Positions 1 through 64,000 of a stretch of 64,000 nt of DNA are shown piece after piece. The translations under genes were made by a program, and so were the position numbers. The stretch comes from a virus (lineage: Duplodnaviria; Caudoviricetes), in IMG/VR virus record IMGVR_UViG_3300020120_000082, positions 74,809 through 138,808 of that record. One strand, written 5' to 3'. Position 1 is the first letter of the stretch, and each line of letters starts with the position of its first letter. The notes beneath the pieces were generated by a model. That model was given only the letters and a program-made list of their open reading frames with translations. It was not told the origin of the DNA and did no database searches.

Positions 1-427
1 GGATGGCACATTGTTTGCAAGTCCTGGCATATCCATCCCGGATCACATTCGAATGCCCAAATTCAAACAGGGATTTATTCTCGTGACAACGGTTGCAGTG
101 CCGCAAGCCTAGTTTGATCAAGTCTGCGTTTCGATTGGGACGATGAGCGCCCAGATTATGAGACAGTGACGCAATTGAGTTTATGCTGTATCCAGTCTGA
201 TCGGCTATCTTGTCAATGCCGACTCCGTCTGAATAAAGACGAGCTACGACTTTCCTGATCGGCAATTTCCTGGCCACATTCAGTGCCCTGCTATTGCCGA
301 TGCGAAGTCGAACCGCTTCCCCGGTAATGCCATAAATATCTGCGATTTGTTTGTTATTCTTGCCCTGGCGGCGAAGTTCAAGCATCTCTTCATCACGCTG
401 CAAGTAATAATCTCTATCTGGTCTCAT
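1..427 (-). CDS. HTH DNA-binding protein with C-terminal Cys motifs (partial, runs off window start)
   Basis: Manual translation MRPDRDYYLQRDEEMLELRRQGKNNKQIADIYGITGEAVRLRI...CNRC...CKQC; ATG overlaps the TAA of the upstream ORF. Confidence 0.7.
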   Translation of the reverse strand, partial: MRPDRDYYLQRDEEMLELRRQGKNNKQIADIYGITGEAVRLRIGNSRALNVARKLPIRKVVARLYSDGVGIDKIADQTGYSINSIASLSHNLGAHRPNRNADLIKLGLRHCNRCHENKSLFEFGHSNVIRDGYARTCKQCAI

Positions 428-652
428 TACCACTCGTTATTGAACCAGCTAAGCGTGGCGTGATAAACACCATCCGACTCGTCGGACATATCCAGGTCCA
501 GGAACGGGTGGCTGTCGTAAGAGTCGTCTGTTTCGCGCCGACGCAGATGAATACAATCCGGACAGTTCGACAGATGGTCTTTCAGGGTTTGCTCGGTGAA
601 TGCCTTGCCACGTTGGCTGCGATAGCGCCCACAGGGAGAACGCAGCGCCGGA

Positions 653-856
653 TTAGTGGTTGTCTTCAGTTTCGGCATCGTCTTTTACCACGGCTTGGGC
701 ATAGCGGTATTCGATATCATCATACTCATCTTTAAAACAAGTCACGCTGACTCCGCCCTGCAATTTCCAGCCATTATCAAGAAATTCCTGTACATCTCTC
801 AATACTTCCGAATAGTTTCCCATGGCCAGATTGTATTGCATCATTTCCAACTCCAT
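653..856 (-). CDS. DUF1737-like small protein
   Basis: VQEFLDNGWKLQGGVSV...YAQAVVK pattern. Confidence 0.6.
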   Translation of the reverse strand: MELEMMQYNLAMGNYSEVLRDVQEFLDNGWKLQGGVSVTCFKDEYDDIEYRYAQAVVKDDAETEDNH

Positions 857-1485
857 GAATGCCAGTAGGAATGTGTCTGATTATCATTGATCCAAATGCC
901 CAGTATGTAGTTGTCAGTATTAGCTTTCCCCAGGCTCTCACCTTTAGGGCCTGAGAATTGGGGGCGCTCAGCCAAAGAGACTATGTGCCGCGGCGGATAT
1001 TCCTGGAATAGCCCCCTGGATCTTCCCTGGGTGTGAGCAAAGTCAGTGGGCAACAGGAAACAGATGATCCCGTTTGGTGCTAGAAAGCTGAACGACTTCC
1101 GGATGAAAGCTTCGGCCCACACAAACGGCGGATTGCCAATCACCAGGTCGGGAGCCATCATGGTTGGCATCCACTTTAGATAGTCGGTGCGCGGGTGCCA
1201 GAAATTGTAGTCAGCAGGCTGGACTTTCTTGCGTAACTCTACGCCAGTCAGAACAAGCCCCTGCTGAAAAGATGGCCCAAAGTGATCACGCACCGCCCCA
1301 CCCCAAACGCCACTTCCGGCTCCTGGATCCAGAACGTACTGGATATAAGTGTGTGGGAAGTGCGTGTGAGTTGTCAGCCAGTTGACAGTTGCCTTGGCCA
1401 ATGATAGGGGTGTCAGATAGGTGTCGTGAGATATACGAGGTCTAAGTTTTCCGATAACGCTTGAGTCTCTAAATATTACTGGCAT
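841..1485 (-). CDS. DNA amino-methyltransferase (N6-adenine type)
   Basis: SAM-binding LDPGAGSG and catalytic GNPPF motifs; N-terminal YLTP. Confidence 0.85.
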   Translation of the reverse strand: MPVIFRDSSVIGKLRPRISHDTYLTPLSLAKATVNWLTTHTHFPHTYIQYVLDPGAGSGVWGGAVRDHFGPSFQQGLVLTGVELRKKVQPADYNFWHPRTDYLKWMPTMMAPDLVIGNPPFVWAEAFIRKSFSFLAPNGIICFLLPTDFAHTQGRSRGLFQEYPPRHIVSLAERPQFSGPKGESLGKANTDNYILGIWINDNQTHSYWHSWSWK

Positions 1486-1681
1486 GTTATATTTTAGTGG
1501 TTCTCGTTGTCGAAATAGTACACCCTGGCAGTCCAGAAATTCTCATCATCCAGAGTGAGCACGACATCGTTGACATGAATAAAGCGACGATAGAGATCGT
1601 CTAGAAATGGACGCATTTCGTTGAATAGATCGCTGACTTTCAGGTGTCCTGCTGAAAAGTATTCGACTTCTAATTTCATCA

Positions 1682-2155
1682 TTAGCCTTTCTTGATCTTG
1701 ACCTCTTTGGGATGTATCGCTCTGCCCTTCTTGGGCTTGCCCTTCTTTTTGCCCTCGCCGGTTTGAGACTTAGTGTCCTTGCTCATCTCGGCTTGAACCT
1801 TGCGTGGAAAGTTGATCTTGTCTTGCTCCCATTGTTCATGCCAGCCCTCCGGCATGACAGGGTGTCGCCAGATATAGGGATCCGGAATTGGCAGGCCCTT
1901 GGCATGCAACATCAGCCCAATAGATGACTGACGGCGCTTGAGTAAGTCGATCTTGTCCTGGTATTCCAGATCTGGAATCCAACCATGCTCGTTATTCTGT
2001 CGGATGATGCTAATCTCCGAGTCCAACCCAAGCCAACGGCATTGTAATGGGTGCAGATCGCCTGGGCGAGCCGCTACCATCACGCTGCCGCTGGTTGGGT
2101 TTAGCATGGGCTCGGAGAAGTATCGATTAAGCGCGTCGATCTTCCCCTGATCCAT
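1682..2155 (-). CDS. Hypothetical protein with basic C-terminal tail
   Basis: 157 aa ORF abutting its neighbours. Confidence 0.65.
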   Translation of the reverse strand: MDQGKIDALNRYFSEPMLNPTSGSVMVAARPGDLHPLQCRWLGLDSEISIIRQNNEHGWIPDLEYQDKIDLLKRRQSSIGLMLHAKGLPIPDPYIWRHPVMPEGWHEQWEQDKINFPRKVQAEMSKDTKSQTGEGKKKGKPKKGRAIHPKEVKIKKG

Positions 2156-2652
2156 TACAGTTCCCAGGAAATGCCTTCCAGAATCGCAACGACTTCATCA
2201 TGCCAGTCTTCGTTTTCATCCAGGTTGCTGATCTCATTGGCAGCTTCTTCGATTGTCTGAACAGTCGACTCGCACATATCGGCCCGCTCCTGCAACATCT
2301 CGCCAGTCGGCCCTTCCTGCAAGCCCTGCGGCATGTTGTCCCGCTTTTCGGTTTGCTCTGCTCCAAGCTGCCTGACTTCATCTGCCAGGGCTTGCAGATC
2401 TCCCTGAATATCATCGATGAAAGTTATCTTTTTCCGCACATCATCGACTAGCGCAATCAGTGTATCTTCCAGGTCATAAGCCTGGGCCTGGAAGTCGCTG
2501 CTGGTGGTTTGGGAGCGCTTGGGCTGCGTCTTGAAATACTGTTTGACAAACCGACCACCCACCTGGTGCGACCATATCCAGTACTGATCGCCAACTTTTA
2601 TACCTGCGGCCTTATTCTCTTTGCGTGCCTTCTTGACGTGAATGACTGTCAC
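2155..2652 (-). CDS. Hypothetical coiled-coil phage protein
   Basis: 165 aa, AGGAG SD, GTG start. Confidence 0.7.
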   Translation of the reverse strand: MTVIHVKKARKENKAAGIKVGDQYWIWSHQVGGRFVKQYFKTQPKRSQTTSSDFQAQAYDLEDTLIALVDDVRKKITFIDDIQGDLQALADEVRQLGAEQTEKRDNMPQGLQEGPTGEMLQERADMCESTVQTIEEAANEISNLDENEDWHDEVVAILEGISWEL

Positions 2653-3501
2653 TCGACCACTCCTGTTGGGTAATTTCTAGTGTATGTTTCCAGTCTCGAA
2701 TTGCCGCACCACCCCCGGTTTGGGAACTGAACCGCCAGCAAGACACCCTGGCATCGACAATTTTGTTTTCCCAGGATTTCTCCAGTGTGTCTTTCTCGTC
2801 CTCATCCATCGATGATATCCTCTGCTGGGCCAGAAACTTGAGCCGGTTGTGGCTTGAAAAACGCCTCCGAGATCAGCGGCAGATCCGCCTTTCTGTAGTG
2901 CATGGCCACTTTCTTGGCCAGCTTGCGATCCGGCAATAGGCTGATGTACTTCAGCGTGATCGGCAATGGCGCTCCGCTCAGGAATTCAACCAGTTCGTTG
3001 ACGCTGCACTTCCTGAGCCGCTGATCCAGGCTGGGATCCACTTTCACATGCTTGGTGTCTGGATCCTCCCAGAAACCCATGGCCAAGTCCCATTTCACTC
3101 TGGTTTTAGGGTCTTCGATCTTGGCTCGTATACCCCAGTATTCAGCATAAGTCAGAGTCGCTGGCATGTTGTAATCTTACACCAATCCGCTCCTTGCAGC
3201 AAACTGATCCATGGCCAATTCATTCTCTTCCAGTGGAACATAATCATCGGGAACATCCTCCCATTCCCACTCATCAATGTCGTCTACCGTTGGAAAACCT
3301 TCCCAATTGAAATACACCTCGACATATTCCGGTCCAAGTGGCTCTCGAAACTGATTGTCGCCAAAGACATTATGCGACTCGGGCAAAATCTTGGAAAGCT
3401 TTTCGACAGCCTCTTCTTTGCTCATGGCCAGCACTCTGGCGCAATAGCCCACTGGCCCATTCGTCGAATTGCCAAGCGAAAAGTGATACGACTTCATGCG
3501 C

Positions 3502-4059
3502 CTAGTCATTGATTAGATCCTTTCCCTTGAATGACCACTGATTGAATTTGACATTCCGCGGCTTATGCTTTTTGGCGTATTCATTCCAGAAGATCCTGAA
3601 TTCCTTATCGATTTCATTCATCTTTCGACTATGCAAACTCCAATCCCAATTGAGTTTCTCGCAAGCATCTGACCAGAGCTTGATCCTTGCTTTCAATTCA
3701 TCTGGGCCGACTAATACAACGCAGACGCCCACGTTTCCATCCGGATACATCACCAGGACATCTTTCTTAAGATCGAAAGTCTCTACAAACTTATCAACGC
3801 CATGCTGGATAGTCTCTTCTTCGGTCAGCCAGCCAAAACAAGTTTCCCCGGCTTTGTGCTTTTCCGAATCCCAACCTAACTTGTTGAGAGTGGCAGCATC
3901 TTTTTTGGAAAGCTTGCCGTACACACTTCTGGTTTCTCTTGCTTGATAATCCTGCTCTCCCTTGCGTTTTGGCCGTTCCCACTTCAGTTCCGCATAATAA
4001 TGTTTGGCACCAATAGCTGATGTGCCAATATAGGACCTGATTTCAAGTTCGACAATCAT
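3502..4059 (-). CDS. Hypothetical protein
   Basis: 185 aa ORF in operon. Confidence 0.7.
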   Translation of the reverse strand: MIVELEIRSYIGTSAIGAKHYYAELKWERPKRKGEQDYQARETRSVYGKLSKKDAATLNKLGWDSEKHKAGETCFGWLTEEETIQHGVDKFVETFDLKKDVLVMYPDGNVGVCVVLVGPDELKARIKLWSDACEKLNWDWSLHSRKMNEIDKEFRIFWNEYAKKHKPRNVKFNQWSFKGKDLIND

Positions 4060-5217
4060 TGATTACTTGCCCTTTACTAATTTGAACCGACGAAATTGTT
4101 CTCTGGCATCAGCCTCCAGGGCCTTCGTCCAGGTTTCTCCGCGATGTTTCATCTTGCTCCAGACCAGGTAATCCGTTTCTCTATTTTCTCGAACCAGAGT
4201 TTCGACGTAGTTCCAATCATCTGACACCTGTTCCCGTATTCGCAGGGCTCCGTGATATTCTTCCAGCGCGAATTTCAAAACGGTTTCTGGAAACATGCCA
4301 GAATTTGATCTAGCGTCGGCCATGCGTAGAATTGCACCAAACCAGTGCGCTTCATAAGCCATCAGCGCGAATTCTTTTTCAGTGGTTGTCTTCTGAATTG
4401 GCATGTTTGGCCTACGCGCACCACTCAACGCTGACAATACTGGTAATGTCCAGCGGCTCTATTTCAATCCACATGGTTTTATTCTTTAGTCTCTTCAGAT
4501 ATTCGATAGAGCGATGCTGTAAGTATGGATTTCCATCGCTCTCGTGGTAATCATGCCCAGCGCACCAACGTAAGCCTGCCAAAAGTCTCTCCTTGGCTTC
4601 GTTTTCGTCAGCCCCATAGACTAATTCGTTCACCGGGATGTAGTGTTCGCCTCGTATCCGGACAATGAATGGTTTCGAATTGCCTGGATCTTTCAGGTCC
4701 GGAAAAACATCTATCCTGGTACTGCCATTGCGCCAGTATGTGATGCTGTGATCTCCAAGATCCTGGATATGCTCACGCTCGGTTATTTTCATTGAACACC
4801 CAGTCGTTATCAGCAATCAGATCCGGCCTAAATTCTTTCAGAACCAACGCCAGAATACGTTTGCCCATATCTATGCACTCTTCCTCGGATGGCCATAAGG
4901 CTGGTGTGAACCCATCCGGTTCCTGGCTGTCATACAGAAAGATCAGGGAAGCGATCTGCTCTTCAACTGAAACCTGATGATCTGGATCAAGCCAGTCTTT
5001 GTAGCTCATGGTTTCCTCATACTTTCTGCTCTGATTTGGAGCACTTCACGCTCAGTAAATCCAGCCCGCTCATTGCGCTCGTCGCACAAACGCCTGGCTA
5101 GTTCCCAGTCTTTGCCCCAGCGCCAATCTGTTTTCCAGTAGCCTGTCTCTCCGCGCTTGGCAATGCAGGGAATGATCTGGCCATCTTCATCAACTGCCGT
5201 TTCCATCACAAAAACAA

Positions 5218-5835
5218 CTAGATCGTTACTTGATGCGTTGTCCATATCTTGATCGCCTTTCTTGCTGACTCGCGGATCTGATTTTTTGTTGGCTCAATGG
5301 TTATCCAGCGCCCAATAACGCAGGACAGCAGGTAGAACCCAACCAGGTGTGGCCAGGGCTTGATGGTGTCCGGTGGTTTGAGAATAGATTTCAGTTCTCC
5401 ATAATCTTTGGCCACGGTCAGCAGATGATCTAGTGGTTTATCAGGATCAAGCTCCAAATACTCCATAACATGCTTAGGCAGTTTCTCAGCCGGTAAGTTG
5501 GCATCTCCGTACTTGCGACCGGTGTTAACAATCAGTCCAGATTTGCTCTCGAAAATCTGGAATGTCCACTTCTCAAAGACTTGCTTGTTTTCTGAGCGAC
5601 TGAAATCTTCAAGCGGATCCTTGCCATTCTCGTAAACCCATTCGGCATATTCCAGCCAGGCCCTATCTTGCTCCTGATCAGTCGGCAAGCTATCCGATAA
5701 AGAAAGCTCCCAATTGCCGTCAGCGTCACATTCCCAGATTTCCCCTTCGGACTCGTCGTAAAGAGACTTGTGCCAGGTATGGCAGTCATCACAGTAGTAC
5801 GGGAGTTCAATGTATTCAGATAGTCCCATTCTCAT
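5218..5835 (-). CDS. Hypothetical protein (N-terminal CxxC)
   Basis: 205 aa ORF in operon. Confidence 0.7.
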   Translation of the reverse strand: MRMGLSEYIELPYYCDDCHTWHKSLYDESEGEIWECDADGNWELSLSDSLPTDQEQDRAWLEYAEWVYENGKDPLEDFSRSENKQVFEKWTFQIFESKSGLIVNTGRKYGDANLPAEKLPKHVMEYLELDPDKPLDHLLTVAKDYGELKSILKPPDTIKPWPHLVGFYLLSCVIGRWITIEPTKNQIRESARKAIKIWTTHQVTI

Positions 5836-6089
5836 GCCTCGATTTCTCTGCGCTCAACCGGCCTACCATCCGAGAATGCTACGATCTGTCCAGTCTTTTT
5901 GCTGACCAATGCGAACTGGGATGTGGAATAGGGTTGCCAGTGGTACAGTTCGTAAAACCTGGCTGCACCCCGCTTGCCTAGCTCAACAAAGTAATCTCTG
6001 CCCTTGAGTTCGAACAGTTTTCTACCGCCTGCGCTGCCCATAGGCCATCTCGAACATTTTCTGTTGATAACTTCCTTCCCAATACGCAT
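5832..6089 (-). CDS. Small basic protein with KGG/general-stress-like motif
   Basis: SAGGRK...GRDYFVELGKRG resembles KGG/GsiB-type repeats. Confidence 0.45.
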   Translation of the reverse strand: MRIGKEVINRKCSRWPMGSAGGRKLFELKGRDYFVELGKRGAARFYELYHWQPYSTSQFALVSKKTGQIVAFSDGRPVERREIEA

Positions 6090-7425
6090 CTACATCCTGA
6101 ACCAAACGCTTTTTACAGATATGACAGTGATACATCTCGTCCTCGTCATAATCCGGATGATCATCATCCCAGGAAAAACAATTACCTCTCCCGTCCGGAC
6201 CGTCACCTAGATAGCCATACCACCCGAATGCATCCGCTTCCGTCTTTGGAAAATCGTCGATGCAAAAATCGAGTGGATCAGACTGGCTGGTGTAAATACG
6301 TGGCATTAGTCAGACACCTCCAGGCGCTTGCGGCTAATCATCTGGTCTCTCGTACTGCCTGATAACCATCTCTCCGCCCTTGATCTCATTTTCCAAGAGC
6401 AAATCCATCATAAAAACATCACGGCCTAGACTGGCCAGATCAATATCACAAATCAAATCATTGACCAATTTCTTGAGAAGCTCTGCTAACTCATCGTCGT
6501 CCACAACGTCGATTTCAATTTCCACACGCAACCTACTCATCTATCCTTCTCCATCCAGATTGTCCATGGCACTCTCAATATCCTTGCGCCAGGCACTTAC
6601 ATCTTCGATGACTTCCAGCAGCTTATCCAGAGTATCGACCATTGCTGGTGTAGGGCTGGCCCAAAATGCGTTCGAGAGCTTCTCGTACTCCGCTCTCAAT
6701 ACGGTTTCAGACTCGATTGCCACGGCAATCGTTTCGTGCCCGCTCTCGCTGATGCTGTCTATAATGCTCATGTTCTACCTCCATGGAATTGCGTATCCAG
6801 CGGAATAACTCGCACCTACCAAGAGTTCCTGCACTTCTTTCCCCCGCTCGAATGTTGAGTACTGGCCAATCTCAACGCTATTGTAGAAATTGCCGTTGTT
6901 GTCCCAGATGTCCATCTTCAAGCGATAGCGATGGCCATTATCAGAATATGGGTGCAGGTTATATTCAACGCGAAACCGATCTGCCATTCTTACTTACCTC
7001 CGCTTCCAGCATGTCGATGATCTCGTCCAGTGGAGCAATGATCCAGGTATTGCGCCAGTTACGTGTGCCCTCGCGAACTTCTTGCGTAAATTTCTCGTTT
7101 TCCTTAGAGAATACGCTGTAACCTGGCCTAGTAAAAGATGCCTTCTTCATTTCCGAATGTTCGCGTATCTGCTTCAACTCATCAAGAATGTGTTTAGTTC
7201 TCACGATTGTCTCTCTCTAAATTCTCCGGGTGAACCGGGATAGTGGACACGTATAGCTGCTGGTTTTCAAAGTCCTCGCCATTTTCAAGCTGAACCAGAT
7301 AGCCGGAGATCATCGCCTGTCTCCATCCACCCTTGGGGCTTCGAACATCTCCTAGCCATCGACCATATCCACAAATTGTTCCGCGGATCCTTCTATTCAC
7401 TATTACTGGTGTATTCAATGGTAGT

Positions 7426-8346
7426 TTACCGGCTGGGAACGCTTTCATTGTAGTTTTTCATCCTGTCTTCTAGTTCGCGCTCGGCGTCATCTGTCCCGTA
7501 GAATCCGTAGCACGAGTCTTCATTGAGCAGATCGCCATTGAAATCATGCTCCTGAATGACAACGCCATAGACGCTGCCATTCATGTATTCGTTATATACT
7601 TTCACGGCTTGCTTGGCCCATTCGACCATCTTCTCCCGGCGTTTCTTACCAGTCAGGCCATTGGCTTCATCCACCCGCAGCACTTTATCCGGCACCCATA
7701 CGGCTGCACCCCAACTCCAGTCGAACATGGCATCGACGCGATAGTCCAATGTGCCGGGAACTTCGTACATCTTGCCGCCATGCTCATAGATGTTTAGGAA
7801 TACAGCATCGGGATCCCCAAAATCACCCCAGGCCTTGTGCTGCTCGATAATCTTGTCCCACTTGCCGCGGTAAGGACGCTTGATATTGCTGCGCTCCGCC
7901 TTGGCCTTGGGATCAATCAAGAGATCTGGCCAGTCTTTATAAGTCTGATTGGGCCAGACCCATTCCACCAGTTCTTGCAGGGCATTGTCGATATCAAACT
8001 TCTGATCGCCATAACGATCTAGTCCAGCCGCTTCGCGGTAAATATCCTGGATATCATTCCGAACTCGACTACCGCGTTCACCAAACTTTCCGAACCCGTC
8101 GCAGTCGCTGGTGGGATCCAGCGGATCTTCGTCGTTTACCAGATATCCGACACGATAGCCAGTGCTTGTTCTGGCTATCTTGATCCCCCCGCCATAATAC
8201 TCACTGGGCTCGTGCGCCAACTCAATTCTGATGGAGTCGCTACTTGGATCACCCGACGCGATGCTTACAAAGTTGTCGATGGTATCCACTTCCCCCTCAA
8301 TTTCGACATAGCGACTAACTCGCTTGTGAACTTTAGAGATTTTCAT
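7426..8346 (-). CDS. Hypothetical phage protein
   Basis: 306 aa, GGAG SD; C-terminal YxxGxVYG...DSCYGFYG motif. Confidence 0.75.
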   Translation of the reverse strand: MKISKVHKRVSRYVEIEGEVDTIDNFVSIASGDPSSDSIRIELAHEPSEYYGGGIKIARTSTGYRVGYLVNDEDPLDPTSDCDGFGKFGERGSRVRNDIQDIYREAAGLDRYGDQKFDIDNALQELVEWVWPNQTYKDWPDLLIDPKAKAERSNIKRPYRGKWDKIIEQHKAWGDFGDPDAVFLNIYEHGGKMYEVPGTLDYRVDAMFDWSWGAAVWVPDKVLRVDEANGLTGKKRREKMVEWAKQAVKVYNEYMNGSVYGVVIQEHDFNGDLLNEDSCYGFYGTDDAERELEDRMKNYNESVPSR

Positions 8347-8677
8347 TTACATTCTCCGTGAAGAAACTTCTAGACAAGATCCAGGTCAAACGATCCGTCA
8401 TCGTTATTCCAGACTGTCAAAAGATAATCCGCTGGATATTCTTCTTGGGATGAAAACTTGATGCTTTCGACACTAAATCTTCCAGCCGGTAAACCGTACA
8501 TGTCTTGTGCTTCTTGAATCTCTTTGACAAGTTGGATGATCAGGCCCTTGTCGAACCTTACGGGATGTCTTTTGGAATGATCCCAATCTTCACTCAGGTA
8601 TCTGGTGAATTGAACTGTAATGCAATATTCATCTTGCAATCTGCTTGCAATAAAATCGTACTGCTCATCAGAAATTG

Positions 8678-8917
8678 TCATTTGGTCTCCGTTTCTGGCT
8701 TGTACGCATCTTCAATAACCTGCGCAATTTCTTCATCGAATTCAACATCCGCTCTTGGATGTTCCCAATGAGCAGCAAATTCAGGAATGGAGTCGTCATC
8801 GTGATCGATAATCAAAACATCGATCAAGCGACCGGCTCCACGCGCTGTCCATTGCACCACGCCACCGTCGATGTAGATAACAACGGTATTCTCTGGCAAT
8901 TCTTTTGCAGTTATCAT
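8678..8917 (-). CDS. Small acidic protein, paralog of 8918..9142
   Basis: VVIYIDGGVVQ...LIIDHD. Confidence 0.65.
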   Translation of the reverse strand: MITAKELPENTVVIYIDGGVVQWTARGAGRLIDVLIIDHDDDSIPEFAAHWEHPRADVEFDEEIAQVIEDAYKPETETK

Positions 8918-9142
8918 TTAGTAAGCCTGTTCTCCCCAAACAACCCTGCCCCACTGCACCCCATCTTCTTCGAAATATGTAATCTCGGCGTCGGGATGAA
9001 CATCCAGGTCCAAAATCAGTGGCTCAATGCCGTTTGGCGACTGAGTATCCTGAACCACTCCGCCCTTGACTTCGATAATGACAGTCACATTCGGATCAAA
9101 TACGTATTCGCTATCGTCGTCTTCGATCTCTTCTGGTTCCAT
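8918..9142 (-). CDS. Small acidic protein, paralog of 8678..8917
   Basis: VIIEVKGGVVQ...LILDLD. Confidence 0.65.
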   Translation of the reverse strand: MEPEEIEDDDSEYVFDPNVTVIIEVKGGVVQDTQSPNGIEPLILDLDVHPDAEITYFEEDGVQWGRVVWGEQAY

Positions 9143-10210
9143 TTTCTATTCTTCCTCGGTCTCTTTCAGAATTTGGATCAAGTAATCGGGGTGAATTTCC
9201 TCGATCACTGCTTCTAATTCCACGATGTAAAACCTTTCGTCTTCGCCCTCGAAAACAACTCGGCCAAACACGTTGCTGCCGAATAGTTCTGGAGAGTCCA
9301 TCAATCCACCAGCCCATTCCATAAGCCTGTCTGTGTTGGTAATAATCAGACGGTCACCCGCTGTCAAAAAACCGTGATCAATCCAGCGCTTGATCTTCAT
9401 TCATGGTCCTCGAAATCATCCTCATCTTCCTGGTTGTACACAAACACCCAGGCCATTACATATGCGCCATATTCTGCGCCCTTGGAAACCATGGCGTTAT
9501 CGTCAATTTCGACATGGCCGTAGTCCATAATTTCATCTCTGGCTCTATTCACATACAGCAAATCATCCTGGTCAGCGTACTCAGACTCGACCTGGATGGC
9601 AAACTCAATGTCTTCGCGAACCTTCGGCGGTAGATAGGCATTGGGTAGCTGCTCAGCCATCCACCGAATCGTTTCTCGGTTCAGATGTGTCCAGATCACG
9701 CATTCCTGGCGATCTTTGATCTTCACATCAAATGGCATCTTCTTCCTCCACCCCCGTACCATCGTCGCGTAGTTGGAAGAACTCCGGTTGACTGCCCGCA
9801 GCGTACAACGCATTAGCCATTTCCTTGCCGGTCAGAATTTCATCTTTGCTAATGTCCCAGGTTCCAACATACCCACCCTCCATACACTCTCGCCAAATAT
9901 CATCCAGATCTGCTCCAAAATAAAACTGCTCTTCTGTCAAAACGGTCATAGTGATTGTATAACGGTGAAGCTCAGCCATTGACTTCACTCTCTTTCTTGA
10001 TCTGCTCTACCAGGAACGTTTCCAGCCTGCCCCGGATTCCATTCTCTCGGCCTGGATCTAGCCACCAGAAAGATGACGGAACTAATAAGCTATGTAAATC
10101 TTCCAAAAATTCACACAGCAAAGCAATCTGGGACTCCTCGTTCCAACCCGCATTCCAAGCAGCATCTCGAATGATATCTTCTACCCATTGCACATCAGAA
10201 GAACGATCGT

Positions 10211-10594
10211 TCATTTGTCATCTCCGTTATTCGCGACCACTTCCGGATCGACATCTTCTTCGGTCTCTTCTTCTTCCGACTCTTCTTCCTCGTCAATCTC
10301 ATCCTGGATTTCATTCCAGGCTTCGCGCAATGCTTCTTCAACTGCTTCCCTGACAACAGCCTGCAACACACCATGGGCTGTGCCATCTGTCTCAAAATCT
10401 GGGACAGTAGTAGCCAGCCAATAGTTATCGACTGCCAGTTGCATCAGATCGCTGACATAGTTCGGAACAGATGAGTCGGCAATCTCGGAAATCTGATCAC
10501 CAGGTGCATAACCTGGATTATCTTTGGCCCACTCCTTGAGTTCAGCAATGGCGTCTTCGACAATGGTGTACATCTCGCCACTGTAGCTGGTCAT
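10211..10594 (-). CDS. ocr: Ocr-like (T7 gp0.3-like) DNA-mimic anti-restriction protein
   Basis: ISEIADSSVPNYVSDLMQL and VLQAVVREA align with T7 Ocr IHMAADNAVPHYYADIFSV and ILQARIYEQ (recalled); very acidic tail; alternative start at 10606. Confidence 0.75.
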   Translation of the reverse strand: MTSYSGEMYTIVEDAIAELKEWAKDNPGYAPGDQISEIADSSVPNYVSDLMQLAVDNYWLATTVPDFETDGTAHGVLQAVVREAVEEALREAWNEIQDEIDEEEESEEEETEEDVDPEVVANNGDDK

Positions 10595-10730
10595 TCCGCG
10601 GCCCATCCTTTCACTATGAACATGTCGTATCCCTGTTCGATCAGTGCAACCAGAATGCGCTCGACCAGCTTGGCATCTTCAACTTCCAGCGTGATCTTGC
10701 GATTGTTCGCATTGCTCGCAGTAATGTAGA

Positions 10731-11018
10731 TCATTTCTTTTCCTCCAGATGGTGCCGCTTGAGCATGGCGGATACTTTCTTTTCAAACTCATCCTGTTTC
10801 AACCGTCCGAATTTGTTGCCACCATCTATATAATTCAAATGCTTGCCGGTAGTAGTGGACCAATGGTTTTCGCTAACCACCAGCCCATCATGGAAATCTT
10901 GATAGGCAATCAGCGTTTTGTAGCTGAAGAATAGGGAGAGATCTCCAATGCCAACCTCGACTGCGTTATTGGTTGCACCGAATTGATCGACAAAGACCTT
11001 GCCTGCGCCACTTGTCAT
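10731..11018 (-). CDS. Conserved phage early protein
   Basis: LFFSYKTLIA...WSTTTGKHLN motif recurrent in phage early proteins. Confidence 0.65.
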   Translation of the reverse strand: MTSGAGKVFVDQFGATNNAVEVGIGDLSLFFSYKTLIAYQDFHDGLVVSENHWSTTTGKHLNYIDGGNKFGRLKQDEFEKKVSAMLKRHHLEEKK

Positions 11019-11254
11019 TTATTTTCTCCATGTTCGACCATGTCCGAAAATGGACCTTCAGACATCTCAATTAATCCAACTAATCTGTAACTGTCTTGCC
11101 ATTGCATGTGACAGTTGTTGCAATCAACTACGCACCAAACGTAATCACCATCTGCATCCATTGTTCCCCCTTCAATCTCCCTTGAGCCACAATAGGGACA
11201 GATTGTTCCGCCTTGACGAACATAATCCTTGATTTGTTCACCGGATAGAGTCAT
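11015..11254 (-). CDS. Zinc-ribbon protein
   Basis: CPYC...CNNC. Confidence 0.65.
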   Translation of the reverse strand: MTLSGEQIKDYVRQGGTICPYCGSREIEGGTMDADGDYVWCVVDCNNCHMQWQDSYRLVGLIEMSEGPFSDMVEHGENK

Positions 11255-11510
11255 GGTCTGGCATACTCGCTTTCTTCAAAGAAGATGGTGACTTCAAACA
11301 AAAGGTGATCCCATTCTTTAGGATCTCCAAAGAGATTGATGTCACTGGAGATGGCGATCATGCCTTTGGTTTCTTCTGGGTATCGCCCAGCAATCTCCTC
11401 CTCAGCCAGATCTGAAAGCTTTTCGTTCAGACTGTCGTTGTTAAGCCTCCAGTCCATAGCGTCTCGAAACAGGAAAATAGCAACGGATTTGAATCTTCGC
11501 GGTTCCATGT

Positions 11511-12233
11511 TTATTTCTTGCTGGCATTCCGAATAGCATTGAGCAGAGCCAGTGTATTAAGGCCCTTGCTCAAACCCTGCATCTCTAGATGCTCGAAGTT
11601 GGGATGATCCAGGATTGGAGCAGCGATGTTCCCATCTCCAAATCCATCCTTCAATGCCCCGGCAAATGCAGCAATCATGCTCAAATCATCTCCATGCGTT
11701 GCCGCCAGGGCCTGGATATCGCGATCTTCCCAGTAATCCCCTTCGTCAGAAACGTGCTCGATCAAGCCATGATCGTCGAACCAATCCAGCATGGCCACTA
11801 CCATCAGGTGGCACTTGACGAATTCATTGGCATAGGTGGTTTTGCAGAACGACGACCAGCGCCAGCCAGATAGCCGAGTCTTGATGCGCTGACCATTGAA
11901 TTCAGTCGTCGCCGGGTAGGAACACAAACCGAAGTTGGCCTCTTCGCACCCCTCGCCTGGCCACATGCGAAACAGATAGGCTTCTTTGGGATAAACGGGA
12001 ATGGACGATCTATCGCCAATATCGATGTATTCACCAGACTGAATTACTGACCAACGCCAGTCTGAATTGACATCATCTTGGTGTTGCTTAATTTGTTTCC
12101 CGGTGAAGTGCTTGACCTGGGAAAGTTCCTTTGGCTTGATCTGCTGAGCAGCAAACTGCTGCGCTGCCAGCATCAGGGCCAGCTTGTCATCCGTCTTGCT
12201 CGCTTTCAAACTGTAGTGAATTGTGAGTCCCAT
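11511..12233 (-). CDS. Conserved hypothetical protein
   Basis: Start MGLTIHY with AAGGAG SD; GCEEANFG, FCKT and DEGDYW motifs. Confidence 0.75.
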   Translation of the reverse strand: MGLTIHYSLKASKTDDKLALMLAAQQFAAQQIKPKELSQVKHFTGKQIKQHQDDVNSDWRWSVIQSGEYIDIGDRSSIPVYPKEAYLFRMWPGEGCEEANFGLCSYPATTEFNGQRIKTRLSGWRWSSFCKTTYANEFVKCHLMVVAMLDWFDDHGLIEHVSDEGDYWEDRDIQALAATHGDDLSMIAAFAGALKDGFGDGNIAAPILDHPNFEHLEMQGLSKGLNTLALLNAIRNASKK

Positions 12234-12243
12234 GGTTTTCTCC

Positions 12244-12909
12244 TTAGCTCGACCAATGTAGATAAAAGATAGTTGGATCCGGTTGCGCCAGAACGTACTC
12301 AATGGTTTCTTGCGCGATTTCCAATGCCTGGTGATAGAACTCCCATTGATTATCGGTCTTGAAAACGACATACGAACACGGCTGTTTGCCAAGAATGCGG
12401 GTATAGCCGGGAATCACTGCCACTACTGGGATCGTATCCAGGAAGAAGTCGCCAATATGGTTGCCATAGCTGTTTCCAAAGGGCGGCGCTTCTTCTTTCC
12501 TGGCAAGCTCTTCTGCGAAAGCCTGAAGAGCCTGTTCGTCCGAATTTATTTGCGGTTCAGAGAACATATTGAACGACACGGTCATGACGTCGTATTTTGA
12601 AATCGGCTGCTTCAGGTAATTGTCAAGCTGCTCGATGGCATCCTTGGCATTCTCCAGACACACCGACCAATCAGGACAAACCTCATACTCATCGCCAGGC
12701 TGGACAATGTCGTATAGATTTGGCAAGCGTGCCCGATCCAAGACGCTATTGATCCCGCCATCGTTGTAGGATGATCGCCAATAGCCAATCTTAAATAGGT
12801 GTTGGGGGTACTTGACACTATCGATCTCGATTTTATTCTTCCCCCAGTCTTCCCGGTTATCGCTGTCGTAGCCATCTGGCCCATTGAAAAGAGTGACATC
12901 CAGTCCCAT
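12244..12909 (-). CDS. Hypothetical phage protein (MGLD... family)
   Basis: 221 aa, AGGAG SD. Confidence 0.75.
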   Translation of the reverse strand: MGLDVTLFNGPDGYDSDNREDWGKNKIEIDSVKYPQHLFKIGYWRSSYNDGGINSVLDRARLPNLYDIVQPGDEYEVCPDWSVCLENAKDAIEQLDNYLKQPISKYDVMTVSFNMFSEPQINSDEQALQAFAEELARKEEAPPFGNSYGNHIGDFFLDTIPVVAVIPGYTRILGKQPCSYVVFKTDNQWEFYHQALEIAQETIEYVLAQPDPTIFYLHWSS

Positions 12910-12918
12910 GATTTGCTC

Positions 12919-13599
12919 CTAGATATGCAGATCGCAAACAACAGCCATGCAATTGGCGTACTCATTCAGAATGGAAATGGCTGTGTCTTTCCAATCATCT
13001 TTCTCGCCATGCGCAAATCCAAACCAACCCATGCTGCCCTTCTCAAGCCACTGCCCTTCCGGCGTGACAATGGCGAATGGAATGTTGTCCAGGAATTCAT
13101 TGGCCAAACGCTGCCGCGGAGAAATATCGCCCCAACGACCACCCATGACCCACCAGTCCCACTTGGAGTTCGGGTTGTATGTGGAACGATAGGTGCCGGT
13201 GCCATGACACTCACTGCAATCTGGATCGGGCTGATCTTTCAGCGGGTTCTGGCTGATAAGCTCTTCGATACGCTGGCTGCGCGGGCCACCAAATTCTTTC
13301 TCCCAGATCTTGTCTAGCTCATCGCGATGCGCCCAGAATGCATCTGAGCCAACTTCCATGCCTTCTGGCAGGGGATGATCGGCATGGAACTGATTGCGAA
13401 TATCGTTGATATTTCCCATTTCCCGTGTGACCTGTTCCATGGCTTCCGCGCTGGCAATCTGCCCAATGCAATAACACTTGCGATCGTATTCGGGAACTTC
13501 CAGGTGTTCGCTATATGGAGCCAGCAACGGCTCAATGTCGTCTTCGGTAATCCGGCCAGACTCTTTATCGACAATGACCAGCGTGTAAAAGTGTGACAT
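12919..13599 (-). CDS. Hypothetical phage protein with CxxCxGxG and NPNSKWDWW motif
   Basis: 226 aa; CSECHGTG; KWDWWVMGGRW. Confidence 0.75.
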   Translation of the reverse strand: MSHFYTLVIVDKESGRITEDDIEPLLAPYSEHLEVPEYDRKCYCIGQIASAEAMEQVTREMGNINDIRNQFHADHPLPEGMEVGSDAFWAHRDELDKIWEKEFGGPRSQRIEELISQNPLKDQPDPDCSECHGTGTYRSTYNPNSKWDWWVMGGRWGDISPRQRLANEFLDNIPFAIVTPEGQWLEKGSMGWFGFAHGEKDDWKDTAISILNEYANCMAVVCDLHI

Positions 13600-13720
13600 G
13601 TTTTATCCTAATGAATAAGAACCGGGATCCACAACCGAAACGCTGCTTCCATAGAAGCAGTGGCTGCGCCTGCCAGCATAATCAAAACAAAAACTTGGAA
13701 TAGCGTAAATTGTTTCTTGT

Positions 13721-13987
13721 TCACTCCATCTCCGTGTCTTTGCAAACCAGGATGTTGCCGACCAGGAAGTCTCCTGGCAGATAGCGTGAGAATTCAGCCG
13801 TCGCGTTCGCGTTGTATGGCAAGCCATTCAACTTGCCTTCTTCATTGCAAACAATGAGTCGGCCAGGGATGTACACAACCTCGATATAGCCTCCAACGAT
13901 CTTGGAAAGCTGCTCTAGCTCAAACGTCTTGCCGTTCTCGGGCTGCACTTCTTCGGTGGAACCATCGGGGTGATAAATCGTAGCCAT
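13721..13987 (-). CDS. DUF3846-like protein
   Basis: LEQLSKIVGGYIEVV...CNEEGKLNGLPYNANAT...LVGNILV. Confidence 0.75.
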   Translation of the reverse strand: MATIYHPDGSTEEVQPENGKTFELEQLSKIVGGYIEVVYIPGRLIVCNEEGKLNGLPYNANATAEFSRYLPGDFLVGNILVCKDTEME

Positions 13988-15601
13988 GCGCCTAATCTCC
14001 TGTGTGTAAATCGCGAAAAACAAGTTAAGTGTTCAAATCTGAACGACTTCACATAAAATAGTTCCGAGTTGTCTAGCGAGTTTTTATCTCCCGAAAATGA
14101 TGCAGAAAATGCCGTGTTTTATAATTACATAAACAACAGAATCAAGCCATGCGGGCTCAGGATTTTCCGCGGATCAAAAACTGTACTAAGCCACGCTTGT
14201 TTAACCTGGGCCATCGTAGGGGCATTTTTAGGGATGATCCAGTTGGGCCTCTGTAAAAACAACCTTGGGATTTTTTCTACCAACCAGGCGTGACCAGATA
14301 GAAGACGGTGCTGGAACATCTCCGTTCTGCATCCAGAGCAGGGCGTCTTCGGCTGCGCCGTGACAGTCGCCATCTGAACGATCGGTTTTGTCTGGCCACC
14401 AATGATCGATCTGATCCAGGGTGTATTCCCACTTGAGAGTCTGGATCTGGGCGGTAATCATCTCCCAGTTGTCTTCGCCCAGGTGGGTGAAGTGCGGCAC
14501 CTGCTTTTTCAACTTCTCAAGCGCCAGGTACTCTGCCTGGATCTCTTTCTTTGGCTTGGAGCGGGTGATGAGTTCCTGCTTCTTGGATTTCTTTTTCATA
14601 TGACTTACTTATCCAGTTCGATGTGCCAATTGTTGTCCGTAGTGATCCACAGCCCTGAATTAGTCTCAACATAGCAGCCGCCAAACGTTTTGAATTGAAA
14701 ATGTCGCGACGGATTAAGCGTTGCCAATTCATGGCATTGCGCTTCGTTGAATCTCAGAATGATGTATCCAGCACCAGCAGTCAATCCCCCGGACAAAACA
14801 ATAACCAGGAGAATAGTGATAATCAGTTCCTTGTTCCGTCTCAAAATTTTCATAACCCCATCTCCCCGTCATCAATGACGTGCTGCATAGCATTCTCGAA
14901 ATTGTTCAGGTCTCGCCGCATGGATTGGATCAGGTTCACAATGTTCATGATGGTCTCTTCGCCATCACCATCCACAAAGCAGCTATCACAGCCAACTTCA
15001 AGCTCTGCCATCATGCCGTCGACGCGGTTGGGATCCCCGGCACGCATCCAGACGTTTTCCATGAAGTTCTGGAATTGCTCTATATCCATCTCAACTCCCT
15101 ATCTGCAATTCAACTTGATCGCCATTCACAACTGCGCCTTCAAGAAACAGATCGTCCAGCCCATGCCCCCAAACGCCATACTTTTCCGGATGCTCATAGA
15201 TAGTTTGGTAGCCATCCAGAATGCACATGAACAGACTCAGGCGGGTAAACCCAGACGGATTTCTGTACGGAAATTCGGCATCGATGTCTAGTGGATAGTC
15301 GTAGTGAATGACGATCTTGGGATAGTTAATAACCAGATCATTGGGATAAGCCAAATCATCTGGATCATCCAGGACGAGCATGGTTGTCTTGTCGATCCGA
15401 TCCTGGAATTGAATGCTCTTGCTCATTTCAATCTCTTTCTCATAATAGCAATCTCATATATGTCGGCAGCAAGGCATAAAGCGAAACCGATTGCGAAGAA
15501 AAACGCAGCGGTATGATCAAAGTCGGTTCGCAATAACCACTTAATAAACAGCGCCAAAGCTATAGCGATGACGGTTCTCATTTTGTCAGCCCCAAAAGAT
15601 A

Positions 15602-15638
15602 TTTCATTTATGTCTCCCTGATTCCAGATCTGGAATTT
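15602..15638 (-). promoter_or_regulatory. Palindrome ATTCCAGATCTGGAAT directly upstream of an RBS (copy 1 of a 37-bp repeat)
   Basis: Identical to 41942-41978; related to 27020-27050. Confidence 0.7.
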
Positions 15639-15639
15639 T

Positions 15640-16155
15640 CTAATTCTCGTCGCCTTCATCCAGGACCAGTTCGTTGTACAGTTTCTGGCCCAGAAGATTT
15701 CTGAACTGCTTGGCCTGATCGCCCAGTGTTCGATACTGCGTCTCCGCGGATCGGCTGTCACTGTCATAGCCCATATCCCTGGCCCAATCTTCGAAACTGC
15801 CAGCCGAAATGTAGCTATTGGAGTCGCTTGCCAGACATTCCAGGATGTCTTCAATTCCAGGAGCCAGAATTGCATATTTACGTTGAGCTTCGGTAAACTG
15901 CCACTGAAGACGAGCATTGTCGGGAACAACCATTTTGCGTTGACTATCCCAGTGATAACCCTGGGCTCGTTCGCCAGTCTTGATGTTCTTAATCCAACCA
16001 ATGCCAGTTGAGAACTGGAATCGCATGACTTCTGTCCCATGCATCAACGTGACGTTGTAATGAATTCCTTCACCTGTCCAGTCAGAGCGAAATCCGGTTC
16101 GTTCCAACTCCATCTTGATGCCATTCTTCTCGGTCCACTCAACCAGAGTTGTCAT
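15640..16155 (-). CDS. Conserved phage hypothetical protein
   Basis: ILECLASD...SFEDWARDMGYDSDSRSA motif. Confidence 0.75.
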   Translation of the reverse strand: MTTLVEWTEKNGIKMELERTGFRSDWTGEGIHYNVTLMHGTEVMRFQFSTGIGWIKNIKTGERAQGYHWDSQRKMVVPDNARLQWQFTEAQRKYAILAPGIEDILECLASDSNSYISAGSFEDWARDMGYDSDSRSAETQYRTLGDQAKQFRNLLGQKLYNELVLDEGDEN

Positions 16156-16619
16156 TCCATCTCCTGTTCAAACTCGACGTCCAGTAGCTCGGCCATGTCA
16201 TGACGAAACAATTCTTGCAGCTTAGACAGGCGCTCGATCAGATACGCCTTGACATCCGCATTGGTTTCCAGCGTCTGATATTCGTCATCTTCCAGCGCAC
16301 CCCAGACGGCGGTGCTTCTGAAGTATTCGATCTGGCCATTCTCCAGGTGATACATGCTGTTAGCCAGGTAATGCATCGGTCCGCTGGCGCTGCACAGATG
16401 CCAGCGCACATACTTCTTGAGCATCGGGAATTCTTCTTCAATCAGTTCCGAATTGGATCCGCCTGACACAAACAAGCCCGCCCTGGAATACTCGGTATAG
16501 GTGATCGAGAAGTACGGCTCCTGGTTGTGAAACTCTTGCATCTGGGCAATGACAATAAGCTCATGCCCATACGCAATCGGCTTCCTAAAAACTTGGCTCT
16601 TCGTCATCGCCTTCTCCAT
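16152..16619 (-). CDS. Conserved phage hypothetical protein
   Basis: RWHLCSASGPMHYLANSMYH motif. Confidence 0.75.
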   Translation of the reverse strand: MEKAMTKSQVFRKPIAYGHELIVIAQMQEFHNQEPYFSITYTEYSRAGLFVSGGSNSELIEEEFPMLKKYVRWHLCSASGPMHYLANSMYHLENGQIEYFRSTAVWGALEDDEYQTLETNADVKAYLIERLSKLQELFRHDMAELLDVEFEQEME

Positions 16620-18576
16620 TCCCTTCTAGTGGATCGATAAATTCTTGCTTGTTTTCGTCCCAGGTATTGGCAAAGAACCCATCCTGGTCCATGTCTTCCT
16701 GGAAATAGTCCTGGATGTCGTCGCTGTCGCAGTTGGCTTTTATGAAATTCAGAAGATCTGCGGTAGTTATGCCACTCAAAGAATTACTGGTGCGCACCTC
16801 TGTTGCCCAGTCCAGCCATTCAAATGCATTAGCCCAGCGATAGCTCATTTCTTTGCCTCATCTTCCAGGTCCATCATCCAGTTGTACAGATTGTGGTAGT
16901 AGCCGTCATCGGGGCCGACAAAGTTAATAATTGGGCCGATTACATCTTCGCGAATTTTTATGCCGCGCTCTCCGTCTTCATTAGCGACTTTCTCAAGTTG
17001 AGATAGAGCCATATTGATAGTGTTGATAGCTACTGTAACGTTATGGAGTTTCGTTCCAGCGTTCATTTGATCCCCAGTGCGCTGGCAATAAGCGCCAATC
17101 CGATAACCAGGACAGCCCCCAGCGTGAAGCATACGCCCCAGTACGCCAACGCTCCCTTCCAGCCGAGATCGCGAATGGTATAACCGATAACGGCAACAAA
17201 GAACGCTGCCGCCAAGACTATTCCGGCTATCAATTCAAATTGTTTTGTCATTTGTAACCAATCGCCTTTTTGTATTCTTCAAGCTGGGATCCGAATAAAG
17301 CACCTTCGTAATACTGCGTGGTTGCTACATCTACTGTAAATTCTTTCCAATCATATGACTCGCCGTTCAGCAACCTACTTAGCCATTCAACCAGCAACGG
17401 CACTTCATCCCGGCAATTTGGCACCTCAAAATGGTCGTCTACTTTGCCGAAGTGATCCAGCATCATGCGGATATTAGCTAACTTCTGTGCGTCGGAAACC
17501 ATTCAAAAACTCCTTTTGGTCTGCTCTTCAAGCAGGATGGCCATTTCAAGCTGCCATTCGTCCCAGGTAACGCCCATCGATTTGTTGAGATCATGGCAAT
17601 GTCCGCAGAACCAGTTCCGATCATCCGGGAACTGATCGTATCCCTTCCAGTTATCACAGCCATCGCAGCCATGAATACGGTGTTTGATCTGGCAATAAAC
17701 GCAAACGTCCCGAAGTACCCCATCGTGATCGTTGTAGTAATTGATATCGAATCCTGACTGGAAATTGCGGTGACATACATCACAGATAATTATGTCTTCG
17801 TCGAACGGATGAATCATTACTCCCGCTCCCACCTGGTTCTCAGGATATAGTGCCTGCGTTGGACATTCGAGTAGGGAAACTCCGGGCTCCCGGAACAGGT
17901 TGGCATTCCATCGGAATACCAGCAGGGAACCAGCCAGATTTGCTCGACGCATTGCTTTCTCCAGTAAGCCAGTTCTCTATCAATCTCTAATTGTGGAACA
18001 TCGGCCCAGGTTGTATCTAACATTAGTCATTTCCTGTTACTGGACAATTCAGCGCCACCGCATCGCCAAAAATATCAATCTCATTTGGCATGGGGTTAGT
18101 GATTACCATAACTTGAGCTGGACAATCCAAGCACTTGGCTATGGCATGAGTCTTGGAACTCCAAAATTCAATGCGGCGAAAGCGTCCCATACGATGTCCG
18201 CGAAATTCGCAACTTTCCAGGGCTTCCAGCTTGAGTCGTCTCAGTGTGGTTGGCATCTTCTAATCCTCAAGCACAATGGCGGGATGGATTTCAAAGACCT
18301 CTCCAGATTTGAAGAAGTATTCTTCGATATCCTCGTCCGACAAAATCTCTGGAACTGGCCTGTAATTTGCATCGGTCTCCAGAAATTCTGTGTCCCACCA
18401 ATAGCGCACAAACTCCTTCAATTTCTTCTGGGCTACCTCTTCCGCCTTGCAGACAAATGTGTCGACACCATGCTCGTGCTCAATAACTAGAACCGAAACT
18501 TGATCGCTCATCTTTTTATCCTGTATACAGCCAATCAATTGCGCTGGAGCCTGTGACAGCCACAGCGCAGATGCAT

Positions 18577-19695
18577 TCAGTCGGTCGTAACCGATGCGTT
18601 CTGCAATTCCTTGATGCTCATTACAATTCCCAACTGGTTTACGCTGGCAGTCAATCTTTGCCCAATACTCAAACTGTCCCAACGAGCTTCATCCAAAGAA
18701 ACCTGATATTTCTTGCTTTCTTTCTGGTCTATCAGGTAAGCGGTGTATCCTTGAGTCTGCAAACCGACTCTTTGATTAGCACCGATCGAATAGGCTGGCC
18801 AGAATGGCTTGTGATCATTGGCTCCAGCATGCGCTACGTAATCCGGAACCCATTTCTCGATGTTGTAGGTGTACCAGGTGCCATAGACTGGATCGTCTCG
18901 GTAGACAGGCACCTGTTCGCTATGAGTGTGCTCTTCGTAAGAATAAGTGGGCGTACAGACATCTTCTGAAAATCCATTCCCACTATCTTCTTCGTGGCAA
19001 CTTTGGCCAGTCTGAACACGATCATTAGTTGTCCAGGTGCGAGTCTCATAGTGATCCAGCACATGATCGTAGCTTTCGATGCGCTGCTCACTGCTTACCA
19101 AGCGACCGCCAGGCGGGAGCGACCAACCCGACTCGGTGACTGTCCGGTAAGCTTCTATCTGGATATCGCGTGACCAGCTAAAGCCGGTGACGGATACCTG
19201 GATCTCGCGGGTGCTGAAAAACCAGAACCCGCCCAGAACAAGACCCAGGATCAGCAAGACTCCAGCGCCCCACTTCCAGGCGTCAGCCGGTATCTCTGGG
19301 AATTTGAATGGCTCAGGCCCTAAATTCTCTGGCGGTGGCGGCTCCGGTTGGGGCGTGTATGTCCTGTGAATAGGAACGGGATCTGGAGCTACTGGTGGCA
19401 GTGGATCTCGATGACTGGCACCACATTGAGCGCACTTTTCATCGCTGGCGATGTTGGCAGCACCGCAGAACTTACAATGCCAATCACGGCCAGCTTTTGC
19501 CAACCTGACCAATCCGGGATCGGAAACCGAGTCCGAACTGTGATGTGGCCCATCAACGGCTTCGCCCTCAAAGCCAGCTTTGAAGAACTTGACGCTGTCT
19601 TCCCTGGGTTTGCCGCAGTTCTGGCAAACTTTATAGCGCCCCAGTTCTTCAGACTAGCAGTAACGACAGCGCCAGTGAAGTTCGTGGATAGCCAT
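18577..19695 (-). pseudogene. Double zinc-ribbon (RanBP2-like) membrane-anchored protein interrupted by an in-frame TAG at 19654-19656
   Basis: MAIHELHWRCRYC*SEELGRYKVCQNCGKPR... continues in frame into ORF 18577..19512 (WHCKFCGAAN...CAQCG, Pro-rich linker, TM helix). Confidence 0.7.
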
Positions 19696-21272
19696 CTAGT
19701 CTTCAAACTCCGAATAATCAACGTGCGTGTACACTTCCGCGGCCAGCGGAGAATTGCGGTCCATCCACGATTTACCGCAACAGCCGCACGTCCATTCGTA
19801 ACCGCTGCACGATGGAATGTGATACACGTTCGGCCAGGAGTTCTTATTCACCCCGTCAATGCCGCAGTAGTAGAACCGCTGGTGCGGCGTATTGGGCTGC
19901 ATGTTCGAGTCTTCCCAAGCATAGGCGTTCCAGGCTCCACAGTCCGGGCATTGTTCTATGTCTGGGTTATCGCTAATGATCAGATCGTAAAAGTTCTCGG
20001 GATAGCCAAAGATGTACTCGGTCATTTTGCCCCTGCAACTTCCCCGCCGACCGCAAAATCAACAAATGTAGCCACGGCCTCTTCACAAGTCAGATCGAAA
20101 TCCCAAACCAGATTTGAAAGCCAGCGAATATCCTTGAAGTCCCAGTAGATATAGTCCCGCTCGGTGCCCTCGTATTCATATGCGCCATGGAGTTCCAGAT
20201 GCCCGTTGGTTCTGCCACCAAAGAATATCTTCCCGCCTGGATGTTTCTTCTCAAAATCATCCAGAACATCTTGCACAAATGAGAAGATCAGCGGATTTTC
20301 AAGCTCATCAAAGCAAGCGTTTTCCTCTTTGCGTGTCAACGGAAGATGGGTGATCTTTACCGTCCGAGAATAGTGCGGCTCGCTAAACATTCTCTCGGAA
20401 TGGGTTGGATGCTTGAGCAAGAATTCGATCATGTCCTTGCGAGTCTGCGGTCTGCGACCAGAGAGATTGAGATAGTTGCTCATCCTTGCCATCCTAATCT
20501 TCTTGCCTCTTCAGTAGAGCAGCGGCACCGCCAATGAATGCAACGCACCAGGTAACGCTCAGAAATACAGCAATCACTACTGACCAGGTGTAATTCCATT
20601 CCAGTCGGCCAAATAACTCCATCAGAAGTTGATAGATGACGAGCGGAAGAACAAACGTAACAGCTAGATAGACGCACATTATGATGCCAGCAATGGCACC
20701 GATTTTCCAATCATCAAACAAACCGGGTTTATTCTTCATTTCGCCCTGATCTCCTTACTCGACATATATGTTCCTTCGGCAACTTCGGTCTTATCTTTCT
20801 CGTAAGTGACAATGATGTCCTTGATGGTCACCGTATACTCACGTACCCAGCCATTCGGCTTGCAAATTTCTAACGCCCCCTCCACCGTGTTCCTACGCTC
20901 TCCGTCAGGGAAAACCAAATAAACAATCGTGGTTGATTTAGTCACGCGCTTGATCTTCTTCACTTTTTTCCCACTCCAGTTGCAGCATATTTTTCACTTT
21001 CACACCCTGGGACTGAAGAATGAGAACTTCCTTGGCCCTGGCAACGGCCTCGGCATGTGTTGGGTATCTGCCGTACATATCCAGGTCGTACTGAATGACT
21101 AGCGAGTTGGCTTTATATTTCTTCTTCTTGGGAAAATCCAAAACGTTGCAGAAATGACCGGTCGGCAAATGCTGTATAAATGTTTCGTAATCTGTCGACA
21201 CGGTGATGCCATACGGCGCATGGCAGCGCTGGTATGGCCGGGAGATCTCAAAATCGCCATCGGATATTCGTG

Positions 21273-22079
21273 TCATGCCTGCTCCAGTCCGGGGAATTGC
21301 AACTGGCCCACGTCTATTTGATCCTGGGTGCTGACACGCTCTTCAATTTCTTGCGACTCTTCACCATCCACTGGCTCCATGTAACCCATGAATTCCAATG
21401 CCTGCCTGACTTCTTCGTCCCTCGGATAATTCCCACCATCCTCCATGCAGGAAAAGTTGAATTTCTCCTCCATGACCTGCAAGACTTCACCGGCCAGTTT
21501 TCCAAGATCTGTATCATCTGGAAGCCATTCTTGGAATTCCATGCGCAGAACTTCTTCAGTCCACATGGTAGACTGCTCCCAGCAATACTCACCCTCATGC
21601 TCATCGCACACCCATCCGTCATATTCAACTCCAACCCCGCCGTTGCCGCGATAGCCGGTATCCAGAAATGGATAGTCGTCAGTCAGTTCTCCGCCATAGC
21701 CACATTTCCATTTGAACGAGTAATCCAAATCCTTGACGACCGGTTCGGTGCCATCCACCCAGGAACCGTTGAAGAACTTGACGAACGTTGGAATGTAATT
21801 GGTCGGCACTTCATCCCAAAGATTGTCATCCAGCGGAAACAGCAAGAACGTGTCGTAATTCCAGGGAATGCTGCTGTCTTCTGGATCGTTCACGACCTTC
21901 TGAACCATGACCTGGTCCATCTTTGGACCATACCTTGGCTCATAGTGAGCGATGTTCCAGACCTGGTGGACAAACGTGCCATGATTGTTGTGCGTGGTCC
22001 CAACCAAAACATATTCCCACTGCCAGTGACACCCATCATACGGAGCGTGATGCTTGAATTCGAGAACCTTATATTCCAT
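21273..22079 (-). CDS. Hypothetical acidic protein
   Basis: 268 aa ORF, AGGAG SD. Confidence 0.75.
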   Translation of the reverse strand: MEYKVLEFKHHAPYDGCHWQWEYVLVGTTHNNHGTFVHQVWNIAHYEPRYGPKMDQVMVQKVVNDPEDSSIPWNYDTFLLFPLDDNLWDEVPTNYIPTFVKFFNGSWVDGTEPVVKDLDYSFKWKCGYGGELTDDYPFLDTGYRGNGGVGVEYDGWVCDEHEGEYCWEQSTMWTEEVLRMEFQEWLPDDTDLGKLAGEVLQVMEEKFNFSCMEDGGNYPRDEEVRQALEFMGYMEPVDGEESQEIEERVSTQDQIDVGQLQFPGLEQA

Positions 22080-22761
22080 TGTTCATCTCCTGAATGGCAC
22101 CGCGTAACGCAGATTCTGCCGCTTTGCCTGGATCGAAACCATGCGGATCAATCTTGGGCAGCAGATTCCATTGGGACTTGTGAATCCACAGAGAGAAGTT
22201 GGTATCGAACTGGCCGCGACCATCTACTTTGAACAGGAAACGAGTAATGCCAGCAGCCCGCAGTTGCTTGGCAATCTTCTGCGGATCGTCATCCATGCCA
22301 ATGTGCAACCCAGTTTCAAAGTTGTGCTTGTAGCCGTCTTCCGGATTGTCGTAATGGATATAGCCCCTAGACTTCAAGCCCAGATCGAATGTCAAGGCAT
22401 GGCGCGGATTGTTTTCCAGCCAGTCCAGATAATCATCTGGATCCGCCTTCAAGCACTTTTCGCAAACAGCGCTGACATCAAAGATGGCACCTTGCATGAG
22501 ATCGCCATGGTAATCCGGAGTAGTCTTGAAGATTTCCTGGCAGCGATCACACTCCACCCATTCGTCGATACATTCGATGGCATATCCCCAGGACTTGATC
22601 GTCTTTTCTTTCAGATCCATGATGTCCGGGAAGTCATTCCAGTCGGCCAGGAAAATACCGTGCTTGGGATTACCATAGCGCCGACTGTTGGCATATCCCG
22701 GCGAGTAATTGACTTCGCCTGATGCGTTGATCTGTTCCAGAAACTCCTGCTTAGTAAGCAT
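22069..22761 (-). CDS. Hypothetical protein with CxxC pairs
   Basis: 230 aa; CDRC...CEKC. Confidence 0.75.
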   Translation of the reverse strand: MLTKQEFLEQINASGEVNYSPGYANSRRYGNPKHGIFLADWNDFPDIMDLKEKTIKSWGYAIECIDEWVECDRCQEIFKTTPDYHGDLMQGAIFDVSAVCEKCLKADPDDYLDWLENNPRHALTFDLGLKSRGYIHYDNPEDGYKHNFETGLHIGMDDDPQKIAKQLRAAGITRFLFKVDGRGQFDTNFSLWIHKSQWNLLPKIDPHGFDPGKAAESALRGAIQEMNNGI

Positions 22762-24556
22762 GATTCTCCTATTCCCAAAACAGCTTGACTTCGATATTCG
22801 GAATGGGCTCTAACAGATCCAGTTGCTTTTGAAATGCATCCCACTCAGCATTTGTTGACGGATTGTTGCGCTTGCGGGGCTTCTTACGCCATCTGTCTAC
22901 CCTGACATCATCACAGTCATTCAAGTCCAATGAGCCGCCGAAGAACTTGATCAGTCCCATGCCAATGTTCTGCCAGAATGGGTTGGCATTTGGAGACAGG
23001 CCCTTGGTTTCATAACGTCCAAACAGGGGGTACTCCCACTCGAAGAAGAACAGCGTGTGGTGATAAATCTTGCCGTCATCATCCAGCAAATGGATTTCGC
23101 AGTACGAGTCCATGGTCGGTCGATTAGCAATCTCGACTCGATCAACCTCGATCCAACTGGCTTTCTTATCCTGGGTTACATACCAATGCTTCGGATGACC
23201 AGCCAGAATTCCAATGACACTGGCCACATCCCGAACGCGGGTATCTCCCGGCAGTGTGATCCTGCAATCGACTCCCATGCTCTCTCCTATTGAAACATCG
23301 CGATCACAACAGAGCGAGTTCGCTCCCAATCTCGTTCATTCAACCCGTCTTCCCGAATAGGGCTCTCATCCGGGTAACAGGGAACAGGTGTTACATAGGC
23401 GTTCAGGATGTAGCCATAGTCTTCGTCGACTATATCCCTAGAACTATCACTGAATGAAATGGCTGGTGCCAAGCCAAACTCAAATCCAGGAGCGCCGATG
23501 CTGCCCATCGTCTCAACGTCGTCAGCATAAATATTGCAATCGTTCTGGAACTTCAGGAATTGTTCTTTGGTCAGCCAGGCGCACATCTTGCGATGCTTGC
23601 TGCCCTTGGTGAAGATGTCGTCGTAATCTCCACCGCTCATGCCACTGTCATCTTCGGTGATTGTCCAGGGGCGCATATTCTTAGGATAGAACTGCTTGAT
23701 ATGCAGGTTCTTTGCACAGTCGATAGAATAGATCACGGAAAATCGCATCTCATCCTTCCCAACCAGCTTCTTCGTCTTCGTCATCCGGGTTAGCAACATG
23801 AACGAGATTGAGATCTTGTGCAATGCTCCCCAGGATTTCCCAGAAGCCAATCATGATGTAATCATTCTCGCCAAGATCCCTGGCGATGTTTTCCATCTCG
23901 GCATCCGACAGGCCAGAGCCGTCATACCCGATTGACAGAAAATCTTCCCGGCTAACAGACAGGCAGTGGAAAAACTCCGTAACACCTGTCTTAGTGCTTG
24001 GTGTGTCAGTTGTCATTCGCCATTCTCCAAGAGAAAGATCAGATCGTCGGCCTGAACAATCTCAACGTGCCCTATATTGCTGGCATCACCCGAATAATCC
24101 AGCCGCTCGCTGACTACAACAACCTGAGCCAAGCGTGGTGGATTGTTCGGATCGCCCCAAACAACTCCCTGTATCCAAGTCCACGAACGGCGGTCGTGCG
24201 CGTAGTAGATGCGAATGCGCATGCTCGGAACTAAATCCTTGCGCTCAATGGGTTTCATTTGGCCAACTCAACCTTATATTTTCTACACGCTTTGATTATT
24301 TCTTTCTCTGCCCAAATCAAATCGTGCGAGCCAAGACTTTCAATGTCAACCTTGATGGCAAATATCTTTCTGGCACCCCCGCATCCCTCCGGAGAGACGA
24401 CCTCTGAAACCCAATCAAAATTTCTAACGAAATCCAGCATATCGTCCAGGCCATTGCGTGCCTGCATATGATCCCAGCCACCATCCGGCGTCTCGTAATC
24501 TGGATAGCCCTCCCAGTCAAAAACCAAAACAGCCTCTTGAAAAGTCCTTGGGTATT

Positions 24557-25177
24557 TCATTCTTCGCTTTCCAATGTCTCAACGGTTTCTTCGTCATCGT
24601 CTTCTTCGTCTTCCGGATTATCAATGGTGATGCAGAAGAATGTGTCCAGCGGATCCCCTTCGCCCTGTTCGATATATCCACCATGAGCGCTGGCTACATC
24701 TTCCAGAGCTTGCCAATATTCCTGATCCTGATAGGCTTCATAAGAGCCCAGGCCACCACACCGCGGACAAGAGAATTCTGGTTGAACTTGCTGCTCGATC
24801 TTGCGTTGAGCATCGATCTGGCCGATAAGTTCACTGGGCCATGCGGTATATTGCGGAAAGTTGGCCATTCCATATTCACGGAGCATCTGTATGGCGGCTG
24901 TCACATCGGCATACTTCGCCGGATCGCTATGCTTATTCTTGACCTTGGTTTTCCCATGGCACATAGGACACAGATCAACGTTGCTGTTGGCCCAGGGCGT
25001 GTAATACTTACCGCTTGGGCTCAGACTCAGAATGCTGCCGATATACTCCGAGCCATAAGTCCCACCATCGCCCATGAAATCGTCAGCCTCTTGCGGATTT
25101 TCCTGGGCACTGGCGATGATGTTTTCCCAGTCCCACTTATTGATCTCGGCCCGATACTTCTCGTACAAAGTGCCCAT
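24557..25177 (-). CDS. Hypothetical protein with DnaJ-like CxxCxG motifs
   Basis: CPMCHG...CPRCGGLG; GGGAG SD. Confidence 0.7.
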   Translation of the reverse strand: MGTLYEKYRAEINKWDWENIIASAQENPQEADDFMGDGGTYGSEYIGSILSLSPSGKYYTPWANSNVDLCPMCHGKTKVKNKHSDPAKYADVTAAIQMLREYGMANFPQYTAWPSELIGQIDAQRKIEQQVQPEFSCPRCGGLGSYEAYQDQEYWQALEDVASAHGGYIEQGEGDPLDTFFCITIDNPEDEEDDDEETVETLESEE

Positions 25178-25659
25178 TTCTATCTCCCTTAGTCCAATGC
25201 GGAAATTTCGTCTGTAAGCTCTTTGAAGTCGTAGCGCGGATCGATCTCAACCTGGTATTTGCTGTTGCCAAGCCAATCGACCTGAACCACACCGGGAATT
25301 GCCTTGAGAGCAACGGCGTTTCGGTTGTCTGTCCAAACATACAGCTTGTGAGGTGCAGACATTTCCCAGGTGGTTGCCTCTTTTTTGGTAGCCATCTCAT
25401 TTTTCCTTTTTGATATAGCGCTTGTAAATATCTTCCAGCCGATCACTGAATGCTTCCAGGCGTTCCAATGTCTGCTCCTCAACCAACTCCCTGGCTACAA
25501 ATTCGTGCTGAAAGTTAGTCTGGCAGGCCATGACCAGCAAACGCTTGGCCTCTTCCTCAGTGTCAACACTAAAGACTTGCAAGAAACCCGGCTCAACGCT
25601 TCGACCGAAGCGCACTACAACTGCTCAGAAAATCAGAATCGGGCGATCTAATTGGAAGC

Positions 25660-25926
25660 TCATTGTTTCTCCAGAATGGTGTCAGCGTCAGGAAATTCTT
25701 GCGTGGGGTCTTCGAAACGTGCGTAGGGATCGTCTTCAATCAGGATGGCAATGGGTGTGGGGAAATAGTCTTCCCCGTCATAGCCCATCATGCAGATCAC
25801 TGGGCGAAAGTGGCCCTCTTCTTTGTCGTACAGCATCATGAGAGCCAAAGCATTCTGGTCAGCCGCCTTGAGCATGGTCTGGAAATTAGCCCTATGCCCA
25901 GCCGGAATAACGGGAATCGGATGCAT
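25660..25926 (-). CDS. DUF6117-like protein
   Basis: GHRANFQTMLKAA...LALM...RPVIC...DGEDY..TP. Confidence 0.5.
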   Translation of the reverse strand: MHPIPVIPAGHRANFQTMLKAADQNALALMMLYDKEEGHFRPVICMMGYDGEDYFPTPIAILIEDDPYARFEDPTQEFPDADTILEKQ

Positions 25927-25959
25927 TACTTGTATCCTTTCGTATTCGCTTGTAGTTGT

Positions 25960-25987
25960 AATATTACTTCAATTGGAGCCAGAGTCA
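25960..25987 (-). promoter_or_regulatory. Sigma70-type promoter (TTGACT-N16-TAATAT) with GTAATATTACAAC motif
   Basis: Intergenic; same -10 context as the 37608-37636 promoter. Confidence 0.55.
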
Positions 25988-27953
25988 ACGGGGAATTGCG
26001 GGTGAAAACTAGAACTTTTGAGCGCTTACAAACTGGCCCCAGAAGACGACAGCGCCCACTCGATCAGTTTTTCAACATCGAACAGGTTGATCTCGGCGTT
26101 CTGACCGGGGTGGAAGTTGACATAGAAAAAACTAAGTTCGTCGTCTTCGGTCAATTCCGACAGGCTCAGATCCAGGGATGCAGAGCTATCGAAACCCAAT
26201 CCTTCGTGGAGCTTCAATTCAAACTCGTCGATGTCAAAGTCCTTGGCAGTGCCAGAGTACATAAACGTGACTTCTTGAACCTTAATCGGGATTGCCATTG
26301 CATAGCTCCTTGTGAATAGCCATCAGTGCCTTGATGACACCAGACAGTTGCGCGTATCGATCCGTAGATGCGATCTGAATAGACACGCGCTCTTCCAGGT
26401 GTTCTTCAGAGTATTTCACCGCCCATTCGAAATACGCATCTGCGTCGTGCTTCAGGTCCACGTACAGGTGATAGACGATCATGACTGCCGGGTTGCCCAG
26501 GCCATAAAGATCGTTCAGAATCCAGGTTTCAATCTCCATATCGGCTCGCGATCTGATCCAGCTTTTCCAGGAACAGGGACACTTCGTTCAGGCGCAGCAG
26601 GCTCAGGCGAGCTTCAGGATCCAGATCATCCTGGGCATCCATCTCAAAGATCAGGATGTCGCGCACATACTGGGCCAGCCATCTTGAAACTTCAATGGAA
26701 TGGGTTTTATTTGTCATGGTTTACCACTTCCAAATTTTCTTGAATGCATAGTCGGTTGGCGACCACTCCAGCAAATGCGGCATTGTGTAGATTATGCTGA
26801 ATTTCAGGCTACGCCCATCAGGAGCCACAATGTTGTCAATGTAATCCCAGTCGCCTGCATCATCGAAGATGGATCGGCAGCATTGGATGGTGATACGCCA
26901 GCCATTCTCGGTAACCCAGACGCGATTGACACCATCACTTTCAAGCTCCGGCAGCAGCTTGATCATGCCGTAGTCGATGGCCTTCAACAGGGTGAGCGCC
27001 TCGTCTTCTTTTATCGTCATTATGTCTCCTAGATTCCAGATCTGGAATTTCAATACGTCAGCACGAAATGGATCGGCAGCATTGGGATGATGCAAAAGTA
27101 CAGGTCTAGCCGTGTTTCACCCCACTACTTTTTGCGCGTCCAGTACAACCCAACCCAGATATCCCTGGGCTCGAACAAAAGCCCAACAGACTGGTTAATC
27201 CCGTTCCACCGCCATATGTGAGAAGCTAATAGCTTTGGTGTCATTTGATAAGCTCTGATCCAAGTTCTTGCGCCAGATACAGCATTAATCCCTCCAAGGT
27301 AAAGACTTCTTGCTCCAAACGGATACACTCGGCAATGATATGACTTCTCGTTCGAGAGAAGATTCTTCGGTTGGATTGATTGCCTGCCAATGCCAGGTTG
27401 TAGTTGTACAGCACCCATTGATAGTGCTTGGCAACCAAACTTAGGGTTTTATCTTCGCCCTGCTCCCACTCTATAGCAGTGGCGGATAGACCGGGATAGA
27501 AACGAAACCTAACCTCGGGGTGATCCATATCTAATCCTTTAGCTCTCCCAGGTTTCCCTGAACACGGTAGGGAATACCGTGCTGGTCAAACCACTCAAAA
27601 TACTGCTCGCGCCACATCAAAAGTCGAACCGAAACATCCCGCCGATCGATCCAGTAGAACATCAACTGGTGAATAGATTCTCGCTCGCCTGCCGTCAGCA
27701 GCCGCTTGGCCCCCCGCTTGGGCAGCGAAAAATCGCTGGCATTATGAGCCGAATGTGCGTTCAAGTGGCAATGAAGTATCTCATCCTTGATCGCGTCGAT
27801 ATCCGGAATTTGACCCACCATCAGATAGGTAAAGTTCTCGTATTCTTGCTCCGGCCATATCTTGGGCATAGTTTCTCCTGTGTCCTATTGGTAGGTATTG
27901 ACATGATGTGGTATCATTCTCTCGTTGTTTGAGTGCCTGCACGCACAGTCGCT

Positions 27954-28029
27954 CAAAAAGCCCATTTAGTCTGGGCATCAGTGACCGTGCGTGCGGCTCT
28001 GGTGCTCATACTAAATGGGCTTTTTGTTT
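27954..28029 (+). terminator. Long intrinsic terminator hairpin (possibly bidirectional)
   Basis: 17-bp IR CAAAAAGCCCATTTAGT / ACTAAATGGGCTTTTTG followed by a T-run. Confidence 0.75.
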
Positions 28030-28039
28030 CTCAATCGCA

Positions 28040-28420
28040 TAGTAATTGAGCACATTGCTCCCCTTTCGACCCGCTTGCTGGCAGGATAGAACCGGAAGTC
28101 CAGCGACGTACAATAAATCCGCCAACTTCCAAAATATTCAACCGTTAAGACACTCCCACAGGTAAACGCGAGAGCGTAGGGTGCTATCAAGAGCGGGGCA
28201 GCCTGGCCCACGGCGCAATGACTGATAGTAAGCGGCGGCTAAAAGCGTGATGCAGAAACGATACTGCATGCCTCGGGTGAGTAGCCTGTAAATTACTCCT
28301 GCGGTCGGTAAAATCACGGACTCCTCTTGCAAATGGCAAGCCCAATTGCAGGGAGAGTCCGCCTACACCAGCAATCGGTATATGTCCGGGTAACCCCAGG
28401 CAGCGACTAAACATGAGCTT
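28040..28420 (+). ncRNA. Candidate structured non-coding RNA (unidentified)
   Basis: No credible ORF in a gene-dense genome; several helices with plus-strand G-U pairs and a GAGA tetraloop. Confidence 0.45.
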
Positions 28421-29741
28421 ATGAATGACAAAGTAAAAAAGCAGGTGTTGTTAATTAAAGAGGTGGTGTGCTGAAAGTTTTTCAAATCTGGAGAGACTCT
28501 GATTTCCGAAATCTCTCAATCTGAAAAAACAATTTGAGCCCAAAAATTCGGCGCGGCTCATTTCACTTTCAACTCCTGCTCAACCCACAACTTGTTGTAG
28601 CGCTGCATTTCTTCTTCGTTCAGCACCATGTCCCATTCCCAGGCGTCTTCGCATTGTTCGCACACCGGGAAAGTGGTTTCGTCGTACAGATCCGTGTTCT
28701 CAATCAAGCATACTGGGCAAATCCATTTGACTTCGATCATTGATTGGCAATCTCGGCTTTCAACGCTATCCAGGCCTTGAGCGCGAATCGACTATCCTGG
28801 TCTAACAGAATATTCAAAATGTCGTCGACCAGCTTGCGCGAGATGCTGTAGTAGTTATCAGGATTGCTCTGCTCTTCCAGCAGGATGGCCATTTCAAGCT
28901 GCCAGTCATCCCAGGTGACACCCATCGACTCCAGGTATATGTTCCAGGCGAGCTTGAATGCGTCCCAATCTTTCCTGGCCCCGCCACGATCCGTGATGCC
29001 ATACAGCGGCGCAGTGATGTCGAACTGCTTCTGAATAGCAGCGAATGTTTCAGCAGACATAACATGCGAGTTGTCGGTTTCCATTTTCAGTCCTCGATCT
29101 TCATACCGCCATCAGCGATTATTTTCCTGAATCTCTTGTCGAAATAGATCAGGTCTTCAAAGCGCTGCACTTCGTTAATGTTCAAGTCGATCTCAAATAC
29201 CGGCGAATGCATTTTGTTCCATTCTGCGCTGTTTACGCATGGCAGTCCGTCTAAGACGTGTACGATCCACTCGGCCTTTAATCTTAGATTCTCGTCGTAT
29301 ATGCCGCGGACATCGCACCAGTAGCCCATCTTGATTTGAAACACGGATCTTGGAAGTTGTGGCATGTTTTTCCTTAGCTGAACTGAGCGAATTGATAGTT
29401 CTTGATCAAATCATCGAACCCAAACGGAGCTTCTGACCGCAGATGCTGAAAAACGTAGTCCCGATCCCAGGTATTTTCAAACAGCCGGAACAATATTCCG
29501 TCGTCGTTGTCTTCGGCCAGAATCATTGGGCCATCATCATTGCTGTCGCTACTAATCATAAAGAAAAAACCGCCTGGCAATCCACCATGCCAGCATGATC
29601 CGCGAACCATGAATACCTGGTCCCGTCGTTTTCGACTGACATAGGCTTTACGCCACATTTCCCCATCAGGGAAATCTGCTACGTAAGCGTCGAACGTTTT
29701 GTAGTAATTCTTCACGCCTGATCTCCTATAGTGTTTCCCAG

Positions 29742-29766
29742 TACGCCTGGCTGGATTCGAACCAGA
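29742..29766 (-). pseudogene. tRNA 3' fragment (T-arm + acceptor strand)
   Basis: CTGG-TTCGAAT-CCAG-C-CAGGCGT-A. Confidence 0.6.
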
Positions 29767-29772
29767 TTAAAG

Positions 29773-29845
29773 TGCCCCAGACAGGGATTGAACCTGCATC
29801 CTTGGAATTAGAAGTTCCACGCTCATCCAATTGAGCTACTGGGGC
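29773..29845 (-). tRNA. tRNA-Arg(TCT)
   Basis: GCCCCAG/CTGGGGC acceptor, GCTC/GAGC D-stem, TGGAA-CTTCTAA-TTCCA anticodon arm, GGTTCAATCC T-arm. Confidence 0.9.
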
Positions 29846-29853
29846 GGATTATT

Positions 29854-30279
29854 TCACTTGGATTTGAAGCCGTTATATTTACCGCTACAATTTCTAGAGC
29901 AAAATGCTCGCTTGTAGCCTTTTGCCTTCGGGGAGTTCTTGGAGCTTCTACTGAATTCATTTCCGCAATTTGCACATACGAGTTTAATCAGATCTCCATT
30001 TGGGAATCTTATTTTCATATGATACCTTTGGTGCTCACCCCTTGTTTTTATTTCAAGATTCGATGGTCTGTTATCGTGCTTGTTCTCGTTTTTGTGGTGA
30101 ACATCCTCATATGGCTCAAGCATTCTTTGAATCTTATTTTCAAGTACGACTCGGTGAGCCAGTACATATCCATGCTCATTTGCTCTTGGATGTTCGGGAA
30201 CAACAGCGTATAAATACTTCCCCTTCTTGACAATTTTTCGTATGATCCAGTTATTCCACATAGTATTTGCAACTCCCAT
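29854..30279 (-). CDS. HNH homing endonuclease with C-terminal Zn finger
   Basis: HRVVLE...VHHKNENKHDNRPSNL; CANC...FCSRNC. Confidence 0.85.
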   Translation of the reverse strand: MGVANTMWNNWIIRKIVKKGKYLYAVVPEHPRANEHGYVLAHRVVLENKIQRMLEPYEDVHHKNENKHDNRPSNLEIKTRGEHQRYHMKIRFPNGDLIKLVCANCGNEFSRSSKNSPKAKGYKRAFCSRNCSGKYNGFKSK

Positions 30280-30310
30280 TGCTCTATCCTACAACGGGAA
30301 TTGCAAATAC
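30263..30310 (-). promoter_or_regulatory. 19-bp RNA hairpin covering the HNH translation start
   Basis: Both mismatches are G-U pairs on the coding strand only; the AUG and GGGAG lie in the 3' arm. Confidence 0.7.
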
Positions 30311-30341
30311 ACAACACTCTTTCCAACTGAGTTACAGGCGC
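30311..30341 (-). pseudogene. tRNA 5' fragment (acceptor strand + D-arm)
   Basis: GCGCCTG-TA-ACTC-AGTTGGAAA-GAGT; pairs with the 3' fragment at 29743-29749. Confidence 0.6.
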
Positions 30342-30846
30342 AGATCGGGCTGTTGCCAGCCCGGAATTTCTATTCCCCGACGCTTGGCCGAACGGGATCG
30401 TGTTCCGGTTCTTTGTCCAAATTTTTCTTCCACCACCACATTCGCTGTTCCCGGTCAGTGCCATCGGCATAGGCGAACCAGGATACAACGCAGATCTCTT
30501 CTTCATTCTCTTCAACTACTCGATAAAACTTGCCTTCGCGCTTGACGTAGTAATCTATTTTCATTCTTGCTCCATATCCAGCTTTCTGTTCCAAAGCTCA
30601 TTCCAAGCTTTATCGCATAGATCAGCCGCAAAACCAGCCTGATTTTCATCCAGGCCCAGGCCGCGGAAAAACTCGCTTTGTGTGCTAGAAGAAACACCGC
30701 CTGAAATAAACGCCATCAATACTTTTGCACCCTCTTTGGGATCAACATCGCTTGAGTTTCGGATAATCTCCAGGGTGGTGCCATGACGATAGGTGTAAAG
30801 CGTCAGGCCTAGAGTCAGTCTGTTTGTGTTGTTTTCTTTGCGAACG

Positions 30847-31296
30847 CTATCCATAGATATGCTCCCGGATATAAGCCTGAGCCTTCAAATAGCGCTCAAG
30901 CTGTGATTGTCGTTCCGGAATGCCGCGGCAGTGCATGATGTTGTCATCCAGATCAGCCAGCTTGACTTGGGCCGAGTCGGGGTTGATAACAATTCTGGGG
31001 ATGAAATGTTCCAGGTAATTCTCCCCAGGCAATCTCGTTAGCGTGACAACGCCAGCGGGGATCCGGATACCGAAAAGCTGCATCAAGAGAATGCTGTTCA
31101 CATAGCGCGATTGATCTTCCAGGATGTCATGCAGCAGGCCAATAATTTGCAGAGTTTCATCCTGGAAGTGACAGGCCACGCGAAACAGATGGTTGATATA
31201 TGGCTCATCTCCGTTCGGATTGTGATAAATCTGATCGCGATGAACGCGAGATGCGAACTCGTAAGCAAAAACTGCCCCAGGCAAAATATTAGCCAT
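30847..31296 (-). CDS. HD-domain hydrolase, RelA/SpoT (ppGpp) hydrolase-like
   Basis: HRDQ...EPYINH...GLLHDILED...VKLADLDDN. Confidence 0.85.
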   Translation of the reverse strand: MANILPGAVFAYEFASRVHRDQIYHNPNGDEPYINHLFRVACHFQDETLQIIGLLHDILEDQSRYVNSILLMQLFGIRIPAGVVTLTRLPGENYLEHFIPRIVINPDSAQVKLADLDDNIMHCRGIPERQSQLERYLKAQAYIREHIYG

Positions 31297-31636
31297 GTCG
31301 TTTCATGTCCCAGTAATAGCCCAGCAAGAAACCGCCAATGCAGCTTAGGCCAAATGACGCCATGGCCAGGGTTGCTACCAGACCACCGCTCAGATAGAAC
31401 CCCAGTGCGCCAACCAGAAAACAGGCGATCACAAACATGGCTGCAACCCGTTCGCGCTTGCGTTTATCAGTCTCGATGCTCATGGCTGTTGTGCTCCAGA
31501 CTCCGAATGTCATCTCGCAGCCGGTCTAGCTGATCTTCCAGTTCGTAAATATACTCAGCCAGCTTGAGATTGATTTCCAGGCGCTCGGCCAGTTCAGCAA
31601 CCAGTTCCGCTTTGGTTTTAAGCCAGCCCGGTGTGC

Positions 31637-32242
31637 TCATTTTCCGTCATTCCAGTGCAGACTCTTGGGATCGAACGATGCAACAAAGTATGGATAGTAA
31701 TCACTCCAATTCCCGGTCCCAATGGCCATGATCTCTTTGCCATTCTTGGCATCTGCAAAGCTGGCCATTGCTTCGTCTTTGTCTATGGACACCATCACTT
31801 TCGTCCGCCTGAACATATTGAGTACCGGCTTGCTCTCGATTTCTATCTCGCCCAGAGATGATCGGTAGCCGTCTTCTTCATTCTCGTAAGCGGCATAAAT
31901 GACACCATCCAGCACAAAACGAATGACATCTGCTCCTTTGTGGTTTTCACCGAGATAATCCACACCGCTCAACCAATGGGTTCCAACCAGGTCTTTCAGT
32001 TCGACGGTATTTTTTGGTTCATACTTAACAGCCAACCGGCTCTTGACTAGATCAGCTATCTTGCCTTCAGCCACAATTTCTTGCGAGTCCAGGCTGACAA
32101 CCTGATAAGAGTCGTTGGCACTTTGTGAGCCCAGGCCTGTTTGATCCAGTGCGTCCCATGCCGAATCGTAGAAACCGCCCAGATCTCTCCAACCGCCGTG
32201 GGGATGGCGGCTATTGAATTCGAACAGAATATAGTTGCGCAT
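31637..32242 (-). CDS. Hypothetical phage protein
   Basis: 201 aa; EDGYRS...IGTGNWSDYYPYF. Confidence 0.7.
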   Translation of the reverse strand: MRNYILFEFNSRHPHGGWRDLGGFYDSAWDALDQTGLGSQSANDSYQVVSLDSQEIVAEGKIADLVKSRLAVKYEPKNTVELKDLVGTHWLSGVDYLGENHKGADVIRFVLDGVIYAAYENEEDGYRSSLGEIEIESKPVLNMFRRTKVMVSIDKDEAMASFADAKNGKEIMAIGTGNWSDYYPYFVASFDPKSLHWNDGK

Positions 32243-34598
32243 GGTATCTCCTAATCCGGCAGGCCATACTCTTTCTTGGCCTGTCCAAGAATAAATATCA
32301 GATCGTTCAACTGATTGCGAGAGATATACAGTCTGCTGTCGCCCTGTATGATGACCAGATCATGATTTTCTCCGCGATCTCGCCCAGGAACAAATACGTC
32401 CATGGTCGGCTCAAAATCACCATACGACTCGACTTTATAGTGAATCTGAACAGTTTTCATCTTATTTTGGCCTGATCTTCCCAATATTCCTTGAGCCCAT
32501 CAGCCAATTCCGGTAGCGCCATGGGCAGCAGCACATACATGGCCACGAATGATGGCTGCAATAGATCGAGCGCCTGAATAGGCGTATATTCTCCAGAGAA
32601 CACTTTTTCTATAGTCGACACCAGGTTTGGCATGGATTCGCGTAACTGCTGCTTGTGAGTCGAGTCAGCATGCGCAACCATGGTTTCTAGATTTTGGTAA
32701 ATTTCGCCGTCATTCAATTCGGCTCCCCGGACGACAATATCCAGGGCGGCTGAGAAGAAATGCCCAGCCGGATAGCCTTCCTGGCCATTCGAGACTACGT
32801 AAGCGACGTTGTTTTTGTCCATCAGATCTCCCTGAGAATAGTTCTGGCCCAATCGGGCAATAGCATCCAGCGCAATTGAACAGCCTCGTTATTGATGCGC
32901 TCAGCCATTGTGTCAAGATTACGGGTAGCTTGCCGTCGCATGCTCAGATAATAGACATATTCCGACATGATCTTGAAACACTCTTGAATTTCTCGAAGCT
33001 CACCTGGCGAACGTCCCAGGATGATGCTTTCTGGTTTTGGCAGGATCATAGCTGGTCCACCAGGTCTTTCGCCCACTGCGGCATGCTGTCTCTCCACTCT
33101 TCCATCAATTGGCTGTATGTAATCTCTTTATTCTTGGACTCCTGGTTTCTTGGACCTGCTTCAGACCGGATTTTGAGCATTCGGAAAGCGCACCACTGTC
33201 CGATTAGGTGAAAAGCGCCCTCCAGAGCTTCTAGATCATCAACCGTATTTGGTATTGGAATGTCAACCGTCAGATCCATTACAGGTTCTCCAATTCTTTG
33301 ATTTCGCCACGGAGCCACACAAGGCATTGAAACAGGTTATTTCGCGTGTCGTTATCAACCTGGGCGTGTGCTAGTTCGCACTGCTCCAGCAGGAATTCTA
33401 GATTCTCTTTGTACTTCACAATCATGGTGTGTCGAATCTCACCCAGTTGTTCGGCTTTTGGATCATCGTGGATCATCATCAACCAGTTATGTCCATCCCG
33501 AATACCGTAGCGATGGGCTGCTTGAATCAGATCGGCAATCATGATTGCCCCCATGATTTCTCGTCCCACTGGACAAATTCGCGATAGCGATTAGTGTCCA
33601 TCCGTCGTAATGTGTACCAGCATTTCTCCCCAGTCCTAATCCAGCCTGTAATTTTTATGCACTGACTGGGATAATCTATCTCGATGGCCTGATCTTCAAA
33701 CGCAGAATAAGTTCCGGATGAGTCGCTCCAACGAATGACTGCATGTCCCGGATCAGAAGCGATTTCATAGCAAATGGCGTGACCAAATCTTTCGATGTGG
33801 ATCTCAATTCCGCCACGGCCCGGATCTTCATATTTCATCGCTACGATGTATGGCTTGTCGTGATCGAACAGTGCATTCAGACAATCAGCGTAAAACAGGG
33901 CAGTAGACGCTTTCATTCGAGATCCTTATGCGAAGAATAGTTCGACATAGCCATCAGGGTTCTTTTCAATGTCTTCCGGCTTGCCAATGTGAGTTGCCTG
34001 GCCGGTAATCAGGGAATATCCAGACGGGCATATCTTTAGGGCATGTTTCTGAGCCGAGAAAGCATCTGTTTCATACAGAAGATACACCACGTAAGAATAG
34101 ATATCCTCTGGGCGCTTGGCGTTTGGATCGTATTTGTAATAAGTTGCCACGTACAGATATTTCATTCAAACTCCATTTCGATTTGTTCACCCTCAGCATA
34201 CGGCTCCCATTCACTGGCATGCTCCGCACAAACATTGTCCGCGTAGACGTTCTTGTTGCTGTCCTGACGAGTCAGTGTGTATGCAGCCTGTCGGCGGCAC
34301 CAGGAACAGCGAATGGGCAGGATGCTGCCGATCGGGTTAACCCAGACATGGGTAAATCTGCCAAAATCAGCCACGTTTCTTGACCGGTTCGTAGTACTTG
34401 ATGTCCAGACTATCTGGCCACCAGGTGCCAGACTCACTGACTGATCCCGGATCGTATTCACACTCCGCGTAACTACCATCCGTGAATTTTATTTTTCCAT
34501 CCAGCCTTCCGCTGTCGAGCGAGTCGCTCTCGTAACGCTTGTTGCTTTCCAGGACAAACTTCAGAAACTCGCCTATTTCATGGAATGTCTTGTCTGGT

Positions 34599-34880
34599 TT
34601 ACGCATTCTTTCTCCGTGGGTTAGTCTCCCATTCCGGGATGCCATCCTGATCGAAATACTCGTCATTCCATTGTCCGCCCCTATGCCAAATGCGCTCTTC
34701 CAGTTTTTCGGGCTCATCCAGGAATGCGATCAGGTTATCAACCATTTCGCGCTGAGCCTTGAGCAGGATTGGCAATGCGTCCTGGTATGCATTTCCCATC
34801 GGCCCAAGTTCAGTAAGTCTGGTTATTTCTTCATCTAGGGCCAATTTCTGTTTATCGGCCCACTCGCGAACGTCTTTCAT
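34599..34880 (-). CDS. Hypothetical protein, tandem paralog of 34877..35074
   Basis: MKDVREWADKQ...LIAFLDEPE shared. Confidence 0.75.
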   Translation of the reverse strand: MKDVREWADKQKLALDEEITRLTELGPMGNAYQDALPILLKAQREMVDNLIAFLDEPEKLEERIWHRGGQWNDEYFDQDGIPEWETNPRRKNA

Positions 34881-35074
34881 GGCCGCTCCAATTCTTCAGG
34901 TTCATCAAGAAATGCAATCAAGCCTTCTACAACTTCACGCTGAATATCAACAATAAGGCGCTGCACAACCATATCGCCAGTTAACGTTCCATTTCCGTAA
35001 TGCTCAGCGAATTCACCAGCTTTTTCTCGAAGAGCCTTTCTTTGCTTATCAGCCCATTCACGAACGTCTTTCAT
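34877..35074 (-). CDS. Hypothetical protein, tandem paralog of 34599..34880
   Basis: MKDVREWADKQ...LIAFLDEPE shared. Confidence 0.75.
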   Translation of the reverse strand: MKDVREWADKQRKALREKAGEFAEHYGNGTLTGDMVVQRLIVDIQREVVEGLIAFLDEPEELERP

Positions 35075-35168
35075 GGTTGCTCCTGGTTCAATCTTTCGGC
35101 CCAGTAATAGAACAAGATGCCCAGAATGCCAACGATGATCCAGGTCAGCAAAGTCTTGGCAAGCTCAT

Positions 35169-35615
35169 TCATTCCCGCGACATTTCCCAGGTGGTTTTGA
35201 TCCAGTCCACCATCTCCTGGGCATCCATGTCCCACTCGATGTACTTCGAAGCGCTTTTGATGGCTTCTTCCTGGTCCAGGATGTAATCTGGATCGACATA
35301 GCGCTTGCCAAATTCGGCCAGCTTGGCTTGGGTTAGATCACACACTGGGCAACCAGGAACCGGTCTATCTACCGCATCAAAGTAATATCCGCCTGGTTCG
35401 GCGTGGGTATGGCCTTCGTCGTAGTCATAGTTGAAATTGGCCTGGAATGCATCGCAGCCAGAGCAAGAGCCATAAGAGCCGTTAATCCAACCGACTCTGC
35501 CCTCATACTCAACCAGAGCCCACCACTCACCCTGGTAAGAACCGAATGATTTCATGGCTTTGACGTTTGCCCCTGCGGCAATTAGTGCTGTTTCGTAGTC
35601 GCTCATCAGTTCCAA
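35169..35615 (-). CDS. Hypothetical phage protein (YGSCSGCD motif)
   Basis: 148 aa ORF. Confidence 0.7.
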   Translation of the reverse strand: MELMSDYETALIAAGANVKAMKSFGSYQGEWWALVEYEGRVGWINGSYGSCSGCDAFQANFNYDYDEGHTHAEPGGYYFDAVDRPVPGCPVCDLTQAKLAEFGKRYVDPDYILDQEEAIKSASKYIEWDMDAQEMVDWIKTTWEMSRE

Positions 35616-36334
35616 TCTCCAATCTCAACCGGCAGGATGTAGTAATTGGTGCCGGTATAGTCGATCTGCATATCCGGATCCAGCGGATTGTCACCTTTCT
35701 TGGCTCCGCCATAGCGACCATTTCGATCATACGCTTCGCGAGCAAAGGCCGATGCGCCTTCGACATGCTGCTTGGCCTTGTTTTCGTCCATGTAGGCCAT
35801 GACTGCCCATTCCCGATTATCGGAATACTCACCGGTTTGTCCCATAACCACGTAGATCATGGGATTGGACTCAAGCTTTTCTGGCGCATTGGCGATTGTC
35901 TCAGCCACGATTTCCGGCGTGGCCATCTTAGGCTGGAACTCCTTGTCTTTCTCGTCCCGCCAAGTGCCATTCTTCTGGCCAGCGCTAATCTGCTCCATCA
36001 GGTTCAGAGTTTCAAAGCTGCCTGCCCTACCAGCAGCATATTCCGGCGATGGGCAGAATTCGGATGTGGCTCCTGATTGGCAGTCCCAGCCTGTATAATC
36101 ACACGATCCAGTCAGGTACACGAAACGCCGGTCTTTGAGTTCCAGCACCCAGTGATAGGCTGCACCATCATGCTCACCAGGCTCATAGGCCAGGACTTTA
36201 GCAATGTCATTGACATTGAATCCGTCCTGCGGGTTGTATTCCAGGCAGGCGAACAGATCGTAATCCAGTCCGATCCGATCAATTTCTGACTGCGGCATAT
36301 CGTAGAAGCTCACTCGATGCCCCTTTCGGCACAC
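35606..36334 (-). CDS. Hypothetical phage protein (SCDYTGWDCQ motif)
   Basis: 242 aa ORF. Confidence 0.7.
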   Translation of the reverse strand: MCRKGHRVSFYDMPQSEIDRIGLDYDLFACLEYNPQDGFNVNDIAKVLAYEPGEHDGAAYHWVLELKDRRFVYLTGSCDYTGWDCQSGATSEFCPSPEYAAGRAGSFETLNLMEQISAGQKNGTWRDEKDKEFQPKMATPEIVAETIANAPEKLESNPMIYVVMGQTGEYSDNREWAVMAYMDENKAKQHVEGASAFAREAYDRNGRYGGAKKGDNPLDPDMQIDYTGTNYYILPVEIGDWN

Positions 36335-37607
36335 TGCTTGTCGAACTCTCTCCAGAAAGAAGACAGATCTCCGGCTGTATGATTACGCCACAATTGGCGC
36401 AACCCTGCGTTATACGGATCGGTTGGCCCTGTCTGCTTGATTGACACCGACATGCTATCGGCTATTTGGCAAGCCAGGTCAGCTTTGGCTTGAGAGTAAA
36501 CCCCAATCGAGATCCACTCTTGATCATAAATTATCAAGTCTTTGAGATGGTCTTTGTCGTGGTCGTTATCTATTTCCATTTTTCGACTCCTGGATCAAGT
36601 AATCCACTTCGGTTTCCATCAGCAGCTTGGTTTCCGGTGAGAGTGAGCTTGTCTGGATAATAGAAATCATGACACGCCTTTTCCCGCCCAAGCTAATCGT
36701 TTCCCTGATGGCCTGGACAAATTTAGGCATGGTGATCGAAAGTGTTTCGTGAATGCCTTCTGATACCGATCGCTCGACTGGATCAGTGCCCATATTTAGC
36801 CGTAAGCTCCGCATTCTTTTCAGGCTGTTTGCACTGGCAGTTCAAGACATAGATCAGCGCATCTTCGATAGAATATCCAACCTGCCTGAGCGTGTCGTAC
36901 AAATCACGCGGCGCTGATCCAGAATTAAGTCCAAGCTGGATAAAGTTTCTGGCCTCTTCGTCAGTCGTTGGCATCTTGAAATGCGTCTCGTCTTTCATGG
37001 CATCACTTTCTTCATGTCGATCTTTTCCAGCTTCTCAATCGGACTGTGCGAATCGATCAAATCCATCTGCGGGTGATTGTGATAGCGATAGGACCTGAGT
37101 CTCAAAATCTCCCCACTCCATTCTGCGTAGACTTCAAATATCGGAGTGAAAAGACTTTCGTCATCCGACTGCGATCCATACAGGTGACGATAGACGTAAC
37201 CGCGGGTAGCCGTGGGCATATCCATCATCCACAACTGGATTGCAGGCCAGAGCGGATCCTGCTCATTGGCAATAGCGCGTTTCAAGACCAGCAATTCTTC
37301 GAATGACGGTTTGTTATTCATCATTCAGGCCTGGGATTTTCTTGAAGCGCGTTAGGCGGCGATCATCCATCCAGGGCTCCCAATGAGTCTGGACTTCTTC
37401 GTATTCGATGCTGTCAATGGTCAGGCTAAGCATCTCGATGTTCCCCCGAACAGATCCCAGATAGAAAATCGGATCGGTGTCTTCCCGGACTTCTCCACCA
37501 TGCGTCAGCGCGAAGATCTCCACATCGATGTCCGGCCATTGCCGCTCAATCTCAACCAGCCTGCCAATGAAGTCGTGAATGTGTGTCATAGACTCTCCTG
37601 TGTTGTA

Positions 37608-37636
37608 ATATTACACTGTTTTCGCCATTTTGTTAA
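37608..37636 (-). promoter_or_regulatory. Sigma70-type promoter (TTAACA-N17-TAATAT) immediately after a terminator hairpin
   Basis: Intergenic, upstream of the AGGAG-ATG of 37314..37589. Confidence 0.5.
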
Positions 37637-37642
37637 ATGGCT

Positions 37643-37666
37643 ATAGGGCGCATTTCTGCGCCCTAT
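37643..37666 (-). terminator. Hairpin ATAGGGCGCA / TGCGCCCTAT
   Basis: 10-bp IR after the stop of 37698..38144. Confidence 0.6.
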
Positions 37667-37697
37667 TTGTTCAAAAATAGCCTATTTTTACGCTATT

Positions 37698-38144
37698 TTA
37701 GCGACTGACGCTGACGCTGGCGTTGGGATAGGTTTCGCAGGCGTGGAGATAGTCGGCCACGAAATCAACCAGGCCATCATAATCGCCCCAACCATTCTTG
37801 GGATTGAACGCCTTGAAGCGTTCTGGATCGGACTCAAGCAATTTCAGGCCTGCTTTCAGCGGCTCAATCAATTGCACAGCCAGTTCGATATCAATTTCAT
37901 CTGGTCGCCACAAATGATTGTAGATCCCTGCTTCTTCGGCCATCTTGTTCAAATTGTGGGTGATATTTCTTTCATAAACGCGAGACGATTCTTCGGCTGG
38001 CGCAACGAATGGCTCACGTCCCGGAAAACGCCTGTCCCACTCCCGACGCGTGATTGCCCGCTTGACTCCGTTTTCACGGATATAGATGCGCTCGGGCTTA
38101 TCAATCAAATTGTTTTCGATGGATAGATAGACGTCCAGGCTCAT
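37698..38144 (-). CDS. Conserved phage hypothetical protein
   Basis: MSLDVYL...NITHNLNKMA...NPKNGWGDY. Confidence 0.75.
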   Translation of the reverse strand: MSLDVYLSIENNLIDKPERIYIRENGVKRAITRREWDRRFPGREPFVAPAEESSRVYERNITHNLNKMAEEAGIYNHLWRPDEIDIELAVQLIEPLKAGLKLLESDPERFKAFNPKNGWGDYDGLVDFVADYLHACETYPNASVSVSR

Positions 38145-38839
38145 GATTTACTCCGCGTAAAATGGCTCGGTTGGCACCAGGAGATCACCGTCGAACACAA
38201 CCAGTTCATCGTTAAGCAGATAGTCGACGACGAACTGGTTGTACCAGCCTTCGCTATTGGAACCCTTGCCCTGGATGACGGTCACTCCCTGGGGGAATTC
38301 ATGATCTCGTTTGACTACGGTGTTTTTGCTGTAGACTGCCAGCAGTAGGGATGCTTTCGCCAACGCAACTTGAACAGTGCGCGGATTGGACATTACCAGC
38401 CCCACTTGGCTTTCAGCCGAGCAATTTGCGCCTGGATCTGCTCACGCTTTTCAGCAACTTCTTTCTTAGGGCCAGTGATCAGTGACAACTGTGCTTCCAG
38501 GCGATCCAGCACGCCCTGGCGACGGTTGTCGCGGTTCATCAGATGAGCAGCATGGCCACCCTGCCCCTTGGGAAATCTGCGATCCTTATTGACTTTGCGA
38601 CGGACTTTCAATTCGGGTGTTGATGGCATGTTCAGGCTCCCTTGGCGTTACTTGTTTCTGGCGGATATACGCGATGCCAACCGCTGACTGTTTCAATCCA
38701 GGCTTCCTTGGCATCTAATTCTACGACATCGCTCGCGACTGCCTCAGCAATCTTGCTCAGATAGTCACTGTTTTTGAATTCGTTCTGATCAACCATAAAT
38801 ATGATTGAGATGCGTCCCCACTGTTCCATGGCTATTCTC

Positions 38840-39127
38840 CTATAGTCCTATCAGTTTGACGAGTGGTTGGATGTGCGGCCAGAAGGTCCACAACAAGATA
38901 GAGATCATACCAGCCGATCGCATGGTCTTAACCAGCTTGCGCCGGATAGGAAACGGAATATCTCCGGGGTGGATTGCAATTAGGAAGAAGAACGTTCCCA
39001 GTTTGCAAACAAACTTGTAAATGCGATGGCTACCATTTTGACGAACGACTTCGGCCCCGAAATTCTGTAAGCCGGAGTCCCAATCCTGCGCATTCTTCCA
39101 GGTCTCGGGATCGTCTTTCTTTCCCAT
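38840..39127 (-). CDS. HicA-like mRNA interferase domain with hydrophobic C-terminal tail
   Basis: GAEVVRQNGSHRIYK...IAIHPGDIP; tail AGMISILLWTFWPHIQPLVKLIGL. Confidence 0.6.
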   Translation of the reverse strand: MGKKDDPETWKNAQDWDSGLQNFGAEVVRQNGSHRIYKFVCKLGTFFFLIAIHPGDIPFPIRRKLVKTMRSAGMISILLWTFWPHIQPLVKLIGL

Positions 39128-39575
39128 GGTTACACCGGATTGGCACCACCAGGCTCGTCAAGGAAGTCGTCGTCCATGTTTTCGTCTTCCCATTGATCGG
39201 CTGGAAAAATTTCATCAACATCTTCGAATGTGGCATGAACAACCAGGCCAAGCTCTTTGGCATCTGCGGCAATCTTGTCCAAAAGATCAAGCAGTTTGTC
39301 TTCCGAGACAATTTGGTCGTGAAACATAACCGTGATCTGTTTCATTGTTGCTCCTGTCCCAGCGGAATATTTGGCGCAGTGGTAATGGCGTGCATCTGGC
39401 GAATGTTGATGTGCCACTGGCCATAGGCCCAGTATGCCAGATCATGGCTGGTGATCTTGGGCGTATCTGAATTGGTCTTCAGATACTCCTGGTAAAGCCA
39501 GGCCACAAGATCGCTAATTTCATTGTCAGCTTCTTCGTCGGTCATTCGATCTCCATTCTGTGCTATTATTGGCCT

Positions 39576-39677
39576 GGGAGATCAGTATGCAGATGGCGTT
39601 GCGTGTTTACTCATCGCGGTTCGTTGCCGTCTGGCTGATCTCCCAAAGACGCCTTGGCAACGAACCGCGGCCTTTTT
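39576..39677 (+). promoter_or_regulatory. Terminator/antiterminator leader upstream of the ParB-MTase
   Basis: GGGAGATCAG/CTGATCTCCC competes with CGCGGTTCGTTGCC/GGCAACGAACCGCG + T5. Confidence 0.6.
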
Positions 39678-39692
39678 AACTTGGAGCACAAG

Positions 39693-40940
39693 ATGAAAAT
39701 AGCGGATATCAAAATCGGCAAGAGACATCGCAAGGATGCGGGTGATATTCAGGGATTGGCCGATAGTATCAAGACAATTGGTCTTTTGCATCCAATTGTG
39801 GTTGATATGAACAAAAACTTGATTGTTGGTTGGCGACGAATTGAAGCATATAAGCTGCTTGGAAAAGATGAAATACCGCATCGCGAAGTCAGAAACCTGA
39901 ACGAGTTGTTACCTCTTTTGACGGCAGAGCGCGATGAAAATGTCATGCGTAAAGACTTCAGCCGCAGCGAGGCTGTCGCCATGGGAGAATCGATTGAGAA
40001 GTTTATAGAGAAACCGGCAGCGGAGAAACGCGAGAAATCCGGAACTAATCAGTATACGGAGCCCTCCGGAAAATTGCCGGAGGGCTCTAAAGGTGACTCT
40101 CGGGATAAAGTTGGCGCTGCGGTTGGCATGAGTGGCAAGACTTACGAAAAGGCCAAGGCGGTTGTTAGTGCGGCCAAGGAAAACCCAAAGAAGTTCGAGA
40201 CGGTTCGCCAGGAGATGGACAAGACAGGCAATGTTGATAAAGCCTTCAAAATTGTCAAACGAATTGACGATACAGATAAGCTACCATTTGAGCCGCAAGC
40301 ATTCAACATTTGGAATTTCACCGATCGCAATCCCGCATTTGGAATTGAGTATCCTGGAAACATTCCTGGGGATATCATTCAAAATCTCTTGTGGCTGTAC
40401 ACCGAGAAGAAAGATCTGGTTGTTGATCCGTTTTCCGGTGGCGGTGTAACACATGATGTTTGCCAATGGTGGTCAAAGAAGATGTGGCCAGTGCGTTGCG
40501 TCAGCCTGGATGCCATTCCATCTCGGCCAGAAATAAAGCAGAACGATATCACGGATGGCTTTCCAGCAAGCGCCAGAAATGCCAAGCTTGTTTTTCTGGA
40601 TCCGCCATATTGGAAACAAAAGCGCGGAGATTACAAAGGCGGTGACAATCTGGCTGACATGCCACTGGATGAATTTCATCGCAAGCTAGTTGGCATTGTT
40701 GGCGCAAGCGCTGATATATTAGTCAGCGGCGGTTACGTTGCTCTGATCATTGGTGCAACACGCGATCAGAAGCGCTTTGATCACGCTGCTTACTTGATGA
40801 AACATGTTGAGATGAAACTGGTGGAAAGGATTATTGTTCCATATTCATCTCAGCAGGCCATGGGATATCACATCACTTCGGCTAAGAATGGCAAGCTTCT
40901 ATTGAATAGATATCGAGACTTGCTGGTATGGCAGAAGTAA
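39693..40940 (+). CDS. ParB-N domain fused to DNA amino-methyltransferase
   Basis: ParB-like LADSIKTIGLLHPIVV...GWRR..A...ENVMRKDF; MTase DPFSGGG and DPPY; GGAG SD before ATG 39693. Confidence 0.85.
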   Translation: MKIADIKIGKRHRKDAGDIQGLADSIKTIGLLHPIVVDMNKNLIVGWRRIEAYKLLGKDEIPHREVRNLNELLPLLTAERDENVMRKDFSRSEAVAMGESIEKFIEKPAAEKREKSGTNQYTEPSGKLPEGSKGDSRDKVGAAVGMSGKTYEKAKAVVSAAKENPKKFETVRQEMDKTGNVDKAFKIVKRIDDTDKLPFEPQAFNIWNFTDRNPAFGIEYPGNIPGDIIQNLLWLYTEKKDLVVDPFSGGGVTHDVCQWWSKKMWPVRCVSLDAIPSRPEIKQNDITDGFPASARNAKLVFLDPPYWKQKRGDYKGGDNLADMPLDEFHRKLVGIVGASADILVSGGYVALIIGATRDQKRFDHAAYLMKHVEMKLVERIIVPYSSQQAMGYHITSAKNGKLLLNRYRDLLVWQK

Positions 40941-41497
40941 CCGTTGGCAGTTTTGATGGTCGATTGTCATTTGGGGCCAGCGCCCAAGATGAACTGCGTC
41001 GGCTGCTCGACGATCGGAGATTTATCATTACTGAAACGGGTCAGGAAAAGTACATTCCTGGTCGCATTCACTCTGATCTGAGAAAGATACACAACGACCC
41101 AACCGTCAGGGCGATACGTTTTCAGCCAGACTTTATGGCTTATCGCACAGACTTTCCAACTTGTTATTGGGAGTCGAAAGCCTGCACGACTGACAAATAT
41201 ATTACACTGGTTATTGAGCAATCGTGCTACGATGAACTTTTTCAGCGCCACAAAAACGGCCAGCGCTGCATTGTGGCTTTCAGGTATTTTTCTGGAAAAT
41301 GGGTAGCATCCTGGGTCCAGGAGATCTTGATTGTTGAAAAAGTCTCCGAGGACAATAGGAGACATATGGCACGTGGTTCAATGACTCCGTACTACAGAAT
41401 AAGCCGAAGAAGCTTTCTGTCTCTAGATTTGTTTATATCATGGAATGCGTTGAAGTTTTCAAAATTCAGGTCCCAGCCGGTCATCGATAACCGGTAA
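40928..41497 (+). CDS. PD-(D/E)XK nuclease, putative restriction endonuclease
   Basis: QPDF...YWESK motif; overlaps the MTase stop. Confidence 0.6.
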   Translation: MAEVTVGSFDGRLSFGASAQDELRRLLDDRRFIITETGQEKYIPGRIHSDLRKIHNDPTVRAIRFQPDFMAYRTDFPTCYWESKACTTDKYITLVIEQSCYDELFQRHKNGQRCIVAFRYFSGKWVASWVQEILIVEKVSEDNRRHMARGSMTPYYRISRRSFLSLDLFISWNALKFSKFRSQPVIDNR

Positions 41498-41527
41498 AGC
41501 CGCCATTGGCCTGGGATGCCGTTCTGA

Positions 41528-41947
41528 TTACCAGGAGCGATGACTCTCTTCAATCGTCTCCATGCCATCGTAATCGTCGATGGTCCATTCGATATCGTCC
41601 GGGATCTCGACGACTTTCAGCTTAGCGAGTTGGCCGCTGACTTCTTCCGGGCCGATCTCTTCGATCAGCGCAATCAGCGTGGGATCGGTACGAGCCGACT
41701 CGTCATGAGAATAGTTGTAGACCATCCCATCTTTGTAAACCGAATTCCCAAAAACGCTATCCTGAAAATAGCCATCGGCTAACTCAACGCGTTGCTCGCG
41801 CCGCATTGCCCAGAATCCAGACTTGTCATTCTTGGGCGGCTCGTCCGGATAGCTGTAGACGCTGGTGCAGCCGCGCTGGATTAGCATTACCAGCGCACCC
41901 TGCGAGATGCCAAACCCGCCATAACAGCGATTGACTACAACTTTCAT
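41528..41947 (-). CDS. Conserved phage protein
   Basis: KVVVNRCYGGFGIS...RTDPTLI...LKVVEIPD...IDDYDGME...HRSW. Confidence 0.8.
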   Translation of the reverse strand: MKVVVNRCYGGFGISQGALVMLIQRGCTSVYSYPDEPPKNDKSGFWAMRREQRVELADGYFQDSVFGNSVYKDGMVYNYSHDESARTDPTLIALIEEIGPEEVSGQLAKLKVVEIPDDIEWTIDDYDGMETIEESHRSW

Positions 41948-41978
41948 TTATGTCTCCCTGATTCCAGATCTGGAATTT
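41942..41978 (-). promoter_or_regulatory. Palindrome ATTCCAGATCTGGAAT + RBS (copy 2 of the 37-bp repeat)
   Basis: Identical to 15602-15638. Confidence 0.7.
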
Positions 41979-42526
41979 CTACGGTTGTTCATCGCACTGC
42001 CAGCTTGGGCGCTGGTGTGTCAAGCACATGCCGTTGACGATATCGCAGGCTGGTGGTGCAACCTGCCACGGTCGGCCATACGGATGCCTGGCTGGATTGA
42101 GCCAGTCTATTTCATCTGGGTCATCGGCTGGATTGCCATACGTGGACTCTTCTTCGGCTTCCTGAGCGCATCCCGGACAGCCATCTTCCCACCAGAAATA
42201 GCCATGCTTATCGCACAAGATAAACCCAGGTTCTTCATCCATGTTGTTCTTCGTACCCCCAATCTTTGCGCCTGCGATTTAGCTTTATGGCGATGTCGAT
42301 ATGCTTTTGCTCGATTTTCAAACCTGGGATCATATCTCGATAACCGCAGTAAAAAAACGCGGCCATCAGAACATCAGCATCTGTCCACTCATCCCAATCA
42401 GCGGCGACTTGGATAAGAAGCTCGAATTGTTTGTTGACTTCAGCGATGCAGCCAACGTAGTCCGATGGCGAAGAAATAACTTCGTCCCAGTGTTTCAGGG
42501 CTATTTTCCAGACAGGTAGCAGTGGA

Positions 42527-42877
42527 TCACGCATAGGGTTGTTCTCCCCGAGAAATCCGGCGCTGGTTGATTCCAGCGAACAGAATTCGCTTAGATGTTT
42601 CGGCAGCAATTGACAAAAACCCCCTGGGCCAATTCTCTAGATCGCCATCCGGCAAGGCCCTGTAATCAAAACCGTCTACCCGAAACAGAACGTATTCGCT
42701 GCTTATTCGCCCCTCGGCTATGTCCATCCGGATCTGGTTGAAAATGTTCTCAGTCGAATAGATCAGATGTACATCCGAATTGGCATAGGCCGTTTTGCGT
42801 ATCATCTCGGACAGTCGCACTAAATTACCATCCGGGATGGCGTTCTCGCTTAGCGGCTTGTATTCCATGATCAGCAT
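42527..42877 (-). CDS. Stand-alone DUF3696-like domain protein
   Basis: TENIFNQIRMDIAEGRI...DGDLENWPRGF. Confidence 0.5.
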   Translation of the reverse strand: MLIMEYKPLSENAIPDGNLVRLSEMIRKTAYANSDVHLIYSTENIFNQIRMDIAEGRISSEYVLFRVDGFDYRALPDGDLENWPRGFLSIAAETSKRILFAGINQRRISRGEQPYA

Positions 42878-44703
42878 ATCTTTGCTCCTATTTTATGACA
42901 TAGCCGAAATTGTTCGAGATAGTCGTTCACATCTTTGTCCGGAAGTAGATTCCCAATCGCCCCAGGTTAATAACCAGAACACCCCAGTCTTTCAGCCAAA
43001 AATGCGACCAGTCAGCGTCCTTTTTCAGGTCGATAAGAGAAATGCGCCAGAAACGGAAGAAGAACGGATCAGGCCACATCGATATCGTTCTCCGGCCAGA
43101 TTTGTGGCGGATTGATCTCTTCGACTCTGTTGCGATCCATCTCGTCAAACCAGACTGGAGTAGCCCATTGGCAGAAATGGTACAGGGCAACGTCAATCAG
43201 GCCCAGATCGTCCGACTTGATCTTTTCTCGGACAGCATGCAAGACCTCGTCGACTCCGCACATGGCCGATGCCAGGGAAAGCGCAAACATTTGAGCCGCA
43301 AAGTGAAGATGTCGTCCTGGGCTGATTTCTTCCAATTCTTCGTCCATAATAATCTCCTTGTTAAATGCCTATAACCCAGCCATTTCTGGCTGGGCATAGG
43401 ATACAGCGGGTTTATTTACGCTCTTCCGGCTCATGGCAATGCACGCAGTATTCCGAGTCTGGATCGTCGTAATGGCAAAGATTGTCAGGCGACTCTGGAC
43501 ACCACCAGCCCAGATAGTCGTGGCACCATTCGCAGTAAGCCGAATTGTTATCTTTATTGGCTTTGTGCTGTGGGCAATGCAGAGTCAGCGTGCTGGGTAC
43601 GCTGGCCAGTTCACCCACGACGAAATAGTCATCAATGCGGCTGATGTAGTCCAGCACGTATGGCGGCGAGTCTGGCAGGGCTGGATGGCGGAAAACAAAC
43701 CCGCTCTGGTGATGCAGGTGCATCAGCCAGCCACCGCCTATCTTGATGGGCTGATTTCTAGAATTCATCTTCGTTCTCCGCTTCTTCGAATTCCACCGAA
43801 ACAACGTCCCATAATTGCTCCACGATCCTGGCATTCTTGGCCAGATCGCGCTTGCCAGTGGCATCAGCCGTTACGCGCAAGCTGAGCGCCTGGTCTTTGG
43901 TTTCGGGATGATATCCGAAACGCACCAGGTAAGCATAGGCATTGCTGAATGTCTGGCGCAGCTTGGTGATATCAAACCCATCTTCGTCTTGATCGCTCAT
44001 TTTAGCTCCTGATTGCGTGCATGTAGGGCGCGAGTTTCGGCATCACAGGCGTCATCGTAAGCCTTGGCCGCTTGTTGGCGCACCTCGAAAACAAACTCGA
44101 AATAGACGCGTGCGTTCTTCAGCGCCCAGATTGCGTTTTCGTACTCTTCGACTGGGATCAGGTATTCCTGATATTTTCGCTGAGATATCTTGAAATGCAC
44201 CTCTGCCTGATCGCATTGCAGAGACGCTTCTCTGACATTTGCGGATGCAATGCCGTACAACCGAAGCTTTTCGATCCGTTCGGATTTCAGGCGCTCGAAG
44301 TCATCATCGTTGCTCATATTCTCTCCGTTTTCCTAGTGGATCTCTTCGAATGCGAATTGGACTTCCGGCTGCTCTTCCTGGAGCCGAGCGCACAAAACGA
44401 TTGCGTCCAGAACGTTTTCAGCCATGGCAACCAGGATCTTGTAGCCACCCCACAGCAAATTCACAGCGAACATTTTCGGCTCCTTTCAGCAGGCGTGCCG
44501 TCCGAAGATCGTGTACAGCGTGAAGCACACGATGAAAACTATGATGATGTCGCCAATTATTGGATAAAGCGGCTTGGCGTTGGTATTGAACGTCATGCCT
44601 GGCCTTTGCCCAAGAATTGCAGCTTTGGCGGTTTCCGTCAGATACCAGTAGTACGCGAATGTGAGCATCGTTTCTCCTTTTGGGAATATGAATTCGCCTG
44701 TCT

Positions 44704-44740
44704 CTTAAACGCAAATGCCCCAGGCTAATTAGCCTGGGGC
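44704..44740 (-). terminator. Perfect 24-bp palindrome + ATTTGCGTTTAAG tail
   Basis: GCCCCAGGCTAATTAGCCTGGGGC, intergenic. Confidence 0.65.
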
Positions 44741-46812
44741 TGGTATTCAATCTGCGTTTACCACTCGTCGGGTTCGTAGTTTTCTGGCGGATCGGCTGGG
44801 ATCTTGTCCAGCAGTTCGAATGCATCGCCCGTATCCGTCAGGCAGATGCAGGCCGGGAGAACCACGGTGCGGCCATCTTCCAGTTCCATGAATTGGGGCA
44901 GAACTTCTGGGAACATGATTACTCCTTGGGCTGCAAGACGCGCAGGCGCTTGTTCTTCTCGCTGGCCTGGGCAGGCTCAATCTTCGGGAAAATGAACCGG
45001 CTTTGTAGGGAGTCAATGATAGCCGAAACGAATGCAACGGCCACCAAAGCACCAGCGCCAATAAAAGAAACCTTGACAACGTTGATGATTAGATCTGGTG
45101 CGTTCATTTTGACTCCTCGTTGCTGAATATGGCCTGAATTTGAGAGGCGCGGACGGATTCGAGGACGTATGGCTGGTTATCCATTTCGATCCCATAAGCC
45201 GGTTCATTGGGGTTAATCCATGATCCGGTTATTTGGCGAAATGTTCCCAACACTGATCCGCCAATCGTTCTGGGTCGGAATAAAATTACGCGCCATCCGG
45301 GACGAATGCGATCCATCGAAGAGAGTTCCATTGCTAGTCCTCCACTGGGTAAAATTCGAACATGGATCCGGGGAAATGCTGCTGTATGAAAGCGTGTTCG
45401 TCGTCGCTTATGACGCCTGTCATCCTGCCCCATTCGACAATATCATTGCGGCTGTACCGATAGGGGAAATCTTCCAGAAGAAACAGATCGGCCACTGCCA
45501 GGAACATGCGCTCAGCGATTGTTTCTTTAGATTCGGGCTCATCACTCATTGATTTCTCCGGTGAACATGCCGCTGCCAAACACGGTCAGGATGGCAAATA
45601 GCACCACAACGCCGATGAAGATCAGGATTCCGACCGGGCTCATGTTTTTGTCTCCTAAAAATGTGAAATAGGTGATTTTTATATGCACGAGTAATTCAGA
45701 CCATATTCAGATCGCGTCTGAATAATCCAAAATACTCTTGCCCTTAACTGCAAAAAGGCCTGGTTTTTAGGCCAGGCCTTTTCCAAACAGCCGTTTGGGG
45801 CAGGTGCGCTGAAATTAATCCAGGCGCAGGTTGTCGATTTCAGCAATAATTTTGCGCGGATCCAGGCGTTCCAGCCAGCCGCTTTCCAGGCGAACGTACA
45901 ATCCCCAGGGTTGATCGTCATTGTCGTTGATTTCGATTGGCACTGGAAAATTCGGAATGGGCCGCGCCTTCAGATCGGCCACAAGCTCCGGATACCACTT
46001 CTCAAACCAGTTTGGCATCTGGTAATAGTGCTCATTCCAGGCTTCGCCGCTGGCATTGACCATTACGATTTGACTATCGGAGTAGAAAACAGCCCGAAGA
46101 CGATTCAATTCAGGGTAGGTTCGATTATCCAAAGATACGACCATTTGATCTTTCATTGGCATCTCCTTTTAGCGGCCCAGCTTGGCTTGGACAGCGCGAT
46201 TGAACGCCAGGATGTCTTCCTGGTAGGTGGTATCCGGATCGTACCATTCGATGGATGCACCCAGGCATTCTTCGATGATTGGCTTGATGCTGAAGCCGAT
46301 GTCGTATTTCGATTCCCAGTCCAGTTCCTGGTCATCGATGGTCTTCTGTAATTCAGCGGCCAGGAACTTGAAGCGTGCCGTTCGACTCTGGTCGGTGGAC
46401 GTGATCTTGTAGAAGACGCGATTTAGTGGTTCCAGGATGACAACCGACTCATTGGACTGGAAAACCAGTTCGTCGGTCGAATTGGTTTCGACCGACTCGG
46501 TTTCCCAGATGCCAGTTACCTGGCCAGCGTGGATGCGTTGCACTTGCAGGCTCATGTTTTTCTCCTAGTTGAAATAGCCATCCAAGCGCAGCAGCAGATT
46601 GACCAAGAATGTCTGCCGCTTGCCGAACGGCATGAAATCTGCCAGTTCGTAGCCATGCTCCGCGGCGATTTCATATTGCAGATCGGCTACGTCCAGCCAT
46701 TGCAGCATGAATTCATGCGCGTTTATTTCCTGGCCAGAATTGAAACTAACGCAGCGAACTTGTTCGACTTCCAGTTCAGCGAGCATAGTTATACTCCTAT
46801 GTGCTTCTGTCA

Positions 46813-46849
46813 CTTAAACGCAAAAGAGCCAGGGAAATCCCTGGCTCTT
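46813..46849 (-). terminator. Hairpin + TTGCGTTTAAG tail
   Basis: AAGAGCCAGGGA / TCCCTGGCTCTT. Confidence 0.65.
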
Positions 46850-47551
46850 GGTGTCTTGCGCTTATTCAGTTTTCAGTCCTGGAATTACTTCAGGTTCACG
46901 TAGAAGCCCAGCAGGTTGTACTGGTGGACCAGCAGCGGGAAGACCTGATCATTGGCCTTGAAGAGCATGACGCCACCCTTCTTGTACAGGGCATGCCCGC
47001 CGTCCTGGCTCCAGAACGTCACGGCTGGCCGAATGGCCTTGCCACCGGGGATGTGGGCGCGGAATTCAACAGCCTTCGGCGTATCGGTCACAACCACTTC
47101 AGCTTCAGCGATTTGCATGTCCATTTCGACTCCTTTGAATTGGGCCAGGATTGGCCAAAATCCCATGCCGCATCTCGAATGCGGATGGCCTGCCCGTCAG
47201 GCGCATGGGGAATGCTATTAAGTTAGCCCACATTGAAGTGGATCCAAACAAGCAAGAGATTAGCTCTGATGTAGAAACACCTTTTCCCAGGCAGGGATGT
47301 TAATCCGCCCTTGACATTGATCGATCTTTGCTTTGAGCGATAGACGGAAAGCAGAATGGTCATCTTATCCGAATCGCTCTTGTTCGCGTGAATCCCAGTA
47401 GTCCATCATTTCCTTGGCCGTGGTCACGCAATCCGACTCGGTTTCATGCCAGCCGAAATTGCTTGATCCGTCTATGTGCCAGAAAATCATGCACCACATT
47501 CCGCGCTCTTCGTCGAAAAACCAGGCAGCACTCATATGTTTTCTCCTTTGG

Positions 47552-47590
47552 CTTGAATGCAAAATGGGCTACCTCCGGCAGGTAGCCCAT
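47552..47590 (-). terminator. Hairpin + TTTGCATTCAAG tail
   Basis: ATGGGCTACCT / AGGTAGCCCAT. Confidence 0.6.
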
Positions 47591-48267
47591 AGCCCAGATG
47601 AATTCTCCGGCTGGGATGGCGAGACTAGGCCAGCTTGTCGAAAACCTGGCTGAGCGTGGAAATGGTGCGCGACTGGATGTAATCCACCCAGCCGTCATCC
47701 ATGCAGATGGGGTAATACGTTTCGCCATCGGGCATGGTCCAGGGCTTGGGAATGAAACACACCTGGGGCAGCGACTCGCCCATCCAGCGGTCCAGGTACA
47801 GCTTCCAATAGTCGTTATCGTACCAGTCGATCAGCTTTTCCAGAGTCAGCGGCATGCGGCCCGAGATGGCATGGCCGGAAAAGCGAAACGGTTCCGGGTC
47901 CGGGATTTGCTGGCGATAGCACTCCATGGAGCGATTCCAGTCTTCCTGGTACACCTGATTAGCGTGGTCGATCAACGCCTGCACCTGTCCCCGATTGAGC
48001 AGGATTTCCCCATGCGCGAGCAAAATCTGAGCCATTGCAAATTCTCCTTGTCTAAGCGGACTCGATCTCGGTCCAGTCCCCAATCTGGAAGTCGATGCTG
48101 GGAATGATGCGCTCAACCAGATGCCCATTGCGATACAGGCCGATTTCGCCATTGGTCCTGGCGCTGGCTTTTTCAGCTTCCCAGGTCTTGATGACATCGG
48201 GAATGGCCTGGGTATACGGATGATTGTTGCGGACTTGCTTGATGATGACCATAATGAGTCTCCTTTG

Positions 48268-48302
48268 CTTAAATGCCAATAGGGCGCTCAATTGAGCGCC
48301 CT
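48268..48302 (-). terminator. Perfect 22-bp palindrome + ATTGGCATTTAAG tail
   Basis: AGGGCGCTCAATTGAGCGCCCT. Confidence 0.6.
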
Positions 48303-48627
48303 TGGGAATTGCTTTCGATTGCGGGAATTACAGCCAGGCGATGGCGTGTGCGGAGATGAACGCGATGAATTTGTGCTGGCTGTCGGAAAGATCATCGAAC
48401 GTGCCGATGTCCAGCAGATGGCGGAGATTGAGGCTGAGAAACAGACGTGCTTGGCGCAGCAGGGATTGCATCTCCTGTTCGCAGGTAGGCGGCATCTCGA
48501 TTTCCATTTCGGTTTTCCTTTCTGGGAATAGTCGCCGGTTATGTTATGCAACCAGGCGGGAGTCTGTTGCTTAAATGCCAATAGGGAGGCGGATTCCGTC
48601 TCCCTGAATTGGCTTGCCCAGCGGGAA

Positions 48628-49143
48628 TTATTCCCGCCCGCTGCCGATGTTCTTTAGCAGTTCCTTATTGAATGCATCCGTGATTTCGGCAGTTACTTTG
48701 AGGTGGATCATCTCAACGCCACCGGTATTCGACTCGTGCTTGTGGCGAATTGGCGCATCCTTAGAATCGTCCAGAAATATATCCCGCCCGGTGATAAACG
48801 TCATAATCTCTTGGGCTTGTGCTTTCTGATTTTGCAGCAAAAGATTCCCTGCGCGGATTCCCTGGATTGACTCATGCGAGCGAGCGTCCAGTTTTACATG
48901 CCGGTCAATAAATCGGGCCATAGTCCTATAGCCCAATTGGCGCAGCTTGGGAATCAGAATATCCGCCTGTCGGCGGAATTCCTTTCGGATTTCTTTATCT
49001 GTCGTGATACGCCTCACTTGCTTTTCTGGCGTATCGCGATACCGAGTCACCGGGGCTTGATGCTTGGATTTTAGGGTGATACGCCTATCATCCATTGAAT
49101 TGCCTTTCATGCCGGGAATTCTAATTTCGTCGTCGAATTGCAT
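48628..49143 (-). CDS. Hypothetical basic early protein
   Basis: 171 aa, GGGAGG SD. Confidence 0.7.
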   Translation of the reverse strand: MQFDDEIRIPGMKGNSMDDRRITLKSKHQAPVTRYRDTPEKQVRRITTDKEIRKEFRRQADILIPKLRQLGYRTMARFIDRHVKLDARSHESIQGIRAGNLLLQNQKAQAQEIMTFITGRDIFLDDSKDAPIRHKHESNTGGVEMIHLKVTAEITDAFNKELLKNIGSGRE

Positions 49144-49169
49144 TTTTCGCCTCCCAATGATAAGCGGGG

Positions 49170-49210
49170 CTTAAAATAAAATGAGCCCCGCTTGCCTCAG
49201 CGGGGCTCAT
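49170..49210 (-). terminator. Intrinsic terminator
   Basis: 12-bp IR ATGAGCCCCGCT / AGCGGGGCTCAT with minus-strand T-rich tail. Confidence 0.7.
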
Positions 49211-49321
49211 TATGTGCGGTTCGCAGCGCGGTATTATGTGCGGGCTCAGCCCCGCTCAGGCTGAGCCCGATTCGGCTGAGCCTCAGCCCGTATCATGCGC
49301 GGGGCTCAGGCTCAGCCGAAC

Positions 49322-49377
49322 CTTAAACAAAATGAGCCCCGCTCAGCCCGTGTTATGCGGGGCTGAGCGGGGCTCAG
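49322..49377 (-). terminator. Intrinsic terminator after ORF 49398
   Basis: GAGCCCCGCTCAGCCC / GGGCTGAGCGGGGCTC with TTTTGTTT tail on the minus strand. Confidence 0.7.
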
Positions 49378-49397
49378 GGTATTACAGGCTCAGACTG

Positions 49398-50057
49398 TTA
49401 GACGTTCGCGGGCTCAGTCTCAGCCCCGACAGACTCAACCTGTGCGGGCTCAGTCTCAGCGGGCTTGCCACTATTGGCCCAAGCCTCAGCCTCTGGACTC
49501 AGCCCATAGCGGTTCGGCCCAGTATCGCGTGTAGTGAATTCAGCCTCAGCCGAACCGAACCGCGCAACGAACCGCAACCCGCCAATTTCGCCATTGAGGG
49601 CATATGCCCATTTTTCACCCTCAATGGCCCGCTGAAAATTACCGCTCTTGGCGGTATTTTCCGGGATTCGCCATTGATTCGGCCCGTACCTCAGGCTCAG
49701 GGTGACGGTATAGTCTGAGCCCAAAAGGGACGCCTCAGCCTCAGACAAGCTCAGAGTCTCAGCCTTTCCTCGGCTCAGGGTGAAAACCTCAGCCGAACGG
49801 CGTGCCTTGTTTTTCGGGGCCATGAAGCGAACCGAACCGCGAGTCTTGAGACCGGTCTCAGCGGGCCATTTGAGCCCCGCCCCGAACGACAAGAGCCCCG
49901 AACCATCGCGCATATCATCCCGGCCCGTAAACGTCAAGGTTTTTACAACCTTGATGCTAGGGCTCTTGAGGGTGACGAGAACCTCAAGGGGTTGACTATT
50001 GCTCAGGGTGACGGGCTTTTCATCCTTTCCCAACAAAACGAAAACATTTGTGGCCAT
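49398..50057 (-). CDS. Hypothetical protein, first gene of the leftward block, embedded in the motif-rich zone
   Basis: 219 aa from ATG 50057 with GGAAAGG SD; followed by a terminator; motifs read as Ala-Glu / Leu-Ser. Confidence 0.7.
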   Translation of the reverse strand: MATNVFVLLGKDEKPVTLSNSQPLEVLVTLKSPSIKVVKTLTFTGRDDMRDGSGLLSFGAGLKWPAETGLKTRGSVRFMAPKNKARRSAEVFTLSRGKAETLSLSEAEASLLGSDYTVTLSLRYGPNQWRIPENTAKSGNFQRAIEGEKWAYALNGEIGGLRFVARFGSAEAEFTTRDTGPNRYGLSPEAEAWANSGKPAETEPAQVESVGAETEPANV

Positions 50058-51171
50058 GCTAGAACCTTTCCGGGCCATATGGCCCTATAAGAACGGGGCT
50101 CAGCCCCGTTCGGCTTGTCCCCCTCAGGCTGAGCCCGAACCGTATAACCGGGCTCAGGCTCAGCCTGAGAACGACAAGCAAGCAAGAGAGTCAACCTATA
50201 CCGCCCCGCTCAGGGTGACGGTACCGCACTACGGCATATTCTCAGCCGAATTTTTCGGGCCAAAAAACGCGGTAAATAATGGCCCTAGTCTTTGCAAGGG
50301 GGAGGTGTAATAACCTCAGGCTCTTGTCAGGCTCAGCCCCAAGAGCGGGCCGAACCTGCGCGGGCCGTTATGCCCCATTCGCCTAGAACGTATCTAGGCG
50401 ATTCGCCATTTTGAGAAGAGCCCCAAAAACTGACTCAACCCTCAGGCTATGCAATAGGTTGTTTTTACCCTCAGCCGAACAAGCCTGAGGGGGATAGTGC
50501 GGGCTTGTCAGAGCCCGGCTGAGCTGTTCGGTTATGGGCCAATAGCCCCGCAAAAAACGCCTAAACGCGGCAACACGGCCCGAACCGCCACTAACACGGT
50601 TCAAGGGTTGCAACGTGCCTAAGCTGAGCGAGAGATAAGCGAACGACATAGCCCGCATTATGCGCGAGGGCTCAGAACCGTTCTAACTTTGTAACATTCT
50701 ACGGTTATAACTAAGTTTGAGAGACTGGAAAATAGGCACTATCCGTAAACTTTTGACGCGTGATTGTAACGTTCATTACTAGACATAAGTGTACGGTTAT
50801 ACGCATTAAGCGGGCCATTTTGGAAAAACGCGGGGCGTGGCTCAGCCTGAGCGGGGCTTATACTACACTTGTTATAATAGCGTACACTTGTCAATATACC
50901 GCATAGGCGGGGCTCAGCGGGCCGTTATGGGGCGGGGCTGAGCCTGAGCCCATAGCCCGCCATTAACACGCATGGCGGTACCTCAGCGGGGCTCAGCGGG
51001 CTATTCTAGGGGCGGTTCTAAGGGGTGAAAATGAGCGGATTAGTCCCCCCCTCTTGTTAGCCGACGGAGTCGACATAACGCGGCCTGGGGCCGTGGTAGT
51101 CCCTAAAACAACTTGAGCCTCAAAATTCCCACGTTACATATTCTCCAGCATTTCGCCTGTAAAATAAGCGC

Positions 51172-51795
51172 ATGCGCATTCTGGATCTATTTTGTGGTGC
51201 TGGTGGCTCGGCCTGGGGATTACATCTGGGATTTCCGCTGGCAATAATCGTTGGCGTCGACAAATTCGAGCAGCCGCATTACCCATTCGAGTTTCACCAG
51301 GCGAATGCGATCGATTTTGACCTAAGTGGGTATGATTTCATCTGGTGTTCCCCACCCTGCCAGGCGTATTCACCATTGAAGAGCTTGGCCAGGAAAGATC
51401 ATCTGGCGCTGATCGACGTTATGCGGAGCAGGCTGGAAAAGCAGACGACTCCGTATTGCATTGAGAGCGTCTCGGGAGATCCGCTGCATTACCCGGTGGT
51501 TTTGTGCGGGATGATGTTTGGGCTGGGGACGTACCGGCACCGCTACTTCGAGACCAGCTTCAAAGTAGAACGCTTGAGCCATCCGGGGCATAAGCGACCG
51601 ACTCAGGTGCTGGGAAAGCCGCTCAAACCAGACGAGATGATGACCATCGTCGGTCACTTTTCCGGTGCCGCCCAAGCTCGCAAGGCTATGGGAATTGAGC
51701 ATTTCATGCCCCAATCCGCTCTTTCCCAGGCCATCCCCCCAGCCTATTCGAAGTACATCGCGGGCTTTATTCCAGTCAAAACCAATTCCAACTGA
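51172..51795 (+). CDS. DNA cytosine-5 methyltransferase (short phage type)
   Basis: LDLFCGAGG motif I, SPPCQ catalytic motif, C-terminal QAIPP. Confidence 0.85.
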   Translation: MRILDLFCGAGGSAWGLHLGFPLAIIVGVDKFEQPHYPFEFHQANAIDFDLSGYDFIWCSPPCQAYSPLKSLARKDHLALIDVMRSRLEKQTTPYCIESVSGDPLHYPVVLCGMMFGLGTYRHRYFETSFKVERLSHPGHKRPTQVLGKPLKPDEMMTIVGHFSGAAQARKAMGIEHFMPQSALSQAIPPAYSKYIAGFIPVKTNSN

Positions 51796-51838
51796 GACGG
51801 TTTTCCAAAAAATTATGAGGTGTTTCAAATTAGAACGT

Positions 51839-51888
51839 TGTCACAATTGACATCGCTGTTATTCTCGATTACACTGTCATTCGTGACA
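51839..51888 (+). promoter_or_regulatory. Promoter TTGACA-N17-TACACT with two TGTCA-N4-TGACA operators
   Basis: -35 at 51847-51852, -10 at 51870-51875; palindromes at 51839-51852 and 51875-51888. Confidence 0.7.
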
Positions 51889-52095
51889 ACAGTAAAGCGC
51901 AAGTTAGTAATAAAGCTGGTTGATCAAACCAAGAAAGCGGGTGTATCGTTCAGGCAGATTGAGCGAGACACCGGCATTGGCTTGTCGAACCTGAGCCGGA
52001 TCAGCCGTGGAAAGCAGCGACCCAGCTTTGAGACGATCCAGGCGCTCTGCAACTACTTCGAATGCACCCCCGGCGATCTACTGAAGATGGAATGA
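51883..52095 (+). CDS. XRE/Cro-family HTH transcriptional regulator
   Basis: SFRQIERDTGIGLSNLSRISRG...FETIQALCNYFECTPGDLL; likely leaderless GTG start. Confidence 0.85.
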   Translation: MTTVKRKLVIKLVDQTKKAGVSFRQIERDTGIGLSNLSRISRGKQRPSFETIQALCNYFECTPGDLLKME

Positions 52096-52566
52096 CATGA
52101 CGCCCATTGTGTTTTTGGTGGCGCTCTTTTTTCTGGCCTGGTCGGCAGGCATGGGAGCGCTGCTGTTTTTGCTGATCAGCAAGTTAGTCGGCTGGTTTGT
52201 GGGTGCTGGTCTGAAGACCAACCGTCTCAAGAAATGGGGCTAAGCTATGCCAGATCAAGCTTTGATTGATAGGACCAGGAAGTACATCCAGGACATGCAG
52301 GATAGATTCCCAGGTATCCGGTCCTGGTGCGCTTTTACCAGAATGGGCGAGCGTTATTCGCTCGGGATGCTCATCTACGACACGCAGGTTAGCCTGGATG
52401 GGCCAGCTTATGTCTTGGAAGTGGGCTCGAACGAACTGGGCAAAATCATGCTCATGCCAGATAGCCAGGAGTCCATGCAGTTGATGATGACAGGGGAACA
52501 GTACCGGGCCTATATTGACTCGGCGGGCAAGACGGTGCCACCCGGTTTCCAGGCGGTGGAATAGAC

Positions 52567-52824
52567 ATGACCATGTACTTTCGCAAGCCGGTGATTGTGG
52601 ATGCAGCCCAGTGGTTCCCGGAGGTTGGGGATGGGATCCAGGATGTTTATCCGACTCCCACTGGAAAGTACGCGATTATCCATCTGAAGAACGGTGGCCA
52701 GCGGGTGGTTGGGCCGGGTGATTGGTGTGTGCGTGAGCCGGATTTGAGCATAAGCGTCTACAGTTCAGAAGAGTTCCATGCCATGTACGAGGAAGTCTTT
52801 CCTGGATATAAGGGCAAGAAATGA
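52567..52824 (+). CDS. Conserved phage protein (RKPVxVxAxQW...PGDW family)
   Basis: FRKPVIVDAAQWF...PGDWCVRE...FHAMYE. Confidence 0.7.
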   Translation: MTMYFRKPVIVDAAQWFPEVGDGIQDVYPTPTGKYAIIHLKNGGQRVVGPGDWCVREPDLSISVYSSEEFHAMYEEVFPGYKGKK

Positions 52825-53051
52825 ACAGACGTCAATTCATTAAGTTTATTCTGGCAACGCCGCTCCTGGCAGTTAAATGGCCGGAAACGCACCACTCGGA
52901 TAAGTCAAATGAAGATGCTTTGACTTTCAACGGCATTGAGTGGGTTAGTAGCGATCAATATGACTTGGAAAGATTGCGAGCCGCTATTGCCGATGCGCAG
53001 AGCAAGCCCCTGGTCTGGCGCAATAACTTGAAAGTTCGGATACTACGGTAG
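52821..53051 (+). CDS. Small protein with twin-arginine-like N-terminus
   Basis: MNRRQFIKFILATPLLA. Confidence 0.5.
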   Translation: MNRRQFIKFILATPLLAVKWPETHHSDKSNEDALTFNGIEWVSSDQYDLERLRAAIADAQSKPLVWRNNLKVRILR

Positions 53052-53641
53052 TGGAAATTCACGAGAGTCCCTATCAGCCAACCGGCTGCGAGATGGTTGG
53101 ACCATTTCAGCACACAGAATATAAAGTCGTCGCAGACGGCTATGTTCTGCCCTACATGACCGCTTATCCACTGAATGCACAGAACACGGAGTGGGACATT
53201 CTGGTGGATGGGCGCTTTGCCTACCGTCTCCCGCAGGAAGTTCTGGATCAGGTGATCCCATTATTGGCGGACGTCATGGCGATCACCGCGGGCTACAAGT
53301 CACACGCCAATGCCTGCCAGCATCAACAGGACCGAAACAATCCATTCGGCACACGCATGCTGAGCCTGACGGCATTGGTAAATGATGAGCAGACAGATGA
53401 CCAGCCTGAATGACCAGATAAAGTTCGCTAAGTGCGCTTATAGGGCCTACGGTGAGACTACCGGCAACCGCAATTATCTGGGCCTACCTATGCCCGAGTG
53501 GGACGGATTGACGCCGACTATTCGCTCTGCTTGGATAGCCGCGGCCATGGAAGTTGTCAGTCATGTTCAGATCGTGGTCGAGCGCACTGACTTTACCACG
53601 AAAACTATTGATGTAATCTATGTCGATGGAGAATAGGCCAG

Positions 53642-54241
53642 ATGGAAGTTGACGATAACGAATACGCCGAGTTCCTGGCCATTCGCACAGAACAGGCCAT
53701 CGAGCGTAGGCGGAAATCAGAGCAGAGCGTCACGGACCTTGAAGACGATATTGACGAACCGATCCGAAGTTGCGTGGCCAAGCTGGCATTGCTGGGGCTT
53801 GAGCCGCGCTGGTCTTGCTGCGGGTTCGATTACATTGGACAGCCGCCGCACAAGAGTCACCAGTATGGTGCTGCCTGGGTGGTCTTGAATTACAACCAGC
53901 GCTGCACCTGGTTATTCGAACACGCGATTGATATACGGTTTAACGACTATATCAACGGCTGGAGAACCAATCTTTACAGGCACTATGATCGAAACTATGT
54001 GAGCCTTAGATCAGAACTGACGAATGGCAACGCCTGGCCCGATCCAGACTCGACTCACTATTACGAGTCCGGATCGATCGCCATTGCCTACCTGGATGAA
54101 TTCTTATCCAGTCATCAAGATGAGTTTTTTGAGATTGCGACGGTGACTGACACCAACGCTGAGTTCATGAATCTTTACCCCACCTGGCAGTACAGCCCCA
54201 AGCTGCCCTGGGTAATTCAAGCCAGCGACTACAAGAAATGA
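53642..54241 (+). CDS. Hypothetical protein (IDEPI...SCCG motif)
   Basis: 199 aa ORF in operon. Confidence 0.7.
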   Translation: MEVDDNEYAEFLAIRTEQAIERRRKSEQSVTDLEDDIDEPIRSCVAKLALLGLEPRWSCCGFDYIGQPPHKSHQYGAAWVVLNYNQRCTWLFEHAIDIRFNDYINGWRTNLYRHYDRNYVSLRSELTNGNAWPDPDSTHYYESGSIAIAYLDEFLSSHQDEFFEIATVTDTNAEFMNLYPTWQYSPKLPWVIQASDYKK

Positions 54242-55159
54242 GCGCCAAACGTTCCGGGGCTGGCGTGGTGCTGGAGTCCCTACGTAATGGGAAATGGGTG
54301 CTGCTTTGTGCGGAATGTCCTATGCCCAGAACGAAGATGGACGATCCCGAGGTGCCCGCCCTGGTCTGGACCGGGAAAAAGTGGAAGTGTCCCGAGTGTG
54401 GCTATACAGTAACCGAAAAGAAACTTTGGGAATCAAGCGAGGACGAATTCGAGTTAGAGTAATGGCCAGAAGAGCGATTTTCAAAATGGAAGACTTCACC
54501 CTGGAAGTGCATGCAGATCATGTGGCGAACGACAGGCGCATTGGGAGTAAGTCGACCGCTCTGCAATTCACCAAGTACGGGTTTGTGGTAGCCCATCTTG
54601 AGTATTCCTGGCAAGGCCGAAACGCCAGGGCGATTGAAGAAGGACTGGCTATTTTTCTCAACAGCAAGGAGGAGCTTTGAAAATACTGAGTGGCGAGACG
54701 ATTCCAGAGCCGCCGCAGACGGAAGTGGCCTGCTCTTATTGCGGCACGGTGTATCTATTCGAGGTGGGAGATAAATTCCTGCTCAGTAGCAGGCCGGAGT
54801 TCACCCAGAAAGAATCGCAAGTTGAAACAAGTTTCTTCGGACTGATTCGGAAAGAAAAGGATTCCATCCTGGCCAAACGCCGTATGTGCTACGAATATTT
54901 CTGCAATTGTCCAGTCTGCGGAACGAGCAGCAAGTTTTTTACCTGCCTGGGAAATTCGGAGATAGACGTCGAGATTGCGATCGCCGGACATGGATACCTG
55001 GGATTGGAGTAACGATGCCCTGCGGCGAGAAAATCCACAAAGTCAATGAGAAGTGGAAGCGCAGAAAGCAGCGCGAGCAGGAAGAACAGGAGCGCCGGGA
55101 GAGAGAGCTTATCCCCATTCCGGCAGGGTGGCCTATGCCCAAGCCCGCGACGGTGCCCA

Positions 55160-56053
55160 ATGCCTGACAGCGGCTGGACGCAGAGCTTCTTATACGCCGA
55201 AGTTAATAGAATAGGCGAGGCTTATACAAAAAAAGAGATAAGCCTGGACATGCTGACTTCTATATTCACCAAGTATGTCAGGGTATTTCTAAGAGAGAAT
55301 CCAAACTTCAGCCCAGTTGAAATTGTTTTGTCGGATGGGATCAGGATCAAGTTCACCTTGAAGAATTACGGGCTGGAGATCGACCGGATGCGTTCCGGGG
55401 ATACGGAGATCGATGTTGAAGTCAAGCAACCGGAATGGATCGATCCGATTATTCAGCCGGTGCCATATGAAAGATCGCCCCGCGACAGGGCGCTAAACAA
55501 TTTTCGCGAAGAGCCTGATAAATACGATCTAACGCGCTACACCACGCGCTCGGATGACGGCGGCGCTGTAACTGAACTTGAGAGCAAGCTAAGAGCGGTA
55601 GCCCTGGTTTACTCCGTGAACAAGGATTTACAAGGCTGCTGCGAGATGGCGGCTCAGGCTATTAATGAGTTCTTTTCAAACATGCCTGGGCCACGCCAAC
55701 GCGACACAATTCTCTGGATCTTGCCGGATGATATCGCTGTAACATTTAGTCGCGACTCGCTCGGAAGAATGAAGTGGGAAGCAGACCTAGAGTCCAGGCG
55801 CGAGATCACCGGACCGGTTGATCAAAACGCCGCGGAGCGTGTCTGGCGTGAGCATGACGGTGTTATTCTGTGTGAGTGCGACGATGACGATTGCGATCTG
55901 GTTGTAGGCAGAATTACCAAAGAAGAGTACATGCAGGCGTCTGGGCGGGGCGGCTGGTACAGGGTTACGAGCCCGGACTGCAAGCATGGCGTTCTGGGGG
56001 CCAGACTGATGAGACGCGAAGCGCACTATCTATCCTGGACCAAAATGGAATGA
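55160..56053 (+). CDS. Hypothetical protein
   Basis: Long ORF, likely start MPDSGW; C-terminal Cys cluster. Confidence 0.65.
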   Translation: MPDSGWTQSFLYAEVNRIGEAYTKKEISLDMLTSIFTKYVRVFLRENPNFSPVEIVLSDGIRIKFTLKNYGLEIDRMRSGDTEIDVEVKQPEWIDPIIQPVPYERSPRDRALNNFREEPDKYDLTRYTTRSDDGGAVTELESKLRAVALVYSVNKDLQGCCEMAAQAINEFFSNMPGPRQRDTILWILPDDIAVTFSRDSLGRMKWEADLESRREITGPVDQNAAERVWREHDGVILCECDDDDCDLVVGRITKEEYMQASGRGGWYRVTSPDCKHGVLGARLMRREAHYLSWTKME

Positions 56054-56258
56054 ATATGCGCCTGGAGCCGATTTACGAAAGCGATTGGCTGGCATACGAA
56101 TGGACAGAGATCACCAGCCTGGATGATGACAATCCGGTGTATGTGCGTGGCAAGCGTAGAATGCCGCCGCCAGTAGATGGTTATCATTATGAGAGATGCG
56201 ATCAGATCCGGGACAGCGAATACAAGTGGCAGCGTGTTTATGAATGGGTGGGTGACTA

Positions 56259-56768
56259 ATGTGGGTTAGCGTGGATGTTGAAGCGGATGGGCCGGTTCCG
56301 GGCCTGTACAGCATGATTGAGATTGGCGCGGTAGCGATTATGCCAGGCCTGACTCGGACATTTGGAGCCAAGCTGGCACCGATCAGCGATCAGTGGCAAC
56401 CCGAAGCTCTGGCTGTAACGGGCTACACGCGGGCTGATACGGAGAGCTTTCCGGATCCCAAGAAAAGCATAATGGGGTTTGATAGCTGGCTTTATACGCT
56501 GCCCAAGGATGGACGTTTGATCTTTCTGAGCGACAACGCCGGTTTCGACTGGCAGTTCATAAACTACTATTTCTGGAAGTTTCTGGGACGCAACCCATTC
56601 GGGCATAGTAGCAACAACCTGCGCAACATCTATAATGGCATGAAGATGAGCAGTTTCGAGTCGTTCAGGGGCCTGCGTGATACGCCGCACACGCACGATC
56701 CGGTCGACGATGCTATGGGCAATGCCCAGGCATTTCAGAAGATGGTAGAGATGGGGTATAAGATCTGA
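56259..56768 (+). CDS. DEDDh 3'-5' exonuclease
   Basis: VDVEADG...NAGFDW...HDPVDDA. Confidence 0.85.
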   Translation: MWVSVDVEADGPVPGLYSMIEIGAVAIMPGLTRTFGAKLAPISDQWQPEALAVTGYTRADTESFPDPKKSIMGFDSWLYTLPKDGRLIFLSDNAGFDWQFINYYFWKFLGRNPFGHSSNNLRNIYNGMKMSSFESFRGLRDTPHTHDPVDDAMGNAQAFQKMVEMGYKI

Positions 56769-57109
56769 TGGACATCCCGCGTGGTTGTTATTACCGGGAA
56801 GAAACCCTGGTAAGCATCTTCCATGCGGTGCGAAACGCAGTGTTTGACTCGGGCGGCGACGGTTGGGGTTGCATACTGTCGCCTGACTTCGAAATGTACG
56901 CCGATCTGTTCGAAGATTTCGAGAAAAGTCTGCCGGAGCCATTTTTCATCAAGCGCGATCAGTTTGTTGACGAGGCTGGTAGATTGTATATTTCGTTTGA
57001 GGCCTTTCAGGAGAGCATTGCTTTTACCGAATGGATTCCAGAGCACCAGGTTGACTCGGAAGACATCATTGTTCGTCTTAGACCAAAGCTGGGGTAAGAT
57101 TGTGAGTAT

Positions 57110-57185
57110 GCGCCCATATAGCGTAATTGGCTTCGCCCCGGTTCTACACATCGGCATAATGGGGGTTCGAGTCCCTCTGGGCGCA
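57110..57185 (+). tRNA. tRNA-Val(TAC), atypical (C33, extra nt after acceptor stem)
   Basis: GCGCCCA/TGGGCGC; CCGGT-TCTACAC-ATCGG; GGTTCGAGTCC. Confidence 0.65.
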
Positions 57186-57193
57186 CTGAATTG

Positions 57194-57246
57194 GGGCCGG
57201 TTTAGGAAAGCCCGCGGGAATTGGGGTTCGAGTCCCCACCGGTCCA
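57194..57246 (+). ncRNA. 53-nt tRNA-Ala-like mini RNA (acceptor with G3-U70 + T-arm only)
   Basis: GGGCCGG/CCGGTCC-A; TGGGG-TTCGAGT-CCCCA; no canonical D or anticodon arm. Confidence 0.6.
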
Positions 57247-57342
57247 CTGCCGGTAGCAGATTGACGTGCTATTGAAGACGCGCTGCTACTGTGAAGCTCT
57301 GGCTTCGCGAGGCTGGGGCTATGCACCGGGAAAGACCGGGAT

Positions 57343-57408
57343 AACTGGGTAGCTCAGTCTGGTAGAGCGGCCAAGGGCATGTCGCAGGTTCAAATCCTGC
57401 CCCAGTTA
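57343..57408 (+). ncRNA. tRNA-like gene lacking a full anticodon arm
   Basis: AACTGGG/CCCAGTT, perfect D-arm and T-arm; anticodon arm reduced to GCC-AAG-GGC. Confidence 0.7.
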
Positions 57409-57418
57409 TTGGCAATTT

Positions 57419-57510
57419 GGGTAGGTGTTGGCTACTGGCTAGGCCATACCCGTTTTGAAAACGGGCTGGGAGATAAAAGGCCCATGAGCGTTCAAATCGC
57501 TTCCTACCCG
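57419..57510 (+). tRNA. tRNA-Ser(TGA)
   Basis: GGGTAGG/CCTACCC-G; CCCGT-TTTGAAA-ACGGG; long variable arm. Confidence 0.85.
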
Positions 57511-57516
57511 CTCGAT

Positions 57517-57605
57517 GGAGAGAAGGCGAATGATGGATTGTCGCGCTTGCTTCGAAAGCAAGTCGCCGGTCACGCGGCGCGGGAGTTCGATTCTCCCTCT
57601 CTCCG
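57517..57605 (+). tRNA. tRNA-Ser(CGA)
   Basis: GGAGAGA/TCTCTCC-G; CTTGC-TTCGAAA-GCAAG; long variable arm. Confidence 0.9.
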
Positions 57606-57617
57606 CCTGGAGAACTG

Positions 57618-57881
57618 ATGTATACCTGTCCGGTGTGCGATTACGATAAGCTGGATGAGCCGCCCTATGACGAAACCGGGTTTGGCTCATTCGAGATCTG
57701 CCCGCGTTGCGGCACCGAGTTTGGCGTAGCGGCTGTGAATGAGTTTATCGATGACGGTTACGGACTTAACGAAGTGTGCGCGGGTGCGCCACGGTCGTTT
57801 CTGGACGAATTTCATGCTCAGGCCAGGGCTGAGTGGATTGCTGGCGGATCAAAGTGGTGGTCAGTAAACCAGCCGGAATGA
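57618..57881 (+). CDS. Cys-rich zinc-ribbon protein (CPCC-like)
   Basis: CPVCDY...FEICPRCGTEFG. Confidence 0.7.
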   Translation: MYTCPVCDYDKLDEPPYDETGFGSFEICPRCGTEFGVAAVNEFIDDGYGLNEVCAGAPRSFLDEFHAQARAEWIAGGSKWWSVNQPE

Positions 57882-58411
57882 TTAAGTTCTGGATCAAGTT
57901 CCTGTTCGCCATCCTGAACCTGATCCTATTCTGGCAGTTGTGGCCATGGTTTCTATGGCTCTATTATGGCGGTTGGGGAATAACGTAATGGCAAAGTGGC
58001 TGGTGAGCATTTACCTGGGGATTGATGGCATGGATAAGATGCAGGATCCAACCATCAACTATGTTTCCAGGGAAGTATTCGATAGGACAAAGATTGGTTC
58101 ACTTATTCGGATCAGCGCCGGTTTGCGCAAGGTCAAGAAGATCAAGATGAGCCCATTTGGAAAGCCCTGGCACAAGCTGTTAACCTGCGAAGTGATCAAT
58201 GAGTAGCTTTGTGTCAGAGTTTTCAAATACGATTGAAATTCCAGATGATCTCATGGAAGAAATCCATGCAGACATGATGTGCCGCTCGAGCTGGCTGGAG
58301 TCTATACTTGGCTTGACAGATCGCTTGGGCTTGACCCATTCGATCTTTTCGCAGATACCGACCGAGAATCTAGTGTCGGTTAGCTGGCAGGAAATACAAG
58401 GAGACTAGGCA

Positions 58412-58636
58412 ATGGGAGTCATGAAGATTATCGATCGGACCGGAGATACCGTAGTTGAGTGGGATATTCGCAACGAACAGGAAGTGGCCGTGGCACGATC
58501 TGAATTCGAGCGTCTGCTGACGGAAGGCCGAACAGCTTATTGATACAGTGGCGATAGCCGGGTGGGTGATGTTATGGACACTTTTGATCCGGCTGTTGAG
58601 CAGATTGTTTCGCGCCCGCAGGTCGTCGGAGGCTGA
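58412..58636 (+). pseudogene. Ubiquitin-like (Gly-Gly-terminated) small protein, copy 1, with internal TGA at 58541-58543
   Basis: MGVMKIIDRTGDTVVEWD...FERL...TAY*YSG...FDPAVEQIVSRPQVVGG; 74 codons like paralog 59207; absent from the ORF track. Confidence 0.75.
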
Positions 58637-58637
58637 G

Positions 58638-59195
58638 TTGGAAAGCAGCCAGTCGTTCTGTAGCCGTTTTCTGCGTCGACTGACTGAACTTGAAGGTGCA
58701 TATCACGCGACGGAGTGGTACGATCATTCCCCGGTAGCTGGCGAATTCGGAAGGCTGGATGTAGAGCCGGTGGCGACCTCCGGCTCTATGTCTGTTTTAT
58801 ATGTTGGGTACACTCCAAGGTCTTTCGCCATGGCTTATTCCGGCGCTTGGACCAGCGGATCTTCACCTGCCGATCCGGAAGAAGCTGAAAGGCAAAGAAA
58901 GGCAAACGATAAATCCAAGGATCTTTTCTTTGAGTTCCTTGACGAGAGCCAAAAGACAGAGTTTGAAGAGAATGGCTATGTGACGGTTGTTTCACAGCAG
59001 AAGAATTTGTATCGAATAAGCGAAGGCAGAACGTTCAACGTTCTAGGACTGAACCGTGCTTTGAAGGCGGTGGCAAAGTATTGCCTGCAAACGATCGGTT
59101 ACGTACCGATTTATGATCAGATGCTGGTCCAAAAACTTATGCTGGAAAACGAAGAAGACAGGTTTTTGGAAAAAGCCAATAGAACGTCAGTCTAG
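58638..59195 (+). CDS. Cys-containing partner of the Ubl-like protein, copy 1
   Basis: TTG start after GGAGG; C-terminal domain paralogous to 59433..60065. Confidence 0.75.
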   Translation: MESSQSFCSRFLRRLTELEGAYHATEWYDHSPVAGEFGRLDVEPVATSGSMSVLYVGYTPRSFAMAYSGAWTSGSSPADPEEAERQRKANDKSKDLFFEFLDESQKTEFEENGYVTVVSQQKNLYRISEGRTFNVLGLNRALKAVAKYCLQTIGYVPIYDQMLVQKLMLENEEDRFLEKANRTSV

Positions 59196-59206
59196 GAGAA
59201 TAGGCA

Positions 59207-59431
59207 ATGGGAAGACTACGCGTGATGGATGGCAGCGGCGATTACAAGGCGACCTGGGATCCGGGGAAGCCGGAAGAGGTTGAAGCGGCCAAGATTGTTT
59301 TCGAACGTCTGATCGGTAAGAAGTACAAGGCTTTTGGCGTGAAGGAAAAGGGCGAGAAGGGAAATCAGATCTTCGCTTTCGATCCGAGCCTGTCCCAGGC
59401 GATTCTCGTTCCCCCAGCCGCGGGAGGCTGA
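59207..59431 (+). CDS. Ubiquitin-like (Gly-Gly-terminated) small protein, copy 2
   Basis: 74 aa, beta-grasp-like strand/helix pattern, ends ILVPPAAGG. Confidence 0.75.
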   Translation: MGRLRVMDGSGDYKATWDPGKPEEVEAAKIVFERLIGKKYKAFGVKEKGEKGNQIFAFDPSLSQAILVPPAAGG

Positions 59432-59432
59432 A

Positions 59433-60065
59433 GTGGCAGCGACATCATTTCGGCAAGACTCAGGAACAACCTGGCGGTACTGGACAAGCGGAACGTCCAG
59501 TACCGCTGCGACTGTTAGCATTTCTCGCGTCGGAGATCCCTGGGCTTATTGGATTGGGGGCGCGTCCGGCTCAAGCACCACGGCAGAAGTTGGCACCGCC
59601 AATGCGTCTGATGCTTTCACTTATTGGTGCTGGATGGCTAATGGTTCAATCATGCCTGTTCCGGCTGATCTTTATCAGCCAAAGATGCGCGAATTGACGC
59701 CAGAAGAAGTGCTGAAGATTGAGGAAGATAGAAAGAATTACCTGGCCAAGCGCGAGGAAGAAGAGCGCCAGCGCCAGTTGGCGAATCAAACGGCGGAAGA
59801 ACTGCTGGCGGAGTTCCTGGATGCCATGCAAGCCAAGCAGTGGAAAGAAGACCTGTCATTTATGGTCGAGTCCGAAACCGGTCGGAAGTTTCGCATTCGC
59901 CACCGCGGGAAAGTAGAAGAGCTTGATGAAGCTGGCAAGGCTGTTGGTTATCACTGCATTCACATTCCGGGTGTGCCAGCAGCCGATGAAGCCTTGGGCA
60001 GAATGCTGCTGTTGCGGAACTGCGAAGAGGAGTTCAGGCGCATTGCCAACTTTACCCGTGCCTGA
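59433..60065 (+). CDS. Cys-containing partner of the Ubl-like protein, copy 2
   Basis: S/T/W-rich N-terminus, coiled coil, EFLD...RI...KAV..HC...GVP..D...AN. Confidence 0.75.
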   Translation: MAATSFRQDSGTTWRYWTSGTSSTAATVSISRVGDPWAYWIGGASGSSTTAEVGTANASDAFTYWCWMANGSIMPVPADLYQPKMRELTPEEVLKIEEDRKNYLAKREEEERQRQLANQTAEELLAEFLDAMQAKQWKEDLSFMVESETGRKFRIRHRGKVEELDEAGKAVGYHCIHIPGVPAADEALGRMLLLRNCEEEFRRIANFTRA

Positions 60066-60486
60066 AACGATCCAGACGGAATTCGGGGACGTCAAGATCA
60101 TTCGTCGACCGGATGGCCTGGAAGACTGGAAAGCCAGTTTGTTTATCCGGGCCATGGGCAAGCCGACGATGACCCAGGCGTCTAAGAATACCAAGAAAGC
60201 GGCAGTTGAATACCTGACCATTTTCTGTCCCAAGATACTGGCTGGTTTCAATCGAGCAGCCAAGTTTGTATGCTGCGAGTCGATTGTTATCACGGCTTAT
60301 TTTGAGACCAACAACAACAACCTGCTGGGCTTGCGCTATGACGGTGGCAAGCCAGACGCCACCAATATTCAGAAGGGCATCGAGGATGCCCTTCTGATTG
60401 ACGACAGCCGCAATGATGCCGCCTGTTCCCGGCGCTGGGGCAGTCGTGATCGGATTGACATTCAGTTATTTGGTGTACGATACTAG
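60058..60486 (+). CDS. rusA: RusA-like Holliday junction resolvase
   Basis: KPDATNIQKGIEDAL..DD motif. Confidence 0.75.
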   Translation: MPETIQTEFGDVKIIRRPDGLEDWKASLFIRAMGKPTMTQASKNTKKAAVEYLTIFCPKILAGFNRAAKFVCCESIVITAYFETNNNNLLGLRYDGGKPDATNIQKGIEDALLIDDSRNDAACSRRWGSRDRIDIQLFGVRY

Positions 60487-60713
60487 GAGATCAGGCATGC
60501 CAACCGGTAAGAGAGTTACCAAAAAGAGTGCCAGGAAGAAGAATGGCCAACTTCGAATTTTGCAGACGTCCGGATCCACATTCGCGACCGTCGCCCCTCT
60601 ATTTGTGGATCGACTGGAATTGAACGTTGCTGAATTGTCAGAGAGAAAGATGAGTGAACTTATTGCTGCCGCGGAAGTTTTAGGCGGACACATCGAAATA
60701 CACATCAGGAAAA

Positions 60714-61301
60714 ATGACGGACATCCCAGATCCATCCGCACCAGTTAAGCGTGGCCGTGGTAGGCCCAAAGGGTCTACCAATGCGGCTGGCGTCAGCAAG
60801 TCTCGGCCCAAGACGTTCAAGGCTCGTCTGGGCGAGTATTTGAAGACTCTCCCCAAGATTTCCCCCAACGACTATTCCATGCTGGAGAGCCTAGTTACCC
60901 TGGAAGTCCAGATGGAAGAGCTTCGCAAGAAGATGAAGTCCGTCAAGGATGCCCTGGAGATACGTAAACTCTCGGAGTCTTACACCAATTACTCCAAGGA
61001 GTTTCGTCAGGTCCAGGATGCTCTGGGGATTGGCCGCAACCAACGTTCAACCGAGATCGATATGCAGGGAGAAGTCGATGCACTGGTTTTAGAGTCTAAA
61101 GAGTTGGTTGAGGCGTCGGGAGCAGATATTGCCTGCTCGCACTGTACTTCAGAGATCCAGATGGGGTTCGTCCTGTTCCATTTTCGGGATGATGTGCCCT
61201 GGTATTTTCATTTTGACTGTCCAAAATGCGGGCAACCCAATACGATCTCTGGATCAGTTGCTGGTCCACTGGTGATTGAAGGGGCCAGGTCGCATGCCTG
61301 A
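60714..61301 (+). CDS. Putative terminase small subunit / DNA-binding protein
   Basis: AT-hook-like RGRGRPKGS, helical core, C-terminal CxxC..CxxC; 1 kb upstream of TerL. Confidence 0.5.
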   Translation: MTDIPDPSAPVKRGRGRPKGSTNAAGVSKSRPKTFKARLGEYLKTLPKISPNDYSMLESLVTLEVQMEELRKKMKSVKDALEIRKLSESYTNYSKEFRQVQDALGIGRNQRSTEIDMQGEVDALVLESKELVEASGADIACSHCTSEIQMGFVLFHFRDDVPWYFHFDCPKCGQPNTISGSVAGPLVIEGARSHA

Positions 61302-62311
61302 CTTTCACAGCTTACTAAAGGGGTTGGACCAGGCGGCGTTGGACCAGTTTCACATAGCGGTTGGATGGGGCGAGCTTACGGACACGTTCTCGATCGGCTG
61401 CGAGATCTGTGATATTTACTGCGCGGGCAAGGTCAACGAAGGGCATATATCGCGCTATGGCGAGAATGCCGCTAACCGGGTTGAGAATGAAGTCTGGATC
61501 CGGTTTATAGATATGGCCGAGCGACTGCACTGCATTCACTTGAAGCCTTACCAAACCTGGAAATCGAATGGGAACTGAACTGGAACTGCATCGCGGCCTG
61601 ACGGCAATGTTAGACAGCCTGGGCGATCTGGAGCGTATTGACTTTGAGATCGTGGCCGACAATCGAGCCAAGTATGCTGGCATGTTGTTCGATTTCGACA
61701 AGGTGGTTGGATACGCCAAGGATCTGCGCCTGATCGAGTACACCATTGAGGACATCTATGAGCGAAATCTTGCCAGATCCAGAAAAATTGTCCACATCTT
61801 CCGTTACGGCACCCACCCCACCGGAGATCCCGGAGTTATCCGAAGGGAACACGGTGACCCTAGCGGTCACTGGGATCGATTTTTCAAAGATTACCAGTTC
61901 GGAAAGTCGAAACATCTTCTTTCAGATGGCGCGAGAAGCGATCGCGGGCGGGAAAATCACGCGGGCGGAAGTGGAAATGATTTACCGTCCGGGGAGTCGC
62001 AAGCAAAATTACTGGAGCCGCCACGTCTTCGATCTGGTCGAGATCCTGAAAGATAAGGAGCGCCGCGCACATGCCACACGGAATAACGATCAAGTTTGAA
62101 ACAGGAACAAAATGGGTGTCGGATATACTGCCTATTGAGATTGACCCGAAGGATATTGCCGCTCTGAACCGGATGTTTGCAGCGGCAACCGATCACATTA
62201 TGGCCGAGTTCTTGTTTGGAACCGATGCGGTTGACAACGCTATTGAAGGGAAGTTTAGCGTGGTAGCGCCAGAGACGCACCAGTTACCGATTCCAGATCT
62301 GGAAAACAAAG

Positions 62312-63967
62312 ATGTGGGGCGGTAACTGGGCCAGGGCCTGCGCTGGCCTGGTGATTTCTGACCGGCTCCTGTTTCGCAGGCACTTCTTCGGAGATCAGCT
62401 TTCGCTGGCGCTCAGCAAAGAGCAAAAGCTGATGATCTGCGATGCTTCGCAGCGCGTTTTGCTTTGTACAGCCCGCAAAATCGGAAAAACATTGATCATC
62501 GAGGCCGAAGTTATCCAGACGGGCCTGCTGCACAAATCCAAGGGGGATGGCGTAGACGAAGCGCTCTTGTGGACGCCTAACGACGTTCACATGACCCCCT
62601 TGATCGATCGTATCTTCTCCAGAGTCGAGCGAAACCCCATTTTTTACGGTTGTGTGCGTGAAAAACGCCGCGGTGACAATACCATTATCGAGTTCAAGGG
62701 CGGTTTGCGCTGGTATGCTCGCATTGAGGGCCTGTCCGGGAAAGACACCAACGTTGTAGGCTTACGCGCCACTATTCTAATTGGCGACGAGCAGGCGTTT
62801 GGACAGGAAGCGGTTTATAAGTCATTGATCATGTCGGCCATGCCGGATGCTAGATGGATTATGGCTGGTGTGCCCAATGGCGTGCGCCGTTCACCGTTCT
62901 ACCTGCTGGACCAAACCAAGCAGGGCGACAAGTGGTCACGACACAAGTATTCGTCTTACATCAACCCCATTTTCCAGTATGAAGGTGCTAAGGAGCGCCT
63001 GATTGAAGACTACGGCGGCGAGAGAACCCATGGTTACATTACGCAGGTTCTGGGCGAATGGGGCGAAGAGATGTTTACCAGCTTTCCGCCTGGTTCGATT
63101 GCTATTGGAAACCAGCCCTTCTTCAACCGGGAGATGGACAGCTTTCTGAAGACGGATCTCGATACGCTGCCGCTGAAGGTAGGCGTATCGTCGATCAAGT
63201 GCAAGAGGTTTGTTCTGTCACTGGACTACGGATTCTCCCCTGATCCGTCTATTTTGTGGGGTTTTTACTCGGATGATGACGAATCTAGGGTCTGGAAACA
63301 GTATTTGCGCCTGAAAATGAGCCGAGTACCGCAGCCCTATCAACTAGCCATCATCCAGCACATCAAAGATGTGGTTTTCAAGGGCCAATTTATGGGTTTT
63401 GCCTCCGACCATCTGGCAACAGTCCAGTCTTTGCGTGAAAGAGTCCCAGCCAGCATGGCTGAACTGATCCTGCATGCCAGCCCAGGCGGATCAACCACGT
63501 TTGATATGAAGGTCATCCGGGATCAGGAACCCAACCTGTACCGGATGCTGTCCGAAGCCGATCGCGACAAAGATAAAGTCAACCTGCACAACAAGCAGCT
63601 TTGGACGGAGTGGTTTCGTGGTTGGATGATCAATGCCACCCAGGGGCTGGAATCAACTCAGCTTTGGTTGGCGGATATTCCGGATGTCGAAAACGAGATT
63701 TCGTCTACGACTGAGCGTAAAAGCGGCGCGTATGTAGTCTATTTTGGGCCGCGAGATCCAAACGACTCCAAGCGCCAGGTAGACCACGACACCGACGCGG
63801 GTCGTTTTGTAGCCATGGTTATTCATCAGGCCATCCAGCACCGAGACAGGGAACACGCCAACGATGAGATCATTCAGTCTATGGGCTGGGCCGGAGATGA
63901 GCCTGAAGGCGGCTGGAACCCCGGCTGGGAAACACCTCCCTCCCCTGCACTGCCATACTACAACTGA
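62312..63967 (+). CDS. terL: Terminase large subunit
   Basis: EQK Q-motif, Walker A ARKIGKT, Walker B ILIGDE, GVPNG, RNase H-like LDYGFSPDP, C-terminal DHDTDA. Confidence 0.88.
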   Translation: MWGGNWARACAGLVISDRLLFRRHFFGDQLSLALSKEQKLMICDASQRVLLCTARKIGKTLIIEAEVIQTGLLHKSKGDGVDEALLWTPNDVHMTPLIDRIFSRVERNPIFYGCVREKRRGDNTIIEFKGGLRWYARIEGLSGKDTNVVGLRATILIGDEQAFGQEAVYKSLIMSAMPDARWIMAGVPNGVRRSPFYLLDQTKQGDKWSRHKYSSYINPIFQYEGAKERLIEDYGGERTHGYITQVLGEWGEEMFTSFPPGSIAIGNQPFFNREMDSFLKTDLDTLPLKVGVSSIKCKRFVLSLDYGFSPDPSILWGFYSDDDESRVWKQYLRLKMSRVPQPYQLAIIQHIKDVVFKGQFMGFASDHLATVQSLRERVPASMAELILHASPGGSTTFDMKVIRDQEPNLYRMLSEADRDKDKVNLHNKQLWTEWFRGWMINATQGLESTQLWLADIPDVENEISSTTERKSGAYVVYFGPRDPNDSKRQVDHDTDAGRFVAMVIHQAIQHRDREHANDEIIQSMGWAGDEPEGGWNPGWETPPSPALPYYN

Positions 63968-64000
63968 GATTTAGAACAAGTATTCTGTTGACATCGAACA

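Follow-up and report, generated by a model that had tools for sequence, protein, structure and literature searches.

A word-restricted, hairpin-rich zone in a large soil phage genome, a possible early control region

Word array and the gene inside it

In this study, a 1.9-kb zone (49150-51050) of the window, that is, of the whole 64,000-nt stretch of DNA analysed, was found to be written in a few short words. The zone may be the early control region of a novel soil phage, probably temperate, with a genome of about 139 kb or more. It holds a real gene and is self-complementary to an extreme degree, and its layout is conserved in related lineages in which the words have changed. The reading that we prefer, with a probability of roughly one in three, is that the zone is a cis-acting platform of sites and hairpins, read by density, which serves a lineage-specific factor and controls early transcription and/or the start of replication.

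The initial annotation of this DNA had counted about 50 CTCAG/CTGAG motifs by hand, with about 4 expected. The computed number was 53 (CTSAG), compared with 2.56 expected from the rest of the 138.8-kb genome (20-fold; Poisson p ~1e-49). The most frequent 5-mer of any kind in 200 dinucleotide-preserving shuffles of the zone reached at most 26 copies (mean 15.9), and the enrichment thus also holds against a local null. No other 1-kb bin of the genome contained more than 6 CTSAG, and the zone is the only one of its kind in the 139-kb genome. Relative to the rest of the genome, CCGAAC/GTTCGG (14 vs 0.8 expected), whose recurrence had been noted by eye, GGGGC/GCCCC (27 vs 2.4) and CGGGC/GCCCG (26 vs 2.5) were also enriched, and GGGCC and GTCACCCT are further co-words. 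GGGGCTCA is present in 9 copies in the zone and 0 in the remaining genome, and GGCTSAGCC 10 times inside and once outside. Six word classes make up 35% of the zone and 3.6% of the remaining genome. The zone contains 819 distinct 6-mers, the lowest number among 1.9-kb segments (1116 +/- 43). The earlier proposal of a specialised cis-acting domain, as opposed to chance or ordinary coding sequence, is supported.

On the plus strand, 41 sites read CTCAG and 12 read CTGAG (77% in one orientation), with the first at 49196 and the last at 50992. The nearest CTSAG beyond the zone lie at 48434 and 51602, so the edges are as sharp as first described. Both edges, the left (49101-49334) and the right (51037-51283), are spanned by Logan contigs that match at >=99% and come from four soil runs, in four studies. 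This indicates that the zone is not an assembly chimera. Adjacent sites are 6 to 170 bp apart, and the irregular spacing and mixed orientation reported earlier were both found again; the sole recurrent spacing is a 6-bp doublet (12 times). The sites had also been thought to lie usually in longer palindromes. Only 21 of 53 reach GCTSAGC or more, and the core is therefore better described as a 5-mer with S-rich flanks. The words (5-12 nt) stand in many contexts and are not long recent duplicates, which fits a reader of short sites. Tandem Repeats Finder returned a single 19-bp array and nothing else. The cumulative GC skew has its minimum at the zone, where gene orientation switches.

The zone is purged of GATC, CCWGG and TCGA. 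The purge is real, but it falls within a general shift in composition. Specific restriction avoidance was rejected as its cause, as the non-palindromic CCAG, TCCA, ACCA, AGAT and CTTC are equally depleted; CTAG, TATA and TTAA are enriched in the same zone.

The gene P0004 (49398-50057, minus strand) lies within the array. Counted from the second Met, its product has 219 aa (the ORF extends to 50078) and is predicted to be all-beta with an acidic tail. A homologue, P0005, is 73% identical, with a dN/dS of 0.27 at a dS of 0.86, and P0004 is therefore a real gene under purifying selection. The initial annotation had missed this conserved gene. The zone had been placed exactly at the point where transcription diverges; it does sit at the orientation switch, but because it holds a real minus-strand gene, the true divergence point is at about 50.06-51.17 kb. 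P0004 contains 18 CTSAG, of which 17 read CTGAG on the coding strand, at positions where a remote homologue (P0007, 31% identity) carries different residues. Family searches, a PDB sequence search and the ESM Atlas assigned no family or fold to P0004, and its structure model has low confidence (pLDDT 45.5).

The window gene and that of the relative L122 carry 18 CTSAG each and have 9 positions in common at a dS of 0.86. Across all aligned sites, 18 of 38 are kept as CTSAG, compared with a 5-mer background of 26.5%, and in three of those retained the central base has flipped between C and G. Among the 11 non-coding sites present only in the window, 6 fall in indels, and gained sites show clustered multi-base changes. 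Such module-sized indels, which include a 67-nt palindrome missing from L122, might suggest selfish or neutral growth, in which REP/MITE-like palindromic modules that do nothing for the phage pile up in a permissive intergenic region and spread by conversion to the gene beside it. Each lineage has its own sequence families, just as each bacterial species has its own REPs. We consider this very unlikely, given that the words are confined to one zone (only a single GGCTSAGCC outside it), that at least three lineages show the bounded layout, which ends each time at the methyltransferase gene, that the gene under purifying selection keeps a balance of 18 vs 18 sites, and that sites are retained above background.

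Hairpins, leader and AT-rich core

The three hairpins named in the initial annotation are real. The first (49180-49211, minus strand) resembles an intrinsic terminator, with a 13-bp stem and a 6-nt loop followed by TTTTATTTTAAG, and is kept in L132 with an altered loop. The second (49333-49376, minus strand) is built of the words themselves; its 17-bp stem, identical in L122, is followed by TTTTGTTTAAGG and lies directly past the stop codon of P0004. The third, GAACGGGGC-TCA-GCCCCGTTC (50091-50111), is perfect, with a 9-bp stem, a 3-nt loop and CTCAG at its centre, and its core is kept in L122. Beside it lies the imperfect 67-nt palindrome of zone words (50113-50179), whose absence from L122 identifies it as a whole-module indel. 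Both elements belong to the left-arm leader upstream of P0004 (50058-50680), which is non-coding and contains many hairpins and islands conserved in relatives. One conserved non-coding element, CGGCTGAGAAWATGCSGTAGT (50228-50248, minus strand), is common to the window, L122 and the remote relative L123. Two further ORFs were rejected as genes: 50383-50658 (minus strand) has no homologues and its frame is lost twice in L122, and 49212-49718 (plus strand) has no homologues.

Compared with shuffles, RNA folding was far stronger than chance in the leader (z -8.3), in the segment after the gene (z -10) and in the coding region of P0004 (z -6.4), whereas the neighbouring gene reached z -3.5. The arrays of the relatives L209 (z -9.5) and L208 (z -9.2) behave in the same way, and across lineages the values are between -8 and -10. 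The extreme self-complementarity as a trait shared across lineages had also escaped the first reading. Perfect hairpins number 10 in the zone, with 1.8 expected.

These data raise a tentative alternative, namely that only RNA or single-strand structure matters and the words have no reader. A forest of hairpins would then structure the first early transcript in its leader, coding region and 3' end, insulate the divergent operons, and serve stability, RNase processing, termination or attenuation. The words would be lineage-specific because stems evolve in concert through duplication and short-patch conversion. Every array folds far better than its shuffles, the perfect hairpins are in excess, two hairpins resemble terminators and have minus-strand T-runs, whole palindromic modules are gained or lost as indels, and the changes at gained sites are clustered, all of which agree with this explanation. 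However, just 11 of the 53 CTSAG lie in perfect hairpins of at least 7 bp, and the sites are biased in orientation (41:12, and 17:1 in the gene), whereas stems need equal orientations. Rfam gave no match to the zone at E up to 1.

An AT-rich, promoter-like core (50680-50900) follows the leader. Its GC content is 37% at 50700-50799, compared with 57% in the arms, and it is nearly without CTSAG. The core contains the repeats TTGTAACRT (50689, 50764), TACGGTTATA (50700, 50792) and ACACTTGT (50865, 50884), as well as an extended -10 element, TGTTATAAT, on the plus strand (50870-50878). Repeats of the TTGTAACAT type are kept in L136, L208 and L209. The core may act as a promoter; a scan with the sigma-70 consensus found no more sites than in shuffles. 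The right arm (50832-51000) carries 7 CTSAG (4 CTCAG, 3 CTGAG), and inverted word blocks flank TGTTATAAT. No DnaA, IHF, CtrA or alpha-type LexA boxes were found at the zone, nor any TTATCCACA-like DnaA box with <=1 mismatch at 48900-51300.

Beyond the right arm, between the array and the methyltransferase gene, a C7 run (51045-51051, plus strand) opens a conserved block that extends to GGTAGTCC (51095-51102). A run of C6-C8 is found at the equivalent place in L134, L135, L136, L208 and L209. The first rightward gene (51172-51795, plus strand) encodes a compact C5 cytosine methyltransferase of 207 aa with the motifs FCGAGG, PPCQ and QAIPP, from a family of >7,900 members of about 205 aa. The second (51820-52095, plus strand) encodes a Cro/CI-type HTH protein. 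The recognition region of this protein is identical in L135, a lineage with different array words, and it therefore cannot be the reader of the words. On the left, directly downstream of the zone, an early gene of 171 aa without an assigned family (48628-49143, minus strand) is preceded by the ribosome-binding site GGGAGG. Its 68%-identical homologue in L132 (P0009) also carries CTSAG words in the 132 bp upstream.

The 62-kb contig of L134 terminates exactly at the C-run. Together with the early-looking small genes that begin at the zone, and with a size and mass of repeats and palindromes resembling the T5 iss region (10.1101/866236), this might suggest that the zone abuts the end of the virion DNA and has a first-injected, injection-stop or packaging-recognition role, like T5 iss. 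A genome-end element is improbable. The zone is internal to its contig, 13 kb from the end, with both edges bridged by independent contigs; no terminal repeat was found in the record, which is linear and 88% complete; DnaA boxes are lacking, unlike in T5 iss; and no terminase was recognised within 11 kb. The lone contig end may reflect a break in the assembly where a boundary is variable or repetitive.

Related phages and the possible role of the zone

Equivalent zones with other motifs were found in related phages, as the initial annotation had suggested looking for. In these syntenic zones the arms, the AT-rich core with TTGTAACAT repeats, the C-run, the compact C5-methyltransferase and the Cro-like HTH gene are kept, and the words differ. 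In L209 the word is CGGCCA/TGGCCG, with 25 copies in 1.55 kb (64% orientation bias); its 1020-bp intergenic part holds 13 of them (null maximum 7), its first leftward gene 6 and its methyltransferase gene none. In L208 it is GGTCAA/TTGACC, with 16 copies (69% orientation bias), of which 14 fall within 1060 bp (null maximum 6) and again none in the methyltransferase gene. L123 (CGGCCC) and L136 and L210 (ACATAA) were not accepted as word arrays, as their enrichment was borderline relative to shuffles.

There were no close DNA relatives among 50,697 phage records, and locus searches by protein (P0004, its alignment, the 171-aa neighbour and the helicase) found none in viral, metagenome and species-genome collections. 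A scan of viral contigs for the GGCTCAGNCTCAGCC pattern gave single chance matches only, the densest loci being coding repeats of the AQPQ/PEPE type. The conserved element GCTGAGAAWATGCSGTAGT had 0 matches in viral contigs and 8 chance matches in metagenome contigs. The 71 viral loci with a compact methyltransferase were rejected as syntenic relatives; they contained no homologues of P0004, P0008 and P0011 and no comparable word array. A literature search for the word returned primer sequences only.

The words might instead be a signal specific to the host, either Chi-like sites that tame RecBCD/AddAB in the vicinity of an exposed DNA end, or an island of targets for a methyltransferase (host or phage) or a Type IIG/III enzyme. 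They would then differ between lineages because the hosts differ. CTCAG is the BseMII/BspCNI site. The word is an asymmetric GC-rich 5-8-mer with a bias in orientation here and in L209 and L208, it follows no spacing rule, it can be overprinted on coding sequence, its density rather than its position matters, and a C5 methyltransferase gene adjoins. We nevertheless regard a host signal as unlikely, because it leaves the strong self-complementarity and several co-enriched words unexplained. CTCAG is barely avoided outside the zone (184 observed vs 213 expected; z -2.5; rank 124 of 1024 5-mers), which makes CTCAG an unlikely restriction target and weakens the earlier suggestion of an array of restriction or modification targets. 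Between lineages with different words, conservation of the methyltransferase is 60-67%, and this enzyme is therefore unlikely to read them. Two scans of 185,579 species genomes found no prophage relative.

Based on these results, we return to the platform read by density. We infer that the words are read by a protein and that the output is the control of transcription or replication. The promoter-like core would be flanked by GC-rich arms of few short words, which jointly form a dense forest of hairpins and palindromes, and the long left arm would pass through the first leftward gene and its terminators. The arms would act as many weak sites or hairpins whose density, rather than exact position, is read, and the platform would set up divergent early transcription and/or the start of replication. 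The best candidate for the reader would be the fast-evolving P0004, encoded within the array. A site inside a gene has precedents in lambda ori, which lies in gene O, and in pac, which lies in terS. The number of words is maintained while their positions turn over, the word is superimposed on a protein that purifying selection constrains, and the zone lies at the gene-orientation switch and the cumulative GC-skew minimum, beside an AT-rich segment. Several observations stand against the platform. P0004 has no assigned DNA-binding fold or family; the spacing, save for the 12 doublets, is irregular, unlike that of iterons or known operator arrays; and searches for the DnaA, IHF, CtrA and alpha-type LexA boxes, for an AAA_31 ParA in the genome and for an RHH protein among the 20 flanking ORFs were all negative. 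The strong folding across lineages could be explained by structure and concerted evolution alone, and the clustered changes at gained sites also fit short-patch gene conversion rather than selection.

A further, rather unlikely proposal is that the words form an address code. Each lineage would stamp its early-control or origin region, including the first gene, with its own word, to be read by a co-evolving reader or, as for Chi, by the end-processing nuclease of the host, and the array would be a determinant of self-identity or incompatibility that decides whose genome is expressed, replicated or spared. To our knowledge, an element of this type has not been described for tailed phages. If a lineage-specific reader exists, the zone would be a compact natural case in which a short word and the factor that reads it co-evolve rapidly at a control or origin region of a phage, and in which a protein-coding gene has been rewritten to bear the word. 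It would also make it possible to test how the programme of large uncultured soil phages begins (the sites of early transcription and replication, and what sets the compatibility of related phages). Even if only structure matters, a gene-spanning hairpin forest of about 2 kb would have been kept as architecture while its sequence was replaced.

Comparison with known systems

Iterons, as in lambda ori in gene O and in plasmid Rep-iteron origins, are 17-22 bp long, few (4-10) and helically phased. The zone likewise has repeated sites by an AT-rich segment (37% GC), partly overprinted on a gene, with lineage-specific sequence and a switch in GC skew and orientation. In contrast, its words are 5-9 bp long, number about 50 and are irregularly spaced, with none of the regular phased repeats of 17-22 bp. 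No initiator fold was recognised in P0004, which has no family match and a low-confidence model. Iteron origins often carry host DnaA boxes; none with <=1 mismatch was found here. In RHH box arrays, such as the omega heptads of pSM19035 and the ACTC boxes of TP228 parH, boxes of 4-7 bp in both orientations form operators and centromeres that are cooperative by density; they are contiguous, have fixed phasing and lie beside ParA and RHH genes. The zone shares the many very short boxes in both orientations. It differs in being regular only in the 6-bp doublets and in having neither of the two partner genes in the ranges searched.

REP/BIME elements are species-specific clusters of GC-rich imperfect palindromes that affect mRNA stability and termination; they are dispersed over hundreds of intergenic sites and avoid genes. 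The zone also clusters lineage-specific GC-rich imperfect palindromes. However, its words stay in one bounded zone instead of being dispersed (GGGGCTCA, 9 vs 0) and run through a gene. Chi sites are asymmetric and strongly co-oriented, and the host chromosome shows them in excess and with a skew; in the zone, the orientation is 41:12. A restriction or modification cluster would go with avoidance of the word elsewhere or with its methylation, and outside the zone CTCAG is only mildly under-represented (184 vs 213).

The T5 iss region is untranslated, rich in repeats and palindromes and cis-acting, with an unresolved mechanism; it lies in the terminal repeat and has 8 DnaA boxes, and T5-like phages share its repeats in both sequence and order (10.1101/866236). 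The zone is comparable to T5 iss/FST in length and in how many repeats and palindromes it contains. It differs in that it has no DnaA boxes, that no terminal repeat was found in the linear assembled record, that it holds a gene, and that its words change between lineages while the layout stays constant.

Restricted vocabulary of the zone

CTCAG and CTGAG (together CTSAG) occurred 53 times between 49196 and 50992, with 41 CTCAG and 12 CTGAG on the plus strand. The initial annotation had estimated about 50, and the enrichment was confirmed. The rest of the genome predicted only 2.56 sites for the zone (49150-51050; p ~1e-49), and in dinucleotide-preserving shuffles of the zone the top 5-mer of any kind reached at most 26. 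Every other 1-kb bin of the genome contained 6 or fewer. The flanks were S-rich (consensus SS-CTCAG-SC), and only 21 of the 53 sites formed the palindrome GCTSAGC or a longer one. Twelve neighbouring pairs were exactly 6 bp apart; spacing was otherwise irregular. GGGGC, CGGGC, CCGAAC, GGGCC and GTCACCCT were co-enriched. Six word classes covered 35% of the zone versus 3.6 ± 1.1% elsewhere, and its 6-mer vocabulary was the poorest in the genome. An assembly chimera, also considered in the initial annotation, was ruled out by contigs from four independent runs bridging both zone edges.

The longest genome-wide gaps of GATC, CCWGG and TCGA each lay in the zone. Specific avoidance of these sites was rejected because many non-palindromic 4-mers were equally depleted there, and the gaps are therefore read as part of the restricted vocabulary. 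Outside the zone, GATC (8.1 per kb) and CCWGG (6 per kb) were about 2-3-fold over-represented. GAATC/GATTC was the most under-represented 5-mer of the whole genome (185 observed, 377 expected, z -13.7), which may reflect GANTC-directed restriction or a CcrM-type host.

Genomic setting and anatomy

The genome is a single linear IMG/VR virus record of 138,808 bp (CheckV completeness estimate 88%) without end repeats, and the window is its last 64 kb. Soil metagenomes from several studies contained near-identical fragments at low depth. Most proteins of the phage had no match in PHROG or Pfam. Leftward genes start at about 50 kb of the window and extend over roughly 80 kb, rightward genes begin at 51.2 kb and continue into the structural block, and cumulative GC skew is lowest at 50-51 kb. 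The gene of a tyrosine integrase (Pfam E 6e-28; G000:C1:49058-49996 in whole-genome coordinates, outside the window) is located where the rightward structural block and the leftward block converge. This location, at the far end of the leftward block, suggests that the phage is temperate. Within the leftward block, the one clear plus-strand gene (39654-40940) encodes a 428-aa ParB-like nuclease-domain protein, and GC skew reverses locally there.

Read leftward on the minus strand, the zone has first an AT-rich core (~50680-50900; GC 37% at lowest), which carries repeated TTGTAACRT, TACGGTTATA and ACACTTGT, with TGTTATAAT on the plus strand. It is followed by a non-coding, hairpin-rich leader of 620 nt, the gene of the 219-aa protein P0004 (50057-49398), two strong hairpins with T-rich tails (49376-49333 and 49211-49180), and the ribosome-binding site and start (49143) of the next early gene. 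On the right side of the core stands a short arm of inverted word blocks (50832-51000); the C7 run at 51045-51051 and a conserved block come next, and then the genes of a compact C5 methyltransferase and a Cro-like HTH protein. A 91-codon ORF (50383-50658, minus strand) overlies the best-conserved non-coding island. Its frame is lost and regained in the relative L122, so what is conserved here is the DNA or RNA and not a protein. The GGGCCGTTATG/CATAACGGCCC element stands on both sides of the core in the window (50362-50372 and 50919-50929) and is also present in all relatives (L122, L123, L209). It may be an ancestral site, since ACGGCCC and ACGGCCA, the words used in the L123 and L209 arrays, resemble it.

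In every relative, a C6-C8 run and the conserved block (ATTGTAGGATTATG ... GGTAGTCC) separate the array from the methyltransferase (window 51045-51102; L134:1-60; L135:58-120; L136:428-490; L208:1172-1230; L209:1728-1790). The 62-kb contig from which L134 comes stops exactly at this run. The stop could reflect a physical end, a cos-like site or a mere assembly break; it would fit a genome-end or T5-iss-like role of the zone, which we consider unlikely. In L134, the methyltransferase gene is flanked by inserted HNH endonuclease and endonuclease VII genes (396-914, 1607-2038), with a second HTH gene upstream. The methyltransferase of the window (207 aa; 51172-51795) keeps motifs I, IV and X and has almost no target-recognition domain; no record of sequence specificity was found for its family.

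Arrays of other words in related phages

The methyltransferase family is very large (>7,900 hits, enzymes of ~205 aa). Its closest members (60-67% identity) were on Logan contigs sharing local synteny, and the full divergent intergenic region was present in L209 and L208. Both have the layout of the window: first leftward gene, GC-rich arm, AT-rich core with TTGTAACAT repeats, short arm, C-run with conserved block, and methyltransferase. Neither intergenic region contained CTSAG. Equivalent zones with other motifs, which the initial annotation had suggested looking for, were found instead. L209 contained 25 CGGCCA/TGGCCG in 1.55 kb: 13 in the 1020-bp intergenic part (null maximum 7), 6 within the 237-aa leftward gene and 6 just beyond it. 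L208 contained 16 GGTCAA/TTGACC, 14 of them in 1060 bp (null maximum 6), with the co-words CCTCCC, CGCCAG and CAACCG. Neither word occurred in the methyltransferase gene of its own locus. What is conserved across lineages is the bounded position, the architecture and the packing of self-complementary short words at very high density; the words themselves are replaced.

The HTH recognition region was identical in a GGTCAA-lineage relative and the methyltransferase is conserved across lineages, so neither is likely to read the lineage-specific words. Chi-like sites or a methylation island, that is, an array of host signals, would fit the word asymmetry and lineage specificity. We find this improbable, as it does not account for self-complementarity and CTCAG is barely avoided elsewhere in the genome.

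The arrays of the relatives folded far more strongly than shuffles (z -9.5 in L209, -9.2 in L208), as did the leader (z -8.3), 3' segment (z -10) and coding region (z -6.4) of the window; the next gene gave -3.5. In the main rival explanation, function would depend on structure alone, and concerted evolution would have produced the words as a side effect. However, perfect hairpins hold only 11 of the 53 sites, and the orientation bias (41:12 overall, 17:1 in the gene) is not expected of words that serve only to build stems.

An overprinted gene and the proposed function

The P0004 gene is real. Its homologue P0005 on L122 is 73% identical (dN/dS 0.27, dS 0.86), and the remote homologue P0007 shares 31% identity. 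P0004 and P0005 each contain 18 CTSAG in the coding region, with only 9 positions shared. Over the whole window-L122 alignment, CTSAG was retained at 18 of 38 sites versus 26.5% for other 5-mers, and the central C/G was flipped in 3 of the 18. These data indicate that word number is kept while positions turn over, through either density selection or a conversion process repeatedly re-creating words. Where the words encode AE or LS in P0004, P0007 has other residues. In a third relative (L132), the same words lie upstream of its homologue of the window's 171-aa early gene. Selfish palindromes would explain the module-sized indels, but they fit poorly with the confinement, the recurring boundaries and the balanced counts in a constrained gene, and we regard them as very unlikely.

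We tentatively propose, at a probability of about one in three, that the zone is a cis-acting platform read by density. A lineage-specific factor would read it, and the obvious candidate is the protein that the array itself encodes, which evolves fast. As a result, early transcription, replication or both would start at the AT-rich core.

Among known systems, the zone comes closest to the T5 iss repeat region, to iteron origins that lie within initiator genes, to short-box RHH operator/centromere arrays and to REP/BIME clusters. Each has some features in common with the zone, but each failed in at least one tested defining feature. The zone is therefore classed as a variant among cis-acting control or origin regions rich in repeats. 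Its new features are a vocabulary that is replaced from one lineage to another and a gene overprinted with the words.

Follow-up and report, generated by a model that had tools for sequence, protein, structure and literature searches.

Two adjacent A/B gene pairs

The window (the whole 64,000-nucleotide stretch analysed, positions 74,809 to 138,808 of the tailed-phage record IMGVR_UViG_3300020120_000082) carries two consecutive pairs of small genes, here called A and B, with the following features.

58399..58411, + strand: ribosome-binding region of A1, AGGAGACTAGGCA ahead of the ATG
58412..58636, + strand: gene A copy 1 (A1), a 74-codon frame with a predicted beta-grasp-like product, end PQVVGG, TGA at codon 44
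58541..58543, + strand: in-frame TGA of A1, GGA (Gly) in two near-identical metagenome contigs
58638..59195, + strand: gene B copy 1 (B1), 185 aa, TTG start, 1 nt past the A1 stop
59082..59084, + strand: invariant Cys codon of B1 (residue 149), TGC
59194..59206, + strand: ribosome-binding region of A2, AGGAGAATAGGCA ahead of the ATG
59207..59431, + strand: gene A copy 2 (A2), 74 aa, intact, predicted beta-grasp-like product, end PPAAGG
59433..60065, + strand: gene B copy 2 (B2), 210 aa, GTG start, 1 nt past the A2 stop
59745..60062, + strand: C-terminal domain of B2 (residues 105–210), predicted UBC/RWD-like alpha-beta4-alpha topology, AF2 pLDDT 96.9
59955..59957, + strand: invariant Cys175 codon of B2, TGC, at the end of strand 4 and inside the predicted interface with the A GG tail

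An earlier note, made from the sequence alone, had described two adjacent gene pairs here, with B starting 1 nt beyond the stop of A and A frames ending in Gly-Gly. All four open reading frames are confirmed on the + strand, and both the spacing and the Gly-Gly end are true of either copy. The A/B junction reads GGAGGCTGA-N-NTG in both, which places GGAGGCTGA five bases upstream of the B start, and an alignment of the two copies shows the ribosome-binding regions of A1 and A2 to be nearly identical. B1, whose limits are identical in a JGI gene call on another metagenome contig, consists of a divergent N-terminus with few WxxW motifs and a C-terminal Cys domain (residues 84–185). In B2 the N-terminus is rich in Thr, Ser and Trp and contains WxxW motifs; a charged helix and the C-terminal Cys domain follow. 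A programmed +1 frameshift (RF2-like) joining A to B at GGAGGCTGA was considered and ruled out, as the junction sequence varies from locus to locus and the B frame of copy 2 is not open ahead of its start.

The in-frame TGA and the age of the two copies

Gene A had been taken to span 74 codons in both copies. This stands for A2, which is intact, but the open reading frame of A1 stops after 43 amino acids at a TGA. The same phage is represented by two JGI metagenome contigs (99.93% identity to this record over 5,528 nt; 4 SNPs in 5.5 kb), in which this codon is GGA (Gly), the sole difference inside A1 between them and the record. Recoding of the TGA, be it through code 4 or 25, selenocysteine or a suppressor tRNA, was ruled out: we regard the codon as a nonsense variant or an assembly error because TGA also serves as the normal stop of A1, A2 and B2, because a tRNA search of the window revealed no opal suppressor (it found Val(TAC), Ser(TGA), Ser(CGA), Arg(TCT) and two tRNA-like elements without anticodon), and because the sister contigs read GGA.

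A1 aligns with A2 along the full 74 residues without gaps, at 32% identity (E 1e-15). B1 and B2 have in common a C-terminal domain of ~105 aa, 37% identical (E 5e-14), in which the Cys residues align, and this confirms the earlier description of a common C-terminal domain behind a divergent N-terminus. The label ‘tandem-duplicated’ fares less well: there are indeed two neighbouring copies, but A1 and A2 sit in different clades of the A family tree, each nearer to A proteins of other phages (43–50% identity) than to the other (32%). The two pairs are best read as old paralogues and not as a fresh duplication.

A two-gene module of uncultured tailed phages

Gene-pair linkage, a check that the earlier note had proposed, holds in both directions. 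B directly follows A in every one of the ~40 viral loci fetched through A, with gaps of mostly −11 to +17 nt, and, of the 43 loci fetched through B, 40 have A upstream (36 of 39, plus all four arbitrarily chosen further representatives). The identity matrices of A and B are correlated (Spearman 0.24, a value reached by none of 500 permutations), and in two phage contigs the genes are fused in frame, reading ...PPMQGG-L-M.... These comparisons, drawn from sequence, argue that A and B are inherited together and that B is translationally coupled to A.

Neighbour clustering over ~37 loci found no third conserved neighbour gene, and we take the pair to be a two-gene module, common in uncultured tailed phages. 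It is surrounded by replication and recombination genes, namely those for an RNase T-like exonuclease, RusA, RecA-like, FEN, PolA and SbcC-like proteins. In other loci some of the neighbours are counter-defence-like (AcrVA2-like, NAMPT).

The earlier observation that no E1 or JAB gene is visible was confirmed over a wider scope. Neither a ThiF-type E1 (PF00899) nor a JAB gene occurs in the 138.8-kb record or in four of the five complete phage genomes that carry the pair, and a neighbour search found no ThiF or Prok-JAB gene adjoining it. The sole PF00899 match among the five complete pair-carrying genomes lies 190 kb from the pair.

Searches for known relatives returned little. Against the A and B families, Pfam gave scattered weak unrelated matches only, with no model for the B domain; PHROGs gave weak matches only (E > 0.1), to families of unknown function; PADLOC defence HMMs gave isolated unrelated matches only; and PDB sequences gave nothing relevant. 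No sequence similarity of A or B to known Ubl (ubiquitin-like) or E2 families was found. A tblastn search of 50,697 deposited GenBank phage genomes returned no match to the pair, and no cultured phage carries it. Agrobacterium phage Atu_ph07, one protein of which had come up as a structural match in BFVD, was rejected when the B profile found nothing in its genome; a weak A-profile match there is spurious, the sequence appearing by eye to be that of an unrelated, apparently helical Cys/His-containing protein.

Gene A and its Gly-Gly end

A word-index search with A2 alone returned A2 itself as its sole match; the family as collected has 42 matches, with E down to 1e-35, and members of ~75 aa. 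Among 103 distinct members the C-terminus is GG in 88, AG in 11 and GG with a short extension (GGSR or GGNNGLRC) in two. The chain ends exactly at G-G or A-G in 99 of the 103, and the last Gly is invariant. Almost without exception the C-terminal pattern is a hydrophobic strand followed by P-P-x-x-G-G, and the residues preceding the GG (P-P-M-V) are conserved as amino acids.

The earlier note had itself raised the concern that the GG might be an artefact of the Shine–Dalgarno sequence of B. At 40 junctions, both Gly positions use GGC, GGA, GGG and GGT. GGAGG is spelled at ~10 of the 40 (about a quarter), and many of the junctions (GGCGGC, GGTGGT, GGTGGC) pair poorly with the anti-Shine–Dalgarno. 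Because all four Gly codons occur at both positions, the terminal GG appears to be held by a protein-level constraint and not to be a Shine–Dalgarno by-product.

The AF2 model of A2 (pLDDT 82.5), built on a three-sequence alignment before the deeper A family was collected, places strands at residues 2–6, 13–17, 41–45, 51–55 and 64–68 and a helix at 22–37. This predicted beta-beta-alpha-beta-beta-beta topology has the strand/helix order of a beta-grasp. Structural neighbours of A in Foldseek and VIA are almost all ubiquitin, NEDD8, SUMO, UFM1, PB1, RBD, TtuB, MoaD and BubA, with Mth1743 also among them. The matches are weak (Foldseek E ~0.1; TM 0.34–0.49, about 0.4–0.5; Z at most 4.9), and the structure-search tool itself cautions that a Z under 8 may reflect only a common arrangement. 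The claim that A is a beta-grasp Ubl thus gains from the predicted topology, the mostly Ubl neighbours and the GG end, but is held back by the weak scores and the lack of a Ubl sequence match.

As to MoaD and ThiS, none of 40 A members matched PF02597 (ThiS/MoaD) in Pfam at E <= 0.1, and hhalign of A against five MoaD sequences aligned the last 11 residues only (probability 1.9%). In Burkholderiales MAG genomes with the pair, MoaD ends in AFFPPVTGG, and the A consensus ends in ILVPPMVGG.

Gene B, its cysteine and predicted fold

The C-terminal domain of B (~100 aa) belongs to a large family: the metagenome clusters, defined at 50% identity, contribute 7,507 representatives at E <= 1e-3, of which 4,133 remain at E <= 1e-10. 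Conservation of the Cys, which the earlier note had proposed as a check, was borne out in 247 of 250 domains. Pro182 (246 of 250), Asp185 and Gln133 (240 of 250 each) are nearly as constant, and a His or Gln stands two residues past the Cys, giving the motif C-x-[H/Q]-P ... V-P-x-x-D. The N-terminal region is Lys-poor and Thr/Ser/Trp-rich, holds 2–4 WxxW motifs and differs between copies; a charged helix links it to the Cys domain, the whole protein being ~200 aa long.

The AF2 model of the B2 domain (pLDDT 96.9) has the order H-H-E-E-E-E-H-H-E, that is, a helix, a four-stranded meander and further helices, with the invariant Cys predicted at the end of strand 4. In a whole-PDB VIA search the first five places go to Ubc9 (Z 5.1, rmsd 3.1, 81 residues aligned), three RWD domains (Z 4.7–4.9) and the UEV-like domain of VPS37A (Z 4.2). 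Further rows include FANCL, the Vps23 UEV, UBE2F (Z 3.2), E2S (Z 3.1) and a second UEV (Z 3.2), while full-length canonical E2 chains reach only Z 2.3–2.8. In the pdb_via search a phage P1 head chain came first, at Z 5.3, and Foldseek against the PDB gave no match to the domain.

The HPN motif is absent from B, and 65 B members matched none of the Pfam E2 families (UQ_con, Prok-E2) at E <= 0.1. Between the Cys and the helix that follows there are about seven residues, a loop much shorter than in E2 enzymes: in Ubc9 the corresponding stretch has ~15 residues, inside a loop of roughly 30. Weakly, then, the B domain looks most like the UBC/RWD/UEV folds in its predicted structure. For the proposal that B is E2-like, these best matches and the invariant Cys speak in favour, and a Z of at most 5.3, the missing HPN and the short Cys loop speak against.

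The predicted A–B complex

Co-modelling of A with B gave a complex score of 0.72, compared with 0.01 for the best of three controls. Of 80 solved complexes 58 come up to this mark, as do two of 110 mismatched pairs, a calibration that is rough here as our own alignments were used. Contacts agree between runs to at least 92%, and the partner's pLDDT is at least 84 (84–86 for A). In the predicted interface, residues 175–182, 185–197, 201–206 and 113–128 of B meet residues 5, 7–12, 41–54, 66 and 68–74 of A, so that a face of the A sheet packs on the helix after the B Cys and the A GG tail lies along the Cys loop. The earlier note had asked whether the GG tail would lie at the Cys: it is predicted to run on the Cys loop, in a model that passed its controls. 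As read from the contact list alone, the predicted arrangement resembles the ‘closed’ form of E2~ubiquitin. All of the points at which the earlier idea could have failed in silico came out in its favour.

Comparison with known systems

Among known systems, Type I Bub (6E/DUF6527) operons combine a BubAB Ubl–E2 fusion with a BubCD peptidase–E1; they need their own E1 and JAB peptidase, work through oxyesters and have no E3, the E2 being thought to choose the targets (PMC11601596). Like Bub, the phage pair has the Ubl first and the E2-like protein second, sometimes as one polypeptide exposing the C-terminal Gly, and the natural A–B fusions follow the same order as the BubAB fusion. The structure searches with A also brought up BubA (9eav_C, Z 3.3), and an E3 is absent here too. 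Unlike Bub, the pair comes without E1 or JAB, has an invariant Cys at the nucleophile position and is borne by phages, not by a bacterial defence island; sequence similarity and a PADLOC match are both absent.

Bil and CBASS type II Cap2/Cap3 likewise join a beta-grasp or C-terminal-Gly modifier to an E2-type Cys carrier in a setting of phage–bacterium conflict. Both belong to operons for host defence that include an E1 (or E1–E2 fusion) and a JAB peptidase, whereas the phage pair is viral, consists of two genes, sits among replication and recombination genes and matches none of their HMMs. With eukaryotic E2 (UBC), RWD and UEV domains B shares, in its predicted structure, an N-terminal helix, a four-stranded antiparallel meander and then helices. 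It differs from E2 in that its domain has ~100 aa as opposed to ~150, lacks HPN and holds its Cys in a loop of seven residues where strand 4 ends.

In the manner of MoaD and ThiS, A is a predicted beta-grasp protein of ~80 aa with a hydrophobic strand-P-P-x-x-G-G tail and a partner gene directly downstream. It departs from them in lacking a PF02597 match, B is neither MoaE- nor ThiG-like, and no adenylyltransferase is encoded. Finally, phages lambda and T1 also encode a ubiquitin-like domain whose C-terminal Gly is conserved, in tail assembly protein I. There a Gly-rich linker and a further domain come after the Ubl, the gene belongs to the tail module, and a JAB plus NlpC/P60 protein, gpK, adjoins it (PMC1779556). 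In contrast to gpI, A is free-standing, paired with a Cys domain, outside the structural genes and without a JAB.

What the pair may do

We tentatively favour the reading in which A is a Ubl and B an E2-like Cys carrier, the two forming a candidate protein-tagging system activated by a host enzyme; we think this possible, and somewhat short of probable. First, the C-terminal Gly of A would be activated by an enzyme from outside the module. A host adenylyltransferase of the MoeB/ThiF type seems the likeliest, because the last residues of A mimic the MoaD tail, though the step is pure inference. Second, A would be handed as a thioester to the Cys of B. Finally, it would be delivered to targets chosen by the variable N-terminal region of B, while infection is in its early or replication phase. 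Two pairs in one phage would on this view amount to two separate modifier/carrier sets, the first modifier gene here holding a nonsense codon. The A–B fusions and the GGSR and GGNNGLRC extensions would need a peptidase that is absent from the module.

Stated in full, this reading becomes more doubtful: tailed phages would carry their own minimal ubiquitination system, a Ubl plus a miniature E2-like Cys carrier whose N-terminus selects the targets, and this system would either hijack host MoeB/ThiF or work E1-free, tagging host or phage proteins early in infection. The same doubt covers that fuller version taken jointly with its corollary that in some phages there is more than one modifier/carrier set, or a single modifier served by several carriers.

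The most serious alternative, which we consider unlikely but far from negligible, is that A and B form a non-covalent obligate heterodimer, in which a Ubl subunit is held by a catalytically inert UBC-fold domain of the RWD, UEV or Mms2 kind. The WxxW region of B or the surface of the complex would then be the business end, the Cys would be structural or redox-sensing, the GG tail would be kept since only small residues fit the groove, and the complex could inhibit or decoy host Ubl defences (Bil, Bub, CBASS Cap2). It weighs against the favoured reading that RWD and UEV domains, which are non-catalytic binders, match B as well as E2 does. The heterodimer also suits the missing HPN motif and the absence of an encoded E1, while translational coupling and natural fusions fit a 1:1 complex, the complex model (0.72 against 0.01) speaks to binding only and not to chemistry, and counter-defence-like neighbours (AcrVA2-like, NAMPT) occur elsewhere. 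To our knowledge, however, inert UBC-fold domains (RWD, UEV) are without the Cys that B keeps in 247 of 250 domains. For RWD domains its absence is described by Iyer et al. (2006; PMC1779556). Nor would groove fit alone demand that A end exactly at G-G or A-G in 99 of 103 members; modifiers that react at their C-terminus show just this pattern of AG or GG with the last Gly invariant.

A sulfur relay of the MoaD/MoaE or ThiS/ThiG kind strikes us as improbable. Here A would be adenylated and thiocarboxylated by host MoeB/ThiF and a sulfurtransferase, its GG tail would insert into B, and the B Cys would use or pass on the sulfur, for example for nucleic-acid or cofactor modification in the replication module. 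The PPxxGG tail of A is MoaD-like; MoaD, TtuB and Mth1743 are among its structural neighbours; and replication and recombination genes adjoin the pair. The gene order agrees as well, since in the moaD–moaE operon a small GG-protein gene is followed by an overlapping partner gene. Yet the Pfam ThiS/MoaD model matches none of 40 A members, and B, a 100-aa domain without nucleotide-binding features, is unlike MoaE, ThiG, PP-loop ATPases and rhodanese. The long, variable Trp/Thr-rich N-terminus of B has no counterpart in sulfur-transfer enzymes.

More improbable still, B could act on A precursors as a cysteine peptidase or transpeptidase, cutting past the GG and perhaps transferring A without ATP, sortase-style. 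Such an activity would suit the fusions and extensions, the invariant Cys with a His or Gln two residues on, and the absence of an encoded E1. It is hard to reconcile with the 99 of 103 A proteins that already end at Gly, which leaves nothing to cut and no peptide bond as energy supply, and peptidase folds are absent from the structural matches of B. That the A GG is a mere side effect of a GGAGG Shine–Dalgarno for B, with A and B functionally unrelated neighbours, is scarcely credible: both junctions here do read GGAGGCTGA five bases ahead of the B start, and another gene always lies close behind A even where it is not B, but the use of all four Gly codons, the ~10 of 40 junctions that spell GGAGG, the poor anti-Shine–Dalgarno pairing of many others and the conserved P-P-M-V argue against it, while linkage, fusions and the complex model point to a joint function.

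Significance

As far as we know, only the bacterial side of Ubl conjugation in phage–bacterium conflict has been described (Bil, Bub, CBASS Cap2), always with a dedicated E1. The phage A/B pair would be the viral counterpart, made of two genes, with no E1 and no sequence relative in known Ubl or E2 families. Widespread but undescribed, it looks like a stripped-down protein-tagging system of bacterial viruses. The B domain is very common (7,507 clusters), yet Pfam has no model of it, and the 50,697 deposited phage genomes searched gave no match. If the proposed chemistry is true, phages tag proteins with a modifier of their own, B offers a very small E2-type scaffold to study, and whether a host housekeeping sulfur-carrier E1 can be borrowed for protein conjugation becomes a testable question. 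Even if the pair is only a tight complex of a Ubl with a UBC fold, it defines two new protein families, both large, and gives them a clear structural hypothesis.

Genomic setting of the gene pairs

The window forms the last 64 kb of a linear phage record of 138,808 bp, for which CheckV estimates a completeness of 88%, and it carries two consecutive gene pairs within a run of small plus-strand genes. Gene A of each pair encodes a candidate ubiquitin-like (Ubl) protein ending in Gly-Gly, and gene B a partner with a C-terminal Cys domain. The positions that the earlier note had assigned to these four reading frames all proved correct.

Genes in the region of the two pairs
56259-56768, plus strand, RNase T-like exonuclease, first of the named genes before the pairs
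between the exonuclease gene and the tRNA cluster, plus strand, Cys-rich CPCC protein
between the CPCC protein gene and the two gene pairs, tRNA cluster
58412-58636, plus strand, A1
58638-59195, plus strand, B1
59207-59431, plus strand, A2
59433-60065, plus strand, B2
60043-60486, plus strand, RusA-like resolvase, after the pairs
62312-63967, plus strand, 551-aa ORF downstream of the resolvase gene

The 551-aa ORF has no match in Pfam or PHROG; tblastn alone gave a match, a weak one at 23% identity covering 61% of the ORF, to a gene annotated as terminase large subunit in an uncultured mangrove-soil phage. Promoter-like and terminator-like signals were looked for inside the gene pairs, and none was prominent. 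Two tRNA-like elements lie on the plus strand within the tRNA cluster. One (57343-57408) reaches 51 bits with the Rfam tRNA model; its acceptor, D and T arms are normal, but the anticodon arm is reduced to about 3 bp and a 3-nt loop, and ARAGORN makes no call for it. The other (57194-57245) has a 52-nt mascRNA-like mini tRNA shape and scores 26.6 bits, below the gathering score.

Wherever the neighbours of an A-B pair can be named, they are, apart from single cases, DNA replication or recombination genes: the RNase T-like exonuclease and RusA in the window, and RecA-like, 5'-3' exonuclease, family A DNA polymerase and SbcC/Rad50-like ATPase genes in other phages. At single loci (contigs L105, L106) an AcrVA2-like gene or NAD-salvage genes (NAMPT/NAPRTase) lie close to the pair; both gene types are frequently associated with counter-defence. 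The pair lies outside structural modules, a position that sets it apart from the ubiquitin-like gpI/gpK tail assembly system of lambda (PMC1779556).

Relationship of the two copies

A1 and A2 align without gaps over all 74 positions (32% identity, E 1e-15), and B1 and B2 have a C-terminal stretch of about 105 aa in common (37% identity, E 5e-14), the shared domain that the earlier note had already described. The ribosome-binding stretch upstream of A1 is nearly identical to that upstream of A2, and the A/B junction reads GGAGGCTGA-N-NTG in both copies. The 74 codons previously ascribed to both A genes hold for A2; in A1 of the phage record, codon 44 (58541-58543) is an in-frame TGA and the ORF stops after 43 aa. 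An intact 74-aa A1 protein, with Gly at codon 44, is recorded from two further JGI metagenome contigs (L004, L005), whose sole DNA difference from the window within A1 is GGA versus TGA; over 5,528 nt, the longer JGI contig differs from the window at four positions, this one among them. Because both contigs carry GGA, a search of the window found no opal-suppressor tRNA, and TGA is the normal stop in three of the four genes of the two pairs, A1 of the phage record reads as a nonsense variant or assembly error of an otherwise intact gene.

The tandem duplication proposed for this region stands as far as two adjacent pairs are concerned, and is too simple a description otherwise: A1 and A2 fall into separate clades of the A tree (FastTree, midpoint root, short alignment), and both resemble A proteins from other phages more than they resemble each other. 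From these relationships, the tandem arrangement would be either an old duplication or the result of two acquisitions, and it suggests that the two pairs may not be interchangeable.

Two linked protein families

As a word-index query, A2 alone found no homologue. One viral locus with a homologous pair made a three-sequence profile possible, with which 42 A-type proteins (74-120 aa) were recovered. An exhaustive profile search with the C-terminal domain of B yielded 7,507 cluster representatives at E <= 1e-3, of which 4,133 remain at E <= 1e-10. Neither family has a relevant match in Pfam, PHROGs, PADLOC or PDB sequences, and neither was found in 50,697 deposited phage genomes; the pair is carried by uncultured phages of about 30-436 kb, and by contigs that had been binned with MAGs, soil Burkholderiales among them. 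A full-text literature search brought up no account of a phage pair of this kind; journals beyond its coverage may contain one. One A homologue from a JGI record (P0038) is named 'predicted Rdx family selenoprotein' by one source, probably an automatic mis-annotation because the A family lacks a CxxU/CxxC motif.

Linkage is close in both directions. A same-strand B follows every A in the roughly 40 viral loci fetched via A, usually with -11 to +17 nt from the stop of A to the start of B. Conversely, an A lies immediately upstream in 36 of the 39 loci fetched via B (one of the three others ends at the contig end), and four of four further B representatives, chosen arbitrarily, have an upstream A ending in GG. 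A third conserved neighbourhood gene was sought, and none besides A and B emerged. Pairwise identities of A and of B are correlated across loci (Spearman 0.24, reached in 0 of 500 label permutations), which could in part reflect shared ancestry. On this sequence evidence, A and B are two real, large, co-inherited families.

The arrangement varies. In a 436-kb phage, complete with terminal repeats (L024/L055; also L087, L088), two B genes follow a single A and a third B lies on the opposite strand, two full pairs occur in one other phage, and in one phage (L063/L064, 3046-4007) two unrelated small genes separate B from an A ending in APMIGG. In two large phage contigs, L060 (435 kb; 3215-4312) and L061 (231 kb), A and B are fused in frame (...PPMQGG-L-MVM...). 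One more T than usual in the overlapping stop/start region turns the TT that would precede the stop at other junctions into TTT, and this T would account for the fusion. A single ORF of contig L007 (2369-2980), comprising an A domain without GG and only the last third of the B domain, looks like a deletion remnant.

Fold and C-terminus of A

The AlphaFold2 model of A, built from a shallow alignment (pLDDT 82.5), has strands at 2-6 and 13-17, a helix at 22-37 and strands at 41-45, 51-55 and 64-68, which in the model is the element order of the beta-grasp fold anticipated for A. Foldseek against the PDB gave nothing significant; almost all of its top rows are ubiquitin, NEDD8, ISG15, UFM1, PB1, Ras-binding domains and a bacterial multi-ubiquitin protein (E 0.09-0.4, TM 0.34-0.49). 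A Foldseek-independent search reached Z <= 4.9, with mostly Ubl domains plus TtuB, MoaD, SUMO and BubA. Element order and mainly Ubl neighbours support a beta-grasp topology for the predicted structure, with weak scores and low similarity to solved structures.

The chain terminates in GG in 88 and in AG in 11 of 103 distinct A proteins; of the other four, two continue briefly beyond GG (GGSR, GGNNGLRC) and two run on into the B frame as fusions. A 40-sequence alignment shows the final Gly without exception. That GG is an artefact of a Shine-Dalgarno site for B, a refuting condition named in the earlier note, is hardly credible. Across A genes with a close downstream gene, to which the codon test applies and among which every A belongs, GGC, GGA, GGG and GGT are used in comparable numbers at both positions, and GGAGG, next to a variable stop codon of A, occurs at only about a quarter of the A/B junctions. 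Because of this codon use and because the residues preceding GG are conserved at the amino-acid level (hydrophobic strand, P, P/Q, M/I/L, V/A), GG is maintained by selection on the protein rather than on a Shine-Dalgarno site.

Domain structure of B

The C-terminal domain of B, modelled from 65 sequences (pLDDT 96.9), comprises two helices, a meander of four short strands, two helices and a last strand, and has no Foldseek match in the PDB. When all PDB clusters were searched, Ubc9 ranked first (Z 5.1, rmsd 3.1, 81 aligned), followed by three RWD domains (Z 4.9, 4.8, 4.7) and, in fifth place, the UEV-like VPS37A (Z 4.2); by the standard that the tool itself sets, the Z values for this domain, here and below, fall short of proof of kinship. 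Lower rows hold further RWD domains, FANCL, Vps23-UEV, UBE2F and E2S. With VIA-align as a second look, full-length canonical E2 chains reached only Z 2.3-2.8, and the top row was PDB 9ukm chain I (bacteriophage P1 head; Z 5.3, 69 residues aligned). We consider the predicted topology UBC/RWD-like, giving weight to one superfamily filling the top of the list.

The Cys singled out in the earlier note is almost invariant across the family; it lies at the end of strand 4, with the next helix about seven residues on.

Conserved positions in 250 B domains (B2 numbering)
Cys175, 247 domains
Pro182, 246 domains
Asp185, 240 domains
Gln133, 240 domains
residue 177 (Cys + 2), His in 152 and Gln in 58 domains

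The domain contains no HPN motif. Bacterial E2-like families without the classical His, and with a conserved His C-terminal to the Cys, have been described (Iyer et al., 2006; PMC1779556), to which the His after the Cys of B is a parallel, not a sign of membership.

Before the domain, 107 of 144 B homologues have two to four WxxW motifs about 16-25 residues apart. This region is variable, rich in Thr (19%), Ser (10%) and Trp (7.7%), with 0.6% Lys, and is followed by a charged helix; its model is of low confidence (non-partner chain pLDDT 67 in the complex run). The N-terminus of B2 matches the pattern (e.g. window 59433-59700), B1 has a remnant only, and no known counterpart was found. A 397-aa protein of the cultured jumbo phage Atu_ph07 of Agrobacterium (BFVD A0A2L0UZL2; MF403008) matches the B-domain model (TM 0.80 by query, E 0.027) and might represent a very remote B-like domain in a phage that can be cultured; the B sequence profile found nothing in the Atu_ph07 genome.

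Predicted A-B complex

Full-length B2 and A2 were co-folded with a family alignment for each. Their complex scored 0.72, versus 0.01 for the best of three controls. Of 80 solved complexes, 58 attained the mark of the A2-B2 complex, as did 2 of 110 mismatched pairs, counts that are approximate here given our own alignments. Contact agreement among three runs was at least 92%, with partner pLDDT at least 84. In the predicted interface, the sheet face, TGDTK hairpin and whole tail of A (residues 5, 7-12, 41, 43, 48-54, 66, 68-74) meet the Cys loop, following helix and long first helix of B (175-182, 185-197, 201-206, 113-128), the tail of A lying on the Cys loop. The conserved residue 71 of A (consensus Met) occupies a predicted pocket formed by B 176, 178, 189, 190, 193 and 204. 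Judged from the contact list, the arrangement resembles closed E2~ubiquitin, and the model supports, but does not demonstrate, A-B binding.

Possible function and activation

By sequence, the pair lies outside every known family. Among described systems, the bacterial Bub operons come closest; there, Ubl and E2 are synthesized as a single BubAB polypeptide that is cleaved at Gly to separate them (PMC11601596). The L060/L061 fusion has the gene order of BubAB. The phage pair lacks Bub's E1 and peptidase and has no sequence membership in Bub.

We tentatively favour a conjugation system of Ubl and E2-like carrier, at somewhat less than an even chance. Rather unlikely, and the next to be considered, is that the two proteins form a non-covalent Ubl/UBC-fold complex, which might serve as a decoy against Ubl defences of the host; a sulfur relay is improbable, and a peptidase or transpeptidase role for B more improbable still. 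The mechanism we infer for the conjugation system would comprise activation of A by a host E1, loading of A onto the Cys of B, choice of targets by the N-terminus of B and action early in infection or during replication.

The absence of E1 and JAB genes noted earlier for the window extends to the whole phage record, in which neither a ThiF-type E1 nor a Prok-JAB peptidase was found; nor did either turn up in four out of the five complete phage genomes that have terminal repeats and carry the pair. The fifth, the 436-kb phage, has adjacent ThiF-JAB genes about 190 kb from the pair, the only E1/JAB among the five. With no E1 encoded, activation, if A reacts at its C-terminus, would have to be supplied by the host or by some enzyme not recognised as such. 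MoaD genes in the genomes of pair-carrying Burkholderiales MAGs end in AFFPPVTGG, and the A consensus in ILVPPMVGG; hhalign of A against MoaD aligned exactly the last 11 residues and nothing more (probability 1.9%), a local likeness and no proof. Because of this resemblance between the two tails, host MoeB is a concrete candidate activator of A.
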